Part shown: positions 1-64,000 of the stretch, piece by piece | Layout of the letters: every line of letters begins with the position of its first letter | Position numbering within the stretch: position 1 is the first letter of the stretch | NCBI GenBank assembly: GCA_031409335.1 | Contig: JANNWY010000108.1 | Coordinates: forward strand, 1 to 64,000 | DNA length: 64,000 nt | Direction of reading: 5' to 3' | DNA from: Chthoniobacteraceae bacterium | Lineage (GTDB): Bacteria; Verrucomicrobiota; Verrucomicrobiia; Chthoniobacterales; Chthoniobacteraceae | The notes under the pieces: model-generated | Told to the model about the DNA's origin: nothing | Seen by the model: the letters and a program-made list of their open reading frames with translations, nothing else | Database searches by the model: none | Made by a program: the position numbers and the translations under genes

Positions 1-230
1 GGCGCAGGGTTTGCAGCTTGCAGTTCCCGGCGGGCACCGGATCGAGGAGCCGCTGCGCCAGCCGCAACGCGCAAAACCCGGCGCGGCCAATGGGTGCGAT
101 CCCCAGCCGCCTCCATCTCGATCAAACGCCGAGCGCCGACATCACTCTCCGGACGGATCGAGATTCTAGTTCGGCCCCCGAACGGCATTCACAAATTGAC
201 GCGGCTACCGTCTCAGCTAGCCTCACCGCC

Positions 231-293
231 ATGAGCGCCGCACCCCTGATGCTTGAAATCCCCGACGTCCGGGCACGGGCGTCCTCGGTCACT
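231..293 (+). pseudogene. Possible N-terminal remnant of a Uma2-family endonuclease gene
   Basis: MSAAPLMLEIPDVRARASSVT resembles, from recall, N-termini of verrucomicrobial Uma2 proteins; preceded by TTGACG-16bp-TAGCCT; resemblance stops after about 21 codons. Confidence 0.35.
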
Positions 294-363
294 GGTCCGC
301 GGATGAGTTCGGTGCGCCGACCGTTCTCATGGAACCCGGGGAACTGATGATGAGCCCGTTTTT

Positions 364-1440
364 ATGAGCAGGATCACGCCGGAGGATGCCAGGGCGCCGG
401 GCGGACTCGTCGGCAGGGACGAGAATCTGACGCGGTCCCAATTTGTCAGGCGACTGGGTAAAGGATTGCTTGGCTACGGAGCGGCAGCGGCTGGACTTGG
501 AAGTCTGGCCTTTCCAATCCGCGGTAACGGCGCGTTGTATGCAGACGGCACAACAAGCGCGCAGACTACAACCATGGGGCTGCAGTTTCAGGGGAAGGCT
601 CTCTCATTCAGGATTTACTCTCCACTATATACCGGGAATCCCGTGGGGCAGAAGAATACTTCTGCAACGTTCATAAACAGCAGGTATGCAGTTACAGCCT
701 ACCACGGCTTCTCGGGAGCAGTTGGAAACATTACTGGGCTAGAAGTAGCCGATGGTCCAAACTATATTACAAACAGGGGCAACGTCGTTGCGATTTCTGA
801 GTATATCCTTCATCCAACTCAAGACCTTGTTATTCTAAAATTCGCTCAACCGTTTCTCGCCAGCCCGGATAAAGTAATCGGAACCGCGGTCGTCGGCGAT
901 ATTGTCTATTATGCCGGATATGGCACTTGGGGAACGCCCTCTTTAGGTACGACCAGAGACGGAAACCTCCGTGCATTCGATGCCAGGGTTAATGATCATG
1001 TTGATTATGGATCTGCACCCTTTTACCAAACAACCCTATTTGGCACTGGCAACTTGAGTGGGCTTACCTTAAACGCACGTGGGGCTAATGGCGATTCAGG
1101 TGGCCCCGCGTTTAACACTTTGGGAGAGCTGGTGGGAATTATGATTGCAGGAACCACTTACATCGCCAACTCGGGAAGCACGACACACTTACGTCTTGGT
1201 GAGCCTAGCGTTAAGGCTTGGATCGAAGCCAACACGCAGCTACCGACGCCCCAGATGCAGTACTCCAAGGTGCAGAATGGAATGCTCGTCTCCTGGGATA
1301 TCAACGCGGTGGGCTGGATCCTGCAGGAATCTCCGAATCTCTCCACTTGGACCGACGTGGGGACAACCATCCTCACGCCAGGGTCTTATACCTTCCAAGG
1401 CAATGATGGGCAGCAGTTCTTTCGATTCAGAAGGCCCTGA
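364..1440 (+). CDS. Secreted trypsin-like (S1) serine protease with C-terminal verrucomicrobial-type tail
   Basis: Catalytic motifs VTAYH, DLVIL, GDSGGP; Tat-like N-terminus (TRSQFVRRLG plus hydrophobic stretch); C-terminal WILQESPNL...QFFRFRRP; visibly lower GC than flanks. Confidence 0.85.
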   Translation: MSRITPEDARAPGGLVGRDENLTRSQFVRRLGKGLLGYGAAAAGLGSLAFPIRGNGALYADGTTSAQTTTMGLQFQGKALSFRIYSPLYTGNPVGQKNTSATFINSRYAVTAYHGFSGAVGNITGLEVADGPNYITNRGNVVAISEYILHPTQDLVILKFAQPFLASPDKVIGTAVVGDIVYYAGYGTWGTPSLGTTRDGNLRAFDARVNDHVDYGSAPFYQTTLFGTGNLSGLTLNARGANGDSGGPAFNTLGELVGIMIAGTTYIANSGSTTHLRLGEPSVKAWIEANTQLPTPQMQYSKVQNGMLVSWDINAVGWILQESPNLSTWTDVGTTILTPGSYTFQGNDGQQFFRFRRP

Positions 1441-1567
1441 TCGCAGCCCGTCAGAATCGGCTCTTCGTCTGAAGCGGAGAATATTCGGCTAGAGCAACTG
1501 CCCAAAGACGGGAAGGAACGAGGGATTTCGTCTTCGTTTCCGCAGCTTGCACGCTATACCCGAGGCA

Positions 1568-1936
1568 ATGACTGACTCGGCGACATTCAAGAATACCCGG
1601 CTGCGGGGTGGATTTGTCATCGTGGGCGTCGAGTTCACCGATGAACCGATGGTGGATGCGCTCGGACGCGAGGCGATCGCGAAGACGGGGATCGTCGGGA
1701 GGAAGTTCGACCTGCTCATTCGGGCCGGATTGGATGAGCGGGAATTGTCGGTGACGTTGTATCACGAAATCCTGGAGGCCGCCGCCGTTGCGAGTGCCGA
1801 CTCACCCGCGAGCGTGCTGGATTTCAACGAGGCGGATTTCGAACGCACCGCCTATGCGATGCACGATGAATTGGGCGCGGCGTCGCCGGAGAATCTGAAC
1901 CGCATGTTGCAACTTCACGGCTTCGGTGAAGAATGA
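1568..1936 (+). CDS. Hypothetical protein with HExxE zincin-like motif
   Basis: SVTLYHEILEAA; closely coupled to downstream small ORF. Confidence 0.7.
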   Translation: MTDSATFKNTRLRGGFVIVGVEFTDEPMVDALGREAIAKTGIVGRKFDLLIRAGLDERELSVTLYHEILEAAAVASADSPASVLDFNEADFERTAYAMHDELGAASPENLNRMLQLHGFGEE

Positions 1937-1940
1937 AGCC

Positions 1941-2138
1941 ATGATCGAGCGCAGCACTATTCAGATCGACTTCATCAAGCTGGTCAGTGGCGAACGGCTG
2001 CTGCGTCTCACGGAGCCGCAATCCGGGCTGTCACTGGAAAAAAAGCTCGATGCCAGCCAGTCGGTCGTCCGCCAGAAGGAACAGCTCATCGGCGTGTTTG
2101 AGGCGGCATTGGCGCGGGCGGAATTGAGCGCAGCCTGA
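1941..2138 (+). CDS. Small hypothetical protein (partner of HExxE ORF)
   Basis: 65-aa ORF starting 4 nt after upstream stop. Confidence 0.65.
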   Translation: MIERSTIQIDFIKLVSGERLLRLTEPQSGLSLEKKLDASQSVVRQKEQLIGVFEAALARAELSAA

Positions 2139-2272
2139 GCTTTGTCGTGAGGGGCGGGAGCCTGGAGCCAGTGCGGCGGCGCGTGAACCCGACCCCGCGA
2201 AAGCGCGCGGCCCGCTTTGCGGAGGATGATTGAACGGTTGCCGGTGGCTCCCGGTTCGGGCATGTTCCGCCC

Positions 2273-2506
2273 ATGAGCACGCTCGCCGAAATCGAAGCCG
2301 CCATCGCCCAACTGCCGCCCGCGCAGTGGATGGAAGTCCGCCGCTGGATGGATGCGCACGCGCCGCGAACGGCAACGACCGTCTCCGTTCCACCGTCGGC
2401 ACAGAAGACGCCGGATTTTCTCGCCAGGCAGAAGGCGCTTTTCGGCGAACGGGTTCTGCCGGATTCCCAAGCGGTGCTCGACGAATTGCGGGCGGAACGG
2501 GTCTGA
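2273..2506 (+). CDS. Putative antitoxin
   Basis: 77-aa ORF (MSTLAEIEAAIAQLP...) whose TGA overlaps the ATG of a PIN gene (TGATG at 2504-2508). Confidence 0.75.
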   Translation: MSTLAEIEAAIAQLPPAQWMEVRRWMDAHAPRTATTVSVPPSAQKTPDFLARQKALFGERVLPDSQAVLDELRAERV

Positions 2507-2937
2507 TGCGGTCTTTCGACTCGGGTGTTTTGCCGAAGCTCTTCCTGAGCGAACCGAACTCGGCGCAGGCCGTGGCGCTCGTTCAGGAGCAGGGCGGCCT
2601 GCCGCCAATCACGGCGCTGCATCGGCTGGAGATGAAGGCGGCATTCGGCCAGAAACACGGGCGCGGCGAAATCACCGAAACGGAACGCAATGCGGTGCTG
2701 GCGAGTTTCGAGAACGACCTCGCGGTGGGTGTTTTCGCGGGGACCAATCCGACTTGGGCTGATGTCTTTACGAAGGCAGAGAACCTCGCAACCGCCCATG
2801 CGGCCGCCAACTTATGTCGTTCGCTGGACACGCTCCACGTCGCTCTCGCGCTGGAACTCGGAGCGACGGAATTTTGCACGTTTGACGGGCGGAAGGCCGT
2901 GATGGCGAAGGCTGCCGGGCTGGTGGTCTTGCCGTAG
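2506..2937 (+). CDS. vapC: VapC-family PIN-domain toxin
   Basis: FDSGVLPKLF, RSLDTLHVALA, FCTFD acidic PIN motifs; 143 aa. Confidence 0.85.
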   Translation: MRSFDSGVLPKLFLSEPNSAQAVALVQEQGGLPPITALHRLEMKAAFGQKHGRGEITETERNAVLASFENDLAVGVFAGTNPTWADVFTKAENLATAHAAANLCRSLDTLHVALALELGATEFCTFDGRKAVMAKAAGLVVLP

Positions 2938-2949
2938 GAAACAGCGCGC

Positions 2950-3762
2950 GGCTTTGACCCGCGCCGAGAAGCATGGCGACGAATTGCCGGATGAGGCCTT
3001 CGCCGACGGAGAATCCATCGAGCCACGGCTGGCCGGGGACGACGACGTCATCCTGCGGCGCGCTGTGCAGCTCCGCGGTCCACGCTGCACCGGAGACGGC
3101 GTTGATCTTGCTCGCCGCGATCTTCACCGCAAACGGATACGACGCCGAGAAGCTGATCCAGAGCGCCTCGCTCTGATCCATGGGCAAAACGACTCCGCCG
3201 CGCTGGAGCCAGGAGGCCGGAGCCGTCGCGGGAAAGTTGTCCACGGAACGGAGTGGGAACGCGCCGAGGCCGGCGGGCAGCGGGTAAGTCCGGCCGTCGT
3301 CGGGAATCCGCAGCGTGCGCTGAAAGGCGATGGTCAGGGCCGGGAACGATGCGTCGGGCAATCCGGCGGCGCGCCGAGCGGCGGTGCGCAGGGCGGCCTC
3401 GATCTCGTCCGCCGTCAGGGTCAGCACCCGGAGCATTTGCGCAGCGCTAAACGAAAACCCTGTCATCCTGAGCTTGTCGAAGAACCTCTGATCTTTGCGG
3501 CCAGCGGCGATGCGGAGCCGGTTCGGAACGGCGCTCACTCCCCGCCTCCTGTTTCTCGCCCATCCACCGTCCCCCGCGATTCCCCTCCTCCTCCTCGGCC
3601 CGCGGAAGCATGAGATCCTTCGACAAGCTCAGAATGACATTTTTGGATGCGGCGCTGCGCGCAGGGGAGGACGTGTCTGATCTGCCGCTCGACGTGGGCG
3701 CGGAGTTGCCGGGCGATTTCCGGGAAGGTGAACGAGAGGCGGTCGTCTGCGAGTGTGATCAT
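2950..3762 (-). pseudogene. Disrupted, 3'-truncated conserved hypothetical gene (FQRTLRIPDD family)
   Basis: Conserved-looking blocks FQRTLRIPDDGRTYPLPAGLG and QPWLDGF...IRQFVAM; N-terminus (3762) lies in a separate ORF; inverted-repeat element at 3461-3639. Confidence 0.65.
3461..3639. repeat. MITE/REP-like inverted-repeat element
   Basis: TGTCATCCTGAGCTTGTCGAAG (3461-3482) versus CTTCGACAAGCTCAGAATGACA (3618-3639), 21/22 complementary. Confidence 0.8.
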
Positions 3763-3783
3763 GGGCGGGTGGGTCGGAAGGGC

Positions 3784-3990
3784 TCACCAGTCGCCATCGC
3801 GGATCTGGCGGGAGATGGTGGAGACGCGTTTGGCGGACAGGCTCCGCATCGCGCGCAGGAGTTCCGCGACCACGGTGGGACGTTCGCGGATGATTTCGAA
3901 CAGATCGCTCGAAACCTTCCCGGCCAGCGCCAGTAGCGCATCGGGGTTTTCACCCAGCTCCCCGGCTAGGCGGCGGATGGTCTGTTCGCC
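3784..3990 (-). pseudogene. C-terminal fragment of an XRE-family HTH regulator
   Basis: Manual translation EQTIRRLAGELGENPDALLALAGKVSSDLFEIIRERP...IRDGDW*; no HTH N-terminus recognisable upstream; absent from ORF track. Confidence 0.6.
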
Positions 3991-4080
3991 GCGAGGCGAC
4001 CGAAGTGACTGCCGATTGTCGATCGAATTTCCAAACCGCAGACTGGAATGCCGCGGCGCGTTTCCGCTACGCTCGCTGCG

Positions 4081-6135
4081 ATGATCTCACCGGAAACTCG
4101 CGCGATTCAGTTATACGAAGGTTCCATCATGCCGCTCGGCGCGCATTGGGTTCCGCAGGAGGCGGCTTGGAATTTTTCCATCTACACTCACTACGCGCGC
4201 GCGGTGAAGCTGCTCTTTTTTGATGAGCACGATCACACGAACCCGTGTTTCGAGTTCGTCTTCGATGCGCTCATCCATCGGACGACGCAAATCTGGCACT
4301 GCCGCCTTCCTGCCGAGCTGCTCGGCGACGCCTGCTACTATGCCTACCAGATGGACGGGCCGAGTGCGATCGAGAGCGGCTGGCGGCATGCGTTCGACGC
4401 GGAAAAGGTGCTGCTCGACCCCTATGCGCGCAGCGTATTTTTTCCGCCGAATTTCGACCGCCAGGCCGCGCGCGATCCCGGCTCGAATGCGGGCAAGGCT
4501 CCGCTCGGTATGCTTGCGGATGAACCTCCGTTTGACTGGGGCGACGACCAGCGGCCGCGGCATCGTGGCGACCTGATCATTTACGAAATGCACGTCCGCG
4601 GTTTCACGCGCAGCGAGACGAGCGGCGTGGCGGCGGAGAAGCGCGGGACTTTCGCGGGAGTGATCGAGAAGATTCCGCATTTGAAGGAACTCGGCATCAC
4701 GGCGGTCGAGTTGCTTCCCGTGCAGCAGTTCGATCCGCAGGAGGGAAATTTCTGGGGTTACATGACGCTGAATTTTTTTGCGCCGCATCACGAGTTTGCC
4801 GCGAGTCGCGCGCACGCGAAGACGGAGTTTTGCCAGATGGTGAAGGCGCTCCACGCGGAGGGCATCGAAGTCATCCTCGATGTGGTTTACAATCACACTG
4901 CGGAAAGCGGCGAAACCGGACCCTGCTACAGCTATCGCGGCATCGACAATGAGACCTACTACATCCTCAGCGGAAACGTCGCTCATCCCTACCAAAACCA
5001 TTCCGGGACTGGCAACACGCTGAATTGCAGCAACGGTGCGGTCCAGGCGCTGATCGTGGACAGCTTGCGCTATTGGGTCACCGAGATGCACGTCGATGGC
5101 TTCCGCTTCGATCTCGCCTCCGCGCTCACGCGCAACAAGGACGGCTCGATCAACGAGACCCCGGCATTGCTCGCGGACATTCGCACGGACCCGGTGTTGC
5201 GCGATGTGCGACTCATCGCCGAGCCGTGGGACTGCGGCGCGTATCAGCTCGGCAACAGCTTTCCCGGACGGCTCTGGCATCAGTGGAACGGCATGTTTCG
5301 CGATGACATCCGCCGCTTCGTCCGCGGCGATGAAGACTGCGTGCCCGCGCTGATGCGCCGCCTTTACGGCAGCGACGATCTTTTTCCCGACGACGAAGGC
5401 TACCGCCCGCTGCACTCGATCAATTACATCATCTCGCACGACGGATTCACGCTGAACGATCTCGTCTCCTACAACCATCGCCACAACCTCGCGAACGGGC
5501 ATCAGAACACGGACGGCACGGGAGAAAACTTTTCGTGGAATTGCGGATACGAAGGTGGCGACAAGGTTCCCGCAGAAGTCCGCGCGCTGCGGCTGCGGCA
5601 GGCGAAAAATTTTGCCGCGCTGCTTTTCCTCGCGAACGGCGTGCCGATGTTTCTCGCTGGCGACGAATTTCTCCAGACCCAGCGCGGCAACAACAATCCC
5701 TACAATCAGGACAACGAAACGACGTGGCTCGACTGGTCGCGCATCACGCTTTCCGCGGATCACTTCCGGTTTTTCAAGCGGATGATCGCGTTCCGCCGCG
5801 CGCATCCGACGCTGTGCCGCAATCGCTTTTGGCGAAAGGAAGTGCGCTGGTATGGAGCGGACGGCGGGCCGGATTTTTCGCCGCACTCACGCTCGATCGC
5901 CTATTGTTTGAAGGGCAAATCTTTCGCCGACATCGATCTTTATGTGATGATCAACGGCTGGCGCGAGCCGCTGAAATTTGCGATTCAGGAAGGCGTGGAC
6001 GGCGCGTGGAAGCGCGTCATCGACACCGGCCTCGCGTCGCCAAATGACATCGTGGACCGCGCCGACGCGCCGGTGGTGGCGGAACTGGAATACGAACTCG
6101 GACCGCGCTCGATCGCCGTGCTTACGCGCGGCTGA
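4081..6135 (+). CDS. glgX: Glycogen debranching enzyme (GH13)
   Basis: IYEMHVRGFT, NFWGY, DVVYNH, DGFRFDLA, IAEPWD, HDGFTL, GNNNPYNQDN. Confidence 0.93.
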   Translation: MISPETRAIQLYEGSIMPLGAHWVPQEAAWNFSIYTHYARAVKLLFFDEHDHTNPCFEFVFDALIHRTTQIWHCRLPAELLGDACYYAYQMDGPSAIESGWRHAFDAEKVLLDPYARSVFFPPNFDRQAARDPGSNAGKAPLGMLADEPPFDWGDDQRPRHRGDLIIYEMHVRGFTRSETSGVAAEKRGTFAGVIEKIPHLKELGITAVELLPVQQFDPQEGNFWGYMTLNFFAPHHEFAASRAHAKTEFCQMVKALHAEGIEVILDVVYNHTAESGETGPCYSYRGIDNETYYILSGNVAHPYQNHSGTGNTLNCSNGAVQALIVDSLRYWVTEMHVDGFRFDLASALTRNKDGSINETPALLADIRTDPVLRDVRLIAEPWDCGAYQLGNSFPGRLWHQWNGMFRDDIRRFVRGDEDCVPALMRRLYGSDDLFPDDEGYRPLHSINYIISHDGFTLNDLVSYNHRHNLANGHQNTDGTGENFSWNCGYEGGDKVPAEVRALRLRQAKNFAALLFLANGVPMFLAGDEFLQTQRGNNNPYNQDNETTWLDWSRITLSADHFRFFKRMIAFRRAHPTLCRNRFWRKEVRWYGADGGPDFSPHSRSIAYCLKGKSFADIDLYVMINGWREPLKFAIQEGVDGAWKRVIDTGLASPNDIVDRADAPVVAELEYELGPRSIAVLTRG

Positions 6136-7156
6136 ATTCAAAACTCCGCAGCGCTTTCAGTTTTCCAAGCCCGCCCCCGGACTCGAGCTGATCGCGCGCT
6201 CGCTCGACGCCAGAGGCGAGATCGGCGGCGAGTCCCGCGATCACAAATCCCGCTGCCGAATTGAGCAGCACCATGTCGCGCTTCGGCCCGCGTTCGCTGC
6301 CATCGAGGATCGCGAGCAGGATGCGCGCATTCTCCGCGCGATCGCCGCCGCGAAGATCCGCGACTTCGCAACGCGCAAACCCGAGCGAAGCCGCATCCAC
6401 GCTGAATTCGCGGATCACCCCGGCCTTCACCTCGCGCACCTCGCTCGGTCCGGCGAGCGACAGCTCATCCATCCCGCTCCCATGCACCGCCCACGCCCGC
6501 GCGCGATCGAGCGCGGCGAGCGCCTCGGCATACTTTGGCAAAAGCAGCGGCGAAAAAATTCCGATGAGCTGATGCGCCGGACGCGCGGAATTGAGCAGCG
6601 GACCGAGCAGATTGAAAATGGTCGGGATGCCCTGCGCGGCGAGCGCCTTTCGCACCGGCACGATCGCCTTGAAGGCGGGATGATACGCGGGCGCGAAGAT
6701 GAAGCCGAGGCCGTGCGCCTCCACGCAGCGCCGCAGCGCCGCGGGCGCGAGGTCGATTTTCACGCCGAGTTCTTCGAGCACATCCGCGCCGCCGCATTTC
6801 GAAGTGATCGCGCGATTCCCATGCTTCACCACGCAGGCGCCGCCCGCCGCGAGCACGAACATGCACGCGGTCGAAACGTTGAAAAGTTCCAGCTTGTCGC
6901 CGCCGGTCCCGCACACATCGATCATCGGTCCCGGCACGCGCGCCGGATCGATTTCCGGATCGACCGCGCGGGAAAGCAGCGCCTTCACAAACCCCGCGAT
7001 TTCCACCGCAGTCTCACCTTTTTCGCGCAGCGCTTTTAGAAAATCCGCCTTGTCCGCATCCGCGACATCGGCGGCAAGCAGCCCCGCCACAGCGCCATCA
7101 ATATCGGCCTCGCAAAGGTCGCGCCCGTTGCGGAGTTGGTCGGTGAGTTCTCGCAT
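6122..7156 (-). CDS. trpD: Anthranilate phosphoribosyltransferase
   Basis: DVCGTGGD, FNVST, KHGNRAITSKCGGAD, TIFNLLGPL, GMDE. Confidence 0.95.
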   Translation of the reverse strand: MRELTDQLRNGRDLCEADIDGAVAGLLAADVADADKADFLKALREKGETAVEIAGFVKALLSRAVDPEIDPARVPGPMIDVCGTGGDKLELFNVSTACMFVLAAGGACVVKHGNRAITSKCGGADVLEELGVKIDLAPAALRRCVEAHGLGFIFAPAYHPAFKAIVPVRKALAAQGIPTIFNLLGPLLNSARPAHQLIGIFSPLLLPKYAEALAALDRARAWAVHGSGMDELSLAGPSEVREVKAGVIREFSVDAASLGFARCEVADLRGGDRAENARILLAILDGSERGPKRDMVLLNSAAGFVIAGLAADLASGVERARDQLESGGGLGKLKALRSFEFSRA

Positions 7157-7286
7157 AGAGGGGCGCACGATAGCGCCGGACGGTGGCTCTGAAAAGCCCG
7201 CGCCGTTATTCCCGCAGGGCTACGCCGGTCCCCGCAGTATCGCCACGGACCTATGGGCCGTCGTGCTTCCGTGTCTGCATGGAATT

Positions 7287-7439
7287 GAAGCGGGACGCGA
7301 TCACGGGAGTTGGAACGCTGCAGACGCGCCAACTCCCGCCGGGGTTGGGAAGAAAGTGCCCAGAATTCAGCTCTCAGGCAGCCGCGAAAAATGCGGTCTG
7401 GGTTTCCGAGAACTGAACTCTGGGCACTCGTCCCGCTTC
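7287..7439 (-). ncRNA. Candidate structured RNA or multi-hairpin element between HEAT-like gene and trpD
   Basis: Closing stem 7287-7297/7429-7439 encloses hairpins 7304-7338 and 7355-7428. Confidence 0.4.
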
Positions 7440-7440
7440 C

Positions 7441-8625
7441 TCAAAACTGCGTCAGCACGGGCGATGTCCGAAAGGCAACCGCCGCATTTTTCGCGGTCGC
7501 GAGCTGGCTGAGGCGCTGGTCGAGCGCCATCGCGGCCCCGCGGGCAGCGCGACCGAGTTCCGTTTCACGTCCGAGATTTTCCGCGAGCCGGTTGAGCACG
7601 CTGACGGCTTCGGGACGCTGCGTTTCGGCGAGCGCCTGCAGGGCGGAGAGCCGGAAGACGGAATTCGTCTTCGTCTCGAGCGCCCATTTCGGCAACATTT
7701 CCATTGCGATGTCGGGGTAAAAGCGGGCGATGCCGTAGAGCGCGTAGTGGCGCGTGGCGGGTTCGCCGGAGAGCAGTTCGGTCTTCCAGTAGCCCCACTC
7801 GTTGTCCCCTGAAATGCCGTAGTAGCGCATCGCGGCGGGGCGGCAGAGCGGCTCGATCATCGCTTCGATGCGGAGCTGCGGATCGAGCGTCATGGCGACG
7901 CCGGAATCCTTCACGCCCAGCTCGCGGAGCGCGGCGAGCGCGGTGATGATGTCGTATGTATCCACGCGGAAGGCATCGGTGTTGAAGCGGCTCTCCAGTT
8001 CGCTCGTGCCCGAGCTGAATCTCGCGACGCTGCTGAGCGGCAGGTTTTCATTCAGCGCGAGGATCGCGGTCTGGATCGCGCCGGGTGAAAGTTCGAGGTG
8101 ATCCTGCGCATAAGTCAGGAGCAGCTCGACGCGCGGGACGTGGTTGTAAGTGATGACGTATTGGGCGTTGCCGACGCTGTTGCCGGAGCGGGTCGCGGCG
8201 GTTTGGAAAGTGGCCTGGGCGGTTTTGCCGGGTTCGATTTCGACTTCGGTCGGGCGCGTCACGACGACCGCGTTGCGTCCGGATTCAAAAACGAGCCCCA
8301 CCTCCGCCCGGGCCTGGAGCGTCACGTTTCCGGTGTTGGAAAGGGTGGCGCGCATGGCTTCGCGACCGTTGCCGTTGAATTCGGCCTTGATCCGGCCCTG
8401 CTCAATGGCGGCCTGGAGATCGACCGGCTCGGCAGGCGCGGAAACCACGGGCGCGGGCGCGGTGGAATCATGCGAACCGAGGGCGGAAACGGCGGCCAGT
8501 GCGACGATCGCGGCCTGGGCCATCGAGGGCGATTGGAGCGCAGGCTGCCTCGACTGCGGCCAGAGCCAATAGCCGCCGGCTGCGATCACCGGCGTGAGAA
8601 CGACTGCGAGTGCTTTTGCATTCAT
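7441..8625 (-). CDS. Membrane-anchored hypothetical protein with C-terminal HEAT-like helices
   Basis: N-terminal hydrophobic anchor; RHYALYGIAR, RLSALQALAE. Confidence 0.75.
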   Translation of the reverse strand: MNAKALAVVLTPVIAAGGYWLWPQSRQPALQSPSMAQAAIVALAAVSALGSHDSTAPAPVVSAPAEPVDLQAAIEQGRIKAEFNGNGREAMRATLSNTGNVTLQARAEVGLVFESGRNAVVVTRPTEVEIEPGKTAQATFQTAATRSGNSVGNAQYVITYNHVPRVELLLTYAQDHLELSPGAIQTAILALNENLPLSSVARFSSGTSELESRFNTDAFRVDTYDIITALAALRELGVKDSGVAMTLDPQLRIEAMIEPLCRPAAMRYYGISGDNEWGYWKTELLSGEPATRHYALYGIARFYPDIAMEMLPKWALETKTNSVFRLSALQALAETQRPEAVSVLNRLAENLGRETELGRAARGAAMALDQRLSQLATAKNAAVAFRTSPVLTQF

Positions 8626-8728
8626 AGATGATTCAATTCTGAGCATCGGACGGGCCAGAGCCGGGAAATTTCTGCTTGCCAAACACCGCTTGCCTCGCTC
8701 CCGCGCCGTCGCTACTCGTTGCGGCGGC

Positions 8729-9118
8729 TTGAAAAATCTCGTCAAAAAACTGCTGGTCGCCGCCTGCGCGCTCTATCTGAGCGGGGCGCACTTCGCAGTG
8801 CTGCAAGTCGCGGCGTGGACGACGATGCTCGTCGAGCGCACCGAGGAAGTCGGGCTCGCGGTGGCCGCGAAGACGACCTTCAGCGGCGAAGCGCCCTGCG
8901 CGCTGTGCCGGGTCGTGCAGACCGGGCAAAATCAGGAGCGCAAGGAAACGCCGGGTGCGCCTTCCTTGAAAAAGCTGATGGAGACGAAGCTGGTGGCTGC
9001 GGTGAATTCCATCGTGCCACGGGCAGTCGTGACTGGTGCGGTGAGCTGGCCGGTTTTGGTAGATCCCGCGGCCCGGCGCATGGAAGCGCCGCTCACGCCG
9101 CCACCGCAGTCCGCCTGA
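8729..9118 (+). CDS. DUF2946-like small membrane protein with CxxC and C-terminal proline motif
   Basis: Hydrophobic N-terminus, PCALC, ends APLTPPPQSA; TTG start inferred. Confidence 0.65.
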   Translation: MKNLVKKLLVAACALYLSGAHFAVLQVAAWTTMLVERTEEVGLAVAAKTTFSGEAPCALCRVVQTGQNQERKETPGAPSLKKLMETKLVAAVNSIVPRAVVTGAVSWPVLVDPAARRMEAPLTPPPQSA

Positions 9119-9272
9119 TCGGGCGAACCGCTCCCGCAATCCCGGGCGCGCTCTAGCGTGGTCTGACGCGCCGCACTCGCGGCACCCGTTTGGAGTTTCG
9201 TTTCGCCCGTGAAATCCGCGCCCTCGCGCCCATTTCCCGCGCCCGTCCACTCGAACTCTGTCCGCTCCACAT

Positions 9273-10671
9273 ATGCAAAAACGCCTGCTCATTTTCTCAC
9301 TCCTGCTTGCCGCGCTCACCCTCACCGGGCTGGCTGCGCCTTTCACCCACACCGAGGCGCGGAATTTCGTGCGCTTCGAGCCGACGCTGCGCGGGCATGT
9401 GGTGGATCACCGGCTCACGCGGCTCGCGCAGGGCAGTGGCGCGGCGACGGTCTTTGATCTGAATCCCGGCGTGGATTACGCGACGCTGCCAAATCCCGCC
9501 GCGCAGGACGCCGCGCTCGCGCAGCCGACGGCGCTGGTTTTTTCCAGCGACGGCGCGGTGGCGTGAGTCGCCGCGTTTGCGTCGGATCGCCTCGCGCAAA
9601 TCTCCGCCACGACCGGCGGCGTGCTCGCGCGCGTGGACTTGCGCGCAGCCGGGGAAACATCGCGCCAGATGCGCGGGCCGCGGGCGCTGGCGTGGCGGGA
9701 ATCGGCGCAGCGCCGTTACGTATTGAACAAGCTCGCGAACACGATTTACGTCGTCGGCACCGACAGCGGCGCGCTGCTCGCGGAGGCGCCCGCCGACAGT
9801 CCTGACCCGATGCCGGCCGCGGTGAAGGAAGGGCGCGGATTCCTTTTCGATGCGCGCCTTTCGGGCAATGGGCTGACTTCGTGCGCGACGTGTCATCCCG
9901 ATGCGGATCGCGATGGGCCCGCGTGGGATCTCGGCGATCCGAGTGGCGAGATGGCCACGGTGATGGGCGCAAATATCGTCGTCCACGATCCGACGCCGCG
10001 CCCGCGCACCATGCACCCGATGAAAGGCCCGATGGTCACGCAGACGCTGCGCGGGCTCGGCGGCGGCGCGCCCTTTCACTGGCGTGGCGACCGAAAGCGT
10101 TCGTGCTCTGCTTTCCCACGGAGACGAAGCCCGGCGTCGGCGATGGCTTCACCGTCACCGCATCCAGCATCAACTCCGCGGCCCCCGATCTCCACCAGAT
10201 GGAAACGCAGGCGCGCGCGCAGGCGTGCGATTTCGTGGCGCGCGGCGTCGTCGGCGGGAATACGCGGAGTTTTTTTACAATCGCTCGACGCAACTCTACG
10301 AAGCCGACACCGCGGGCGAAGCGGCGCGCACGCGCAGCCAGTTGCTCGCGCTGTTCGGCGCGGGTGATGCGCTGACTTTCCTCGGCACGCCGCCGGGCGA
10401 AGGGCGGCGCTTTGCCGGTGATCGCGATGACGATGGCATCCACGACCGCGACGAATCGGCCGCCGCGCTCGCCATCACCTGTGAGCCCGCGCACGCGCGT
10501 CTCGAATGGCCGCTCGCGCCCTCCGGCTGGCAGCCCGAGTGGGCCGCGACGCCCATCGGCCCGTGGCTGCCGGTGACGCAGCCGCTTTCCACCAGCGCAG
10601 GCTGGCATCGCTTTGACGAGTCCCTCGCTGCCGCGCCCGCACGCTTCTACCGCCTGCGTCGCACATGGTGA
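9273..10671 (+). pseudogene. Degraded beta-propeller/cytochrome c peroxidase-like (CxxCH) secreted protein
   Basis: Signal peptide; in-frame TGA at 9564-9566; SCATCH, HPMKGPMVTQTLRG, FHWRGDR; frame changes near 10092 and 10270; ends RFYRLRRTW. Confidence 0.75.
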
Positions 10672-10728
10672 CGCGCGCCCACTTTCCCCAGAGCAAACCG
10701 AAAACAACAAAACAAAACAAAACAAAAC

Positions 10729-11210
10729 ATGAAAACCACACACCTCATCGCCACCCTCACCGCGCTCGACACCGCCGCGCTCCACGCCTCGACCGTCACG
10801 CAGACCGATCCGCAAGCAGGCGGCATTGGCTACAAATTCACCGCGCAACTCGGCGCGATCGACAGCGCCACTTTCACTCGCCACGTCGGCGCGTGGAGCT
10901 GGGAAGACAACAGCCTCTTCAATCCCGGAGACGATCCCGTGGGCTGGACGCACACGTCGGATTGGGTCGCGTTGCTGCCTGATGCGCCTACGACCGTCAC
11001 CGTCCGCGTGGAGCGCGAGGCGGGCGTGCGTGGGCAAGTACGAGCGACCCCACGCGTGTTGACTCGACGGAATCGATGTTCCCATCGTTCACGCTCTGGA
11101 ACGGCTGGGACAACGACCTTTGCGCCGACAGCCACGTCGAGCCCCTCGAAGCCGCCTGGCTCCGCACCGAAATCCTCGCCCAACGCAATACCGCAAAACC
11201 ATCACCATGA
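10729..11210 (+). pseudogene. Frameshifted secreted WxH-motif protein, apparently fused by deletion to another gene's C-terminus
   Basis: HVGAWSWED...GWTHTSDW; frameshift near 11029 restores WASTSDP...SFTLWNGWDND; tail CADSHVEPLEAAWL...* overlaps next start (ATGA). Confidence 0.6.
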
Positions 11211-11989
11211 TCAAACCACTCATCCCATTTCTCCTCCTCATCGCCGCCGCGCCGGCGCAGACCACGCTGACGACCGGCGACGTCGAACTCTCCGTCAACT
11301 TCGCCAGCAGCCTCGTCGGCACCGCCACAAATCCGTGGCTCCTCACCATGCGCGACGGCGTGGCGCAAAATGAATACGCCGGTGCCCGCGCCGGCACTAG
11401 CGACCCCGAGCGCGTCATCCTCAGCGCCGGTCTGAACGGTCGCGTCGCCGTGCCCGACGACGACCGCTACGGCTTCCTCGGCCCAGCCGGAACCGCCGTC
11501 TGGATCCTCCCCGAGGCCACCGATGACACGATCATCACCCCCGGCGTCTCCACCGAAAACCTCCCCGCCGCCGGCTGGCAGGGCACCGGCGTTTCATCCG
11601 ATTTTCTCGGGAAAGGCGTGCCCGCGAACGCCTTCCTCAGCAGCCGCATCGCCCTCACGCTCACCGCCTTCACCGGCTCCGGAAACTTTTTCCTCTACCG
11701 CACGAATGGCTTCCGCGACCCGCACCTTTCCTTCCGCACGGATGACGCCTTCGCCGCCAGCGACGCGCGCAATTTCAACGCCGCCACGCACACCCATTTC
11801 AATTGGGCCTTCACCGCACCCGGCGGCTACTACCTCGGCTTCCGCGCCTCCGGCTCGCTCGTCGGCGCTGGCCAGTTCACCGAAAGCGATGTGACCACTT
11901 TTCATATCCAAATCGTCCCCGAGCCCGGCGTTTCGGTGCTGCTGCTGTGGTCGCTCGTCACAGCGGGTTTGCGACGGCGGAGAAAGTGA
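11207..11989 (+). CDS. PEP-CTERM protein with surface-anchored (choice-of-anchor M / TIGR03769-like) domain
   Basis: [30 protein letters not shown]-terminal VPEP-TM-RRRRK. Confidence 0.82.
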
Positions 11990-12029
11990 TTCACAACGTC
12001 TGCCCGGTCTGGCCATTCTCGCACCCAAG

Positions 12030-12566
12030 ATGCGCTACTCGGAATTCGTCGATCGGCTTCTCTCGCAGGAGGATTTGCTGAAAACTCTCATCCCCAAAGG
12101 CCCGCTCGACAGCGCCCTCGTCCGCAGCCTGCGCGCGAGCGATAACCGCGTTTTGGCGGGGGAAAAAGTTTTCGCCGATGCGAAGACGTTCGCGCTGGTA
12201 AGAGGCGGCCTGTTTTACGCGCTCGACGCGCTGCCCGAGGCGCACGCGATTTTCCAGGACGCCACCGACGATCCCGGCGCCTACTGGCACGGGATGCTGC
12301 ACCGCCGCGAAGGTGATTTCGACAATGCCCGCTACTGGTTCCGCCGCGCCGGTGTGCTGCCATTCTTCGCGGAAATGCACCGCGCTGCCTGCACCCACTC
12401 AGAAACGATGGCCCGCCAGTCGAATTGGGACCCGTATCTTTTCACCGGCCAATGCGAGCAGGAGCGCTTCGGCGCGGACGATTTGACCGGCGAAATGCGG
12501 GCGCTGCAACGCGTCGAATTTGACGCGATCTTCGACTACTGCTGGCGGCAGAGCGGGCTCGGCTAA
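12030..12566 (+). CDS. Conserved hypothetical protein
   Basis: [24 protein letters not shown] motif. Confidence 0.75.
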
Positions 12567-12603
12567 GGCGATCCCTCTCAAAGAGTGTGCCGGAAGTCGC
12601 GGA

Positions 12604-12725
12604 GGGCCAAAGGCCCGCATCCATCCCAGCCTGGGGCAACGCCCCAGGAAAATTCCGTCCACGATCGTAAGGACTGAAAGTCCGCTCTAATTTTTCGCGA
12701 TGATGGGCCGGGGTTTCAGACCTCG
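12604..12725. repeat. REP-like palindromic cluster between convergent genes
   Basis: GGGCCAAAGGCCC, CCTGGGGCAACGCCCCAGG, GGACTGAAAGTCC, GGTTTCAGACC short hairpins. Confidence 0.6.
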
Positions 12726-12736
12726 GGTACACCCTC

Positions 12737-13834
12737 TCAGACCGGGCGCGCCAGCGACCAGTACCAGTCGAGGATCTGCGGCCCGGAAAACATCCACACC
12801 AGCGCGCCGAGCGCGAGATACGGGCCGAACGGGATTTTTGCGGACCACTCGCGCTTGCCAATGGCGATCGTGGCGAGCCCGATGATTGCGCCAAAAGTGG
12901 ACCCGGCCATCACCGTGAAAAGCACCGCTTTCCATCCGAGGAATGCGCCGATCGCCGCGATGAATTTCACGTCGCCGAAACCCATCGCTTCGCGCGGGAT
13001 CGTGATCTCTTTCACGCGGCCGGTGATCGTTTCGAGCTTGTCGAGCGACCACGTTTTTTCACCGACCTTCACGCGGTCGAAGTGGAATTCGAGCGTCACG
13101 TTTTCAACCTTCTCGCGCGCGATTTCCGCCGAGGTGCATTCCATCAGCAGCCGGTCGGAATCGCGCGAGAAGAATTCGCTCCACTGGTCCTTGTCCTCGC
13201 CGACTTGCAGCTCGGCGTCTTCGCCGTTTCGAGTCCAGGTGAAGCTCTCCGCTTTCTCCAAAACCACGCGCTTTTTCCCGAACATCTTTTTCCCCAACTC
13301 CACGACTCCCCACAGCAGCAGGTATCCGAAGGCCGCACCCGCGAGCGACAAACCCGCCGCAGCGAGATGCGAATCGGTGCCCATCATCGTCGGGATCGCG
13401 AGACTCAGCAGCACGCCCGCGATCACGCCGCCCCAAGTGATTTCATCCGGGATGATGAAGAACTCGAAGTCGATGAATGTCGCGATGACGAACAGGCTGA
13501 CGAGAATCCAGTACGGGAACGCGAGCACCCAATGCTGCGTCCACCACACCGCGAGGAAAAGCAGCCCGGTGAGCAGCTCGACGCCGATGTAGCGGAAGGA
13601 AATCCCCGCGCCGCAATTCGCGCAACGCCCGCGCAGCACGAGCCACGAGATGAGCGGGATGTTGTGCCAGAACGGGATTTGGTAATTGCACTTCGGGCAG
13701 AAGGAACGGCGCGGTTTGTTGACGGAAAGATCGCGCGGCATCCGGTAGATGCAGACGTTCAGGAACGATCCGATCGAGGCACCGAGCACAAAAGAAAATG
13801 CCGAAAACAAATACGCGTAATAGGCCGGTGGCAC
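12737..13834 (-). CDS. pilD: Prepilin peptidase (A24)
   Basis: GSFLNVCIYR, CPKC...CANC Zn motif, FIDFE, MGFGD, IPFGPYL; GTG start inferred. Confidence 0.9.
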   Translation of the reverse strand: MPPAYYAYLFSAFSFVLGASIGSFLNVCIYRMPRDLSVNKPRRSFCPKCNYQIPFWHNIPLISWLVLRGRCANCGAGISFRYIGVELLTGLLFLAVWWTQHWVLAFPYWILVSLFVIATFIDFEFFIIPDEITWGGVIAGVLLSLAIPTMMGTDSHLAAAGLSLAGAAFGYLLLWGVVELGKKMFGKKRVVLEKAESFTWTRNGEDAELQVGEDKDQWSEFFSRDSDRLLMECTSAEIAREKVENVTLEFHFDRVKVGEKTWSLDKLETITGRVKEITIPREAMGFGDVKFIAAIGAFLGWKAVLFTVMAGSTFGAIIGLATIAIGKREWSAKIPFGPYLALGALVWMFSGPQILDWYWSLARPV

Positions 13835-13925
13835 GGCGGGAGTGAATGCAGCGTCCGTGCCACGGTCAATGCGGAAGCCAGGCGCGCGGCTTGCGTCGCG
13901 CCAGCGCTTTCCCCATCGTCCGCGC

Positions 13926-14354
13926 ATGACCGAGCCCGACACGCCGACCATCGCAACCGAAGTCCAAGTCATGTTTTTCGACACCGATTGCGCCGCCGTC
14001 GTCCACAACATCGCGTACCTGCGCTTCATCGAAATCGCGCGCACGCTGCTCGCGGATCAGCTCGGCATGGGCCTCGTCGGCATGGCCGAGACGGGGCTGT
14101 ATCCCGTCGTCGTGCGGACGGAAATCGACTACCGAAAACCCGCGCGGCTCGGCGACAAACTGGTCGTGCATGGCCGGCTCGAAGTCGTCGAGCGGATGCG
14201 TTTCTGGTGCGCCTTCCGCATCCTGCGCCGCGCCGACGACGCGCTCATCGCCGAGTCGCGCCAGATGCTCGCGGTGATCCAGATGCCGCAGGGAAAACCC
14301 ACACGCCTGCCGGGGGACTGGGCCACCCGCTTTGCGCATCTGCGGAGGAGTTAA
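13926..14354 (+). CDS. Acyl-CoA thioesterase (YbgC/4HBT hot-dog fold)
   Basis: FDTDCAAVVHNIAYLRFIE, IDYRKPARLGD. Confidence 0.85.
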   Translation: MTEPDTPTIATEVQVMFFDTDCAAVVHNIAYLRFIEIARTLLADQLGMGLVGMAETGLYPVVVRTEIDYRKPARLGDKLVVHGRLEVVERMRFWCAFRILRRADDALIAESRQMLAVIQMPQGKPTRLPGDWATRFAHLRRS

Positions 14355-14362
14355 AGCAGGCG

Positions 14363-14878
14363 CTACCCGCCGAAAATCCAGCGCACTGCCTGGATGGCGA
14401 GGCCGAAGGTCGCGAGCGCGAACACGACAATCAGCGCGATCAAGCCGCCGAGGATTGCCCCGACCAACACGCGGTCTCGCAGCCCCGGTTTTTGCGCCGT
14501 GCCAGCATGTTTGAGGTGGAGGTCGTAGTTCTTCGCGTTGGATTTGAACCAAAATGAAAACGCGTCGCCGATGCCGGGGATGGCGCCGACGGCGGCGTTG
14601 ATGAGAATGTTCAGCGCCATCCGCGCGACGATGATTTTTGGGACGCCGGCGCGCGCGCTTTTCAAAATGAGCAGCGCGGAAACGAGTGAACCCGCGGCGT
14701 CGCCCCAGCCAGGAAGCAGGCCGAGCAGCGGGTCGAGGCCGAAGCGGAGATTCGTGCCGGGGATGGAGAATTGATTGTCCATCAGCCGCGCGAGCAGCGC
14801 GATCAATGGGTCATCCTTTGCGGAAACGCGCGCGCCTTTTGGGAGCACTTCGTCGAACTCGATATCACGGGTTTTCAT
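14363..14878 (-). CDS. DUF4112 domain membrane protein
   Basis: LMDNQFSIPGT...GLDPLLGLLPGWGD...GAIPGIGD. Confidence 0.85.
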   Translation of the reverse strand: MKTRDIEFDEVLPKGARVSAKDDPLIALLARLMDNQFSIPGTNLRFGLDPLLGLLPGWGDAAGSLVSALLILKSARAGVPKIIVARMALNILINAAVGAIPGIGDAFSFWFKSNAKNYDLHLKHAGTAQKPGLRDRVLVGAILGGLIALIVVFALATFGLAIQAVRWIFGG

Positions 14879-14963
14879 GGAATGCGCGGAATGTAAATGC
14901 CGCGCGGCCCTGCGCAATCGCGCATCCGCTGGCCAAGCGCGCGAATCCCGTTACCGTCCCGGC

Positions 14964-16496
14964 ATGGCCTACGCCTCCTTCTCCGATTTTATCGCCGCGC
15001 TCGAAAGTGCGGGCGAATTGCGCCGCATCTCCGCGCCCGTCGCGACGGAACTGGAGATCACGGAGATCGCCAATCGTGAGATGAAATCGCCCGGCGGCGG
15101 CCAGGCGCTGCTGTTTGAAAAGCCCACGGTCAACGGCGTCGTGTCGCCCTTTCCCGTGGCGATCAATACGATGGGATCGCACAAGCGCATGGCGATGAGC
15201 ATGGGTGCGAATTCGGTGGATGAAGTCGCCGCCGAACTCGGCGCGTTGATGAAGGCGAAGCCGCCGACGGGGTTCAAGGAAGCCATCAAGCTGCTGTCGC
15301 TCGCGATGGATTTGCGCTTCGCAAAGCCGAAGACGGTGAAGGATGGCGCGTGCAAGGAAGTGGTGCATCTGCTCGAAGGCCCGAAGTCAAAGATCGAAAG
15401 CTGGCCTGCCGCACCCGATGTGAATGCACTTTCGACCTTCGACCCCCGGCCTTCGACCCTCCTCAATCTCCCCATCCTGAAATGCTGGCCGCTCGACGGC
15501 GGGCGTTTCATCACGCTGCCATGCGTGGTGACGCGCGACCCGGATACAGGCGAGCGCAATCTTGGCATGTACCGCATCCAGATTTACGACGAACGCACAA
15601 CGGGAATGCACTGGCAGCTCCAGAAAGTCGCCGCGCGTCACGGTCGTCGTTACTACGAAAAGGGCGAAAGGATGCCGGTTGCGATTTTCATCGGGGGCGA
15701 TCCGATGTTCCCATTCGCGGCCACCGCCCCGCTGCCTGATGGCTTGGACGAGTTTCTACTGGCGGGTTACTTGAGAAAGAAGTCGGTGGAGTTAGTAAAG
15801 TGCGAGACCAACGATCTCGAAGTTCCGGCTAACTCAGACATTGTCATTGAAGGCTACGTGGACCCGACCGAGCCACTCCGCGATGAAGGCCCGTTCGGTG
15901 ACCACACCGGCTACTACACCCTGCCCGAGCCGTATCCCGTCTTCCACGTCACGGCCATCACCCATCGCCGGGAAGCGGTGTATCCGGCAACAATCGTTGG
16001 TATTCCACCGATGGAGGATTTCTACATCGGTGGAGCCAGCGTGAAGCTGTTCCTGCCCATCTTCAAAATGAACTTTCCTGAGATCGTGGAAATCGCGCTG
16101 CCAGCGGAGGGTGTGTTTCACAATCTGGTCTTCGTGAGCATCAAAAAGACATACCCGATGCAGGCTTACAAAATCATGCATGGCCTGTGGGGCATGGGTC
16201 AGATGATGTTCAGCAAATACATCGTGGTGGTGGACGCCGACGTGGACGTTCACAATACCAGCGAAGTCCTTTTCCACCTCTGTGCCAACACTGACCCGCA
16301 GCGTGACAGCCTCTTCACCAAAGGACCGTCCGACGTGCTCGATCACGCCACCAGCGAAATCGCCAGCGGCAGCAAACTCGGCATCGACGCGACGAAGAAA
16401 CTCCCCGGCGAAGGCTTCAAACGCCCCTGGCCGCCGCTCATCAAAATGGATGCGGCGGTGAAGGCGAAGGTGGAAATGCTTTTGAACCAGAAGTGA
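14964..16496 (+). CDS. ubiD: UbiD-family decarboxylase (menaquinone/futalosine-pathway type)
   Basis: NLGMYR, EGPFGDHTGYY, DVLDHA, KLGIDAT. Confidence 0.92.
   Translation: MAYASFSDFIAALESAGELRRISAPVATELEITEIANREMKSPGGGQALLFEKPTVNGVVSPFPVAINTMGSHKRMAMSMGANSVDEVAAELGALMKAKPPTGFKEAIKLLSLAMDLRFAKPKTVKDGACKEVVHLLEGPKSKIESWPAAPDVNALSTFDPRPSTLLNLPILKCWPLDGGRFITLPCVVTRDPDTGERNLGMYRIQIYDERTTGMHWQLQKVAARHGRRYYEKGERMPVAIFIGGDPMFPFAATAPLPDGLDEFLLAGYLRKKSVELVKCETNDLEVPANSDIVIEGYVDPTEPLRDEGPFGDHTGYYTLPEPYPVFHVTAITHRREAVYPATIVGIPPMEDFYIGGASVKLFLPIFKMNFPEIVEIALPAEGVFHNLVFVSIKKTYPMQAYKIMHGLWGMGQMMFSKYIVVVDADVDVHNTSEVLFHLCANTDPQRDSLFTKGPSDVLDHATSEIASGSKLGIDATKKLPGEGFKRPWPPLIKMDAAVKAKVEMLLNQK
15373..15456. repeat. 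Heptameric inverted-repeat insert, in frame within ubiD
   Basis: TCGAAGGCCCGAAGTCAAAGATCGAAAG ... CTTTCGACCTTCGACCCCCGGCCTTCGA; 84 bp. Confidence 0.65.
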
Positions 16497-16520
16497 ACCA
16501 TTTATCGACCGCGACAAATT

Positions 16521-18200
16521 ATGACTCCACGCAAAACAAGCATTGGCGGATTGCTCGGCGAATACGAACGACGGCAAATCAAATTGCCCGAATTTCAGCG
16601 CTCATACAGTTGGGAAAAGGCACAGGTTGCCAAATTTTGGGAAGACCTCGGCGCATTCCACGAGCGCTACGACAAAAGTCCGGTCGATGCTTCCTATTTT
16701 CTTGGGCCAATCGTTGTCATCGAATCCAAGACCGACATTACGGTTTTGGACGGTCAACAGCGGCTCGCAACAGCCACGATTCTTCTAGCCGTTTTACGCA
16801 ATCTCTCGCGCGAACTCCACGCAGCCTGCCCATTTCAGGACCTTGACTATTTTGCGCGCGACATGCAGCGGGAGCTTATCGAGAAAAAGGACACGACACC
16901 TCGATCATATTCGCTAACGCTCAGTGAATTGGACGAGCCGTATTTCCTCCAGACCATCAAGTCCGACCCACCCACGTTCGCGAAGCCCGCTCTTCGTTCT
17001 CACCAGTTGATGAAGGCTGCTTACGACTTTTTCCTTGAAGAGGTGCGGCTTGCCATTCAGAGCAAGCCGCCGCAGGCGCAAGTGCAGGAACTAAAATCTT
17101 TCCGAGAAGCTTTAACTAAAGGCATGGCATTGGTCGCAATCGTCGTCGAAGACGAGGAGGATGCGTATGATATCTTTGAAGCGTTGAATGACCGCGGGCT
17201 TCGTCTTTCCGTTCCTGACTTGGTAGTCAATCTCCTACTGAAGCGATGCCCAGATGCTCCAACTAGAAAAACGGTGCGGCAGACATGGAACGGAATGATT
17301 CAGCAAATGGGACGTAGGGATGTTTCGCGGTTCTTACGGCATTTCTGGCTGTCCCAATTCGGAGACCTGAAAGCAAAAGGTCTCTATTCCGAAATAAAAA
17401 GCCATCTCACGGCAAAGAAGATGACGAGCGTTGAGTTCGCTCAATCATGTGCGGAGGCGTGCGAAGATTACCTTCGGCTTTTGGACGTGGACAAATCTTT
17501 GCCCAAGGATGCCCAACGAGATGTGGAAGGTTTGGTCCGCTGTCTGAGCGTTCAGAATAGCTTGCCCTTATTGCTCTCGGCACATCAATGCCTGAACGAT
17601 TCCGATTTCACCAAGCTCGTGAAATCAGCCGCGTCTCTCTACGTTCGGCATACACTCATCGGAAACCAAAATCCCCTCGAACTGGAAACTGTGTTCTACG
17701 ATTCGGCTCGCGAACTGCGGGCACAGACGGTGTCGAAGGTTTCTAGTGGCAAAGCGTTGAAAGCTGTGAAAACAAAGCTCTCGAAGTTGAATCCGAGCGA
17801 TGCGCTGGTCGAGCAACAGTTTGAAAAACTCCTGCTATCAAGGTCCGAAGCAACTTGGTTCATGGTCCAACTAGCCAACGCACAACAAAGCAAGACCAAG
17901 GAAATCGGCATGGACAAAGCCAACGTCGAACACGTCTTTCCACAGAACGCCGGTAAGGAATGGCCGAATCGCGCTGCGCTTGAACCATTTATCTGGCATG
18001 TGGGCAATCTCACCATTCTCGGCAAGCGGATAAACACCAAGGCGCAGAACAAGTCGTTTCCAGACAAGTGCAAGGACCACTACAGCAAATCTGAAATTGC
18101 GATGACCAAAGACTTGCTCAAGGAGACAACGTGGGACGAAGGGGTCATACAAAAGCGCGCCAAGGCCATCGCGAAGATTGCCATTCAGACTTGGAAATGA
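16521..18200 (+). CDS. DUF262-DUF1524 (GmrSD-like) restriction/defence protein
   Basis: LPEFQRSYSW, LDGQQR, IFEALNDRG, VEHVFPQ, GNLTIL...N (HNH-like). Confidence 0.88.
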   Translation: MTPRKTSIGGLLGEYERRQIKLPEFQRSYSWEKAQVAKFWEDLGAFHERYDKSPVDASYFLGPIVVIESKTDITVLDGQQRLATATILLAVLRNLSRELHAACPFQDLDYFARDMQRELIEKKDTTPRSYSLTLSELDEPYFLQTIKSDPPTFAKPALRSHQLMKAAYDFFLEEVRLAIQSKPPQAQVQELKSFREALTKGMALVAIVVEDEEDAYDIFEALNDRGLRLSVPDLVVNLLLKRCPDAPTRKTVRQTWNGMIQQMGRRDVSRFLRHFWLSQFGDLKAKGLYSEIKSHLTAKKMTSVEFAQSCAEACEDYLRLLDVDKSLPKDAQRDVEGLVRCLSVQNSLPLLLSAHQCLNDSDFTKLVKSAASLYVRHTLIGNQNPLELETVFYDSARELRAQTVSKVSSGKALKAVKTKLSKLNPSDALVEQQFEKLLLSRSEATWFMVQLANAQQSKTKEIGMDKANVEHVFPQNAGKEWPNRAALEPFIWHVGNLTILGKRINTKAQNKSFPDKCKDHYSKSEIAMTKDLLKETTWDEGVIQKRAKAIAKIAIQTWK

Positions 18201-18252
18201 CCCGTCAGTTCCAACGCGGTTGCAACCCATCCATTCCCGCCCGCGCCCATGA

Positions 18253-18284
18253 CAACCTTTTGTTGCATATGCAACAAAAGGTTG
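18253..18284. repeat. Perfect 32-bp palindrome downstream of PaaX-like gene
   Basis: CAACCTTTTGTTGCAT|ATGCAACAAAAGGTTG. Confidence 0.95.
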
Positions 18285-18291
18285 CACAGGA

Positions 18292-19077
18292 CTATTCAGG
18301 TTTGAACGTGCGCAGTTGCCGGCTGGCGTCCCGGAGCACTTCCACCCGCCGCCGCCACGCCTGTTGCCCCAGATAATCCGACGGCAGAATCCGGCCCGGC
18401 AGCAGCGGATCGTTCGTCACCGCCTCCAGCCACGCCTCGCGCTCCGCCGCCGCCCAGCGCAGCAACGCCTTCGCCGTCGCGTCATTCCGCAGTGCGCCGC
18501 CCGGTCGCTCGCCGAGGATTTTCAGATGCCGGGCATAGCGGCGGTTGATGCGCTCGAAGTCCCACGCGCCCGCGACGATTTCCGCGTCGGATTCCCCCGC
18601 GCACGGCCGCGCCTCCAGCAGGAGCAACGATTCCACATTGATCTTCCCGCCGCCGAGAATCTGCCGTTCCTCCGTCAGCGGATCGGGCGTGATCCACACG
18701 CTGTTTTGTACATAGCCGAAGCCTTTGTCGCGCAGGTAGCGTCGCAGCCGTTCGCGCTGGGCATTTTGTCCCTTGGGCACGTCGAAGAGCACCAGCCGCC
18801 ATCGACCGTCCCAAGGCCGCGCCCAGCGTTCCTCCGAATCGCGCCCGCCCAGGACGTGCAAGCGCCCCTGCGCGGAGAGCCGATAGAGCCGGTCATCCGG
18901 GGCAGTGGTGTCGCGCTCCAGGAGTTGTTGTTGCTCCAAGGTGGCGACCTGGCGCAGGAGGCCGTTGCGATAGGCCCAGCTTTCGTAGGAGCCGGTGAGG
19001 TTGCGAAAGGTCGGGCGCACAAGCAGCTCGGCGGACCAGAGCAGGAGGTTCAGGAATTCCTCGGTCTTGGGTTGCAT
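18292..19077 (-). CDS. PaaX-family protein with Cas2-like central domain
   Basis: YRLSAQGR (wHTH wing), WDGRWRLVLFDVP, GFGYVQNSVWITP, AWDFERI, DPLLPGRILP. Confidence 0.88.
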   Translation of the reverse strand: MQPKTEEFLNLLLWSAELLVRPTFRNLTGSYESWAYRNGLLRQVATLEQQQLLERDTTAPDDRLYRLSAQGRLHVLGGRDSEERWARPWDGRWRLVLFDVPKGQNAQRERLRRYLRDKGFGYVQNSVWITPDPLTEERQILGGGKINVESLLLLEARPCAGESDAEIVAGAWDFERINRRYARHLKILGERPGGALRNDATAKALLRWAAAEREAWLEAVTNDPLLPGRILPSDYLGQQAWRRRVEVLRDASRQLRTFKPE

Positions 19078-19114
19078 GGCGGGAGGATTGTCGAACGGCT
19101 GCGAAAAGCCAACG

Positions 19115-19146
19115 CAACCTTTTGTTGCATATGCGACAAAAGGTTG
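19115..19146. repeat. 32-bp palindrome (1 mismatch) upstream of PaaX-like gene
   Basis: CAACCTTTTGTTGCAT|ATGCGACAAAAGGTTG. Confidence 0.95.
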
Positions 19147-19454
19147 TCGAAAGCTTAATCCCTTTCCGCCATTTGCATTCGCCTCGTCTTCTCCGCCAAA
19201 GACCGCCGGGCGCTTCGGGTGTGCTTAAAAGTGGAACCAGCGTATGGAGGCAGCCAGATAGCTCAGGCAGCCCCGACATGAATCCCACCCACACACGCCA
19301 CGCCAAACTTCCCAAGAGCGCGCGTTCTCTTGGGAGAGGCGCTCCGCGCGCAGGTCGATCATGCGGGGGACCGCGTGAGCTACTTGCTTCCATCCACTCG
19401 TTCCACTTTCAATTACCGTCGGGCACCCCAGCGCGAGCGACAAACCGACGCGCC

Positions 19455-19543
19455 CGCGACGAAGAAACTCCCCGGCGAAGGTTTCAAACACTCGTAGCCA
19501 CCGCTGATCAAGATGGATGCCGCAGTGAAGGCGAAAGTGGAAA
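19455..19543 (+). pseudogene. Displaced, decaying copy of ubiD 3' end
   Basis: ATKKLPGEGFKHS*PPLIKMDAAVKAKVE versus ATKKLPGEGFKRPWPPLIKMDAAVKAKVE. Confidence 0.9.
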
Positions 19544-19673
19544 GAAGGTGGAAAAAGTGCCGTGTCACCGGGGCTTCCTGCGAATCAACCAACCCCGCGT
19601 CCTGCTTTTCAAACGCTGGCGCATTGCCTGAAATAGGAGCACCTGATTCAGTCCGCCAAAACCCTTTTGAACA

Positions 19674-20750
19674 ATGAGCAGGAAATGGAAAATCGCAGGC
19701 ATCAACTTCGACCACATGCACATGGGCGACCTGTTGCGCAATGCGGCCGAGCACCCGGAAGTCGAGATCGCGGGCATTTGCGATGAGAAGCGGGAGCGCA
19801 TGGAGATTTCCGTGCGCAATTTTAACATCCCGCGCGACCGCGTTTTCACGGACTACCGCGAGTGCATGGAAAAGGCGAAGCCCGATCTGGTGATCCTCTG
19901 CCCTGCGACGGCGGAGCACGGACTGTGGACGAAGCGCATCGCGGAGTACGGCGTTCACATCATGGTCGAGAAGCCATTCGCCGCGACGCTGGTTGAGGCG
20001 GACGAGATGATCGCGGCGCAGCAGGCGACAGGGAAATTGCTCGCGATCAACTGGCCGACGCGCTGGTCTGCCTGCAACATTACGGCCAAACGAATGATCA
20101 ATGAAGGGGTGATTGGCGACGTGTTGAACGTGCATCATTATGGCGGGAATCGCGGGCCGCTTTTTCACGGGGCGGACAAGGCGGTACATTCGCCGACTGC
20201 GGCGGACAAGGCGAAGAGTTGGTTTTACAACAAGGCGCAGGGCGGCGGGTCGCTGCTGGACTACGCGGGATACGGCGCGACGCTCGGGACGTGGTTTCAG
20301 GGCGGGCGTAAACCGCTCGAAGTGACGTGCGTGACCGATGAGCCCGCCGGGCTCGAAGTGGACGAGCACAGCATCACGGTCTGCCGCTACGCGCATGGGC
20401 TGTCGAAGGTCGAGACGCGCTGGGGCACGTTCACCGATCCGTGGGTCACGCAGCCGCAGCCAAAGTGCGGCTTTGTCGTCGCGGGGACGAAGGGGACGAT
20501 TTCGGCATACGATTACGCGACGCGTTTGCGTGTCCAGACCACGGATGTGCCAGTGCGGGCAAAGGTGCCGGTGGACGAAGTGCCCGCCCCGTTCCACAAC
20601 CCGATCCAATATCTGATCCACTGTCTGGAAACGGAAACGCCGGTGACCGGTCCGCTCGCGCCCAACATCGCGCGGATCGGGCAGCAGATTGTGGACAGCG
20701 CAGTGCTCAGCGCGCGTGAGAAGCGAACGGTGGCTTTGGTGGAAAGCTGA
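19674..20750 (+). CDS. Gfo/Idh/MocA oxidoreductase
   Basis: MVEKPFA, GGGSLLDYAGY. Confidence 0.88.
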   Translation: MSRKWKIAGINFDHMHMGDLLRNAAEHPEVEIAGICDEKRERMEISVRNFNIPRDRVFTDYRECMEKAKPDLVILCPATAEHGLWTKRIAEYGVHIMVEKPFAATLVEADEMIAAQQATGKLLAINWPTRWSACNITAKRMINEGVIGDVLNVHHYGGNRGPLFHGADKAVHSPTAADKAKSWFYNKAQGGGSLLDYAGYGATLGTWFQGGRKPLEVTCVTDEPAGLEVDEHSITVCRYAHGLSKVETRWGTFTDPWVTQPQPKCGFVVAGTKGTISAYDYATRLRVQTTDVPVRAKVPVDEVPAPFHNPIQYLIHCLETETPVTGPLAPNIARIGQQIVDSAVLSAREKRTVALVES

Positions 20751-20782
20751 CGGGCGCGGGCTGGCTCCATCGTTTGGAAAAA

Positions 20783-21883
20783 ATGAGCGATGAAATCTAC
20801 GGGGTGACCTCGGAACGGGCCGGGCAGTGCGTGCCAGCGCCCGAATTGCCCTGCCGTCCGCCGACTCCGCACGATCCGACAGCGCTGCCGATCGGGCTCA
20901 TCGGATGTGGGGGAATCACGCAGAGCCATCTCGCGGCTTACCGCGCGGCGGGTTTCCGCGTCACTGCGATCTCGAGCCGCTCGCGGGAACGCGCGGAGGC
21001 AAGGCGCGCAGAATATTTTCCGGAGGCGCGGATTCACGAGGACTGGCGCGAGTTGCTCGCCTGCGAGGATGTGCGGGTGGTGGATATCGCGACGCACGCG
21101 GCGGTGCGACCGCCGATCGTGGAGGCGGCGCTGCGGTCGGGGAAACATGTGCTTTCACAAAAGCCCTTTGCGCTCGATCTGGCGACCGGGCGGCATCTTG
21201 CCGACCTCGCGGATGAACGCGGGCTGCGGCTCGCGGTGAATCAAAACGGCCGATGGGCTCCGCATTTTGCGTGGATTCGCGAGGCGATCGCGGCGGGTCT
21301 GATCGGAGATGTTTCCACTGTCGATTTCGCGGTGCATTGGGATCACCACTGGATCTGCGGCACGCCGTTCGAGGCAATGCCGGACCTGATCCTCGCGGAT
21401 TTCGCGATCCACTGGTTTGATCTAGCGTGCGCATTTCTGGGCGGCCGCGGCGCGCGGAAAGTGTATGCCTCGGCTGCCCGGTCGCGGTCGCAGCGGGCGC
21501 GTCCGCCATTCCTCGCCCACGCCTGCGTCGAGTTTGAGGAAGCGCAGGCGACGTTGTGTTTCAATGCGGACACGATGCACGGCCACGAGGATCGGACATC
21601 CGTGATCGGCAGCCTGGGAAGTGTGCGCAGTTCAGGCCCCGGCCTGCTCGATCAGCGCGTCACTCTTCACACAAAGGAAGGAGTGGCCGCGCCGGAACTC
21701 GCGGGCAATTGGTTCCGCGAGGGGTTCATCGGAACGATGGGGGAATTGCTTTGCGCGATCGAGGAATCCCGGGAACCCGCGAATTCCGCGCGCGGAAATT
21801 TGCGGAGCCTGGCGCTGTCATTCGCCGCGCTCGAAAGCGCCGCGAGTGGAAATGCGATCGAGCTGTCCCAGCACGACGTTTAA
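20783..21883 (+). CDS. Gfo/Idh/MocA oxidoreductase
   Basis: IGLIGCGGI, VLSQKPFA, DFAIHWFD. Confidence 0.88.
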   Translation: MSDEIYGVTSERAGQCVPAPELPCRPPTPHDPTALPIGLIGCGGITQSHLAAYRAAGFRVTAISSRSRERAEARRAEYFPEARIHEDWRELLACEDVRVVDIATHAAVRPPIVEAALRSGKHVLSQKPFALDLATGRHLADLADERGLRLAVNQNGRWAPHFAWIREAIAAGLIGDVSTVDFAVHWDHHWICGTPFEAMPDLILADFAIHWFDLACAFLGGRGARKVYASAARSRSQRARPPFLAHACVEFEEAQATLCFNADTMHGHEDRTSVIGSLGSVRSSGPGLLDQRVTLHTKEGVAAPELAGNWFREGFIGTMGELLCAIEESREPANSARGNLRSLALSFAALESAASGNAIELSQHDV

Positions 21884-22605
21884 CGAATCATCGTCGGCCG
21901 GTAGGAGCGCGTGGACCCCGTGATGGGATCGATCTGCAAAGTGAAATAGTTCTCCGGCAGAATGCTCGTCGCGCCGGCAGATTCGCCATCGCGCGTTCTG
22001 GATTGGGTGCCGTGGACGGTGATGTACCAACTGTCGCCCTTGGGCCTGCCTTCCCGGCCGTTCAGAGTACCATTCGGCGCGAGATCCGTGGAACCATCGG
22101 GGAGAAAACGAAAGGCGCTGTAGTGATATTTCCGTCCGATCTCCGCATCGGGCATCTCAGGATCGCTCGGACCGGGGTTGGTGACGAATTCCTCCTCCTT
22201 CCGATCCAGCAGCGTGGAAAGCCCGCCTTCGTTCATGATCACATTGATCGGCAGACGCTGCACCGGACCCGATGGCAGCAGCGCGCCATTGTCCAAAACC
22301 TCGAACACTTGCATCGCGCGAAAGAAGCCAGTCTCCGGATTCCTCGCCTGCTCACCGGGAATCTCCGGGTCGCCATATTTGTAGAACCGGACCTCGACGG
22401 AGCGATTTCGACCGAGCGCGGTTTGGCGGGCGAGGGCAAACGCATCCGTTAACATTTGCGAACCTTGGGTGAGCTGCGAACCGCGGATCATCGTGGTGAC
22501 CGCGGGCACTGCAAAGCCGGCGATGATCGCGATGATCGAGATGACGACGAGGAGTTCCACGAGCGAAAAAGCGCGCGGGGAAGCGGAGGAATCACTGGAT
22601 TTCAT
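21880..22605 (-). CDS. Verru_Chthon cassette protein D-like prepilin-type protein
   Basis: AFSLVELLVVISII N-methylation motif, ARQTALGRNRSVEVRFY, FRFLPDGST, NYFTLQIDPITG; start could be 22626. Confidence 0.82.
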   Translation of the reverse strand: MKSSDSSASPRAFSLVELLVVISIIAIIAGFAVPAVTTMIRGSQLTQGSQMLTDAFALARQTALGRNRSVEVRFYKYGDPEIPGEQARNPETGFFRAMQVFEVLDNGALLPSGPVQRLPINVIMNEGGLSTLLDRKEEEFVTNPGPSDPEMPDAEIGRKYHYSAFRFLPDGSTDLAPNGTLNGREGRPKGDSWYITVHGTQSRTRDGESAGATSILPENYFTLQIDPITGSTRSYRPTMIR

Positions 22606-22849
22606 GGATTTCGGGTAGGGTTGCATGGGACAGGTCACTGATGCAAACTCGTCCGATGGGTAGCCCACGATCTTCGTCTTGGGAAAATCACTGGCTGGAA
22701 CGGATTGAGTCGCATGAATGTTCGCTCGGAAGGCATTGACATTATACATACAGCGCGAATCTCGCCAAGTAGGCATTTGGACAACGTTCCGCTCCAACTC
22801 CGAGCGCGCTCTGGCATCTTCGCGTGGCTGCGCTAGCGTCTGCGGCTCT

Positions 22850-23968
22850 ATGTCACTTTGGAATCTTGCCCATCCCTGGCTGCGCGAACTCGTCGCTTAC
22901 GAACCGGGAAAACCGATCGAAGACGTCGCCCGCGAACTCGGGCTAAAGCCGCACGAAATCATCAAACTCGCGTCGAACGAAAACCCGCTCGGCCCTTCAC
23001 CGAAGGCGCTGGTGGCAATGCGCGAGATGCTGGAACGCGCGCACTTTTATCCAGACGGCGGCGGGTATTATTTGCGCGAAGCGATTGCGGCGAAGACGGG
23101 GTTGAAGCGCGAAAATGTGATCCTCGGCTGCGGCTCGAATGAGATCATCGAATTCATCGGCAAAGCGTATTTGAATCCCGGCGACGAGATCATCGCGGCG
23201 CGGCACGCGTTTGTCGTTTACAAGCTGATGGCCACGCTTTTCGGCGCGACGACGATCGAAGTGCCCGACCCGGATTTTCGCCACGATCTCGATGCGATGC
23301 TCGCCGCGATCACTCCACGCACGAAGGAAATCTTCATCGCGAATCCGAACAACCCGACAGGCACGCTCGTCTCGCAGGCCGAGATCGACTCATTCATGGC
23401 GCGCGTGCCGGAGAGCGTCGTCGTCGTGTTCGACGAAGCCTATTACGAGTTCCTGCCCGAACCGCCGGACACGCTCAAGTTTGTGCGCGAAGGCCGCAAC
23501 GTCGTGGTGCTGCGGACGTTTTCAAAAATCCAGGGCCTCGCGAATCTGCGCATCGGCTATGGCCTCGCGAAGCCCGAGCTGATCGACGTGCTGCAAAAAA
23601 CGCGGCAGCCCTTCAACGCCAACGGCATTGCCCAAGCGGGAGCGCTCGCCGGAATCCTTGACGACGAACATCAGCAAAAAACCCGCGAGCTGACTTGGGA
23701 AGGCCGCGCGTTTTTGGAAAAAGAATTCGCCGCGATGGGACTCGAATACATCCCGAGCCACGCGAATTTCGTGCTCGTGAAAGTAGGTGACGGGAAAGCG
23801 GTCTTCAACGCGCTGATGAAACGCGGCATCATCATTCGCGACATGAACGCCTACGGCCTGCCCGAATGGATTCGCGTGAGTATCGGCACGATGCCGCAAA
23901 ACGAGCGTTTCCTCGCAGAGCTGAAAACGCTGCCGAATCTGGCCATCCGCGAAACCGCGGCTGCGTAG
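22850..23968 (+). CDS. hisC: Histidinol-phosphate aminotransferase
   Basis: KLASNENPLGPS, NPNNPTG, DEAY, RTFSKIQGLANLRIGY. Confidence 0.93.
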   Translation: MSLWNLAHPWLRELVAYEPGKPIEDVARELGLKPHEIIKLASNENPLGPSPKALVAMREMLERAHFYPDGGGYYLREAIAAKTGLKRENVILGCGSNEIIEFIGKAYLNPGDEIIAARHAFVVYKLMATLFGATTIEVPDPDFRHDLDAMLAAITPRTKEIFIANPNNPTGTLVSQAEIDSFMARVPESVVVVFDEAYYEFLPEPPDTLKFVREGRNVVVLRTFSKIQGLANLRIGYGLAKPELIDVLQKTRQPFNANGIAQAGALAGILDDEHQQKTRELTWEGRAFLEKEFAAMGLEYIPSHANFVLVKVGDGKAVFNALMKRGIIIRDMNAYGLPEWIRVSIGTMPQNERFLAELKTLPNLAIRETAAA

Positions 23969-23971
23969 CGC

Positions 23972-25303
23972 ATGATAGAGACGATCGCCGCCATCGCCAC
24001 GCCGTTTGGCGAAGGCGCGATAGCGCTGCTGCGCCTCAGCGGGCCGCAGGCAGTGGAGGTGGCGCGCGGGGTTTTCCGCGGAGCGAAAGAGCTGGCGCCG
24101 CGGGTCGCGCATTTTGGGGCGATCCATGATGGTGGACGGAAGTTGGATGAGGTTTTGCTCACGGTTTTTCCTGCGCCTGCGAGTTACACGGGGGAGGATG
24201 TGGTGGAGATTGCGTGTCATGGCGGGGTGCTGGTTTCGCGGCGGATTCTCGAGCTGCTATTGCGAAAGGGGGCGCGGTCGGCGGAGCCGGGCGAGTTCAC
24301 GCAGCGGGCTTTTTTGCATGGGAAAATGGATCTGACGCAGGCAGAGGCGGTGATGGATTTGATCGGGGCGCAGACGGATCTGGCGCTGCGGGCGGCGACG
24401 GAGCAGCTGGAAGGTCGGCTCGGCGAAAAATTCCGCGAATTGCGCGAAGGCCTCATCGAAGTGCTCGCCCACGTCGAGGCATACATCGACTTTCCCGATG
24501 AAGACATCGACCCCGCGACTGGCGATTTACTGCTGGCGAAAATCGACACAGTCCGCGCAAATGCGTCCGGGCTGCTCGCGACGGCGCGGCCTGGAAAAAT
24601 CCTTCGCGAAGGCGTGCGGACGGTGATTTACGGGGCGCCGAATGTGGGGAAGTCGTCGTTGCTGAATCTGCTGCTCGGCTACGAGCGCGCGATCGTGAGC
24701 GCGCGGCCGGGGACGACGCGGGATGTGATCGAGGAGACGATCGACGTGCGCGGGATTCCGCTGCGAATCGTGGACACGGCGGGCGTGCGCGAGAGCGAGG
24801 ATGAGATCGAGCGCGAAGGCATGGCGCGGACGCGGCGGCAGGTGGAGCGGGCAGATTTGGTGCTGCACGTCGTGGATGCGAGCGAGGGAATTGCGGATTG
24901 CGGATTGCGGATTGCGGATTTGGGAGCGCGGACGCTGCTCGTTTTGAACAAGAGCGATCTCGGCGAACACGCGTGCTGGCGCGGAGTCGAAGGCGTGCGC
25001 ATTTCCTGCCTGAAGAGCGAAGGCATCGCGGCGCTCGACGATGCGATCGTCGCAAAAATCACTGGCGGCGAAACTGCGCAGCGCGACTGGTCGGTGGCGA
25101 TCAATGCGCGGCATGAGGCGGCGCTGCAAACGGTGCTGCGTTTTGCGGAGGCGGCCCGGGAAGCTTTTACCAGCGGGCTTTCGCCGGAGTTTGTGGCGGA
25201 GGAATTGCGCGGCTCACTCGGAGCGGTGGGCGATGTCCTCGGGCGGGTAGATCACGAGGACGTGCTGGGGGAAATTTTCAGCACGTTTTGCATCGGGAAG
25301 TGA
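23972..25303 (+). CDS. mnmE: tRNA modification GTPase MnmE
   Basis: SYTGEDVVEI, GAPNVGKSS, GTTRD, DTAG, NKSD, FCIGK. Confidence 0.96.
   Translation: MIETIAAIATPFGEGAIALLRLSGPQAVEVARGVFRGAKELAPRVAHFGAIHDGGRKLDEVLLTVFPAPASYTGEDVVEIACHGGVLVSRRILELLLRKGARSAEPGEFTQRAFLHGKMDLTQAEAVMDLIGAQTDLALRAATEQLEGRLGEKFRELREGLIEVLAHVEAYIDFPDEDIDPATGDLLLAKIDTVRANASGLLATARPGKILREGVRTVIYGAPNVGKSSLLNLLLGYERAIVSARPGTTRDVIEETIDVRGIPLRIVDTAGVRESEDEIEREGMARTRRQVERADLVLHVVDASEGIADCGLRIADLGARTLLVLNKSDLGEHACWRGVEGVRISCLKSEGIAALDDAIVAKITGGETAQRDWSVAINARHEAALQTVLRFAEAAREAFTSGLSPEFVAEELRGSLGAVGDVLGRVDHEDVLGEIFSTFCIGK
24890..24920. repeat. (ATTGCGG)4 heptamer tandem repeat inside mnmE
   Basis: Encodes IADCGLRIAD between G3 and G4 motifs. 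Confidence 0.9.
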
Positions 25304-25355
25304 CTCGGGCTTTCCGGCCCGTGAGATCCGCGGCTGCCCGGCTGGAAAGTCCGAG
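25304..25355 (+). terminator. Hairpin after mnmE stop
   Basis: CTCGGGCTTTCCGGCC / GGCTGGAAAGTCCGAG, two G-U wobbles on + strand; no U-tract. Confidence 0.4.
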
Positions 25356-25380
25356 CCAGATCAGACCGAACCGCTGCCCG

Positions 25381-25593
25381 CTACATCACGAACGGCTCCA
25401 CATCTTTCCCCTTCAAATTCCGACGCGCCCAATCGAGTTCGTCTCCGGCCAGGTCGGCGGCGAACTCTGCGTTGACCGCATATACCGTTTCGACGGGCAG
25501 GCTTGGCAAAGTCGGCACCGGTTTATCCGGAATCGGCAGGTCTAGGTCCAGCATATCGAGTTCGGATTTCGTCAACGATGGCGGGTGTGGCAT
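25381..25593 (-). CDS. Small hypothetical protein downstream of nucleotidyltransferase
   Basis: MLDLDLPIPD...KDVEPFVM; overlaps upstream gene end; start 25593 or 25554. Confidence 0.55.
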   Translation of the reverse strand: MPHPPSLTKSELDMLDLDLPIPDKPVPTLPSLPVETVYAVNAEFAADLAGDELDWARRNLKGKDVEPFVM

Positions 25594-26077
25594 ACCTGCG
25601 CAGTATCTCCGCGTAATCTGGCGCGGCAAGGTCCACTTGGTTGTGCTGAAGGAGTTCAATCACATCGACGAAATCGCGGGAGTAACGATATGGGTCGCCG
25701 TGGCGCAGCGCGTGGAGTTTGAGAGCAATCAAGTTTCTCAAGGAAGGAATTCGCACCTCGGCACCACCGAGTTTCACCACGGTCGTCTTGTCCAAAAGTT
25801 TGGTGAACGTGCGGTCATTCACCAGCATCAGATCAATACCCGTGCGATCATCGCCGTTCGGGTTAAACATGAGAAAAGCGCCCTGAATGTGGTGCGGATA
25901 GTAATCAAGGCTGAGGATGAGTTCGTGCCACTTTTGACGGTCATCTTCGCGGACGAGAAGGTCCACATCCACGGTCCGGCGCGGGTAGCCATAGGCGACC
26001 ACCGCGTTTCCCCCGATCACGAGAAATTCCAGCTGCGCGGCGGCGGCGTTTTTGGCGAGAGCTTCGACGATCTTCAC
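25523..26077 (-). CDS. Pol-beta-like nucleotidyltransferase (AbiEii/MNT-like)
   Basis: FLVIGGNAV...RRTVDVDLLV, LIALKLHA, RDFVD. Confidence 0.85.
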   Translation of the reverse strand: MKIVEALAKNAAAAQLEFLVIGGNAVVAYGYPRRTVDVDLLVREDDRQKWHELILSLDYYPHHIQGAFLMFNPNGDDRTGIDLMLVNDRTFTKLLDKTTVVKLGGAEVRIPSLRNLIALKLHALRHGDPYRYSRDFVDVIELLQHNQVDLAAPDYAEILRRYATPAIVDEIRTRYAGPRPADSG

Positions 26078-26178
26078 GGTTCGATTAAGCCAAGCGAAGG
26101 CGAGGAATGCCAAGCTCACAAAACACACGGAGCGATTCTCCATTCACAAACCTTCGCGACCTCTGCACTGTAAGGCGC

Positions 26179-27195
26179 GTGAGTTTTTCGCCTTACCAAA
26201 GTCTGCTGCGTCCGCTGCTTTTCCGCATCGATGCGGAGCAGGTGCATCATCTCGCGATGGCGGCGCTGGCGGGGCCGGGGCGGTGGATTGCGCCGCTCTT
26301 GCCGCCCTCCGATGCGCGGCTCGCGCGGGACGTTTTCGGCGTGAGATTTCCGAACCCGGTGGGACTCGCGGCGGGGTTTGATAAGAATGCGGTGGCGCTG
26401 CCGGCTTGGGCGGGGTTGGGATTTGGGTTTGCGGAAGTCGGGACGATCACGGCGCGGGCGCAGCCGGGGAATCCGAAGCCGCGGATTTTTCGCGTGCCGG
26501 AAATTGGCGGGCTGATCAACCGGCTTGGCTTTAACAATGACGGGGCGGATGCGGTCGCAGATCGGCTGGCGCATTTGCGGAAATCGGGGAGGTGGCCGGC
26601 GATGCCCGTGGGGATCAATATCGGGAAATCCAAGGTGACGCCGCTGGATGAGGCGGCGGCGGATTATCTGCTTTCGTTTGAGCGGTTGCAGCATTTTGGC
26701 GACTACTTTGTTTTGAATGTGAGTTCGCCGAATACGCCGGGGTTGCGCGCGTTGCAGGATCGCGCGGCGCTGGATTCGCTGATGGGGCACATGCAGCGGC
26801 GGAATACGGGGCGGCCTTTGCTGGTGAAGATCGCGCCGGATTTGGAGTGGAGCGCGATCGAGGAAATTTTGGGGCTGGTGGAGGAGCACGGGCTGGCGGG
26901 GATCATCGCGACGAATACGACGATCGATCACGCGAGCGTGCCGGAGGCGGCGCGGCAGCAGGGCGGCTTGAGCGGGCGGCCGCTGCGGGCGCGCTCGACG
27001 GAGGTGGTGCGTTTCATCACGGCGCGGACGAAGCTGCCGGTGATCGCGGTGGGCGGGGTTTTTTCGGCGGATGATGCGCTGGAGAAATTCGACGCGGGTG
27101 CCGCGCTGATCCAGCTTTACACGGGCTTCATTTACGAAGGGCCGGGGCTGGTGCGCCGCATTTGCGATGCGCTGCTGGCGCGCGCTTCTTCGTAA
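26179..27195 (+). CDS. pyrD: Quinone-dependent dihydroorotate dehydrogenase
   Basis: GLAAGFDKN, NRLGFNN, NVSSPNTPG, GGLSG. Confidence 0.95.
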   Translation: MSFSPYQSLLRPLLFRIDAEQVHHLAMAALAGPGRWIAPLLPPSDARLARDVFGVRFPNPVGLAAGFDKNAVALPAWAGLGFGFAEVGTITARAQPGNPKPRIFRVPEIGGLINRLGFNNDGADAVADRLAHLRKSGRWPAMPVGINIGKSKVTPLDEAAADYLLSFERLQHFGDYFVLNVSSPNTPGLRALQDRAALDSLMGHMQRRNTGRPLLVKIAPDLEWSAIEEILGLVEEHGLAGIIATNTTIDHASVPEAARQQGGLSGRPLRARSTEVVRFITARTKLPVIAVGGVFSADDALEKFDAGAALIQLYTGFIYEGPGLVRRICDALLARASS

Positions 27196-27209
27196 GACTT
27201 ACCACCATC

Positions 27210-27440
27210 ATGAATACGATCCGCCTTCTCCTCGCAGCCATCACCCTGCCTGTCGCCGGTTGCAGCCAGTTCGAAAATCCATTCGACAATGCCAATCACG
27301 ACATGGTCCCGCTGCAAGGCGTGGGCGAGCGGCCAAACATTAAAAATCGGTTTCCGGAAAGCCGCGGCGGACTGCCACTGAGCCGGGCGGATCGCGAGGA
27401 TCGCGACATGACGCCGATCGAGCGGCTGCGGCAGTATTAG
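27210..27440 (+). CDS. Small lipoprotein
   Basis: Signal peptide with VAGC lipobox. Confidence 0.6.
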   Translation: MNTIRLLLAAITLPVAGCSQFENPFDNANHDMVPLQGVGERPNIKNRFPESRGGLPLSRADREDRDMTPIERLRQY

Positions 27441-27451
27441 TCCTCTTCATT

Positions 27452-27542
27452 TCCTGATCTTGATCCTGCTCTTGATCTTGATCCTCAACTCCGGCGGGAG
27501 CGACGGAGGATCAGGATCAGGATTGTGAGCACGATCAAGAGC
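27452..27542. repeat. Hexameric (TGATCY) inverted-repeat hairpin
   Basis: TCCTGATCTTGATCCTGCTCTTGATCTTGATCCTC ... GAGGATCAGGATCAGGATTGTGAGCACGATCAAGAG. Confidence 0.7.
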
Positions 27543-27582
27543 GCTGGAAGTCGGGCGCGGGATGCGGGATGGTTGCGGAATC

Positions 27583-28698
27583 ATGCCAGCCACGATTCTC
27601 GAAGACGACGCCATCGAAAAAATCCTCGCGGGGGAACGCATCGCGCGGGACGAGGCGCTGTGGCTTTACCGCCTGCCGCTGAATGAACTCGGGGAGCTCG
27701 CCAATCACCGGCGCAATCTCGCGAGCCGCGGGAAGCATGGCGGGCGCGGGGAGGAGATCGTCACTTACATCGTTGATCGAAACATCAACTACACGAATGT
27801 CTGCGACGTTTACTGCAAGTTTTGCGCGTTTTACCGGACGGAGAAGGACGCGGATCACTACGTCCTCACGCGCGAGCAACTCGATCAAAAACTGGACGAA
27901 CTGACGGCGATCGGCGGGGTGCAGATTTTGATGCAAGGCGGGCATCACCCTGCGCTGAAGATCGACTGGTATCTCGATCTGCTCGCGCATATCCGCGCGA
28001 AATATCCGCACATCAATATCCATGGATTTAGCCCGCCGGAGTTCACGCACTTTGCCGAGGTTTTCAAAATGCCGCTGCGCGAAGTGCTCACGCGTTTCAA
28101 AGCGGCGGGGCTCGGCTCGGTGCCGGGCGGTGGCGGGGAGATCTTGGTGGATCGCGTGCGCGATGCGATCGCCCCGCTGAAGTGCAACAGCGACCAGTGG
28201 CTGAAGGTGATGGAAGTCGCGCACGAGTTGGGGCTGAATTCGAGCGCGACGATGATGTTCGGCCACGTGGAGACGCTGGCGGAGCGGATCGAGCATCTCG
28301 ACCGGCTGCGCGTGCAGCAGGATGCGACGGGCGGGTTCACGGCGTTCATTTGCTGGACGTTTCAGCCGGGGCGAAATCGCGCGGGAAATGTGATGCTGCC
28401 GGGCACGGAGCCAGTCGGCAGTTCCGAGTATCTGCGGATGCAGGCGCTCTCGCGGATTTACCTCGATAACATTCCCAATCTGCAAAGCTCCTGGGTGACT
28501 CAGGGACCAAAGATCGGGCAGGTGGCGCTGAAGTACGGAGCGAACGATTTTGGCTCGGTGATGATGGAGGAAAACGTGGTGTCGGCGGCGGGGACGAGCT
28601 TCCGCTTGCAGAAGGAGCAGATCGAGCTGCTCATCCGCGAGGCGGGCTTCGAGGCGCGGCAGCGGGATAACTGGTATGAGCTGGTGGGTAGTGAGTGA
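27583..28698 (+). CDS. mqnC: Cyclic dehypoxanthinyl futalosine synthase (radical SAM)
   Basis: RNINYTNVCDVYCKFCAF, PGGGGEIL, FTAFICWTFQ, GANDFGS. Confidence 0.9.
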   Translation: MPATILEDDAIEKILAGERIARDEALWLYRLPLNELGELANHRRNLASRGKHGGRGEEIVTYIVDRNINYTNVCDVYCKFCAFYRTEKDADHYVLTREQLDQKLDELTAIGGVQILMQGGHHPALKIDWYLDLLAHIRAKYPHINIHGFSPPEFTHFAEVFKMPLREVLTRFKAAGLGSVPGGGGEILVDRVRDAIAPLKCNSDQWLKVMEVAHELGLNSSATMMFGHVETLAERIEHLDRLRVQQDATGGFTAFICWTFQPGRNRAGNVMLPGTEPVGSSEYLRMQALSRIYLDNIPNLQSSWVTQGPKIGQVALKYGANDFGSVMMEENVVSAAGTSFRLQKEQIELLIREAGFEARQRDNWYELVGSE

Positions 28699-28806
28699 GC
28701 TTCGATGAGCGGGGCCGGAAGGCTTTCGGCCCGGACGGATTTCGAGGCGCGATCGAATCCGCGCCGCTTGCTTTCGCGCGCCGGAAATCCAAAACTCCGC
28801 TCCCGC

Positions 28807-30720
28807 ATGAAAACGCTCCTTCGCGTCCTCGCCATCGTCCTGCTCGCCGCGCGCGCCTTTGCCGCGCCAAATCTCGCCATCCATGTGGACGCCCGCGAAA
28901 TCTCTCGCGCGCTGCTGCACTCGACCGTCGAATTTCCCGCGACTCACGGCGCATTCGTCGTGTGGTATCCGAAGTGGATTCCCGGCATCCACGCGCCCGG
29001 TGGGCCGGTGGCGAACATCGCGGGTCTTCGTTTCGAGACGGTGAAAGGTGAAGCCGTGACGTGGCGCCGCGATGACGATGAGCCCGCGCGTTTTCATCTC
29101 ACCGTGCCCGCGGGCGTCGATCGCGTGGTCGCGAAAATCGACTACATCTGCAACCAGCCGAATGCGAACTCCTCCGGCATCGACAGCTACGGCAATTCGC
29201 TGCTCGGCGTCATCAATTGGAACACCGTCCTCGTCTATCCCGAGAGCACGCTCATCGACACCACCACCGCGACGGTCCGCCTGACGCTGCCCGCCGGCTG
29301 GCGTTTCGGCACCGCGCTGCGACCGGACGGCGCGCCCGCGGTCACGCCGCAGGACGCGCCTTACACCGTCGCATTTCAGGCGGACTCGCTGCGCCGCGTC
29401 GTCGATAGCCCGCTCATTTGTGGGCTAAATTTCCGCACCATCGACATCGCGGGAAAAGGCACGCCGCCCGCGTTTCTGCATCTCGTCAGCGAGTCCGCCG
29501 CAGCCATTGCGATCGACGAAAAACTGATCGCAAACTACCGCGCGCTCATCGCCGAAAGCATCGCGCTGTTTGGCGGCGCGCCGTTTCCCGAGTATCACTT
29601 CCTCGTCGTGTGCAGCGACGCCCTGCCGAACAATGGGCTCGAACACATGGCGAGCAGTTTCAACTCCGTCGGTGAGCGCGAAATCATCGACGAGAAGAAG
29701 CGCAAAGCGTGGCCTGCGTATCTGCTGCCGCACGAATTCGTCCACGCGTGGTGCGGGAAATTCCGCCGCCCGGCGAGCATGGTGACGACGAATTTTCACA
29801 CGCCCGAGCGCACGCGGTTGCTCTGGGTTTATGAAGGTCTCACGCAGTATCTCGGCGAAATCCTCACCATCCGCGCCGGGCTGCTTTCGCAGGCGGAATA
29901 TCTGCCCGCGCTCGCCGCGAAGATTGAAATCCTGCGCAATCAAGCGGGCCGTCGCTGGCGTTCTGTGGAGGACACCGCGACCGCGGCATGGACGCTCCGC
30001 GCGAAAAGTCCGTCGTGGGCCACGCTCCGACGCAGCCAGGATTACTACGACGAAGGACTCGTGACGTGGCTCGAAGTGGACGCGCTCATCCGCCAGCAGA
30101 GCGGCGGCAAACGCAGCCTCGACGACTTCTGCAAAAGGTTCTTCGCCGTGAAAGCGGAGGCACGCGGCACCGTCTCGGGCTACGAACTCGCGGAGGTCAC
30201 CGGCATTCTCAAGGATCTCGCGGATACTGACTGGGACAAGTTCTTCCGCGATCGCATCAGCGCGCCGAAGGAATTTCTCGAAGTGAAATTTCTCGAAACA
30301 CTCGGCTACCGGATTCAGTTCAATCCGAAGCCCAACGAATTCGTGCTCGATCGCGAGAAGGACCGGAAATCCATCAACGCCACCGCCAGCCTCGGACTCG
30401 CCGTCGGGGAGGATGGAAAGGTGCTCGTGATCGTGCCGGGCAGCATCGCCGACAAGGCGGCCATCGCACCCGCATCGACGATCGCGGCGGTGAACGATCG
30501 CAAATTCAGCGGCCAGCGACTAAAGGATGCGATCGCCGACAGCACGACGCGGCAAAAAGTGGACCTGCTCGTGATCGACGGCGATGTCTTCAAAACGATC
30601 TCGCTCAACTACGCCGAAGGTCCGAAGTATCTCGAACTGGCGCGCGTCGCGGAGCGCACCGATCTGCTCGGCGACATCGGGAAGCCGGTGCTGTCGGCGG
30701 AGAAAAAGAGCGCGCCCTGA
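28807..30720 (+). CDS. M61 glycyl aminopeptidase with PDZ domain
   Basis: PKWIPG, GLEH, HEFVHAW, WVYEG; signal peptide. Confidence 0.9.
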   Translation: MKTLLRVLAIVLLAARAFAAPNLAIHVDAREISRALLHSTVEFPATHGAFVVWYPKWIPGIHAPGGPVANIAGLRFETVKGEAVTWRRDDDEPARFHLTVPAGVDRVVAKIDYICNQPNANSSGIDSYGNSLLGVINWNTVLVYPESTLIDTTTATVRLTLPAGWRFGTALRPDGAPAVTPQDAPYTVAFQADSLRRVVDSPLICGLNFRTIDIAGKGTPPAFLHLVSESAAAIAIDEKLIANYRALIAESIALFGGAPFPEYHFLVVCSDALPNNGLEHMASSFNSVGEREIIDEKKRKAWPAYLLPHEFVHAWCGKFRRPASMVTTNFHTPERTRLLWVYEGLTQYLGEILTIRAGLLSQAEYLPALAAKIEILRNQAGRRWRSVEDTATAAWTLRAKSPSWATLRRSQDYYDEGLVTWLEVDALIRQQSGGKRSLDDFCKRFFAVKAEARGTVSGYELAEVTGILKDLADTDWDKFFRDRISAPKEFLEVKFLETLGYRIQFNPKPNEFVLDREKDRKSINATASLGLAVGEDGKVLVIVPGSIADKAAIAPASTIAAVNDRKFSGQRLKDAIADSTTRQKVDLLVIDGDVFKTISLNYAEGPKYLELARVAERTDLLGDIGKPVLSAEKKSAP

Positions 30721-30730
30721 CGGTGCGGTG

Positions 30731-31840
30731 ATGCTCTACTTTGATCACAACGCGACGAGCCCGCTCATCCCCGCCGCGCGCGCGGCGTGGCTGGATGGGG
30801 CCGAGCGTTTCATCGGAAATCCGTCGAGCCCGCACCGGCTCGGAGCGCGCGCGGATGCGGCGCTGAACGGCGCGCGGGAAACGCTCGCGAATTTCCTCGG
30901 ATGCGCGCCGGGGGAAATCGTTTGGACGAGCGGCGCGACGGAGGCGAACAACGCGGCGCTGCACCACGCGGCGGCGGCGGGTGATGGCGAAGCGTGGATT
31001 TCCAGCGTCGAACATCCGTGCGTGCTCGCAGCGACGGAGCGGCATTTTGGGAAACGGCAGCGGCGGATTCCGGTGACGCGCGATGGTGTCGTGGAAGTGG
31101 AATGGCTCGCGGACGCGCTGAAAAAAAACCGGCCCGCGCTCGTCACCGTGATGGCGGCGAACAACGAAACTGGCGTGCTGCAACCGTGGCGCGAGATTCA
31201 CGCGCTCTGCCGGAAAAATGGCGTCCCATTTTTTTGCGATGCCGCGCAGTGGATCGGGAAGATGCCCGCGGCGGGACTCGGCGCGTCCGATTTTGTGAGC
31301 GGCTGCGCGCATAAATTTGGCGGGCCGCAGGGAGTTGGATTTTTGAAAGTGCCCGCGAATTTCCGCCCGCTGATCGTCGGTGGCCCGCAGGAGGAAGGCC
31401 GCCGCGCGGGGACGGAAAATGTCGCCGGTGTGCTCGCGATGATCGCCGCGCTGGAGACGCGCGAAAAGATGTCCGCGCCACTCGCGCATCGCTCCGATTT
31501 TGAAAGCACTTTGCTCCACGCACTTCCGGGCGCGCAAATCCTCGGCATCGCCGCGGGTCGGCTCTGGAACACGGTATCCGTCGTGATGCCCGAAGTCGCG
31601 GACTGCCGTCAGCGCTGGGTCGTGAAGCTGGACAAACTCGGCTACGCCGTCTCGACCGGCTCCGCGTGCGCGAGCGGAAAGGAGCAGCCTTCGCACGTCC
31701 TCAGCGCGATGGGCATTTCGCCCGACGAAGCCGGACGTGTGCTGCGTTTCAGCAGCGGATGGGAAACGCGCGCGTCGGACTGGGATGAGCTGCTCGCCGG
31801 ATTGCAGCGCGCGTTCACCGAGCTGTCCGCAGCGCGCTGA
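30731..31840 (+). CDS. Cysteine desulfurase (IscS/NifS family)
   Basis: YFDHNATSP, TSGATEAN, NNETG, HKFGGPQG, STGSAC. Confidence 0.9.
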   Translation: MLYFDHNATSPLIPAARAAWLDGAERFIGNPSSPHRLGARADAALNGARETLANFLGCAPGEIVWTSGATEANNAALHHAAAAGDGEAWISSVEHPCVLAATERHFGKRQRRIPVTRDGVVEVEWLADALKKNRPALVTVMAANNETGVLQPWREIHALCRKNGVPFFCDAAQWIGKMPAAGLGASDFVSGCAHKFGGPQGVGFLKVPANFRPLIVGGPQEEGRRAGTENVAGVLAMIAALETREKMSAPLAHRSDFESTLLHALPGAQILGIAAGRLWNTVSVVMPEVADCRQRWVVKLDKLGYAVSTGSACASGKEQPSHVLSAMGISPDEAGRVLRFSSGWETRASDWDELLAGLQRAFTELSAAR

Positions 31841-32564
31841 CTTCCGCGTGCAGTTCCCGCGCGATCTCCTTCCGATCACCGCGACGTTTTCGCATCTCGC
31901 CAAAGTGGATCGTCACGTCGATCCGGCGCTTCACGAACACCTTCAGCAAATGCGGCGCGAGCGGCATCGGCCCCCACCAATGCACCGCCTCGCGCACCGC
32001 GCCATCGGCGGTCGCGTAGCTGATCGCCGCCGCCGTGACCTCGCAGCCGAGTCCCGCCACTGGTTCAAAGAGCGAAGTCTTAAAAGGAATCACCTCATCG
32101 CCGCTCGTGCTCGTGCCCTCGGGGAAAAAGACCAGCGGCACGCCCGACGCCAGCACCGCGCGCATCTGCCCCGCCACGTCGCTCACCGCGCCGCGCCGCG
32201 CGCGATCGAGAAAGAGCGTGCCCGAATACTTCGCGAACACGCCGAAGAGCGGCCAGCTCTTCACCTCCATTTTTGAAACGAACACACACGGCAACGCCGC
32301 GCTCAGCGCTACGATGTCGAGATAGCCGAGATGATTTGCCGCGATCAATCCGCCCTCTGGCAGCGGCCCGCGCACGGTGACGTGGACGTGCATGATCCGC
32401 AGCGTGCGCTGGCAGCAGCGGTGCAGCCAGCCCGCCCGCGCCGCGCGTTCCGCATCCGGTGAAACGCCGCGCACTTCCCGCAAGTAACGCCACGCATCGT
32501 ACAGCAGCGACAGCGCGAAGAGCGCGCCGCGCCAAAACAAACGTGGAAGCGAAGACAAGGGCAT
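31815..32564 (-). CDS. Lysophospholipid acyltransferase (PlsC family)
   Basis: NHLGYLD, FFPEGT. Confidence 0.88.
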   Translation of the reverse strand: MPLSSLPRLFWRGALFALSLLYDAWRYLREVRGVSPDAERAARAGWLHRCCQRTLRIMHVHVTVRGPLPEGGLIAANHLGYLDIVALSAALPCVFVSKMEVKSWPLFGVFAKYSGTLFLDRARRGAVSDVAGQMRAVLASGVPLVFFPEGTSTSGDEVIPFKTSLFEPVAGLGCEVTAAAISYATADGAVREAVHWWGPMPLAPHLLKVFVKRRIDVTIHFGEMRKRRGDRKEIARELHAEVSALRTAR

Positions 32565-32676
32565 GTCCCGCGCATTCCTATTCACCGCGTTGCGGACTGC
32601 GAAACTTTTCAGCGTGCGCGCCCCCAATTTCTCCCAAGACGAATCCCCGCGGCCCTGCTATGCCATCGGCAAATTC

Positions 32677-33300
32677 ATGAGCCGGTCCCGGAAATCCACC
32701 GTCGAAAAATTCGTCGTCACCTCGGAGAAACCACGCACGCGCGAGATCGCGGTGGGCGCGTTTTTTGGCGGGATGCTTCTGATGTGGGTCGTGATGCAAT
32801 TCTTCACCGCCGCGCCCGTCGTGAAGCCGCCCGCGGGGACGAAAGGCGGGCCGGATGTCTCGCGGATGCCCGCCGCGCAGGCCGCGGCGACGTTGGGAAA
32901 TTGGGAATACGATCATGCCAACTGGCCCGCCGCCGTGCACCACTACGAACGCGCGATCGCCGCCGGGCTCGACACCCCCGATCTGCGCACCGACCTCGGC
33001 ACCGCTTACAAAAATCTCGGCGATGGTGAGAAAGCACTCGAAGAATATGGCATCGCGCAGCGCAAGGATCCATTTCACCAGAACAGCCTTTTCAACAAGG
33101 CAATCGTCTATGCCGATGTCATGCGGGACCGACCAAAGGCGATCGCGGCGGCTCGCGAATATCTTCGCCGTTTTCCGCAAGGCCACGGCGTGGAATCCGC
33201 CCGGTCGATCATCGCGCAGCTCGAAACGGACGGCGGCGATGCGGTGAAAAAGTTGAGCGAGTTCCTCACCGCGCCGAAGCCAGTCCACCCGCAACCCTGA
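32677..33300 (+). CDS. Membrane-anchored TPR protein
   Basis: TM segment then TPR-like repeats (LGNWEYD, RTDLGTAY, SLFNKAIV). Confidence 0.8.
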   Translation: MSRSRKSTVEKFVVTSEKPRTREIAVGAFFGGMLLMWVVMQFFTAAPVVKPPAGTKGGPDVSRMPAAQAAATLGNWEYDHANWPAAVHHYERAIAAGLDTPDLRTDLGTAYKNLGDGEKALEEYGIAQRKDPFHQNSLFNKAIVYADVMRDRPKAIAAAREYLRRFPQGHGVESARSIIAQLETDGGDAVKKLSEFLTAPKPVHPQP

Positions 33301-33434
33301 CGGCAGCCCCCGGTGGTTTCCCCTTTACCACCGCGAGCCAGCGCTTTTACCGTCCGCCCGCCCTCCGGACTTTCCACCGTCATCGCGCACGCAGTTAGCT
33401 CCACCGACTGGGCCAAATCCATGAATCTACAAGC

Positions 33435-34487
33435 ATGAGCGTCGCACTCGTCACCGGATCTGCCGGCCTCATCGGCTCGGAGACGAGCCAGCGTTTTCAT
33501 GCCGAGGGCTTGGAAATCGCCGGGGTCGACAACGACATGCGCGCCGCCTTCTTTGGCCCGGAAGCCTCGACCACCGGGACGCGCAAAACGCTGGAAAGCA
33601 CGCTGAAAAACTATCGCCACGCGGCCATCGACATCCGCGATTTCGACGCGGTGAAGCAGCTCGTCCAGTCGTACGGCGCGGCGGTGAAAGTCATCGTCCA
33701 CACCGCGGCGCAACCTTCCCACGACTGGGCGGCGCGCGAGCCGCACACGGATTTCAGCGTGAACGCCACCGGCACGTTGAACCTGCTCGAAGCCGCGCGG
33801 CTATTCTGCCCGGAAGCCGTGTTCATTTTCACCAGCACGAACAAAGTCTATGGCGACACGCCGAACCGGCTGCCGCTCGTGGAGCTGGAAAAACGCTGGG
33901 AGATCGATCCCGCGCATCCGTTTTGCGAAGGCATCGACGAGACGATGTCGATCGACCAGACCAAGCACAGCCTGTTCGGCGCATCGAAAGTCGCGGCGGA
34001 TGTTTTGGTGCAGGAGTACGGGCGCTATTTCGGCATGAAGACGGGAATCTTCCGCGGCGGCTGCCTCACCGGCCCGGCGCACGCAGGCACCGAGTTGCAC
34101 GGCTTTCTCGCCTACCTGATGAAATGCACGGTGACGGGAAAACTGTACCGCGTTTTCGGCTACAAAGGAAAACAGGTGCGCGACAACATTCACAGCCACG
34201 ATCTCGTCGAAGCGTTCTGGCAATACTTCAACGCGCCGCGCGTGGGCGAAGTGTATAATTTGGGCGGAAGCCGCCACTCGAATTGCTCGATGCTCGAAGC
34301 GATCGACGAATGCGAACGCATCAGCGGCAGGAAGCTCGATCACAGCTACGTGGAGGACAATCGCATCGGCGATCACATCTGGTGGATCAGCGGCGTGCGG
34401 AAATTCCAGAGCCACTTTCCGGCCTGGCAATACCGCTACGGCATCCCCGAAATCCTGCGAGAAATCCATGACGCCTGCATCGGCTAG
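33435..34487 (+). CDS. NAD-dependent epimerase (CDP-paratose 2-epimerase-like)
   Basis: [34 protein letters not shown]. Confidence 0.88.
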
Positions 34488-35286
34488 CGATCCTTCATTG
34501 CCGCCGCTCACGCTGCTGAGCATCGTCGTGCCAGCGCGGGATGAGGAGGGTTCGCTGCCTTCGATGGTCGAGCATCTGCACACGGAACTCGCGCTGCGCA
34601 AAGTGCCGCACGAGATCGTGGTGGTCGATGATGGCAGCACGGACGGGACGTGGGCGGTCCTCACGGCGATGCGCGCGCGGATTCCCGAACTCCGGCCCGT
34701 GCAAAACGAGGGGCAGCACGGATTTGGTCGGGCGATTATTCTGGGGCTCGATCGGGCGAAAGGCGACGCCGTAGCGATCATGATGGCCGATGAATCGGAC
34801 GACAGCCACGACGTGGTGCGGTATTGGGAAAAGCTGAACGAGGGCTACGACTGCGTGTTCGGCAGCCGCTTCGTGAAAGGCGGCGGCGTGATCGACTATC
34901 CGCGGATCAAACTGCTGGTGAACCGGCTTGCGAATTTTTTCCTGCGCATCCTTTTCAACGTCAAACTCAACGACACCACGAACGCCTTCAAAGCCTACCG
35001 GAAGACGGTGATCGACGGCTGCCGCCCGCTCATCGCGCCGCATTTCAATCTCACCGTGGAACTCCCGCTGAAAGCCATCGTGCGCGGATATTCATGGACC
35101 GTAATTCCAATAACTTGGAGAAACCGCCGACACGGTGAAGCGAAGCTGAAAATCCGCGAAATGGGCAGCCGTTACCTGTTTATCTGTCTCTACATCTGGC
35201 TGGAGAAATACTTCAGCCGCGGGGACTACCGGAAGCCGCCCGTCCGGGTGGAAAATCAAACGGAGCAAATGTCAGGTCGCTCGTGA
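34468..35286 (+). CDS. GT2 glycosyltransferase (DPM1-like)
   Basis: [31 protein letters not shown]. Confidence 0.88.
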
Positions 35287-35362
35287 TCGCACCCGTTGTG
35301 CAAATGAGGAACCGACCGTTGCTTGCGTTATCATCATTCTCAGTGTTATTGCTGACCGCTTT

Positions 35363-38300
35363 GTGAAAATCCCCCCGTCCTATTCATCCTGCGCCGCTGT
35401 ACTGAGCGCGATCGCCCTGCTCGCGGCCCCGTCTTTTTCGCAGGTACCGCAGCTCATCAATTATCAGGGTCGCGTCGCTGTGGAGACGGTGAATTTCAAC
35501 GGCATCGGAGCGTTCAAATTTGCCCTGGTGAACGCCGCCGGCACCACGGCCTACTGGACGAACGACGGCACTCATCCCGACGGCAGCGAGCCCACCTCTG
35601 CGGTGACGCTCTCGGTCACAAATGGGCTCTACTCGGTGCTCCTGGGCGACGCCACGCTGCCGAATATGCAGATCGTTTCCGCCGCGGTATTTGCCAACCC
35701 GGACGTGCATCTCCGGGTCTGGTTCAGCGATGGGCAGAATGGATTTCAGCTCCTGACCCCGGATCAGCGGATCGCAGCGGTCGGCTACGCCATCATGGCC
35801 GGCACCGCGCAGACCGTGGCTGACGGGGCGATTACCTCGGCCAAAATCGCGCCCGGCGCGGTGGACAACACGAAGCTCGCCACCTCGGCGATCACGATGA
35901 ACGCGGGCCCCGGCCTCGCCGGCGGCGGCACGGTGGCGCTGGGCGGGACGATTTCGCTGGCCAATTCCGGCGTAACCGCGCTGGCAGGAGAAAGCGGGAT
36001 CACTTTATCCGGCAGCACGGGGAGCATCACTATCGGGAGCAATGCCACCAGCGCGGACACCGCCGGCACGCTCGTTTTGCGCGATGCGAACGGCGGTTTT
36101 TCGGCGGAAACGATCACCGGCAATCTGCTCGGCAACGCGACGACGGCGACCACTGCTGGCGTCGCAGGGACGGCCATCAATTTTTTAGGACCGCTCGGCG
36201 GCGATGTCTCGGGCGCGCAGGGCGCGACGCTGGTGAATCAAGTTGGTGGTTTGCCTGCTGCCAGCATCGCCGCCTCCGCTGCCATCGTGGCAGCCGCGAC
36301 AAATCTGAACACGGCCTCGACTCTGATCTGGCGCGATGCGGACGGAAATTTCTCCGCCGGAACGATCACCGGCAATTTGCTGGGCAGCGCCACCAGCGCG
36401 CTCACCGCCGGGACAGCCGTCTCCGCGCTGTCGGCGACCGATTTCACCGGGACGCTCGGCGGCGACGTCTCAGGCGCGCAGGGTGCTACGATCGTCGGGA
36501 AAATCGGCGGTGTGGCCCCTGCCGCCGCGAATACCGCGGGCGCGGTGGTCATGCGCGATGTCGGCGGAGCCTTCGCGGCGGGGGAGATCACCGCGACGAA
36601 TTTCATCGGGAGCGGTGCCGGGTTGACTGGATTGGCGGGTACTTTTTCATGGCAACCCGTGAGCGGAATCACGCAGCAGGCGGTCGCGAATACTGGCTAT
36701 CTCGCAACGGACGCTGCCGCCGTGACGATCACCCTGCCCGCGACCGCAAACGCCGGGGACATCGTGCGCGTGTCGGGCGTCGGAGCCGGCGGCTGGGTCA
36801 TCGTCCCGAACATCGGGCAGACGCTCATCGGATTTGGCTCGGGACTCGGGCTATCGGGATCTGAAGGGACGACTGGAGCGGTGCAATTCGTGGGAAATTC
36901 CACCTGGCAGCCGCTGAACGAATCGCGACTCACCGCGGGCGCCGTCCAAGCCGTCCATATCGCCACTGGCGCGGTCGGAAACGCGCAACTGGCCGACGCC
37001 ACGATGACCGTGAATCCCGGCCCCGGCCTCACAGGCGGCGGCACGGTGGCGCTGGGCGGGACGATTTCGCTGGCCAATTCCGGCGTGACCGCGCTGGCGG
37101 GAGAAAGCGGGATCACTTTGTCCGGCAGCACGGGGAGCGTCATGATCGGGAGCAATGCCACCAGTGCGGACACCGCCGGCACCCTCGTTTTGCGCGATGC
37201 GAACGGCGGATTTTCGGCGGAAACGATCACCGGCAATCTGCTCGGCAACGCAACCACCGCGACCGCCGCTGGCGTCGCGGGCACGGCCATCAATTTTTTA
37301 GGACCGCTCGGCGGCGATGTCTCCGGCGCGCAGGGCGCGACAATCGTCGGGAAAATCGGCGGTGTGGCCCCTGCCGCCGCGAATACCGCGGGCGCGGTGG
37401 TCATGCGCGATGCCGGGGGAGCTTTCGCTGCGGGGGAGATCACGGCGACGAATTTCATCGGCAGCGGTGCCGGGCTGACTGGATTGGCGGGCACTTTTTC
37501 ATGGCAAACCGTGACAGGAATCGCGCAGCAAGCCGTGGCGAATACCGGCTATCTCGCAAACGCCGCCGCAGCCGTGACGATCACCCTGCCCGCGACCGCA
37601 AACGCCGGGGACATCGTCCGGGTATCAGGCGTCGGAGCGGGCGGCTGGGCCATCGTCCCGAATACCGGGCAGAGCGTCGCTGGATTTGGCGCGGGGCTCG
37701 GGCCGTCTGGCTCGCAAGGGGCGACTGGAGCGGTGCAATACGTCGGCACCGGGACTTGGCAGCCAATGAACGAATCCCAACTCGCTCCGGGCTCGGTGGG
37801 AAGCGCGCAACTCGCTCCGAACATTGCTGTGAGCGGGACATTGACGGCGGCAAATTTCGTTGGAAACGGGCAGGGGTTGACGGCCCTGAGCGCAGCAAGC
37901 CTTTCGTCGGGAACGCTGTCGGACACAGTGCTCTCGGCAAATGTCCCGCGGATTGATGCCGCGACGAACACTTTCACCGGAATCCTGAAAAGCACGGGCA
38001 CTTTCGACGCGACAAACGCCACTGTGCTCGGCTTCGATAAGATCTCCCGCTCCGCCGCGAATACCTGGACCGGGACGCAGACCTTCGCGAGCCTAACTAT
38101 CGCCGCAGAGTCACCAAACATCTTGTTTCAAAACACCACCTCTGCTGGCAGTTGCGGTTTGGGATTGTCCACGGACGTTTTGGATCCCGGGCATGATCAC
38201 TTCATCATGGGTCCCAATATGCGGGCCGTGCCCACTGGCTACGCGCCAATCATTCCGTCAGAATCTGCGTGGGGGCTGCATCTCGAGCGCGACTTTTTTA

Positions 38301-39106
38301 ATGGCGAAACATTTCAGCACGAAGCCTATTTCACCGACGGCAGTTCGGTGCGCCCGTTTCTCTTTGGATACTCCCAATCCGCGACGGCAAACGTAGTCTC
38401 CATCGTGAACGGTGAGGTGACTATTTCTGGCGCGGAAGTGAACGACTATCTGATCCCGGGACTTCGCTTCCAGTTCACCAATTTGACCGGCGCCGCCAAT
38501 GTCAGCGCCAATACTTTTTACCAAGTCCATGCCGTCTTGAGCCCCACGAAATTCACGTTTCGGCCGAGGTATAGCGGCGCGCCGATCAACGCGACCGCAT
38601 CGGGTGGAACGATGAAGCGGGGTGGATGGGGAAGCGCGGGATTCACGGTGCCGATGAATGTCATCACGGACAACTATGACTCCGGCGACACGACGGACGG
38701 AACCGCGTTCCAAGTGGCAAACATCAGGCCGGGAAGCGCAACCCTGGTGCGGATCGACAACTACGTGGGCACCCAAAGCGTGCTTCAGATCGATCAAAAA
38801 TGGCGGCTGGGAACCGACCTTGATGGGACGAATGCCGGGAACTTTTTCCTCATGAATCTGAACGACGGTCTAAACGATTCGGTGATTCAGGTGGATTCAG
38901 TTTCCCGGGTGGCAATCGGTTTCAAGAGGAGCGAGGACGGTTACACGCCTCACACGAATACCGGAACTTTGGACGTGAACGGAGTGATCGTAGCCAAGCG
39001 ACCCGCCCTGCCCGCTACCGTCGTGGAGGGCGGATTCATCGTCGTGGGTGGGACGGCCTATATTGGGAGCGGTGGGATCTGGCGGGCATTGAGTTTCGCG
39101 CCGTAA
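35363..39106 (+). CDS. Large secreted fibre-like protein with internal duplications
   Basis: Signal peptide, QVPQLINYQGRV N-domain, G/A/T-rich repeats, two QQAVANTGYL...TITLPATANAGD modules, distinct C-terminal domain. Confidence 0.85.
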   Translation: MKIPPSYSSCAAVLSAIALLAAPSFSQVPQLINYQGRVAVETVNFNGIGAFKFALVNAAGTTAYWTNDGTHPDGSEPTSAVTLSVTNGLYSVLLGDATLPNMQIVSAAVFANPDVHLRVWFSDGQNGFQLLTPDQRIAAVGYAIMAGTAQTVADGAITSAKIAPGAVDNTKLATSAITMNAGPGLAGGGTVALGGTISLANSGVTALAGESGITLSGSTGSITIGSNATSADTAGTLVLRDANGGFSAETITGNLLGNATTATTAGVAGTAINFLGPLGGDVSGAQGATLVNQVGGLPAASIAASAAIVAAATNLNTASTLIWRDADGNFSAGTITGNLLGSATSALTAGTAVSALSATDFTGTLGGDVSGAQGATIVGKIGGVAPAAANTAGAVVMRDVGGAFAAGEITATNFIGSGAGLTGLAGTFSWQPVSGITQQAVANTGYLATDAAAVTITLPATANAGDIVRVSGVGAGGWVIVPNIGQTLIGFGSGLGLSGSEGTTGAVQFVGNSTWQPLNESRLTAGAVQAVHIATGAVGNAQLADATMTVNPGPGLTGGGTVALGGTISLANSGVTALAGESGITLSGSTGSVMIGSNATSADTAGTLVLRDANGGFSAETITGNLLGNATTATAAGVAGTAINFLGPLGGDVSGAQGATIVGKIGGVAPAAANTAGAVVMRDAGGAFAAGEITATNFIGSGAGLTGLAGTFSWQTVTGIAQQAVANTGYLANAAAAVTITLPATANAGDIVRVSGVGAGGWAIVPNTGQSVAGFGAGLGPSGSQGATGAVQYVGTGTWQPMNESQLAPGSVGSAQLAPNIAVSGTLTAANFVGNGQGLTALSAASLSSGTLSDTVLSANVPRIDAATNTFTGILKSTGTFDATNATVLGFDKISRSAANTWTGTQTFASLTIAAESPNILFQNTTSAGSCGLGLSTDVLDPGHDHFIMGPNMRAVPTGYAPIIPSESAWGLHLERDFFNGETFQHEAYFTDGSSVRPFLFGYSQSATANVVSIVNGEVTISGAEVNDYLIPGLRFQFTNLTGAANVSANTFYQVHAVLSPTKFTFRPRYSGAPINATASGGTMKRGGWGSAGFTVPMNVITDNYDSGDTTDGTAFQVANIRPGSATLVRIDNYVGTQSVLQIDQKWRLGTDLDGTNAGNFFLMNLNDGLNDSVIQVDSVSRVAIGFKRSEDGYTPHTNTGTLDVNGVIVAKRPALPATVVEGGFIVVGGTAYIGSGGIWRALSFAP

Positions 39107-39126
39107 CCACGGTACGATCGATAGCC

Positions 39127-39804
39127 ATGAGCGCCGCCCACGATCCCTCAGACCTTCAGCGCATCTATGACGCGCGCTTTTCCGCCAGCGTGGGCTATCG
39201 CAAGCATGTCTGGGAAGTTTTGACCCGCGACTGGTTCCAGCGATTTGTCGGCGAGCAGGCGACGGTCCTCGATCTCGGCTGCGGTTACGGGGAATTTAGC
39301 AACGCCATCCGCGCGGGGAAAAAATATGCGATGGATTTGAATCCCGACGCGCCCCGGTATCTCGGCGCGGATGTGGAGTTTTTGCTCCAGGATTGCTCCG
39401 CCCGCTGGCCGCTCGCGGACGGCTCGCTGGACGTCGTTTTCACGAGCAATTTTTTCGAGCACCTGCCCGACAAAGCGACGCTCGGCCGGACGCTGGATGA
39501 AATCCGGCGCTGCCTAAAGCCTGGCGGTCGCCTCGTTGCGATGGGTCCGAACATCAAATATCTCCCCGGTTCCTATTGGGACTTTTGGGATCACTACGTC
39601 ATTCTTACCGAGCTTTCCCTGCGCGAGGCGCTGGAGACGCGCGGGTTTGAAATCGACCTGTGCCTCGGAAAATTCCTCCCTTACACAATGGCGACCGGAC
39701 CGCGCTACCCGGTCAGTTTCTTGCGGCTCTATTTGAAACTTCCGCTCGCGTGGCGGTTCTTTGGGAAACAGTTTCTCGTCGTCGGGCGCCAGCCTACTCC
39801 TTGA
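39127..39804 (+). CDS. Class I SAM methyltransferase
   Basis: VLDLGCGYG, SNFFEH, LKPGG. Confidence 0.88.
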   Translation: MSAAHDPSDLQRIYDARFSASVGYRKHVWEVLTRDWFQRFVGEQATVLDLGCGYGEFSNAIRAGKKYAMDLNPDAPRYLGADVEFLLQDCSARWPLADGSLDVVFTSNFFEHLPDKATLGRTLDEIRRCLKPGGRLVAMGPNIKYLPGSYWDFWDHYVILTELSLREALETRGFEIDLCLGKFLPYTMATGPRYPVSFLRLYLKLPLAWRFFGKQFLVVGRQPTP

Positions 39805-40531
39805 CGTAACGCACGATCACCGACGATCCGAAACAGCGCACCGGAGAGCGCTCGAGCGCCCGCATCAAGCCGTAAAAAGGGCGCAGGAGCGGCTGGAGAC
39901 GATTGCCACCGTGTTCAAAGGTGGGCCATGCGTAATCGACTGCGACACGCTTCAATCCGCCGGCGACAAACAGCGAATCCAAGTCGGTGACCGAAAAGAC
40001 CCGAGCTAGCGAAATCTTGCGATGCAGCCACGGCAGATAGGTCAGCAGGGGAATGCGCCCGTGCCGCTCCCACGCACCGATTTTTACGCCGTGATTCTCG
40101 AAGGGAAACCAGCGATTTGGAACCGTGATGAGTAGTTCGCCCTCCTGGCGGATGACCCGGCAAATCTCGCGAGCCGCATTTGGGAGATCAGGGACATGTT
40201 CGAGTGTCTCGATCGTCACGATGGTATCGAAATGCGCGTCGGGGAAAGTCATCGCGGAAGCCGACATATTGACCACGGCGTAGCGGGGGTTGTCCTTTAG
40301 CCTTTCCCGAAAAATCTCCAGATAAGTCTCCTGAACATCAATCCCGCAAACTTCGCGGAAACCGTTGCCGAGCACCTGCGTGAAGGCACCGTCGCCGCAT
40401 CCGACATCGAGCAAACGCTCGCCCCGAAAATCACCAAGACGTCGCAACTTGCCGGTGATCAACTCGACGGTCTTGGACAGTGCGGCGCCGCGTGGCGCAC
40501 CGACGTAAAGAGTTTGGTCATGTTGCAGCAT
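39794..40531 (-). CDS. Class I SAM methyltransferase
   Basis: LLDVGCGDG, ETLEHV, TVPN. Confidence 0.87.
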   Translation of the reverse strand: MLQHDQTLYVGAPRGAALSKTVELITGKLRRLGDFRGERLLDVGCGDGAFTQVLGNGFREVCGIDVQETYLEIFRERLKDNPRYAVVNMSASAMTFPDAHFDTIVTIETLEHVPDLPNAAREICRVIRQEGELLITVPNRWFPFENHGVKIGAWERHGRIPLLTYLPWLHRKISLARVFSVTDLDSLFVAGGLKRVAVDYAWPTFEHGGNRLQPLLRPFYGLMRALERSPVRCFGSSVIVRYVKE

Positions 40532-40615
40532 TGGAGAGTGGCTTGGTGGCGTTCGGCGGGCTCCCATCATTGCCACCGGTCATCGCCCTTGTGAAGCGAA
40601 TCCCCGTCCCAAAAA

Positions 40616-41680
40616 TCACGCGGATACATCCAGCCAGTCAGGATGCCCGATGGCGTGCGTCGCGATTTCGTCGAGGATCGCTTCGAGGGAAATCTCCGGT
40701 CGCCAGCCCCATTGCCGCTCCGCGCGGCTGGAATCCATGACCATCCACGGGATGTCGAACGGACGCTCTCCGGCATCGCTGGCGACCGCGTGCGCGGCAA
40801 ACCGCCGCCCGCACCAGAGGCTGAGCTGCTTCAGCGACATCGCTCGCGAAGCGCCACCAGAGGCGTGTTGAATCCGGCTCACTTTGCGAGAGGGATCGCG
40901 CATTTGGACAAGGAGCAGCGCACCGAGATCGCGCGGGTGCAGGCAATCGCGCACCTGATGGCCGGTGCCGCCAAAGCCAATGTATTTCAGCGGACGCCGA
41001 CGGAGCCATGAGTTGATCCAGAAGCTGAAGATACCCTGATCAGGTCTGCCAAACTGCCCTCCACCTGCCAGCACGCCGCAACGGTTGATCCAGACGGGCA
41101 GCTTGAATGTCTCGCCGTACTCGAGAGCGAGTTGCTCCGAGCACAGTTTTGTTGTCCCATAGAGGGAGACTGGCGGTTCGGTGGAAAAATCTTCGGTTAC
41201 TCCGCCCGCGGTCACACCGACCGGAAGGCGATCGCTTGCATCCAGCAGGAACGCTTCGTTTTCCACCCGCATCGGCAACGCGGCAAGCGGCGGGATGGAA
41301 TAGACGCGGCTGGTGCTGAGGAGAACGAAGCCGGCTCCGCGCGCCTTGCAGTATTCGAGCATCTGCACCGTTCCGAGCAGGTTGTGCTCGATGATCTGGC
41401 GGCTGCTGGTGCGACCGTCCACACCGGCCAGGACGCTCGCGTTGGCCGCCGCATCAATTACCCAATCCGCCGCGGGCAGCGCATCAATGTCACTCCGGAC
41501 GCGTAAGTCCGCGTGCGAAACCTTGACCCCGAGCGCCTGCAATTCCCGCCGATTCAGTTCGCTTCCCGCGCGGATGAAATTGTCGAATCCGGCGACTTCA
41601 ATCCCCGAGTCCTGCTCGACGAAAATCCGGGCAAGAGAACTGCCGACGAATCCACAAACACCGGAAATGAGAACCTTCAT
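40616..41680 (-). CDS. NAD-dependent epimerase (CDP-paratose 2-epimerase-like)
   Basis: SGVCGFVG, STSRVY, YGTTK, HQVRD. Confidence 0.88.
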   Translation of the reverse strand: MKVLISGVCGFVGSSLARIFVEQDSGIEVAGFDNFIRAGSELNRRELQALGVKVSHADLRVRSDIDALPAADWVIDAAANASVLAGVDGRTSSRQIIEHNLLGTVQMLEYCKARGAGFVLLSTSRVYSIPPLAALPMRVENEAFLLDASDRLPVGVTAGGVTEDFSTEPPVSLYGTTKLCSEQLALEYGETFKLPVWINRCGVLAGGGQFGRPDQGIFSFWINSWLRRRPLKYIGFGGTGHQVRDCLHPRDLGALLLVQMRDPSRKVSRIQHASGGASRAMSLKQLSLWCGRRFAAHAVASDAGERPFDIPWMVMDSSRAERQWGWRPEISLEAILDEIATHAIGHPDWLDVSA

Positions 41681-43209
41681 GGAGTGCGAACCGGCAGATC
41701 TTTGACAATTACGTCGGGCGATTCGAACTTCGTTTTGAAGGGCTCGGCGACCGGAGTGAGGGAAGCGCGATAGCTCGCGCGCTCCCTCGAAGCGTTCCCC
41801 GGGTTCGTCTGTTGCAGAGCATTCAGGAGCGGTGACTCGGAAATCATCACGAGCTTGGTGTAGCCGAGTTCCAGCAGACGCTGACGCGTTTCCTCGTTTT
41901 CCAAAATCCCGGTGCTAGTGATGGTCAGCCCGCGCCGTTGCGAAAGGATCAGCGCTTCGCCGCCCCAACCACCGCCTTGGATGAGCAATTTGTCCTCCGG
42001 GCTCGTGTGCTCGCGGATGATGGTCGCGACCTTCTTGGGATAGGGATCGTAGCCCAGCACGATCTCGATGCCGATCAAGCCTTGCACGGCGGCGAGCAGG
42101 ATGACCAGCAGAGTTCCGAGAGTCGCGAGCGCTTGCCGCCCAGCTCCGCGCAGGCCCAGGCGTTCTTCGAGCTGAAGGATCGTGCCCGCGCAAAGAATCG
42201 CGATCGCGGGTGAATAAAGGATGAAGTAATGCCGGTGGACCAGCACGAGGTGCGAGAAGACGAGCGTGGTGCAGAATGCCGCGAGCAGCCAGAGATGGGC
42301 GAAACGGTGGCGCGGGGAGAACAGCGCCCAGCCAGCGAGGCCCGCGAGCGCAAAGCTGCCAAAGAGGGCATTGAGCGCAGCCCAACCGCCTTTCGCCCAG
42401 TTGGCGGGATTGAGGCGGTAATGCCAGTCGCCGAAATACCAAAACCACTGGTCGTTCCCGTATATCACCCGAAGGTCCACATGCGGAAACTCGGCGGCCG
42501 CGAGGCAGGAATTTGTGTGCCGCGTCCAGAGCAGGAAGGCAATCCCACTGATCGCTCCGGCGGAGGCAAGCAGCAGCCAGCGCCGGCCATCACGCGGTGC
42601 CAGCAGCAGCAGGAAAAAGAAGCTGGCAAGACCGGCACACATGAAGAGCGGCAGCTTCGTCACGGCCGCCAGCGCTCCAAAAATAGCTGCCGGCCCGAGC
42701 CAGACTGCGGCGCCCGTGCGCACGAGATTGTGGGCGAAAAACAGAAACCACAGAGAAAACGTGAACGCCAATCCATCCGCCGAAGCCTGACCGCTGATGA
42801 GAATCAGGATCGGTTGTGCCATCAGGAAAATCAGCGTCCACCACGCTCCACGCGATCCGAGATACGTCCTCACCAGCGAATGCAGCGGCCACAGCCCCGC
42901 TGAGAAAAGTGCGAGCGATAACAGATTCGCCCATCCGAACCAGAAGCCGAAGCTCCTGAACATCAGCGCCGCGAGCGACTGCCAGAATGGCACCTCGAGC
43001 GGCGTCGGAGTGCCGGTCGCGGTAAAGCCGACAACGACCGGGCCCAGCAGATCAATGCCGCTTTTCGCAAACTCGATCGCGGTCCCGAGATGCTGGTCGC
43101 GGTAGTGGGAATGCCCTGCCTTCGCGCTGGCGAGGTGAAAGAGGGCGATCAGCGCGAAGAGCAGCGCAGCAGCGGTGATCAAGAGGAGGTTATTCTGGCG
43201 TTCAGACAT
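41677..43209 (-). CDS. Multi-TM GT-C (ArnT/PMT-like) glycosyltransferase
   Basis: Many TM helices, RDQH, PLEVP, HRHY. Confidence 0.7.
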   Translation of the reverse strand: MSERQNNLLLITAAALLFALIALFHLASAKAGHSHYRDQHLGTAIEFAKSGIDLLGPVVVGFTATGTPTPLEVPFWQSLAALMFRSFGFWFGWANLLSLALFSAGLWPLHSLVRTYLGSRGAWWTLIFLMAQPILILISGQASADGLAFTFSLWFLFFAHNLVRTGAAVWLGPAAIFGALAAVTKLPLFMCAGLASFFFLLLLAPRDGRRWLLLASAGAISGIAFLLWTRHTNSCLAAAEFPHVDLRVIYGNDQWFWYFGDWHYRLNPANWAKGGWAALNALFGSFALAGLAGWALFSPRHRFAHLWLLAAFCTTLVFSHLVLVHRHYFILYSPAIAILCAGTILQLEERLGLRGAGRQALATLGTLLVILLAAVQGLIGIEIVLGYDPYPKKVATIIREHTSPEDKLLIQGGGWGGEALILSQRRGLTITSTGILENEETRQRLLELGYTKLVMISESPLLNALQQTNPGNASRERASYRASLTPVAEPFKTKFESPDVIVKDLPVRTP

Positions 43210-43269
43210 CCGCGGAATCATGCGGATCGTGTTCTTGCGTGTCACGCCGCAACGCGCAGAGTTGGCGGC

Positions 43270-44451
43270 GTGAAAGTCGTCCACATCTGTAATGTTGCCA
43301 TCCCTGCGGATCATCCCGATGGCCAGCGACTGCGCTGTCATCCCGGGCGCTGGGTTCTGAATCTCGCGCTTGCTCAGCAACAGCACGCCGGCATCGCTCC
43401 GGAATTGCTTGTTCAGACCCCGGGCGCATCAGGGGATTATCAATCCACGATGGAAGGCATCCCCGTTCATTTCATTGCCGCTCCGGAGCAGTTGCGCTCC
43501 GCGACTCTGTTCTGGTTCGACAAACGCCGACTCGCCAGAAAGCTCCGCGAGCTTCGACCGGATCTTGTCCACGCCCACGGTACCGAAGACGCCTACGGCC
43601 TTGCGGCTCAAGAAAGTGGCCTGCCTTACGTGATCACCGTCCAAGGGCTGATTTTTCTCATCAACCGCGTCCTGAAGCCGAAGCGAATTTCACGCGATCG
43701 TCTTGTGGAAATCGCCGAGCGCCTCTGTCTGAAGCGGGCTCGCCACGTCATTGCCAAGAGTGAATACGTGGCTGGCGAGTTGAAGGCCCAGTTCCCCCAC
43801 CTGCACCTCCATCAGATCCCGAATACTTTCGATGCGCGCCTGCTCGATATTCCTCCGTCCATTCGGGGGCGCATCGTGGCATTTGTCGGCACGATCACGG
43901 AGCGGAAAGGCGTTCACACCTTGCGCGAGGCGATGGCGTTGGCGCAGAAAAAGTTCCCGGATCTCCAGCTTTGGATTTTCGGGGATAAATCCACCGGCGC
44001 TTTCGAATACGAGGTCCGCGAAAAAGCGTTGCTGAATGAGTTGATGGGAAACCGCGTCGTGTTCCATGGCATTGTGCCGTCTCTCGAGGTGGCGAAACGG
44101 TTGACGCTGGCCTCGGCTCTGGCGGCACCTTCGCAGGAGGAGATGTTCGGCAATCAGGTCATCGAATCGCTGCTCGTCGGCACCCATGCAATCGTCACCG
44201 AAGGCACCGCCATGGCGGAAAACGTCCGCCGGTTCGGCAATGGCACCGTCGTTCCCCAAAGCGATCCGCCAGGACTCGCCGACGCGATTTGTACGGCGCT
44301 GGCCACGGACTTTTTTTCCGAGGCCGCGTCCGCTCTGCAAGCGGTGAAAGACTACGCCGGGCCGGAGCGTGTCGCCCAGCTTCACCGGACGTTATACGCG
44401 CAGATATCGGGGGAAAAAGCCTCCGCGGTTGACGCTCCAAAGAACGGTTGA
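43270..44451 (+). CDS. GT4 glycosyltransferase
   Basis: DLVHAHG, ERKG, EEMFGNQVIE. Confidence 0.87.
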   Translation: MKVVHICNVAIPADHPDGQRLRCHPGRWVLNLALAQQQHAGIAPELLVQTPGASGDYQSTMEGIPVHFIAAPEQLRSATLFWFDKRRLARKLRELRPDLVHAHGTEDAYGLAAQESGLPYVITVQGLIFLINRVLKPKRISRDRLVEIAERLCLKRARHVIAKSEYVAGELKAQFPHLHLHQIPNTFDARLLDIPPSIRGRIVAFVGTITERKGVHTLREAMALAQKKFPDLQLWIFGDKSTGAFEYEVREKALLNELMGNRVVFHGIVPSLEVAKRLTLASALAAPSQEEMFGNQVIESLLVGTHAIVTEGTAMAENVRRFGNGTVVPQSDPPGLADAICTALATDFFSEAASALQAVKDYAGPERVAQLHRTLYAQISGEKASAVDAPKNG

Positions 44452-44527
44452 CTTGCCGGCGCTCGTCGGGAATCTACCCGCCTTTGTCCGTTGATTCCCC
44501 TTTTCCCGCCTTGATGAACGACCTCGT

Positions 44528-46354
44528 ATGTGTGGAATTGCTGGAACGATAGCCTTCGCCAAATCGGCGGAGGCTCTGGACATGCGACTGCTCCATCATC
44601 GCGGCCCGGACTCCCATGGCGAGTGGCGTTCGCCTGACGGTCGAGTTTGGCTCGGGCACGCCCGACTGGCCATTCTGGATCTTTCCCCTAGCGGCCGCCA
44701 GCCGATGCTCGATGCCTCGACGGGAAACGTCATCGTCTTCAATGGCGAAATCTACAACCACCTTGCACTCCGAACCGAGCTGGGCACCCTGGGCGCACAA
44801 TTTCACGGAACCAGTGACACCGAGACGCTGCTCGCTGGTTATCATTACTGGGGAGAAAAAATGCTCCCAAAGCTCAAAGGCATGTTCGCCTTTGCCATTT
44901 ACAATCCAACGGAGGGATCGGCTTTCATGGCGCGCGACCGTTTTGGCATTAAGCCCGTCTATTTTCGGCAATCCGAGGATGGCTTTGTGTTCGCTTCGGA
45001 AACCCGGCCGCTCGTGGCCCAGCGGGCCAGCCAGCCAACCCGCGAGTCGATCGCCGCTTACCTTCAATGGGGCTGTTGTCCGCACGGCGATCTCCTTTTT
45101 CCGGATCTTCGCGAATTGCCCGTCGGTTCCCATCTTCGCATTACCCGCGAAGCCGTTGGCGAACCCGTCCGCTACTGGCCGCCCCCGAGGTTTCCGAATG
45201 TCGTCTGCAAACAGGATCGCCCGGCGATCGTTCGGAAAACGCGGGAATTGATCGAGCGATCCGTTCGGGAGCACATCCTCTCCGATGTGCCCGTGGCCTC
45301 TTTCTTGAGCGGCGGGATCGACTCCTCGGTTATCACTGCGCTCGCTGCTCAGGAGCTAACTAAAGAACTCCACACCTTTTCCGTTGGCTTCGATCATGCG
45401 GGTTATGACGAAAGCCCGTTCGCCCGAATGATCGCGGCCCGATACAAAACCGACCATTGCGAAATCAAACTCTCGCCCGACGACGTCATCGAAACCGTCA
45501 AGGAAGCCGTGATGAAGATGGACCTCCCTTCCATCGACGCGATCAACACCTACATCGTCGCCAAACAGGTCGCCCGCCAGGGTTACAAAGTCGCTCTCGC
45601 CGGCGTCGGAGGCGACGAGCTTTTCGGCGGCTATCCCCAGTTCCGCAGCCTGCCCCGGTTCAAATACCTTGCTTTTCTCCCGCGAGCGCTCAGCGAACTG
45701 CTGTTACACACCGGAAAAGGCCGCCATTTTCTGTCCGACATTCCGCGGGACGCCGATGCCGGAGTTTTCGATCAATGGTGGCGCCGCTCCTGGAACGCGG
45801 TGTTACTGCGCAAGGCGGGATTCGAGTCACGCCCGATCTTACCCGAGTCGCGCCCGGAGCTGTGCGATGACTTTGCGCGGATCAGTTGGTCCGAACTCAG
45901 TCACTACATGCGCGACATGCTGCTGCGCGATTCCGACCAAATGAGCATGGCCGTAAGCCTAGAAGTCCGCGTCCCGTTTTTGGATCATGAATTGGTTGAA
46001 TTCGTGCTCAGTCTGCCAGCTTCCGTGAAAGAAAAACCAGGCGTCGTCAAATCGCTCCTCATCGAAGCCACCGCGGACCTTCTTCCGCCCGAAATCTATC
46101 AGCGGCGCAAAATGGGTTTCGAGCTTCCCATGCCTGATTGGATCAAAGGCCCGCTGAAAGACTTTACCCTTGCCGGCCTGCAACACACCGTCAGAAACGG
46201 CATCTTTTCCGATAAAACCACACAAGACCTCTTCGAATCGTTCGCACTCGGCAAACTGCACTGGCAAAAACTGTGGGCTGTGGTGGTTTTGGGTTGGTAT
46301 TTGCAAAAGCAAAACGCAACCATTCTCTTGCGAGGTCAAACGGCCCTGCCATGA
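44528..46354 (+). CDS. asnB: Asparagine synthase (glutamine-hydrolysing)-like amidotransferase
   Basis: MCGIAG, HRGPD, FNGEIYN, RDRFGIKP, LSGGIDS, EVRVPFLD. Confidence 0.92.
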   Translation: MCGIAGTIAFAKSAEALDMRLLHHRGPDSHGEWRSPDGRVWLGHARLAILDLSPSGRQPMLDASTGNVIVFNGEIYNHLALRTELGTLGAQFHGTSDTETLLAGYHYWGEKMLPKLKGMFAFAIYNPTEGSAFMARDRFGIKPVYFRQSEDGFVFASETRPLVAQRASQPTRESIAAYLQWGCCPHGDLLFPDLRELPVGSHLRITREAVGEPVRYWPPPRFPNVVCKQDRPAIVRKTRELIERSVREHILSDVPVASFLSGGIDSSVITALAAQELTKELHTFSVGFDHAGYDESPFARMIAARYKTDHCEIKLSPDDVIETVKEAVMKMDLPSIDAINTYIVAKQVARQGYKVALAGVGGDELFGGYPQFRSLPRFKYLAFLPRALSELLLHTGKGRHFLSDIPRDADAGVFDQWWRRSWNAVLLRKAGFESRPILPESRPELCDDFARISWSELSHYMRDMLLRDSDQMSMAVSLEVRVPFLDHELVEFVLSLPASVKEKPGVVKSLLIEATADLLPPEIYQRRKMGFELPMPDWIKGPLKDFTLAGLQHTVRNGIFSDKTTQDLFESFALGKLHWQKLWAVVVLGWYLQKQNATILLRGQTALP

Positions 46355-46438
46355 GCCCGATCGCATGATTTGATGATTGGCGACGCTATAACTTAACTCG
46401 TAACCAATACTCGTTTACCACCTAATGTTATTCCTTAC

Positions 46439-47134
46439 ATGAGCGATCTTAACGGCATCCTACAGCGCCTTCGGTTGAACCTTGGGATCAAACGATTTCT
46501 TACCAGCAACTTCCTGGTCCAAAGTTTTGTCGCCAACGTGCTGACCAAGCACCGGCTCAAACTGCCAACCGTAGAACTGACCGAACTCAGTGAGCCGGAG
46601 GGTTCTGTTGTTGTCCGGATTCTGCCTCTGCATCCCTGGGATACCAACTATAACGACATCGTGGCCCTTTGTGCGATTGCCAGGAAAACGAAGCCGCGAA
46701 GAATCATGGAAATTGGCACGGCTCGCGGGCGGACCACCTTGTTGCTATCGGACAATTGCCCGTCGGCGGAGATTTTCACCTACGACATCGACCCGAACGC
46801 CGGGAGTTATTTCAAAACCCTCAACCCTCCTTCGACCCAAATCCGGCTCAACATTTGCGATGTGCAAAGTGACACCGCACGATTGCGGGACGGCGAGAAA
46901 TTCGATTTCATTTTTATCGATGCCAATCATGTCGAAAGCGCTGTTCGAGCGGACAGCACTCTGGCTTTTGACGTGCTCGCGCCAAACGGTGTGATCCTCT
47001 GGCACGATTACGCCAACTCGGATTATCTATTTGGCTATAACCGCGTTCCTGAAGTGCTCGCGGAGTTGGCTTTGGAGCGACGGCTTTGTGGAGTTAGCGG
47101 CACTAGTCTGGCCGTTTATCAATCAAAAGGGTAA
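46439..47134 (+). CDS. Class I SAM methyltransferase (O-methyltransferase-like)
   Basis: MEIGTARG, FIFIDANH, WHDY. Confidence 0.85.
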   Translation: MSDLNGILQRLRLNLGIKRFLTSNFLVQSFVANVLTKHRLKLPTVELTELSEPEGSVVVRILPLHPWDTNYNDIVALCAIARKTKPRRIMEIGTARGRTTLLLSDNCPSAEIFTYDIDPNAGSYFKTLNPPSTQIRLNICDVQSDTARLRDGEKFDFIFIDANHVESAVRADSTLAFDVLAPNGVILWHDYANSDYLFGYNRVPEVLAELALERRLCGVSGTSLAVYQSKG

Positions 47135-47217
47135 CTGGAAAAAGCGATGGGCTGCAGTTGTCCCTGATTGGTAATGGCAGAAAGAGAGCATATCTCTGAG
47201 CACGAAGGAATGCGTCG

Positions 47218-48225
47218 TTGATCGCTCTAACGGAATACCACGCAGTGACTACCCAGAGTCTTCATTCAGATGCCGCCCCTCTGGTCTATGTAATTGTCCT
47301 GAACTACAACGGCCGGGCGCATCTTGAATACTGTCTGCCAAGCATTTTCGAGAGCACCTACCCTAATTTTCGGATTCTACTCGTGGACAATGCCTCCACA
47401 GATGATTCCCTCGAGTTTTCGCGCAAGTTGTTTCCGCAAATGGAAGTCCTGCAGACTGGGAAAAACCTCGGCTGGGCGGGCGGTAACAATGCGGGCATTA
47501 CCTATGCGCTCAATCGGGGCGCACAGTATGTAGCGTTGGCAAATAATGACATCCGGGTTCATTCCCAGTGGATCACCGCCGCCGTCGCGGCTTTTCAGGC
47601 TGATCCGGACGTTGTCTTTGTGAGCCCCACGGTTTTTGGTGCGGTGGCTCCTGCGCCGATCGAAGACTATGAAAAGGCTTGTGCAGAATGGGAAGGAATC
47701 AAGTTCTGGCAGACCAAAGAACTACTCAGTGGAATGGCGCTCTTCGTCGATTCGCAGCTCTTTGGGCGAATCGGCATGATCGACGAAGCCTACTGGGCCT
47801 ACGCTGAAGAGGTTGATCTTGAAGTTCGCGCCGAGGCTGCCGGTTTTGTACGAGCACAAACCAATGTTCCCATTTGGCACTATTCATCTGGCACTTTTGC
47901 GCGCTACCGCCTGCGTGCGGCGTATTTGTCAATTCGCAATGGCATTCGTCTGTCGATCAAGCACGATGGACCGCTTAAACGAATGAAGACAATTCTCAAG
48001 ATATTCTACATAGGCTGCTGGCCCTTCTATCGAGGCGACATGAAAAATGTCACGATCGCGCGCCTGCGTCCGCGAGGTGTGCTCGTCAATTTCGGACTCG
48101 ATTTATACTGCTTGGCTTGGAATATTTTTCACTTGCCCGAAACGCTTCGGCGCCGCCGTGAGGATTACGCTTTAATCCGGAGCGAGCGTGAACGAATGCA
48201 GCGGGATAGATCGTTGCACGCGTGA
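47218..48225 (+). CDS. GT2 glycosyltransferase
   Basis: IVLNYNG, VDNASTD, GWAGGNN, ANND, EEVD; start uncertain. Confidence 0.87.
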   Translation: MIALTEYHAVTTQSLHSDAAPLVYVIVLNYNGRAHLEYCLPSIFESTYPNFRILLVDNASTDDSLEFSRKLFPQMEVLQTGKNLGWAGGNNAGITYALNRGAQYVALANNDIRVHSQWITAAVAAFQADPDVVFVSPTVFGAVAPAPIEDYEKACAEWEGIKFWQTKELLSGMALFVDSQLFGRIGMIDEAYWAYAEEVDLEVRAEAAGFVRAQTNVPIWHYSSGTFARYRLRAAYLSIRNGIRLSIKHDGPLKRMKTILKIFYIGCWPFYRGDMKNVTIARLRPRGVLVNFGLDLYCLAWNIFHLPETLRRRREDYALIRSERERMQRDRSLHA

Positions 48226-48315
48226 CGTGATACGACCGCTTTACCTGTCCGAAGCCATCGTCAGGTTTCCAGCCGCTCGCCGCATTCGGCTTCAGTTCCT
48301 CGGGACCATACGGAG

Positions 48316-49284
48316 TCAGACGGAATCGCTCCGGGTCAGAAGCACCGCCAGTTGATCTCCCCGGTTCGCTCGGTTTGCAGCCGCCGCCTCCCGGCGGAAT
48401 TCCGCCAATTCCATCGCGCTGAAGTGGTCCTGTGGTTGTGCGAGGCGCCCCTCCGCGTCGGTGTGGGGAACACCCCGCCGGTAAAGCTCGCTCGCCCAGA
48501 ACTGAAACTCTGTCGAGTCGCACCAACACTCCCGGATCCGCAGGCCAGCTTTGTCGGCGAGCAATTGCAAGCTCGTGCGCGTATGAAGGAACAAATGGCG
48601 CGGCGCATCCAGTTGCACCCAGTTCTCCCGGTATCTCTCCCATGCCACACTCTCGACCGTCGGCAGGCGCAACAGGATGCTGCCACCTGGGGCCAGGCGT
48701 TCCCGGCAATTCCGCAACATCTCGCCACCGTCTGCCAAGTGTTCGAATACATGGTGCAGCATAATCAGATCAAACGTCTCGTTGAGCTTTTCCATCGCGA
48801 GCTTGCGCACGTGCAAGCCAGGTAACACCTCGAAGTCGTCGGGCAAGTAAGGATCAATTCCCAGCAGACTTCGAATCCCTGCCCGGTGAAGCAAGCTGAG
48901 GAGTTGTCCGCGCCCGCAACCCACGTCGAGGACTTTCATGTCGAGCCGCAACCGCAGTCGCGCCAAACTTAGCATATCAAGGCGGATATTGTCCCGACGG
49001 GCCAGCCACTGTCCGAAACCGCCCAGCCAAGTGAGAATCACCCGGTCGCGTCGGGCCGCAAACCAAGCCTTAAGCCCCTGTGTCGGGATCGGTGCCACGT
49101 TGAAGCTGTAATAGTGGTGGGGATAATAACGGCCTAAGTCCTCAGGGATTTTCGCGATCTGCAAGCATCCGCAGCGTCCGCATTGGAAATATAGGAACAC
49201 ATCTCCGAGCCCGAACATCTTCTCGTGACAAACATACTCCTTCAGGCTCTCGTGGTTTGCACAAATGCGGCAGGTGTGGCTCAT
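48316..49284 (-). CDS. SAM methyltransferase with N-terminal Zn ribbon
   Basis: CRIC...CGRC, VLDVGCGRG, HHVFEH, DAPRH. Confidence 0.87.
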   Translation of the reverse strand: MSHTCRICANHESLKEYVCHEKMFGLGDVFLYFQCGRCGCLQIAKIPEDLGRYYPHHYYSFNVAPIPTQGLKAWFAARRDRVILTWLGGFGQWLARRDNIRLDMLSLARLRLRLDMKVLDVGCGRGQLLSLLHRAGIRSLLGIDPYLPDDFEVLPGLHVRKLAMEKLNETFDLIMLHHVFEHLADGGEMLRNCRERLAPGGSILLRLPTVESVAWERYRENWVQLDAPRHLFLHTRTSLQLLADKAGLRIRECWCDSTEFQFWASELYRRGVPHTDAEGRLAQPQDHFSAMELAEFRREAAAANRANRGDQLAVLLTRSDSV

Positions 49285-49404
49285 AAGAAAAACGACTCAA
49301 AAGACTCAGGATGCCTTCCATTGTGAGGCATCAGCAGGAGTTGCGAGCGAAGCACCGCGTGCTGCACCTCGATCAATGGATCTGCAGTGCAAAGCCGACT
49401 GACT

Positions 49405-50256
49405 TCATTTTGAGCGCTGCCAATAGACGCCCCCCCAGTCGATGACTTGAATCGGGTCGGTAATTCCATGCTTGTTACGGTAGTCTTCGACCGCCTGTTT
49501 GCAGGCAGGTACTGCACCATAGTCGTCCACGATTAGATAGCCACCGACGGAAAGCTTCGGATAGAGACTCTCAAACCCGTCCATCGTGGATTCATACATG
49601 TCACCATCCAGTCGGACCACCGCCAGCTTTGAGATCGGCGCACCGGGCAGCGTGTCCTTGAACCAGCCTTTCAGGAATCGAACCTGCTCGTCGAGCAGAC
49701 CGTAACGTTCGAAGTTCGACTTCACTTGGTCCAAGGAAATGGCAAGCGGCGCTAAGGTATGGTGAGTATCGCCGGCGTCGGCAGGATACTTCTCCATATC
49801 CGGCGGCGGCAGGCCGGCGAAGGAATCCGCCACCCATACCGTCCGGTCATCGACCCCGTAGGCCTTGAGGATGCCGCGCATGAAAATGCAGGCACCCCCG
49901 CGCCAGACACCGGTCTCAATTAGATCACCCGGCACATTGTCCCGAATGACACTCTCGACACAAAACTGCAAATTCTCCATCCGCTTCATTCCGATCATCG
50001 TGTGCGCTAGGTTCGGCCAGTCGCGGCCTTCCAATCGCTGCGTTTTTGGATCGAGCTTCTTCTTCTCGCCGCTGCCTATCAGATCCTCAATCGCTTTCTT
50101 TGCCCTCACTTTGAGTCCCTCGCTCGACGGTATTTTCTGAGATCCATCCTGCGCTTCCCACAAGGTCATGGTGAGCGTGCGTTTCAAAATGTTGACATAG
50201 CTGCTCCGCAATTCAGCGGTACACGATTCGTCCGAAGTTTTCGACATTTGATCCAT
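49405..50256 (-). CDS. TylF/MycF/NovP-family sugar O-methyltransferase
   Basis: HTMIG, ETGVWRGG, DSFAG, RLDGDMYEST, VDDY. Confidence 0.92.
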   Translation of the reverse strand: MDQMSKTSDESCTAELRSSYVNILKRTLTMTLWEAQDGSQKIPSSEGLKVRAKKAIEDLIGSGEKKKLDPKTQRLEGRDWPNLAHTMIGMKRMENLQFCVESVIRDNVPGDLIETGVWRGGACIFMRGILKAYGVDDRTVWVADSFAGLPPPDMEKYPADAGDTHHTLAPLAISLDQVKSNFERYGLLDEQVRFLKGWFKDTLPGAPISKLAVVRLDGDMYESTMDGFESLYPKLSVGGYLIVDDYGAVPACKQAVEDYRNKHGITDPIQVIDWGGVYWQRSK

Positions 50257-50549
50257 GTATGTGCAGAAGCTCGTCCATGTCAAACCATTGCCTCCCGGCA
50301 TCTACTGATGAGTCGTTTCGTACGCATGTGGCAGTCTTTTTGCGAATCTCAATCGACGGTTCGCCCGAACGAAGGCGATTTGCGTCATGAGTCGATGGCA
50401 GAGCCATTGGCTCGACCGGAACGACCCCTCGTAGTTGCAACACCGTGCTGCTGCGTTCAGGCGCTAGTGAGGGCGTCAGGGCGCATGTTTTTCAAAAGCC
50501 AGCGCGGCAGTGTTTCAAATACGGCCACGGCATTTTTGGGATGCGATGT

Positions 50550-51791
50550 TCATTTCAACAGAAAAAACACCCGCCCGAAAAGCACCACTCCCTGGGCAGC
50601 AAGTGTCCACTGAAGCAGCCACCCGACTTGTCCCGGCGTGAGGCTGTCCCTGCCAACAATCAGTAAGCCCAAAAACATTGAAAATGCCAAAAGGCGCACG
50701 ATCGCCAGTTCGCGGTAGCGATGAAATGAATACAGCACCGTTGCGGGAAGCATGTAGAGGACATAGCATCCGCTGAGAACCGAGAATAGCTTGAAAAATG
50801 GGATGGATTCCTCCCATTGGTTTCCGAAAATGAATGGGACGAGTTGAGGCGCGTAGAACCACCAAATTGCCCAATTGACTATGGCACCGGAGCTGACAAG
50901 CGCAGTTGTTTTCAGAAAGAGTCTCCGCCGCTGGCTTTGGTTTTCGGAGCGAACCAGTGCGGAAGTCGTCGGGTTCACGAGAAATGAACCGAGCGCCAAC
51001 TGACTCAACGGAGCAAAATTAAATGCGCGATTGTAGTGTCCCAGCGTCTCTGATCCCGTGAAGTGCCCGACAAACCACTTGTCCAAGCGAAAAATGCCGA
51101 TGTCGGAGATCGTCCCGAGCCAAATCCAAAACCCTGATCCGAGCAGATTTTTCAATGCAGTCCACTCGATTGGAGCCCACAATTCTTTCCTGCCGTAGTG
51201 TCGAAAGACAAAAAAATCGCTTAACAGGCTCACAATCCCTGGAATTGCAAGACTTGCCGAGCCACAGCCCCAAAGCGCGGCTGGAATCATGGTCACAACC
51301 ACGATCGCGGCAGTGATGCCGGCGGTGATGGAGTTGGGTTTGAAATTTCCACCAGCCTCAAGCCATGCTTTATTTGCATAGACGATTTCCCGAAGTGCCT
51401 CCGGGGCTCCAAACAAGAATGCCAGTAACGCAAGCTGCCAACTTTGAGAATAGAGCAGCCAGCCTACCAGACCGCCTAGAATCAATGCCTTGGTACCGAT
51501 GATCATCCACGACATGCCCAGAATTCGGCGAAAAAGGTCGGAGCTGCGCCCGCCGTCTGCAAGAATGAGCAGTGTTAAAGACCAACTGGCTGGCAGAAAG
51601 CACAAGAGCACTGTCGCGGCCACGTAGGCAAAATCCCCGAAGTCAGATGGCATCAGGATTCTGGCCATGAAGATGCTCAGAAGCAACCCGAATCCCTGCT
51701 GCAAGTAATTCGCAAGAGTTTGCCAGATATGGCTTCGGACGGTGGGCCTTGCGCGCACGGTCTCGTAAAGTTTCGAAATGGCGCGCTTCAT
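50550..51791 (-). CDS. Oligosaccharide flippase (Wzx-like)
   Basis: ARILMPSDFG, DKWFVG...LGHYNRA, many TM helices. Confidence 0.8.
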   Translation of the reverse strand: MKRAISKLYETVRARPTVRSHIWQTLANYLQQGFGLLLSIFMARILMPSDFGDFAYVAATVLLCFLPASWSLTLLILADGGRSSDLFRRILGMSWMIIGTKALILGGLVGWLLYSQSWQLALLAFLFGAPEALREIVYANKAWLEAGGNFKPNSITAGITAAIVVVTMIPAALWGCGSASLAIPGIVSLLSDFFVFRHYGRKELWAPIEWTALKNLLGSGFWIWLGTISDIGIFRLDKWFVGHFTGSETLGHYNRAFNFAPLSQLALGSFLVNPTTSALVRSENQSQRRRLFLKTTALVSSGAIVNWAIWWFYAPQLVPFIFGNQWEESIPFFKLFSVLSGCYVLYMLPATVLYSFHRYRELAIVRLLAFSMFLGLLIVGRDSLTPGQVGWLLQWTLAAQGVVLFGRVFFLLK

Positions 51792-52042
51792 CCTTCGGAA
51801 ATTACGCTTGGGGTTCCATCGACGATCGGGTCTGTCGCCTACCAGTTTCTTCGATCTGAATCGTCAAATGCAGAATCAGTCCTTCAGGCTGTTATCCATA
51901 ACATGCGGACGCGGGCTGGCCACGCGGATAGCCTTTCACGCAGCGCAGCGCGACGCAGTGAAAATCTTCAAACGTAGCGGTGTTTAGCCTCAACTTCCCG
52001 GATGAAACATGCTCAAGGCTGGGATGGAGTGACCGGCTGGAA

Positions 52043-53677
52043 TCATCGTGTTGAACGTCCGCCTACGAGGGTTCCTGCGTGAATGCCACGAGGTCGGGAG
52101 CCAGGTAGCGCATGGGCAGGCATGGAACTCGCGCCCCAGGTTGAAGAGGGATCGTTTGATGATAAAACACCGGGAGCTTTTGGATTTGACGACTTTGCAT
52201 ATGCGATTCCGAGGCTTACCAAGGCACCGTAGGACCACCAGCGTCCAAACGCGTCCATCGCACTATGGCCACTGGTATGCGACCGGACGAGGTAAATGGT
52301 GATTGTCAAGAACAGGTAAGCGGCAAGGGTGGCGCGCATTGAGTTGGGCGGAAACCGCATGGCCAACCGATAGGAGGCTCGGATAACAGCGAAAAAAATC
52401 AGGGCGGCAATCATTGCCGCTGGAATTCCGAAATCTGCGGCGTAACCAAGCCATGTGTTGTGCCAGGCCGAGCCCATGGCAAAAGGCGCGACCTGCAATT
52501 CGGTATCACCGCCGCGGGTGGCGTACTGCGCGATGAGTGCTTGAGAAAGGCTTAGATTCACCTGATAACCTTCCCCAACCCATGGATCATTCTCGATCTT
52601 CTTGATGGCTTGCCGGCGCAGTTCGGCGCGAAATAGATCCTTTCCTCCCGCTAAAGATCCAAGTTCCGAGTCCCACTGGGCTGGCAGGGCGGAGAAAGCG
52701 CGCTGGACTGTCAAAGGAAAGCGGAACAGATCGCCGTGCCCGATTACGATAACGGTCCCAGCCATGACCGCCCCGGCCAGCCAAAGCATGAAGAATCCCC
52801 ATTCGCGGCGCAGAAATGAGGCAAGGATGGCAATCATCGGAATGGCGGCGAGGGCGGCCCTTTTTCCGCTCATCGCGATCAGCAAAACGCAAAGCACAAA
52901 CCCGACTGCCACCCAAAGTCTATGTAACGAAAACAGTTCCGAAGTCTTGAAACGCGCGAACGCAAGGCTCACCAAGATCAGAGGCACTCCTGCGAGCGCC
53001 TGATGCCACGTGTAAAACGAATCCGGGTCCGCGAAGAGCTGGGCGCTCGCATCGAGACCGAGAAAACCGAGCGGAAGAAAGAATATGGCAATCTGGTAAA
53101 CCGACTCAACAAAGGCTCCGATCAATAGAAGAATAATCATCCATTTGCAGTCATTGTCGGTCATCTCCTGGTTCGCCATGATGATGAACGAGGCGAGGGC
53201 CAGCAAAATTTTCGCATAAAAGCGAGCCCCGCCAAGGGACGCTCCCGCCTCGCTGAAACTGCTTAAACCGACTGGATTTAGGCAAAAGATCACAACGACC
53301 CAGCCAACATAGAGAAGGACAGGAGCATGTTCCTTTCGGAAAAACACGAAGGTCTGTTTTTTGACCGCGTAGCGAATCAGAAACACTGCACTGCATAATA
53401 CTGCCGTGATCTCCGGAAGTTCGAGCATCCTGCCTTTGATCGGAACGGCGGGGAGTTGCGTCGTGAACGAAATGGGGATGAGCATCCAGTATCTGTTTCC
53501 GAGAGCCAGCATGAGCGCGATGAAGGCAGACCCGAAAATGGCCGCGTAGATATTGAAGAAATCACCTTCACCAGCAGATGCACCCAGAAAGGCGGCGCCC
53601 AGCAGCGCCACCACCACCGTCACGATGATGTGGAATCGACTGACGATTCGCGAGATGAGGGCGTTGTCTTCTAACAT
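52043..53677 (-). CDS. O-antigen polymerase/ligase-like membrane protein
   Basis: Multi-TM, SGKR, WHNTWL...DFGIP. Confidence 0.75.
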   Translation of the reverse strand: MLEDNALISRIVSRFHIIVTVVVALLGAAFLGASAGEGDFFNIYAAIFGSAFIALMLALGNRYWMLIPISFTTQLPAVPIKGRMLELPEITAVLCSAVFLIRYAVKKQTFVFFRKEHAPVLLYVGWVVVIFCLNPVGLSSFSEAGASLGGARFYAKILLALASFIIMANQEMTDNDCKWMIILLLIGAFVESVYQIAIFFLPLGFLGLDASAQLFADPDSFYTWHQALAGVPLILVSLAFARFKTSELFSLHRLWVAVGFVLCVLLIAMSGKRAALAAIPMIAILASFLRREWGFFMLWLAGAVMAGTVIVIGHGDLFRFPLTVQRAFSALPAQWDSELGSLAGGKDLFRAELRRQAIKKIENDPWVGEGYQVNLSLSQALIAQYATRGGDTELQVAPFAMGSAWHNTWLGYAADFGIPAAMIAALIFFAVIRASYRLAMRFPPNSMRATLAAYLFLTITIYLVRSHTSGHSAMDAFGRWWSYGALVSLGIAYAKSSNPKAPGVLSSNDPSSTWGASSMPAHALPGSRPRGIHAGTLVGGRSTR

Positions 53678-53767
53678 GTGGGAGGATGTGAGCGCGGAAT
53701 GTAGTGTGGCTTTGCCGAAAATAAAGTCACATTCCTCCCCGCAAACAATGGGCCTGCGGCGACCATG

Positions 53768-53793
53768 AAAAAACGGGACGGGAGCCCGCCCGT
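53768..53793 (-). terminator. Rho-independent terminator after pal
   Basis: Minus strand ACGGGCGGGCTCCCGTCCCG followed by T6. Confidence 0.6.
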
Positions 53794-54302
53794 CAGCGCA
53801 CGACGCCGAATTCCGCCCGCCGGTTTTTCGCCCAGGCGCTTTCGTTGGAGCCGCTGTCGGCGGGCATTTCGGCACCAAAGCTCACGGTTTGCAGGCGGCC
53901 TCCGGGTGCTCCGGCGCGGATGAGGGCTTCGCGCACGGACAGGGCGCGCTTTTCGCCAAGGGCCCGGTTGTATTCGGGGGTGCCGCGTTCGTCGGTGAAG
54001 CCGGCGATGATGATCGTGTTCGACGCGCTTTTCATGAAGGCGGCGACTTGCGCGATTTTTCCCTGTTCACCGCCGCCGAGGCTGTCGGCGTCGAATCCGA
54101 AATAGATCGGCGCGAATTTGTTGCGGTCCACATTCGAGCCGAGAAAAGAGACGCCTTCCTGCCGGTCGGGCAGGGCGGAGCCGCTGACGTAATCGCCGTC
54201 CGCGCCGCCGCCCGGGAGACTGGCTCCGTTCTTTTTTGCGCAGCCGCTGAAAGTGAGCGCGAGGATGGCGGCGATGAGCGGGGAAAGTTGCGTGATTTTC
54301 AT
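53793..54302 (-). CDS. pal: Peptidoglycan-associated lipoprotein (OmpA domain)
   Basis: FSGC lipobox, IYFGFD, GFTDERGTPEYNRALGEKRA, KNRR; follows tolB. Confidence 0.9.
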   Translation of the reverse strand: MKITQLSPLIAAILALTFSGCAKKNGASLPGGGADGDYVSGSALPDRQEGVSFLGSNVDRNKFAPIYFGFDADSLGGGEQGKIAQVAAFMKSASNTIIIAGFTDERGTPEYNRALGEKRALSVREALIRAGAPGGRLQTVSFGAEMPADSGSNESAWAKNRRAEFGVVR

Positions 54303-54316
54303 GGAGATGGAGTGAA

Positions 54317-55447
54317 TCAGTGGGACCAGGTGGGTTCGGAAATCTTGCCGACTCCGGACAGCAGTGTTGTGCGCTGGCCGGTGACGGCATCAAGCAGAAT
54401 CAGCGAGCCGCCGCTGGCGACGAGCAGGTGCCGCGAATCCGCGCCCCACACGGGATCGTTCCCCGATCCGATCGAACGCGCTCCGCCACCGGCGAGATCC
54501 ACCACCGATATTTCAAAGCCTCCGCCGCTGCGGGTATTGAACGCGACTTTTTTTCCGTCCGGCGACCAGTTCGGCTCGGTACAGTTGCTCCGTCCGGTCT
54601 GGAGAAGGCGTCCGCTGCTTCCGCTGGCGGAGATTCGGTAAAGCTGGGAGCTGCCGCGATCGTCGCTGGAATAAATGATCTCGCCGCCATCGGGCGACCA
54701 CGTCGGAGAACTCTCCGAGCCGCCGGTCCGCGTGAGTCGCCGCGCGCCACCGCCGCCGGAGCCCGTCACGTAAAGTTCGGGATTTCCGTCCTTGCTCAAC
54801 GTCACCGCGATGCGCCCGCTGTCCGGGGAAAAAACCGCGCCGGTGTTGGTGCCGGGATATTTCATGATGCGGCTGCGCGCGCCGCTGCCGAGATCGATCG
54901 CGTAAACATCGGGATAACCGCTGTGGTAGCCCGTGTAGAGCAGCCGGCGTCCGTCCGGGCTCAGGCACGGTCCGACGCTGATCGCGTTGTCGCGGGTGAG
55001 CTGCACGAGATTCGAGCCGTCGGCGTCGCAGGTGTAGATTTCCTTCTTCCCGGAGCGCGTGCCGACGAAGGCGATCTTCGTATTCGCGAAGCCGCGATTG
55101 CCGGTGAGCGTCTCCACGATTTCATCGGCGAAAGCGTGGATCCTTCCCCGCGCCGAGCCGTCGAATGTTTTCGAAAGCACACTCTTGCCGCCGCGATCCG
55201 CGACGGAACCGTTCAGCGCGCCGCCGCCGCTCGATCCGCTCGCGGTGAAGGCCGCGCTGGCAGCCGGCACGACGGAAAAAAATCCCGAGCGCTGTAGATC
55301 ATCCTGAAGGATTTTCGCGTCCGCCCCGCCGAGTCCGGCAATGGCGATGCTGAGTTTGTCGGTCTTGGAAACAGTGATCGTCGGCGTGTCTTCCGCGCGA
55401 ATCATTCCGGCGAAAAAAAAGCAAACGATCGTCAAAAATTGCTTCAT
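54317..55447 (-). CDS. tolB: TolB beta-propeller protein
   Basis: Repeated WSPDG PD40 motifs; adjacent to pal. Confidence 0.88.
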   Translation of the reverse strand: MKQFLTIVCFFFAGMIRAEDTPTITVSKTDKLSIAIAGLGGADAKILQDDLQRSGFFSVVPAASAAFTASGSSGGGALNGSVADRGGKSVLSKTFDGSARGRIHAFADEIVETLTGNRGFANTKIAFVGTRSGKKEIYTCDADGSNLVQLTRDNAISVGPCLSPDGRRLLYTGYHSGYPDVYAIDLGSGARSRIMKYPGTNTGAVFSPDSGRIAVTLSKDGNPELYVTGSGGGGARRLTRTGGSESSPTWSPDGGEIIYSSDDRGSSQLYRISASGSSGRLLQTGRSNCTEPNWSPDGKKVAFNTRSGGGFEISVVDLAGGGARSIGSGNDPVWGADSRHLLVASGGSLILLDAVTGQRTTLLSGVGKISEPTWSH

Positions 55448-55529
55448 GGCGCGCCGACGCTGAACGCATTTTTTGAAAAATCACGACAAAATCGCGGCCA
55501 AATATTTCCGCCAATCTCCGACGTGAAAA

Positions 55530-56786
55530 TCACCGGCTGAACCGCGTCCGCATTCCCTCCGCCACGGCGTCCGCGTATTCGCGAAAAATGCTGCTCCGAC
55601 GGCTCCCCGCGACTTCGCGCTCGCCAACGTAGTCGCCGGCCTGGATGCGCTCCCACACTTCGCGATTGTTCATCGCGTAGGGTTCGAGGAAGACGACGGG
55701 GCAGCGGTAGAGCCGGTTCGCGAGGAGATTGCGCGCCCACACGTATGCGCTCGGGCCGGGGCGGCGGGCGGTGTCGCGGGTGTAAATGCGCGGCGGGAGC
55801 GCGAGGCGGCGGGCCATCGTGTGGACCACGGTTTCGCACGCGGCGATTTCCTCGTCGGCGGTACGGGCGAGCAGTTTCAAAAGCATGTCGTGGCGCACGT
55901 CGTCGTTGCGGAGTTCGGCGGCGCTGTAGGTGCCGTTGATGAGCGCGTGGAGGTAAATGTTTGGCGTGAATCCGGGCGTGCTCGGATCGCCCCACGCGTC
56001 GGCATCGAAATGCAGGCAGAGCAGCACGTCGGGCTGGATGCGTGTGTTCACGATTTCGGCGCGGTGGCGGATTTCCGCGGCGCGGAAAAAGAGCAGTTCA
56101 CTTTGAAACTGGACGCTGTCGCGGCGCAGCGGATCGTCCGGGCCGGCGTAGGTTTCGGGCGGGTCGGCGATGCCTTGCAGGTGCAGTTCTGCGCGCGCGG
56201 CGTCGCGCAAAGTTTCCGGTCGTTCCGGCGTCGTCGCGCCCGGCGCAGTGCGGACGAGGGTCACTTCCGCGCCGAGCTTGGAAAGTTGCGGCGCGAGGAG
56301 TTGCGCGACGCGCAGCGTCATGTCGCCCTCGGTGACGGGCACGGTGTCGCCGATCTGAAACCAGCGCTCCTCGATCTTTGCCCAATCGCCGCCGAGATGG
56401 CCGGGATCGATCGCGATTTTCACCCCGGCGAGGGGTCGCGCGGGATCGGCGCTGCGCGGAATCTCGGAAACTTTCCGCCAGTAGCGCGGCGCGCGATTTT
56501 CGTGCGCGGCATCTTTCGCGAAGCGCAAAACAAACGTGTCGCCGGGCGCGAGATTTTTGCGAATGACGGCGGCATCCTCGCCGATCTCGATGAGCCCCGC
56601 GGCGGCTTGATTCGGCGCGTAGATGCCGTCGAGCAGGCGCGCGAATTCGCCGCGCGTGATCGTTTCCTGATACGCCTCCAGAGCATTCCAGTCCGGGATC
56701 GGAGCGAGCGCGCTGACGCGCTGTGCGCGGATTTCACCGGCGAGACAGGCAAGCGCCCCGAGCGTGAGGGCGATGAGGCGGCGCAC
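55530..56786 (-). CDS. N-acetylmuramoyl-L-alanine amidase-like (Amidase_3) protein
   Basis: IAIDPGH, EGDMTL, CLHFDA, VFLE; signal peptide. Confidence 0.7.
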   Translation of the reverse strand: MRRLIALTLGALACLAGEIRAQRVSALAPIPDWNALEAYQETITRGEFARLLDGIYAPNQAAAGLIEIGEDAAVIRKNLAPGDTFVLRFAKDAAHENRAPRYWRKVSEIPRSADPARPLAGVKIAIDPGHLGGDWAKIEERWFQIGDTVPVTEGDMTLRVAQLLAPQLSKLGAEVTLVRTAPGATTPERPETLRDAARAELHLQGIADPPETYAGPDDPLRRDSVQFQSELLFFRAAEIRHRAEIVNTRIQPDVLLCLHFDADAWGDPSTPGFTPNIYLHALINGTYSAAELRNDDVRHDMLLKLLARTADEEIAACETVVHTMARRLALPPRIYTRDTARRPGPSAYVWARNLLANRLYRCPVVFLEPYAMNNREVWERIQAGDYVGEREVAGSRRSSIFREYADAVAEGMRTRFSR

Positions 56787-56787
56787 G

Positions 56788-58188
56788 TCAGTTGATGGAA
56801 ATCAGTGTGCCGACGGGAGTTTCCGCGAAGAGTTTCCGCGCTGCTCCGGATGGCAGCCGGATGCAGCCGTGCGAGGCGGGTCCGCCGCCGACATTGCCCT
56901 GGTGCAATCCAAAATCGCGGCAGCTCAGGCGCATGAAATAGGGCATCGCGACTTTGTAGATGGAGGAAACATGGTCGCGATTCTTATCGGTGACGACGTA
57001 ACGCCCCGCCGGTGTGCGAAAGCCTTTTCGGCCGGTGGAAATGCTCGTCGTGAACGTGGGCGCGCCGTTTTTGAAAACGACGGCCTCCTGCGAATTGAGC
57101 GAGATTTCGATCCGGAGCTGCGCGGGATCGGGGCCGCTGCCGAGGAGCATCTGCGCGCTGCGCCAGCTATCGGTGCGGGTGGCGAAATAGAGCGCGATCA
57201 TTTTGTGCTTTGGCGTCGCGCGGTTGCGGACGGCGCCGGCATCGAGCAGCGCTTTCACGAGGTCTTCCCGGCCGAGGCTGGCGGCGAGCATGAGCACGGT
57301 CACACCACTGTCACCTTCGAGATAATGGCGGAGGAAATTCCGTGGCATGGTCGCGAGAAATTCCTTTTCGCAGGGCACGGGGATCGCGGTGTTCGGGTCC
57401 GCGCCGCACGCCAGGAGCATGTCGAAAAGCGGGGTTTGATTCATCGTGATCGCGTAGGCGAGCATCGGGGCCTGGTGGCCTTCGGGCCGCGGCGGCGTGG
57501 CGTGTTTTCCCATCAGGAAACGGATGCGCTCCTTGTCGCCGGTGCCGAGCAGCGCGGCCAGCGCCTTTTGCGTCGCGGGGTTCCAGTCGAGCGTGGACGG
57601 CATGTGCTCCGTCACGAGCTGGAGGATTTTTGGATCGCCCGTTTCGTAGGCCATGCCGAGAGCGTTGTTGCCGTCTTCGCACGTGACGCCGGGATTCGCG
57701 GTGAGCGGGAGGAGGAGTTCGATGGCTTCGAGTTTGGCGCCCGCGACTGCGTAATGCAGCGCGGCGCGGCCTTTCGCGTCGATGGAATTTGCGTCGGCTT
57801 TTGCCGCGATGAAGGCGCGGAGCATTTCGAGATTTCCGTGCATCGCCGCGCCCATGAGCGGCGTCACGCCAGCGCCGCCCGGTGTGGCGGCATCCGCGCC
57901 CGCGGCGAGCAGGCGCTTCGCGGTTTCCCAATCGCCATTGAGCGCGGCGATGGAGAGCGGCGTGCGGCCGTCGGCGTCTGCCGCGTTCACGTCGAGCCCC
58001 GCGCCGAAGCAGAGTTCGATGAGCGGGCGGTGTTTGGTGGCGACCGCGCGCGCGAATGCATCCGGGCCGAGCGGGAAGCCGAGCAATTCCAGGCGGTTGA
58101 CAGCCGCTCCCTCGATGGGTTGCGCGGCATTCGCGCTCCCAGCGGAGAGGATCAGCGCCACACCCGCGGCGCGGCAAAAATTAGCCAT
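56788..58188 (-). CDS. Ankyrin-repeat / L,D-transpeptidase (YkuD) fusion
   Basis: GRTPLSIAA, GVTPLMGAA, GRAALHYAV; C-terminal SHGCIRL. Confidence 0.88.
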   Translation of the reverse strand: MANFCRAAGVALILSAGSANAAQPIEGAAVNRLELLGFPLGPDAFARAVATKHRPLIELCFGAGLDVNAADADGRTPLSIAALNGDWETAKRLLAAGADAATPGGAGVTPLMGAAMHGNLEMLRAFIAAKADANSIDAKGRAALHYAVAGAKLEAIELLLPLTANPGVTCEDGNNALGMAYETGDPKILQLVTEHMPSTLDWNPATQKALAALLGTGDKERIRFLMGKHATPPRPEGHQAPMLAYAITMNQTPLFDMLLACGADPNTAIPVPCEKEFLATMPRNFLRHYLEGDSGVTVLMLAASLGREDLVKALLDAGAVRNRATPKHKMIALYFATRTDSWRSAQMLLGSGPDPAQLRIEISLNSQEAVVFKNGAPTFTTSISTGRKGFRTPAGRYVVTDKNRDHVSSIYKVAMPYFMRLSCRDFGLHQGNVGGGPASHGCIRLPSGAARKLFAETPVGTLISIN

Positions 58189-58259
58189 CAAACACTTCAC
58201 AATCACAGTGTAACAACGAGCGCCGATTCCGCGGAACGTCAAGAAAGTTGACGTGATCT

Positions 58260-59306
58260 TTACGCAGCTCCGTCCGCCGCGGGATCGAAGCGCGCGAGTG
58301 GCGTGACGAGATGACCGGGCAGCGGCCACACGCGCTCCTGGATGCGTGGCGCGAGCTGCCGCGCGGTGGTGTAGCCGACGGCAAACATTTCCATTTTCGC
58401 GTCCATATTATCCACGTAATGCAGCGCCCAGGCCTCGGGCGTTTTCGGGACGACTGGCGAGCCAAATTGCAGCTCGCCGTGATGCGACGCGACGAGGTGC
58501 AGCAGGTGCAGCCGCGCGTCTTCGCTCGCGGGCAGCAGGCCGCTCCACTTGGCGGCATCAGGATTCGCGAGCATCTTCCGCCAGAGCGCGTTGACGAGTT
58601 CGATGCCGATGGTGATGTGGCCGAGCATCTCGCCGCGCTCGTCGAACGGCATCACAAATCCATTCGCGGGCAGCGAGTTTTCCCACAGTTTTCCGGCATC
58701 GTGAAAAAGCACGGCGGTGAGCAGCAGATCGCGATTCAGCGCCGGATACACGCCCGCGATCGCATCCGCCGAGCGCATCATCTGCGCGACGTGCTCGACG
58801 AGTCCGCCGCGGCGCGCGTGGTGATTTTGCCGGGCCGCGGCGGTCCGGCGAAAACGATCGCCGTAATCCGCGAGGTAGATTTCCGCGAGCGCGCGAAAGC
58901 GTGGATCGGCCACGCTCGCGAGCAGCCGGAGGATGTCGTCGAAGTCCGCATTCTGGCGTTCGCGCAGCGCTGCCGGGCCGGCGAGCAGCGCGTCGCGGGC
59001 GTCGTTGGAAAGCGGCGCGCAGGTCCAGCGCTTCGATTCCACGCCGTACGCGGAGCTGTGCGAAAACTCGCCGCTGACCTCGATGAAGTCGCCGGGCGCG
59101 AGCGTTTCACAAAGGGAAAACGCGGGCGAGTCGCTCCACGCGCGCAGCGTCACTTTTGCCTCGGCGTCGGCGAGCGTGAGTTCGAAAAACGGCTTGCCAT
59201 CGCGCGTCTGCTTTTGCGCCAGCGCCTCGATCTGCCCCGGCACGCGCGCATCCACGCGGTCGCTGGCGGCGGCGGCTTTCAGACTGGAAATCGAGTGCGC
59301 GTCCAC
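58260..59306 (-). CDS. YhaM/Cbf1-like OB-fold HD-domain exoribonuclease
   Basis: HHARRGGLVEH, FHDAGK, GHI, SHHG, DNMDA. Confidence 0.88.
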   Translation of the reverse strand: MDAHSISSLKAAAASDRVDARVPGQIEALAQKQTRDGKPFFELTLADAEAKVTLRAWSDSPAFSLCETLAPGDFIEVSGEFSHSSAYGVESKRWTCAPLSNDARDALLAGPAALRERQNADFDDILRLLASVADPRFRALAEIYLADYGDRFRRTAAARQNHHARRGGLVEHVAQMMRSADAIAGVYPALNRDLLLTAVLFHDAGKLWENSLPANGFVMPFDERGEMLGHITIGIELVNALWRKMLANPDAAKWSGLLPASEDARLHLLHLVASHHGELQFGSPVVPKTPEAWALHYVDNMDAKMEMFAVGYTTARQLAPRIQERVWPLPGHLVTPLARFDPAADGAA

Positions 59307-59312
59307 GGTTGC

Positions 59313-59960
59313 CTACTGCGTGCCAAAATACCGATCGCCCGCGTCGCCGAGGCCGGGGACGATGTAGGCGCGCTCGTTGATTTCGGGGTCGATGCTGGCG
59401 GTGAATACGGGCACGTCGGGATGCGCGGAGCGCACCTGCTCGACGCCGACCATGCAACTCACCACGCAGACGAATCGCAGCGATTTCGCGCCGGCTTCCT
59501 TCAATTGCGCGATGGCCGCGGTCGCGCTCCAGCCCGTCGCGAGCATCGGATCGCAGATGATCACGTCGGCGTCGGCGATGTGCGCGGGCGTTTTGAAATA
59601 ATAACTCTCGGGCCGGTGCGTCTCCTCATTCCGAAACAACCCGATGTGCGCGACGCTGACTTCCGGGAGCAGCCGCAACATGCCTTCCACCATGCCGAGC
59701 CCGGCGCGCAGGATCGGCGCGACGATGATCGGGCGCGCGAGCGCCGCGCCGGGGCAATCCGCCAGCGGCGTGCGGACCGTGCGCGGCACGACCGCGAGAT
59801 CGCGCGACACTTCAAAGACGAGCAGGGTCGAGAGTTCCGCGAGGCGAAAGCGGAACTCGCGCGAGGTGGTGTTCACGTCGCGAAGCTGCGTGAGTTTTAC
59901 GCGGACGAGCGGATGATCGACGACGGTGACGCCGGGCGGGATGGAAAGATTCGCGGACAC
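59313..59960 (-). CDS. upp: Uracil phosphoribosyltransferase
   Basis: PILRAGLGM, DPMLATG, YIVPGLGDAGDR. Confidence 0.95.
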   Translation of the reverse strand: MSANLSIPPGVTVVDHPLVRVKLTQLRDVNTTSREFRFRLAELSTLLVFEVSRDLAVVPRTVRTPLADCPGAALARPIIVAPILRAGLGMVEGMLRLLPEVSVAHIGLFRNEETHRPESYYFKTPAHIADADVIICDPMLATGWSATAAIAQLKEAGAKSLRFVCVVSCMVGVEQVRSAHPDVPVFTASIDPEINERAYIVPGLGDAGDRYFGTQ

Positions 59961-59986
59961 GCGGTGGTAGTAACCGGGTGGCCCGG

Positions 59987-60134
59987 AAATTCCAAATCCC
60001 AAGCACCAAATTCCAAATAAATTTCAAAAGCCAGGCTTCAAGTTCCAATGGCCGAATGGGAGTCTTCGCTGGAATTTTCCGCCTTTTCCTTGGTTGGAAT
60101 TTATTTGGAATTTGGAATCTGGAGCTTGGAATTT
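59987..60134. repeat. Heptameric (AAATTCC) inverted-repeat element
   Basis: 59987-60027 versus reverse complement of 60094-60134. Confidence 0.8.
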
Positions 60135-60138
60135 TTTA

Positions 60139-60180
60139 GAAAAAAAGCGCGGCCCGGAGTGAACTCCAGACCGCGCTTTG
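60139..60180 (-). terminator. Rho-independent terminator of RRM gene
   Basis: Minus strand AAAGCGCGGTCTGGAG-TTCA-CTCCGGGCCGCGC followed by T-tract. Confidence 0.8.
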
Positions 60181-60207
60181 AATCTTGCAGGTTTGCGTGT
60201 CAGCCGA

Positions 60208-60651
60208 CTACCGGCGATCTCCACCACGACCGCCGCCACCACCACCACCCCCGCGGCCTCCGCCACCGCCGCCGTAGTCGCGACGTCCTCCGCCACCACC
60301 ACCACCACCACCTCCGCCACCACCTCCGCCGAAGTCGCGGCGTCCGCCGCCACCACCACCGCCGCCGTATCCGCCGCCGCCACCACCACCACCGGCGCGC
60401 TCTTCACGAGGACGCGCTTCGTTGACGGTCAGCGACCGGCCTTCGATGGCCTTGCCGTGGAGCTGGTTGATGGCGTTCTGCGCGTCCTCATCCGTCCCCA
60501 TGGTGACGAATGCAAAGCCGCGCGATTTGCCGGTGAATTTGTCCTGAATCAGCATGACTTCGCTGACCGTGCCACATTGGCCGAACATATCTTGCAGATC
60601 TGTTTCGGTGGAGTTGAAGGGGAGGTTCCCCACGTAGAGTTTGTTACCCAT
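60208..60651 (-). CDS. RRM RNA-binding protein with glycine-rich tail
   Basis: RNP2 LYVGNL, RNP1 [14 protein letters not shown], poly-Gly. Confidence 0.93.
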
Positions 60652-60886
60652 TTTGCTGTTTGTCTGTTTGTGCGAAGCGCAGATTTCGGTGACGGTTCCC
60701 GGTCATCGGGTTTCAGATCGTCACTGAAAAACTTCAACTGACAAACTTTCCAACTCCGAATCTAGGCTATGCTGTTGCTACTGAGACTAGGTGGATTCGA
60801 CGGAAAGAAAAGTGAAATTTCCGTGACTGACCCGCCCGGGTGCGGACAGGACTTTTTGATTTGGCGTGGTTTGATGGCGGGCGCGT

Positions 60887-61597
60887 TTAGGCGCTCATTT
60901 TGCGGGCGCGGCGACGGGCGAACAGCGCGCTGGCGGCGGCGAGTCCGAGGCTGAGGGCTGAGGGCTCGGGAACGACCTGCACATTGTCCACGAGGAGCGC
61001 CGTCGTCCCGCTGAAATCATTCACGTCCGCAACGCCAAAGGTGAACGTCACGGACTGCGCGGTCGCGAACGACTGGCTAAAGACGCTGCCGGCGGACTCG
61101 AAGGCGAACGGGCTGGACACGGAGTTTGCGAGGCTCGATTCCGCGAGGTTCGTCCTGATTCCGTTGATTGCGACGAAGGCGAAATCGGCACCGGGGTCGT
61201 TGGTGAAGAGTTTCCAGTCGAAAGAGAGCACGTCGCCCGCGGTGACATTGAAGGTCTGCGTCAATCCAGAGCCTTCAAAAGCGTAGATGAAGCTGCCGGG
61301 GTCTGGATCGAGCGAATCCACCGGCAGCCCGGCGAAAACATCGAGGCCATTGCTCGCGACGATCGCATCGAGACCGGATTCATTGAAGGCACCCGCCGCC
61401 GCCGGCGCGTCGTCTTCATTCGTCGCGGATGCGGTCGTCAGAAAGGCGCCTCCGAGAAACGCGCTGACATCGCCGACGGCCGTCCAACCGATCAGGTCCG
61501 TGTCGAAGCTGCCATTTGTGATCTGCGCGCGCGCGGTTCCCGTGGCCGAGACGGCGATGAGGGTGATGGATGCAAGTTTGGTGAGGTTCATAGTCAT
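60887..61597 (-). CDS. PEP-CTERM protein
   Basis: Signal peptide, ITNGSF, C-terminal VPEPS-TM-RRRARK. Confidence 0.85.
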   Translation of the reverse strand: MTMNLTKLASITLIAVSATGTARAQITNGSFDTDLIGWTAVGDVSAFLGGAFLTTASATNEDDAPAAAGAFNESGLDAIVASNGLDVFAGLPVDSLDPDPGSFIYAFEGSGLTQTFNVTAGDVLSFDWKLFTNDPGADFAFVAINGIRTNLAESSLANSVSSPFAFESAGSVFSQSFATAQSVTFTFGVADVNDFSGTTALLVDNVQVVPEPSALSLGLAAASALFARRRARKMSA

Positions 61598-61636
61598 AAG
61601 TAGTTTTGGAGTTTTTGTTTTCGTTCGGCGGTTCGC

Positions 61637-64000
<2,364 letters not shown>

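Follow-up and report, generated by a model that had tools for sequence, protein, structure and literature searches.

Palindromes of the REP type are among the commonest repeats in bacterial genomes, and to our knowledge only one class of proteins, the HUH RAYTs, has so far been linked to them. The window analysed here, a stretch of 64,000 nucleotides from a Chthoniobacteraceae bacterium present in freshwater-sediment samples, contains a gene for a PaaX-like protein set between two nearly identical long palindromes. It therefore raises the question of what such a protein has to do with the palindromes beside it: whether they are its operators, the sites of some other enzyme, or repeats that it spreads or keeps in the manner of a RAYT. 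The question is of some general interest, since one account of REP sequences reports at least one large REP class without a dedicated enzyme (PMC3733652).

The cassette, its protein and its surroundings

The gene is an open reading frame on the minus strand (18292-19077) with a product of 261 amino acids. A perfect 32-bp palindrome of the form CAACC...GGTTG lies at 18253-18284, separated from the stop codon by 7 bp (18285-18291), and a second palindrome of 32 bp, which carries a single mismatch (A to G at 19135), lies upstream at 19115-19146; neither is assigned a strand. Between the upstream palindrome and the ATG there is a minus-strand spacer of 37 bp (19078-19114). When the immediate flanks of the palindromes are included, positions 18251-18285 pair with 19114-19148 as inverted repeats of 35 nt with 97% complementarity, so that the coordinates of the cassette given in the initial annotation are confirmed in all these respects. 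An origin of the twin palindromes by chance or artefact is ruled out by two counts: none of 100 dinucleotide shuffles of the window yielded two palindrome matches at three or fewer mismatches, and perfect zero-loop palindromes with arms of at least 13 occur only four times in the whole 7.94-Mb genome, two of these being the palindrome sequence of the cassette. Folded as single-stranded DNA, the palindrome site has an energy of -15.9 kcal/mol (z = -6.35), and a search of Rfam over 16300-19800 returned for the bare hairpin just one sub-threshold match to a miRNA family.

The spacer is a predicted promoter region, as read by eye from 43 aligned upstream regions: TTGGCT, just within the palindrome edge, resembles a -35 element, and a box some 7 nt ahead of the ATG resembles a -10 element. 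Given the position of this box the mRNA would be leaderless. A Shine-Dalgarno sequence is absent from the 37-bp spacer, and a scan of the cassette promoter region with the sigma-70 consensus gave no match.

The protein matches the Pfam family PaaX_M (PF20803) at 3.9e-18, with 65.8 bits against a cutoff of 24. Its match to PaaX_C reaches 20.1 bits against a cutoff of 22, which is passed by six of the eight relatives tested (22.2-32 bits). The N-terminal region has no match to Pfam PF07848, and the AF2 model (pLDDT 88.1, pTM 0.80) shows it as helices over residues 3-49 followed by a beta hairpin over residues 53-67. Foldseek aligns the whole chain to 8a39 (E 3.4e-8) and 3kfw (3.8e-8) over 220-245 columns, with 3l09 following at 7e-3, and phmmer also finds 3kfw (7.8e-5) and 8a39 (6.5e-3). 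As modelled, the overall fold is of the PaaX type and like that of the solved PaaX proteins, with a putative N-terminal winged helix, a central Cas2-like ferredoxin fold that would carry Asp99, and a helical C-terminal domain that would carry Tyr235. The score for TIGR02277, the equivalog profile of the paa repressor, is 62.4 bits, below the cutoff of 264.55, and the identity to canonical PaaX is about 20%.

The LVLFDVP and QNSVW motifs that had been pointed out in the protein are both present. Asp99 and S126 are each conserved in at least 90% of 58 family members, and Q124, W128 and Tyr235 are invariant; in E. coli PaaX and Rv0674 the residue at the place of Asp99 is not an Asp, and that at the place of Tyr235 is a Trp. 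The Cas2 profile TIGR01573 scores 20.6 bits (E 4.1e-4), under its cutoff of 24.5, and six PADLOC Cas2 models match at E values from 2.6e-5 to 8e-3 over residues 93-137 only. These weak matches span strand 1, with its Asp, and helix 1, and because they start at residue 93 against profile position 2, Asp99 falls at the position of the catalytic Asp of Cas2. In the Foldseek results, ranks 7-49 pair the middle domain with Cas2 and VapD structures at probabilities of about 0.9-1.0. No known transposase or recombinase motif was found in the protein, which has no Y1_Tnp, DDE or integrase match, and a check for fusion partners found no additional Pfam domain in the longer family members. Searches for related proteins gave 1777 hits and, in a separate count, 241 clusters at E up to 1e-30.

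At the window locus the cassette rides on a 3.07-kb accessory island, together with GmrSD, at the 3' end of ubiD. The claim that no paa genes are present holds for the four flanking genes tested there (UbiD, GmrSD and GFO/IDH/MocA oxidoreductase). Its homologs lie neither in a paa operon nor at one fixed syntenic locus: they occupy differing positions between unrelated housekeeping genes, and no paa enzyme family is named among 199 neighbour ORFs. One neighbourhood (L084) contains a PaaK-sized AMP-binding protein. In nearly all full-length loci the blastn homology to the window locus ends at 19146-19149, the outer edge of the upstream palindrome, and the cassette appears from such alignments to be a discrete unit bounded by the outer edges of its palindromes. 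Its neighbourhood only, with GmrSD/HEC-06 and other cargo, points to a possible defence role.

The short sequence GGTTGCAACC at 18218-18227, which the initial annotation had likened to the joined ends of the palindromes, proved to be part of a separate hairpin repeat (the CAACGCGGTTGC type), which in related loci flanks genes for Y1 transposases; as a member of this different repeat family, it does not represent joined palindrome ends. The 5' remnant of a Y1-transposase gene is found at 19157-19214, 10 bp beyond the upstream palindrome.

The distribution of the family is patchy: of 401 genomes of the phylum, 21 have a member, and 2-4 paralogs or pseudogenes occur in some of these. There is no CRISPR array in 17500-20000 and no Cas1 among the neighbour ORFs of the homolog loci. 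The collection of viral contigs that was searched holds no family member, and the plasmid collection gave only 4 matches, all to distant actinobacterial PaaX, so that neither collection places the cassette on a phage or a plasmid; a search of the PHROGs profiles also gave no match. The search for an empty site of the entire cassette had no success: in the 25 relatives compared at the L028 locus (glmS/glmM) the two flanks do not adjoin each other, and the region downstream of ubiD is rearranged in same-genus genomes and provides no clean empty site. In four DNA runs the contigs end at the palindromes or continue from them into several contexts; no inversion or excision of the cassette was seen at this contig level, and one contig joint, which connects 16350 with 19471, may represent a form that lacks the island.

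Twin palindromes and dispersed copies

If the palindromes belong to the protein, they should accompany it in other genomes, and the expectation that homologs too would have flanking palindromes is borne out. Among the close homologs, a recognisable palindrome is present on both sides of the gene in at least 39 of 42 evaluable full-length loci (25 of 42 under a strict score), and two of the remaining three have a degenerate second copy. The positions are fixed within narrow limits, the distance between the ATG and the inner edge of the upstream copy being 35-40 bp in 38 of the 42 loci and the downstream copy lying 0-11 bp past the stop codon in most of them. Among distant homologs (35-55% identity, 29 loci), 12 loci have twins, placed as in the close homologs, 6 have a single copy and 11 have none.

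The palindromes of distant lineages are very different from each other (GAGCAAAAAATGTCTCAGCTGAGAC... versus TCACACATAAACTCACGATCGTGAG..., for example), while the two copies within one locus match. For the close homologs, mean palindrome identity is 27.3 of 34 within loci versus 23.1 between loci, which is a modest gap; the strong signal of lineage specificity comes from the distant homologs. Close homologs whose palindromes have unlike outer arms have identical recognition-helix sequences, and because the helix is unchanged in these cases they do not reveal any link between single wHTH residues and palindrome bases. Co-variation of palindrome and protein is seen at the level of the protein lineage. 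A parS-like reading of the palindrome centre (TGTTGCATATGCAACA), based on comparison with the parS consensus, was dropped, the sites being 32-48 bp long, lineage-specific and tied to the cassette gene.

Copies of the palindrome also occur away from the gene, as had been anticipated. Each of the 15 gene-bearing genomes searched has 2-15 copies of its own palindrome, with none for reversed-pattern controls; at least three copies are present in 14 of them, and the other (G332) has only the two that flank its gene. In relatives without an intact gene, the core motif has no match in 38 of 40. These solo copies share a common stretch of about 34-40 bp, beyond which the flanks are unrelated. The flanks of the repeat read (G/T)A-CAACC...GGTTG-T(C/A), or -C in the window genome, and bear no GTAG or CGTC tag.

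Several solos lie in frame inside genes, namely those for a TOTE-like helicase, a ResIII protein, a class-I aminoacyl-tRNA synthetase and RACo. In the helicase orthologs of G044 and G042 exactly 33 bp are missing at the position of the solo, and a genome in which the cassette gene is a remnant (G008) has a decayed palindrome there. This is the only clean 33-bp indel found, and since its flanks are 73% identical neither a target duplication nor the exact boundary can be read from it. For this solo copy an empty site exists. Two genomes of the same genus lack a second solo, that on contig C193 of the window genome, in their orthologous intergenic region. The solo palindromes are, on these alignments, insertions.

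The copies within a genome also resemble each other in their incidental details. All five copies in the window genome have the same asymmetric flanks, A...C; the upstream copy of the cassette is identical to the solo at C193:78900-78933 in 34 of 34 positions, including the variant base, and the downstream copy is identical to the solo at C293:35643-35682 across 40 bp. In G042, identical asymmetric variants occur on 5-6 contigs, 7-8 copies lie within a longer inverted-repeat element of about 100 bp, and three types of outer arm are found in mixed pairs. In the RACo gene of G049, GTCGCATATGCGAC became GTCCCACGTGGGAC, with symmetry retained within a coding gene. Some solos are retained at orthologous sites among related genomes, a pattern equally compatible with stable, selected binding sites and with old insertions. 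No functional theme connects the genes beside 18 solo sites (ECF sigma factor, RNase, LipA, aaRS, oxidase, helicases, EF-P, MtaB/RACo, nth, SBP).

Possible roles of the protein

The comparative tests were mostly favourable to the analogy with REP/RAYT drawn in the initial annotation, which is therefore a good description of the anatomy of the cassette. The comparison of loci and genomes shows a twin arrangement conserved across the family, copies that match within a locus and differ between lineages, dispersal only where the gene occurs, and an origin of the dispersed copies by insertion. Since twin flanks are combined with exact dispersed insertions, the protein likely binds its own palindrome, and is predicted to assist in spreading or keeping it. 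The best explanation, to which we assign a probability of about one half, is a REP/RAYT-like partnership in which a non-HUH protein of the PaaX fold likely binds the palindromes as a dimer, regulates its own gene, and is predicted to drive the spread or retention of the repeats. In such a partnership, the winged helices of a protein dimer would contact each palindrome. Autoregulation would be exerted at the upstream site, adjacent to the predicted -35 box, and the downstream site would serve as a second anchor, either for a loop or as a roadblock. Solos would be produced when the palindrome by itself is copied, or left behind as footprints once the gene between twin palindromes is lost. Asp99, which is family-specific and at the Cas2 catalytic position, and the invariant Tyr235 are the candidate residues for any chemistry.

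The main rival, which we regard as possible at odds well short of even, is that the protein is an ordinary autoregulated transcription factor, a dimer or tetramer of which loops its own gene via two operators and controls a small regulon at the solo sites, and which has no part in making those sites. The modelled PaaX fold with its putative wHTH is in keeping with such a regulator, as are the fixed distance of 37 bp between the upstream site and the ATG, the regulon-like number of 3-15 copies per genome, and the conservation of certain solos at orthologous positions with their symmetry kept. There is also a precedent, because canonical PaaX is reported to bind a 39-bp inverted repeat, TGATTC(N27)GAATCA for EcoPaaX, and to repress its own promoter (PMC9493321). 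What a looping autorepressor does not account for is the nature of the solos: they are 33-bp insertions, several of them in frame within coding genes, in 18 neighbourhoods without a common function, and copies in the same genome are often identical base for base over 30-40 bp with shared asymmetric variants, unlike operators that have evolved independently. It also leaves unexplained why a second operator should stand directly after the stop codon in about 40 lineages.

It is possible, and in our estimation rather doubtful, that the protein is itself a new transposase or site-specific recombinase, of a type that is not HUH, DDE, serine or classic tyrosine. It would recognise the 34-bp palindrome through its winged helix, cut and rejoin DNA with Asp99 and Tyr235, and move both the 0.9-kb cassette and 33-bp mini-elements.

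Mobility could instead be supplied by the host, if the palindromes were core sites of a tyrosine recombinase in lox/FRT or pdif style (13-bp arms and an 8-bp centre) and the gene were cargo that regulates itself or the recombination. In their 13+8+13 layout and their length of 34-35 bp the palindromes do resemble lox/FRT-type sites, the unit is bounded exactly by the sites, the mixed outer-arm pairs of G042 look like half-site exchange, and a perfect palindrome could recombine in both orientations. A conserved host recombinase would keep its sites constant, however, and these co-vary with the cassette protein; the 38 of 40 related genomes that lack both gene and sites, the occurrence of just one Phage_integrase protein (XerC/D-like) among the 199 neighbour ORFs, and a centre dinucleotide that varies (AT, CC/GG, CG) with inconsistent orientation between the two copies likewise make the proposal improbable.

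We consider it very improbable that the palindromes are the REPs of a RAYT-like Y1 transposase, with the PaaX-like gene as bystander or regulator. Y1_Tnp genes do adjoin the cassette in 5 of 81 loci (L006, L014, L024, L049 and L065), and the 5' remnant just outside the upstream palindrome of the window is of this kind, but the other 76 loci have no Y1 gene in the flanks examined, the Y1 homologs of the window genome are three distant proteins (42-47% identity), none of them on a palindrome-bearing contig, and Y1 genes have their own, different hairpin repeats at their flanks; the GTAG tag, moreover, is absent. Least credible is the suggestion that the palindromes are structural elements only, such as a bidirectional terminator or mRNA-end hairpins homogenised by gene conversion, because, for all the strength of the hairpin (-15.9 kcal/mol), the place of the downstream copy between convergent genes, and reports that REPs can act in this way (PMC3733652), the stem is not followed by a T-run, a terminator scan gave a weak partial site only, a terminator cannot account for an identical copy upstream of the promoter, and neither the lineage-specific sequence common to both copies nor the in-frame genic copies are explained.

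The interest of the cassette lies in the existence of a second, unrelated protein family with the genomic signature of REP/RAYT in one phylum, with its own flanking palindrome, lineage-specific dispersed repeats, and insertion into genes; a literature search at the level of titles and abstracts found no publication that describes a PaaX-like gene with its own dispersed palindrome. Should the protein act on the palindromes, this would provide a function for many genes mis-annotated as "PaaX" or "Cas2" (the 1777 hits and the 241 clusters), an example of a Cas2-like fold at work outside CRISPR, and compact orthogonal pairs of a protein and a 34-bp site. A protein that merely binds would still be unusual, as a regulator whose sites spread by insertion, and if the recombinase reading were true, the cassette and its solos would be the smallest pair of autonomous and non-autonomous elements known in bacteria.

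Comparison with known systems

Several known systems share parts of this anatomy. In pdif modules and lox/FRT-type arrangements, a single gene is enclosed by two inverted palindromes of about 28-34 bp that resemble recombination sites; here, in contrast, the sites are perfect palindromes, and their sequence varies according to the cassette protein instead of a host recombinase. Elements of the IS200/IS605 type have hairpin ends that are recognised by the protein of the element, and short non-autonomous derivatives of them exist, among them the palindrome-only PATEs; unlike IS200/IS605, the cassette has no TnpA. The Rickettsia palindromic elements are reported to insert in frame into genes (PMC10969869), and at about 150 bp they are much longer than the solo unit of about 33-36 bp described here.

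The middle domain resembles the ferredoxin-fold nucleases Cas2 and VapD, both in its structure match and in the Asp at the end of strand 1, but all Cas2 profile scores are below cutoff, the gene has no cas1 or CRISPR array beside it, and the domain is embedded in a putative DNA-binding protein. The whole protein resembles, in its model, canonical PaaX (E. coli W, PDB 8a39), the phenylacetyl-CoA-responsive repressor of the paa genes, with a modelled three-domain layout of putative wHTH, Cas2-like middle and helical C-terminus as in that protein; canonical PaaX is also reported to recognise a long inverted repeat and to repress its own promoter (PMC9493321). The cassette protein differs from it in having no paa neighbours, in possessing Asp99 and Tyr235, and in being accompanied by twin flanking sites and dispersed insertions.

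The differences from REP/RAYT concern the protein, which is of the PaaX fold and not a HUH/Y1 transposase, and the repeat, which occurs in 2-15 copies instead of the tens to hundreds of REP families and is a perfect zero-loop palindrome of 32-48 bp without the GTAG or CGTC tag that is reported to define a REP end (PMC3733652). The positions of the cassette palindromes relative to start and stop are also fixed to the base, and a role of the protein in mobilisation is here a prediction. The likeness lies in the overall plan. Accounts of REP/RAYT describe a gene flanked by inverted copies of a repeat, lineage-specific dispersed repeats, and a patchy distribution (PMC3337134, PMC3116915, PMC5581495, PMC3733652), and like the REP/REPIN-RAYT systems (REPtrons), the cassette consists of a single-copy gene between inverted copies of a 20-40-bp palindrome, further copies of which are scattered over that genome, with its own repeat for each gene lineage, a patchy occurrence across genomes, and repeats inside genes, as is the case in some species for REP/RAYT.

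The cassette and its PaaX-fold protein

The cassette consists of a gene on the minus strand (18292-19077, 261 aa) and the two palindromes that flank it. The downstream palindrome, a perfect 32-bp sequence (CAACCTTTTGTTGCATATGCAACAAAAGGTTG, 18253-18284), begins 7 bp beyond the stop codon, and the upstream palindrome (19115-19146), with one mismatch relative to the downstream copy, is separated from the ATG by 37 bp; extended by one or two bases at the flanks, the pair forms a 35-nt inverted repeat. Two such matches arose in 0 of 100 shuffles. Perfect zero-loop palindromes whose arms reach at least 13 number just four in the 7.94-Mb genome, and two of these have the cassette palindrome sequence. 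The ORF, twin palindromes and inverted repeat described in the initial annotation are confirmed. Another perfect 32-bp palindrome, GTCGATTTATGTGGAGCTCCACATAAATCGAC, lies in the same genome at C9:21338-21369.

The twin sites are conserved across the family, as judged from a homolog scan using one genome per species, which gave 80 loci, every one of them in a Verrucomicrobiota-type MAG. There are 44 full-length genes including that of the window, and in 42 of these the flanks could be judged: a palindrome is recognisable on both sides in at least 39, and in 25 both copies pass a strict score. A mismatch search found the second copy degenerate in L029 and L051, and the upstream palindrome is absent from L054. 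The upstream palindrome has its inner edge 35-40 bp from the ATG in 38 of the 42 loci, and the downstream palindrome starts 0-11 bp past the stop in most of them. Among 29 distant loci taken from a phylum-wide profile search, 12 have twin palindromes, six have one copy and 11 have none, so that the flanking palindromes anticipated for homologs are found in both close and distant relatives. The sites are also lineage-specific. Palindromes of the distant lineages are unrelated (centres CAGCTG, CGATCG, CGTACG or CGGCCG; lengths 26-48 bp), and the two members of each pair agree despite these differences between lineages. The proposed co-variation of palindrome and protein is thus seen for the whole site across lineages, and no link to particular winged-helix residues was obtained. 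The profile search covered 401 genomes and detected the PaaX-like family in 21 of them, some with two or three gene copies or in-frame stops; one genome has four paralogs.

The protein matches Pfam PaaX_M (3.9e-18), with PaaX_C below cutoff, and scores 62 bits against the NCBIfam PaaX equivalog, for which the cutoff is 264. A Cas2 match at residues 93-128 is below the NCBIfam cutoff, and PADLOC gives six weak Cas2 matches at residues 93-137. The AlphaFold2 model, computed on an alignment of 58 sequences, has high confidence (pLDDT 88.1, pTM 0.80): its N-terminus is helical and carries a beta hairpin, the middle domain is ferredoxin-like and the C-terminal domain consists of helices. Its Foldseek neighbours are E. 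coli PaaX (8a39, 3.4e-8), Rv0674 (3kfw, 3.8e-8) and 3l09; for the middle domain, Cas2 and VapD chains rank after the PaaX structures. From the profile, model and Foldseek results together, the protein is a distant member of the PaaX fold rather than a paa repressor. Across 58 family members (35-82% identity), W85, W89, R108, G121, Q124, W128, W172, D223, P224, L226, P227, Y235 and G237 are invariant, and the Asp which the initial annotation had placed at the end of the first strand, Asp99, is retained in at least 90%. In pairwise alignments, E. coli PaaX and Rv0674 lack Asp at position 99 and have Trp at position 235; Asp99 and Tyr235 are candidate catalytic residues only.

Dispersed palindrome copies

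Genome searches with each cassette's own palindrome tie the dispersed copies to the gene. The genome holding the window (G000) has five copies, two at the gene and three solo (C293:35647, C193:78901 and C170:47617). Ten further gene-bearing genomes have 3, 3, 4, 5, 7, 7, 8, 13, 14 and 15; G284 has 7, G322 has 3, and the complete genome G235 has 7 around its chromosome. The extra copies that had been suggested therefore exist, with totals of 3-15 per genome, except in G332, which has only the flanking pair (2 copies). Reversed-pattern controls gave 0 matches in all 15 gene-bearing genomes. A degenerate core motif had no match in 38 of the 40 G000 relatives searched; the other two each gave a single unrelated-looking match, and none of the 40 has an intact cassette gene. 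G008 retains only a gene remnant (residues 197-261) with a decayed palindrome beside it.

By sequence comparison, the solo copies are insertions. Their flanks have nothing in common past ~34-40 bp, and four lie in frame within genes: a TOTE-like helicase in G045 (...HDLQPFVAYATKGCTGG...), a ResIII gene in G043, a class-I aminoacyl-tRNA synthetase in G044 and a RACo gene in G046. Helicase orthologs in G044 and G042 are exactly 33 bp shorter at the solo position, which provides the empty site that had been proposed as a check, and the same site in G008 holds a decayed copy. The RACo palindrome is found in three related genomes; in G049 a symmetric change from GTCGCATATGCGAC to GTCCCACGTGGGAC alters the encoded peptide and retains the palindrome. 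Two same-genus genomes lack the palindrome in their orthologs of the C193 intergenic region.

All five G000 copies agree in their asymmetric flanking bases; the C193 solo matches the upstream cassette copy at 34 of 34 positions, variant base included, and the C293 solo is identical to the downstream copy across 40 bp. In G042, identical asymmetric variants occur on five or six contigs, and 7-8 copies lie inside a longer inverted-repeat element of ~100 bp. Palindromes within one genome thus look like copies of each other rather than independently evolved sites.

Several further observations concern these sites. The 15 copies in G042 (L183-L194) include three outer-arm types (AACC, AATC, GAAC) in mixed pairs, as if half-sites had been exchanged at the palindrome centre. 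In the synthetase, an essential enzyme, one surface loop (L102, L161-L165) carries in-frame palindromic inserts that differ by genome: G044 has the cassette palindrome there, and G041, G042, G043 and G045 have GC-rich hairpin repeats. A 144-bp repeat with dozens of copies in G000 lies 48 and 81 bp from two of the three solos there (C193:78711-78853, C170:47393-47536), which may be chance or may point to a composite element.

A plain looping autorepressor with a regulon would agree with the PaaX fold and with known PaaX behaviour, since EcoPaaX is described in a review (PMC9493321) as binding TGATTC(N27)GAATCA and repressing its own promoter. It leaves unexplained the 33-bp insertions, the in-frame copies, the base-identical copies and the missing regulon theme (no functional theme was found among neighbours of 18 solo sites). 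Action of a host recombinase on the palindromes is opposed by the fact that their sequences follow the cassette protein and that they are absent from gene-less related genomes.

Genomic contexts and the ubiD island

In blastn comparisons of the window with the loci, homology ends upstream at 19146-19149, the outer palindrome edge, in nearly all full-length loci, and on the other side at 18251-18253 in many. The 735 flanking ORFs form 510 clusters, of which only the cassette gene and UbiD recur; elsewhere the cassette sits amid unrelated housekeeping genes (YidC, RsgA, GlmS/GlmM, ParC/ParE, ThrRS, MetH, transketolase and others), with no fixed syntenic locus. The absence of paa genes first remarked in the window extends to homolog loci: of 199 neighbour ORFs there, none was assigned to a paa enzyme family. 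A search for an empty site of the complete cassette gave no clean example. On these comparisons the cassette is a separate unit that occurs in diverse surroundings.

At L114 (G043:C19:14272) the coding sequence is joined directly to a palindrome copy near codon 22, and the promoter and first codons are absent, a pattern suggestive of a deletion adjoining the end of the element. Cassette genes in G284 (L140) and G322 (L154), two genomes placed in different families, are surrounded by an identical 34-bp palindrome, which hints at transfer between families. Eight MAG records with a Verrucomicrobia-type cassette (L014, L015, L018, L024, L031, L056, L063, L068) are titled Bifidobacterium or Bifidobacteriaceae and are probably mislabelled assemblies.

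A UbiD gene or 3'-end fragment lies near the cassette's 3' side in 35 of 81 loci. The cargo between them is GmrSD/HEC-06 in the window and elsewhere includes methylases, HNH, PIN, AAA, OLD-type TOPRIM, DUF4062, ankyrin and Y1 transposases; some loci (e.g. L068, L071, L075, L076, L081, L082) are arrays of alternating UbiD and cassette-gene 3'-end fragments that carry diverse cargo and no evident integrase. The left neighbour in the window (16521-18200, plus strand; Pfam GmrSD_N and GmrSD_C) has the candidate defence family HEC-06 as its best PADLOC match (2.3e-106). The last ~89 bp of ubiD (16388-16476) recur 3.07 kb downstream at 19455-19543 with 87.6% identity, so GmrSD and the cassette form a 3.07-kb island at the ubiD 3' end. 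A joint 16350 -> 19471 is present in contigs of two sediment runs and may, tentatively, be the island-less form. An imperfect inverted repeat at 19219-19416 (arms 19225-19252 and 19385-19412) is one member of a repeat family dispersed over C160, C228, C302 and other contigs.

The 5' remnant of an IS200-like Y1 (RAYT-type) gene (19157-19214, plus strand, ...ICIRLVFSAKDRRAL...) begins 10 bp outside the upstream palindrome. Beside their cassettes, L006/G008, L024 and L049 have intact Y1 copies with 90-96% mutual identity, and L014 has a partial one. Hairpin repeats (CAATCCCnnnGGGATTG, CCCAAGGT...ACCTTGGG, CCGCAACGCGGTTGCGG) lie on both sides of Y1 genes (L024:6880-6990 and 7530-7900; L049:1680-1810), and the window retains one degenerate unit (18205-18230). 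This unit contains GGTTGCAACC (18218-18227), which had been likened to joined palindrome ends and belongs instead to this separate family. A RAYT model, in which a Y1 transposase is the palindromes' partner, is countered by these different hairpins and by the rarity of Y1 genes beside the cassette (5 of 81 loci). Palindromes serving as terminators only would leave the matching upstream copy unexplained.

Relation to REP/RAYT systems

The best reading of the cassette anatomy, drawn from comparative sequence analysis, is a partnership of the REP/RAYT type in which an unrelated protein takes the place of RAYT. A dimer of the cassette protein would bind the palindromes, and the protein would take part in copying or keeping them. 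The upstream palindrome, which abuts a predicted -35, could provide autoregulation, and the mRNA may be leaderless; a consensus scan found no promoter. Solo copies might alternatively be footprints left after loss of the gene between its two palindromes.

A literature search found no description of such a PaaX-like gene/palindrome system. Individual features have precedents: PMC3733652 reports that REPs can lie within genes and that one class of REPs has no transposase dedicated to it, and in-frame palindromic insertions are known in Rickettsia (PMC10969869). The likeness to REP/RAYT lies in the anatomy of the partnership; the cassette protein itself is unrelated to RAYT.
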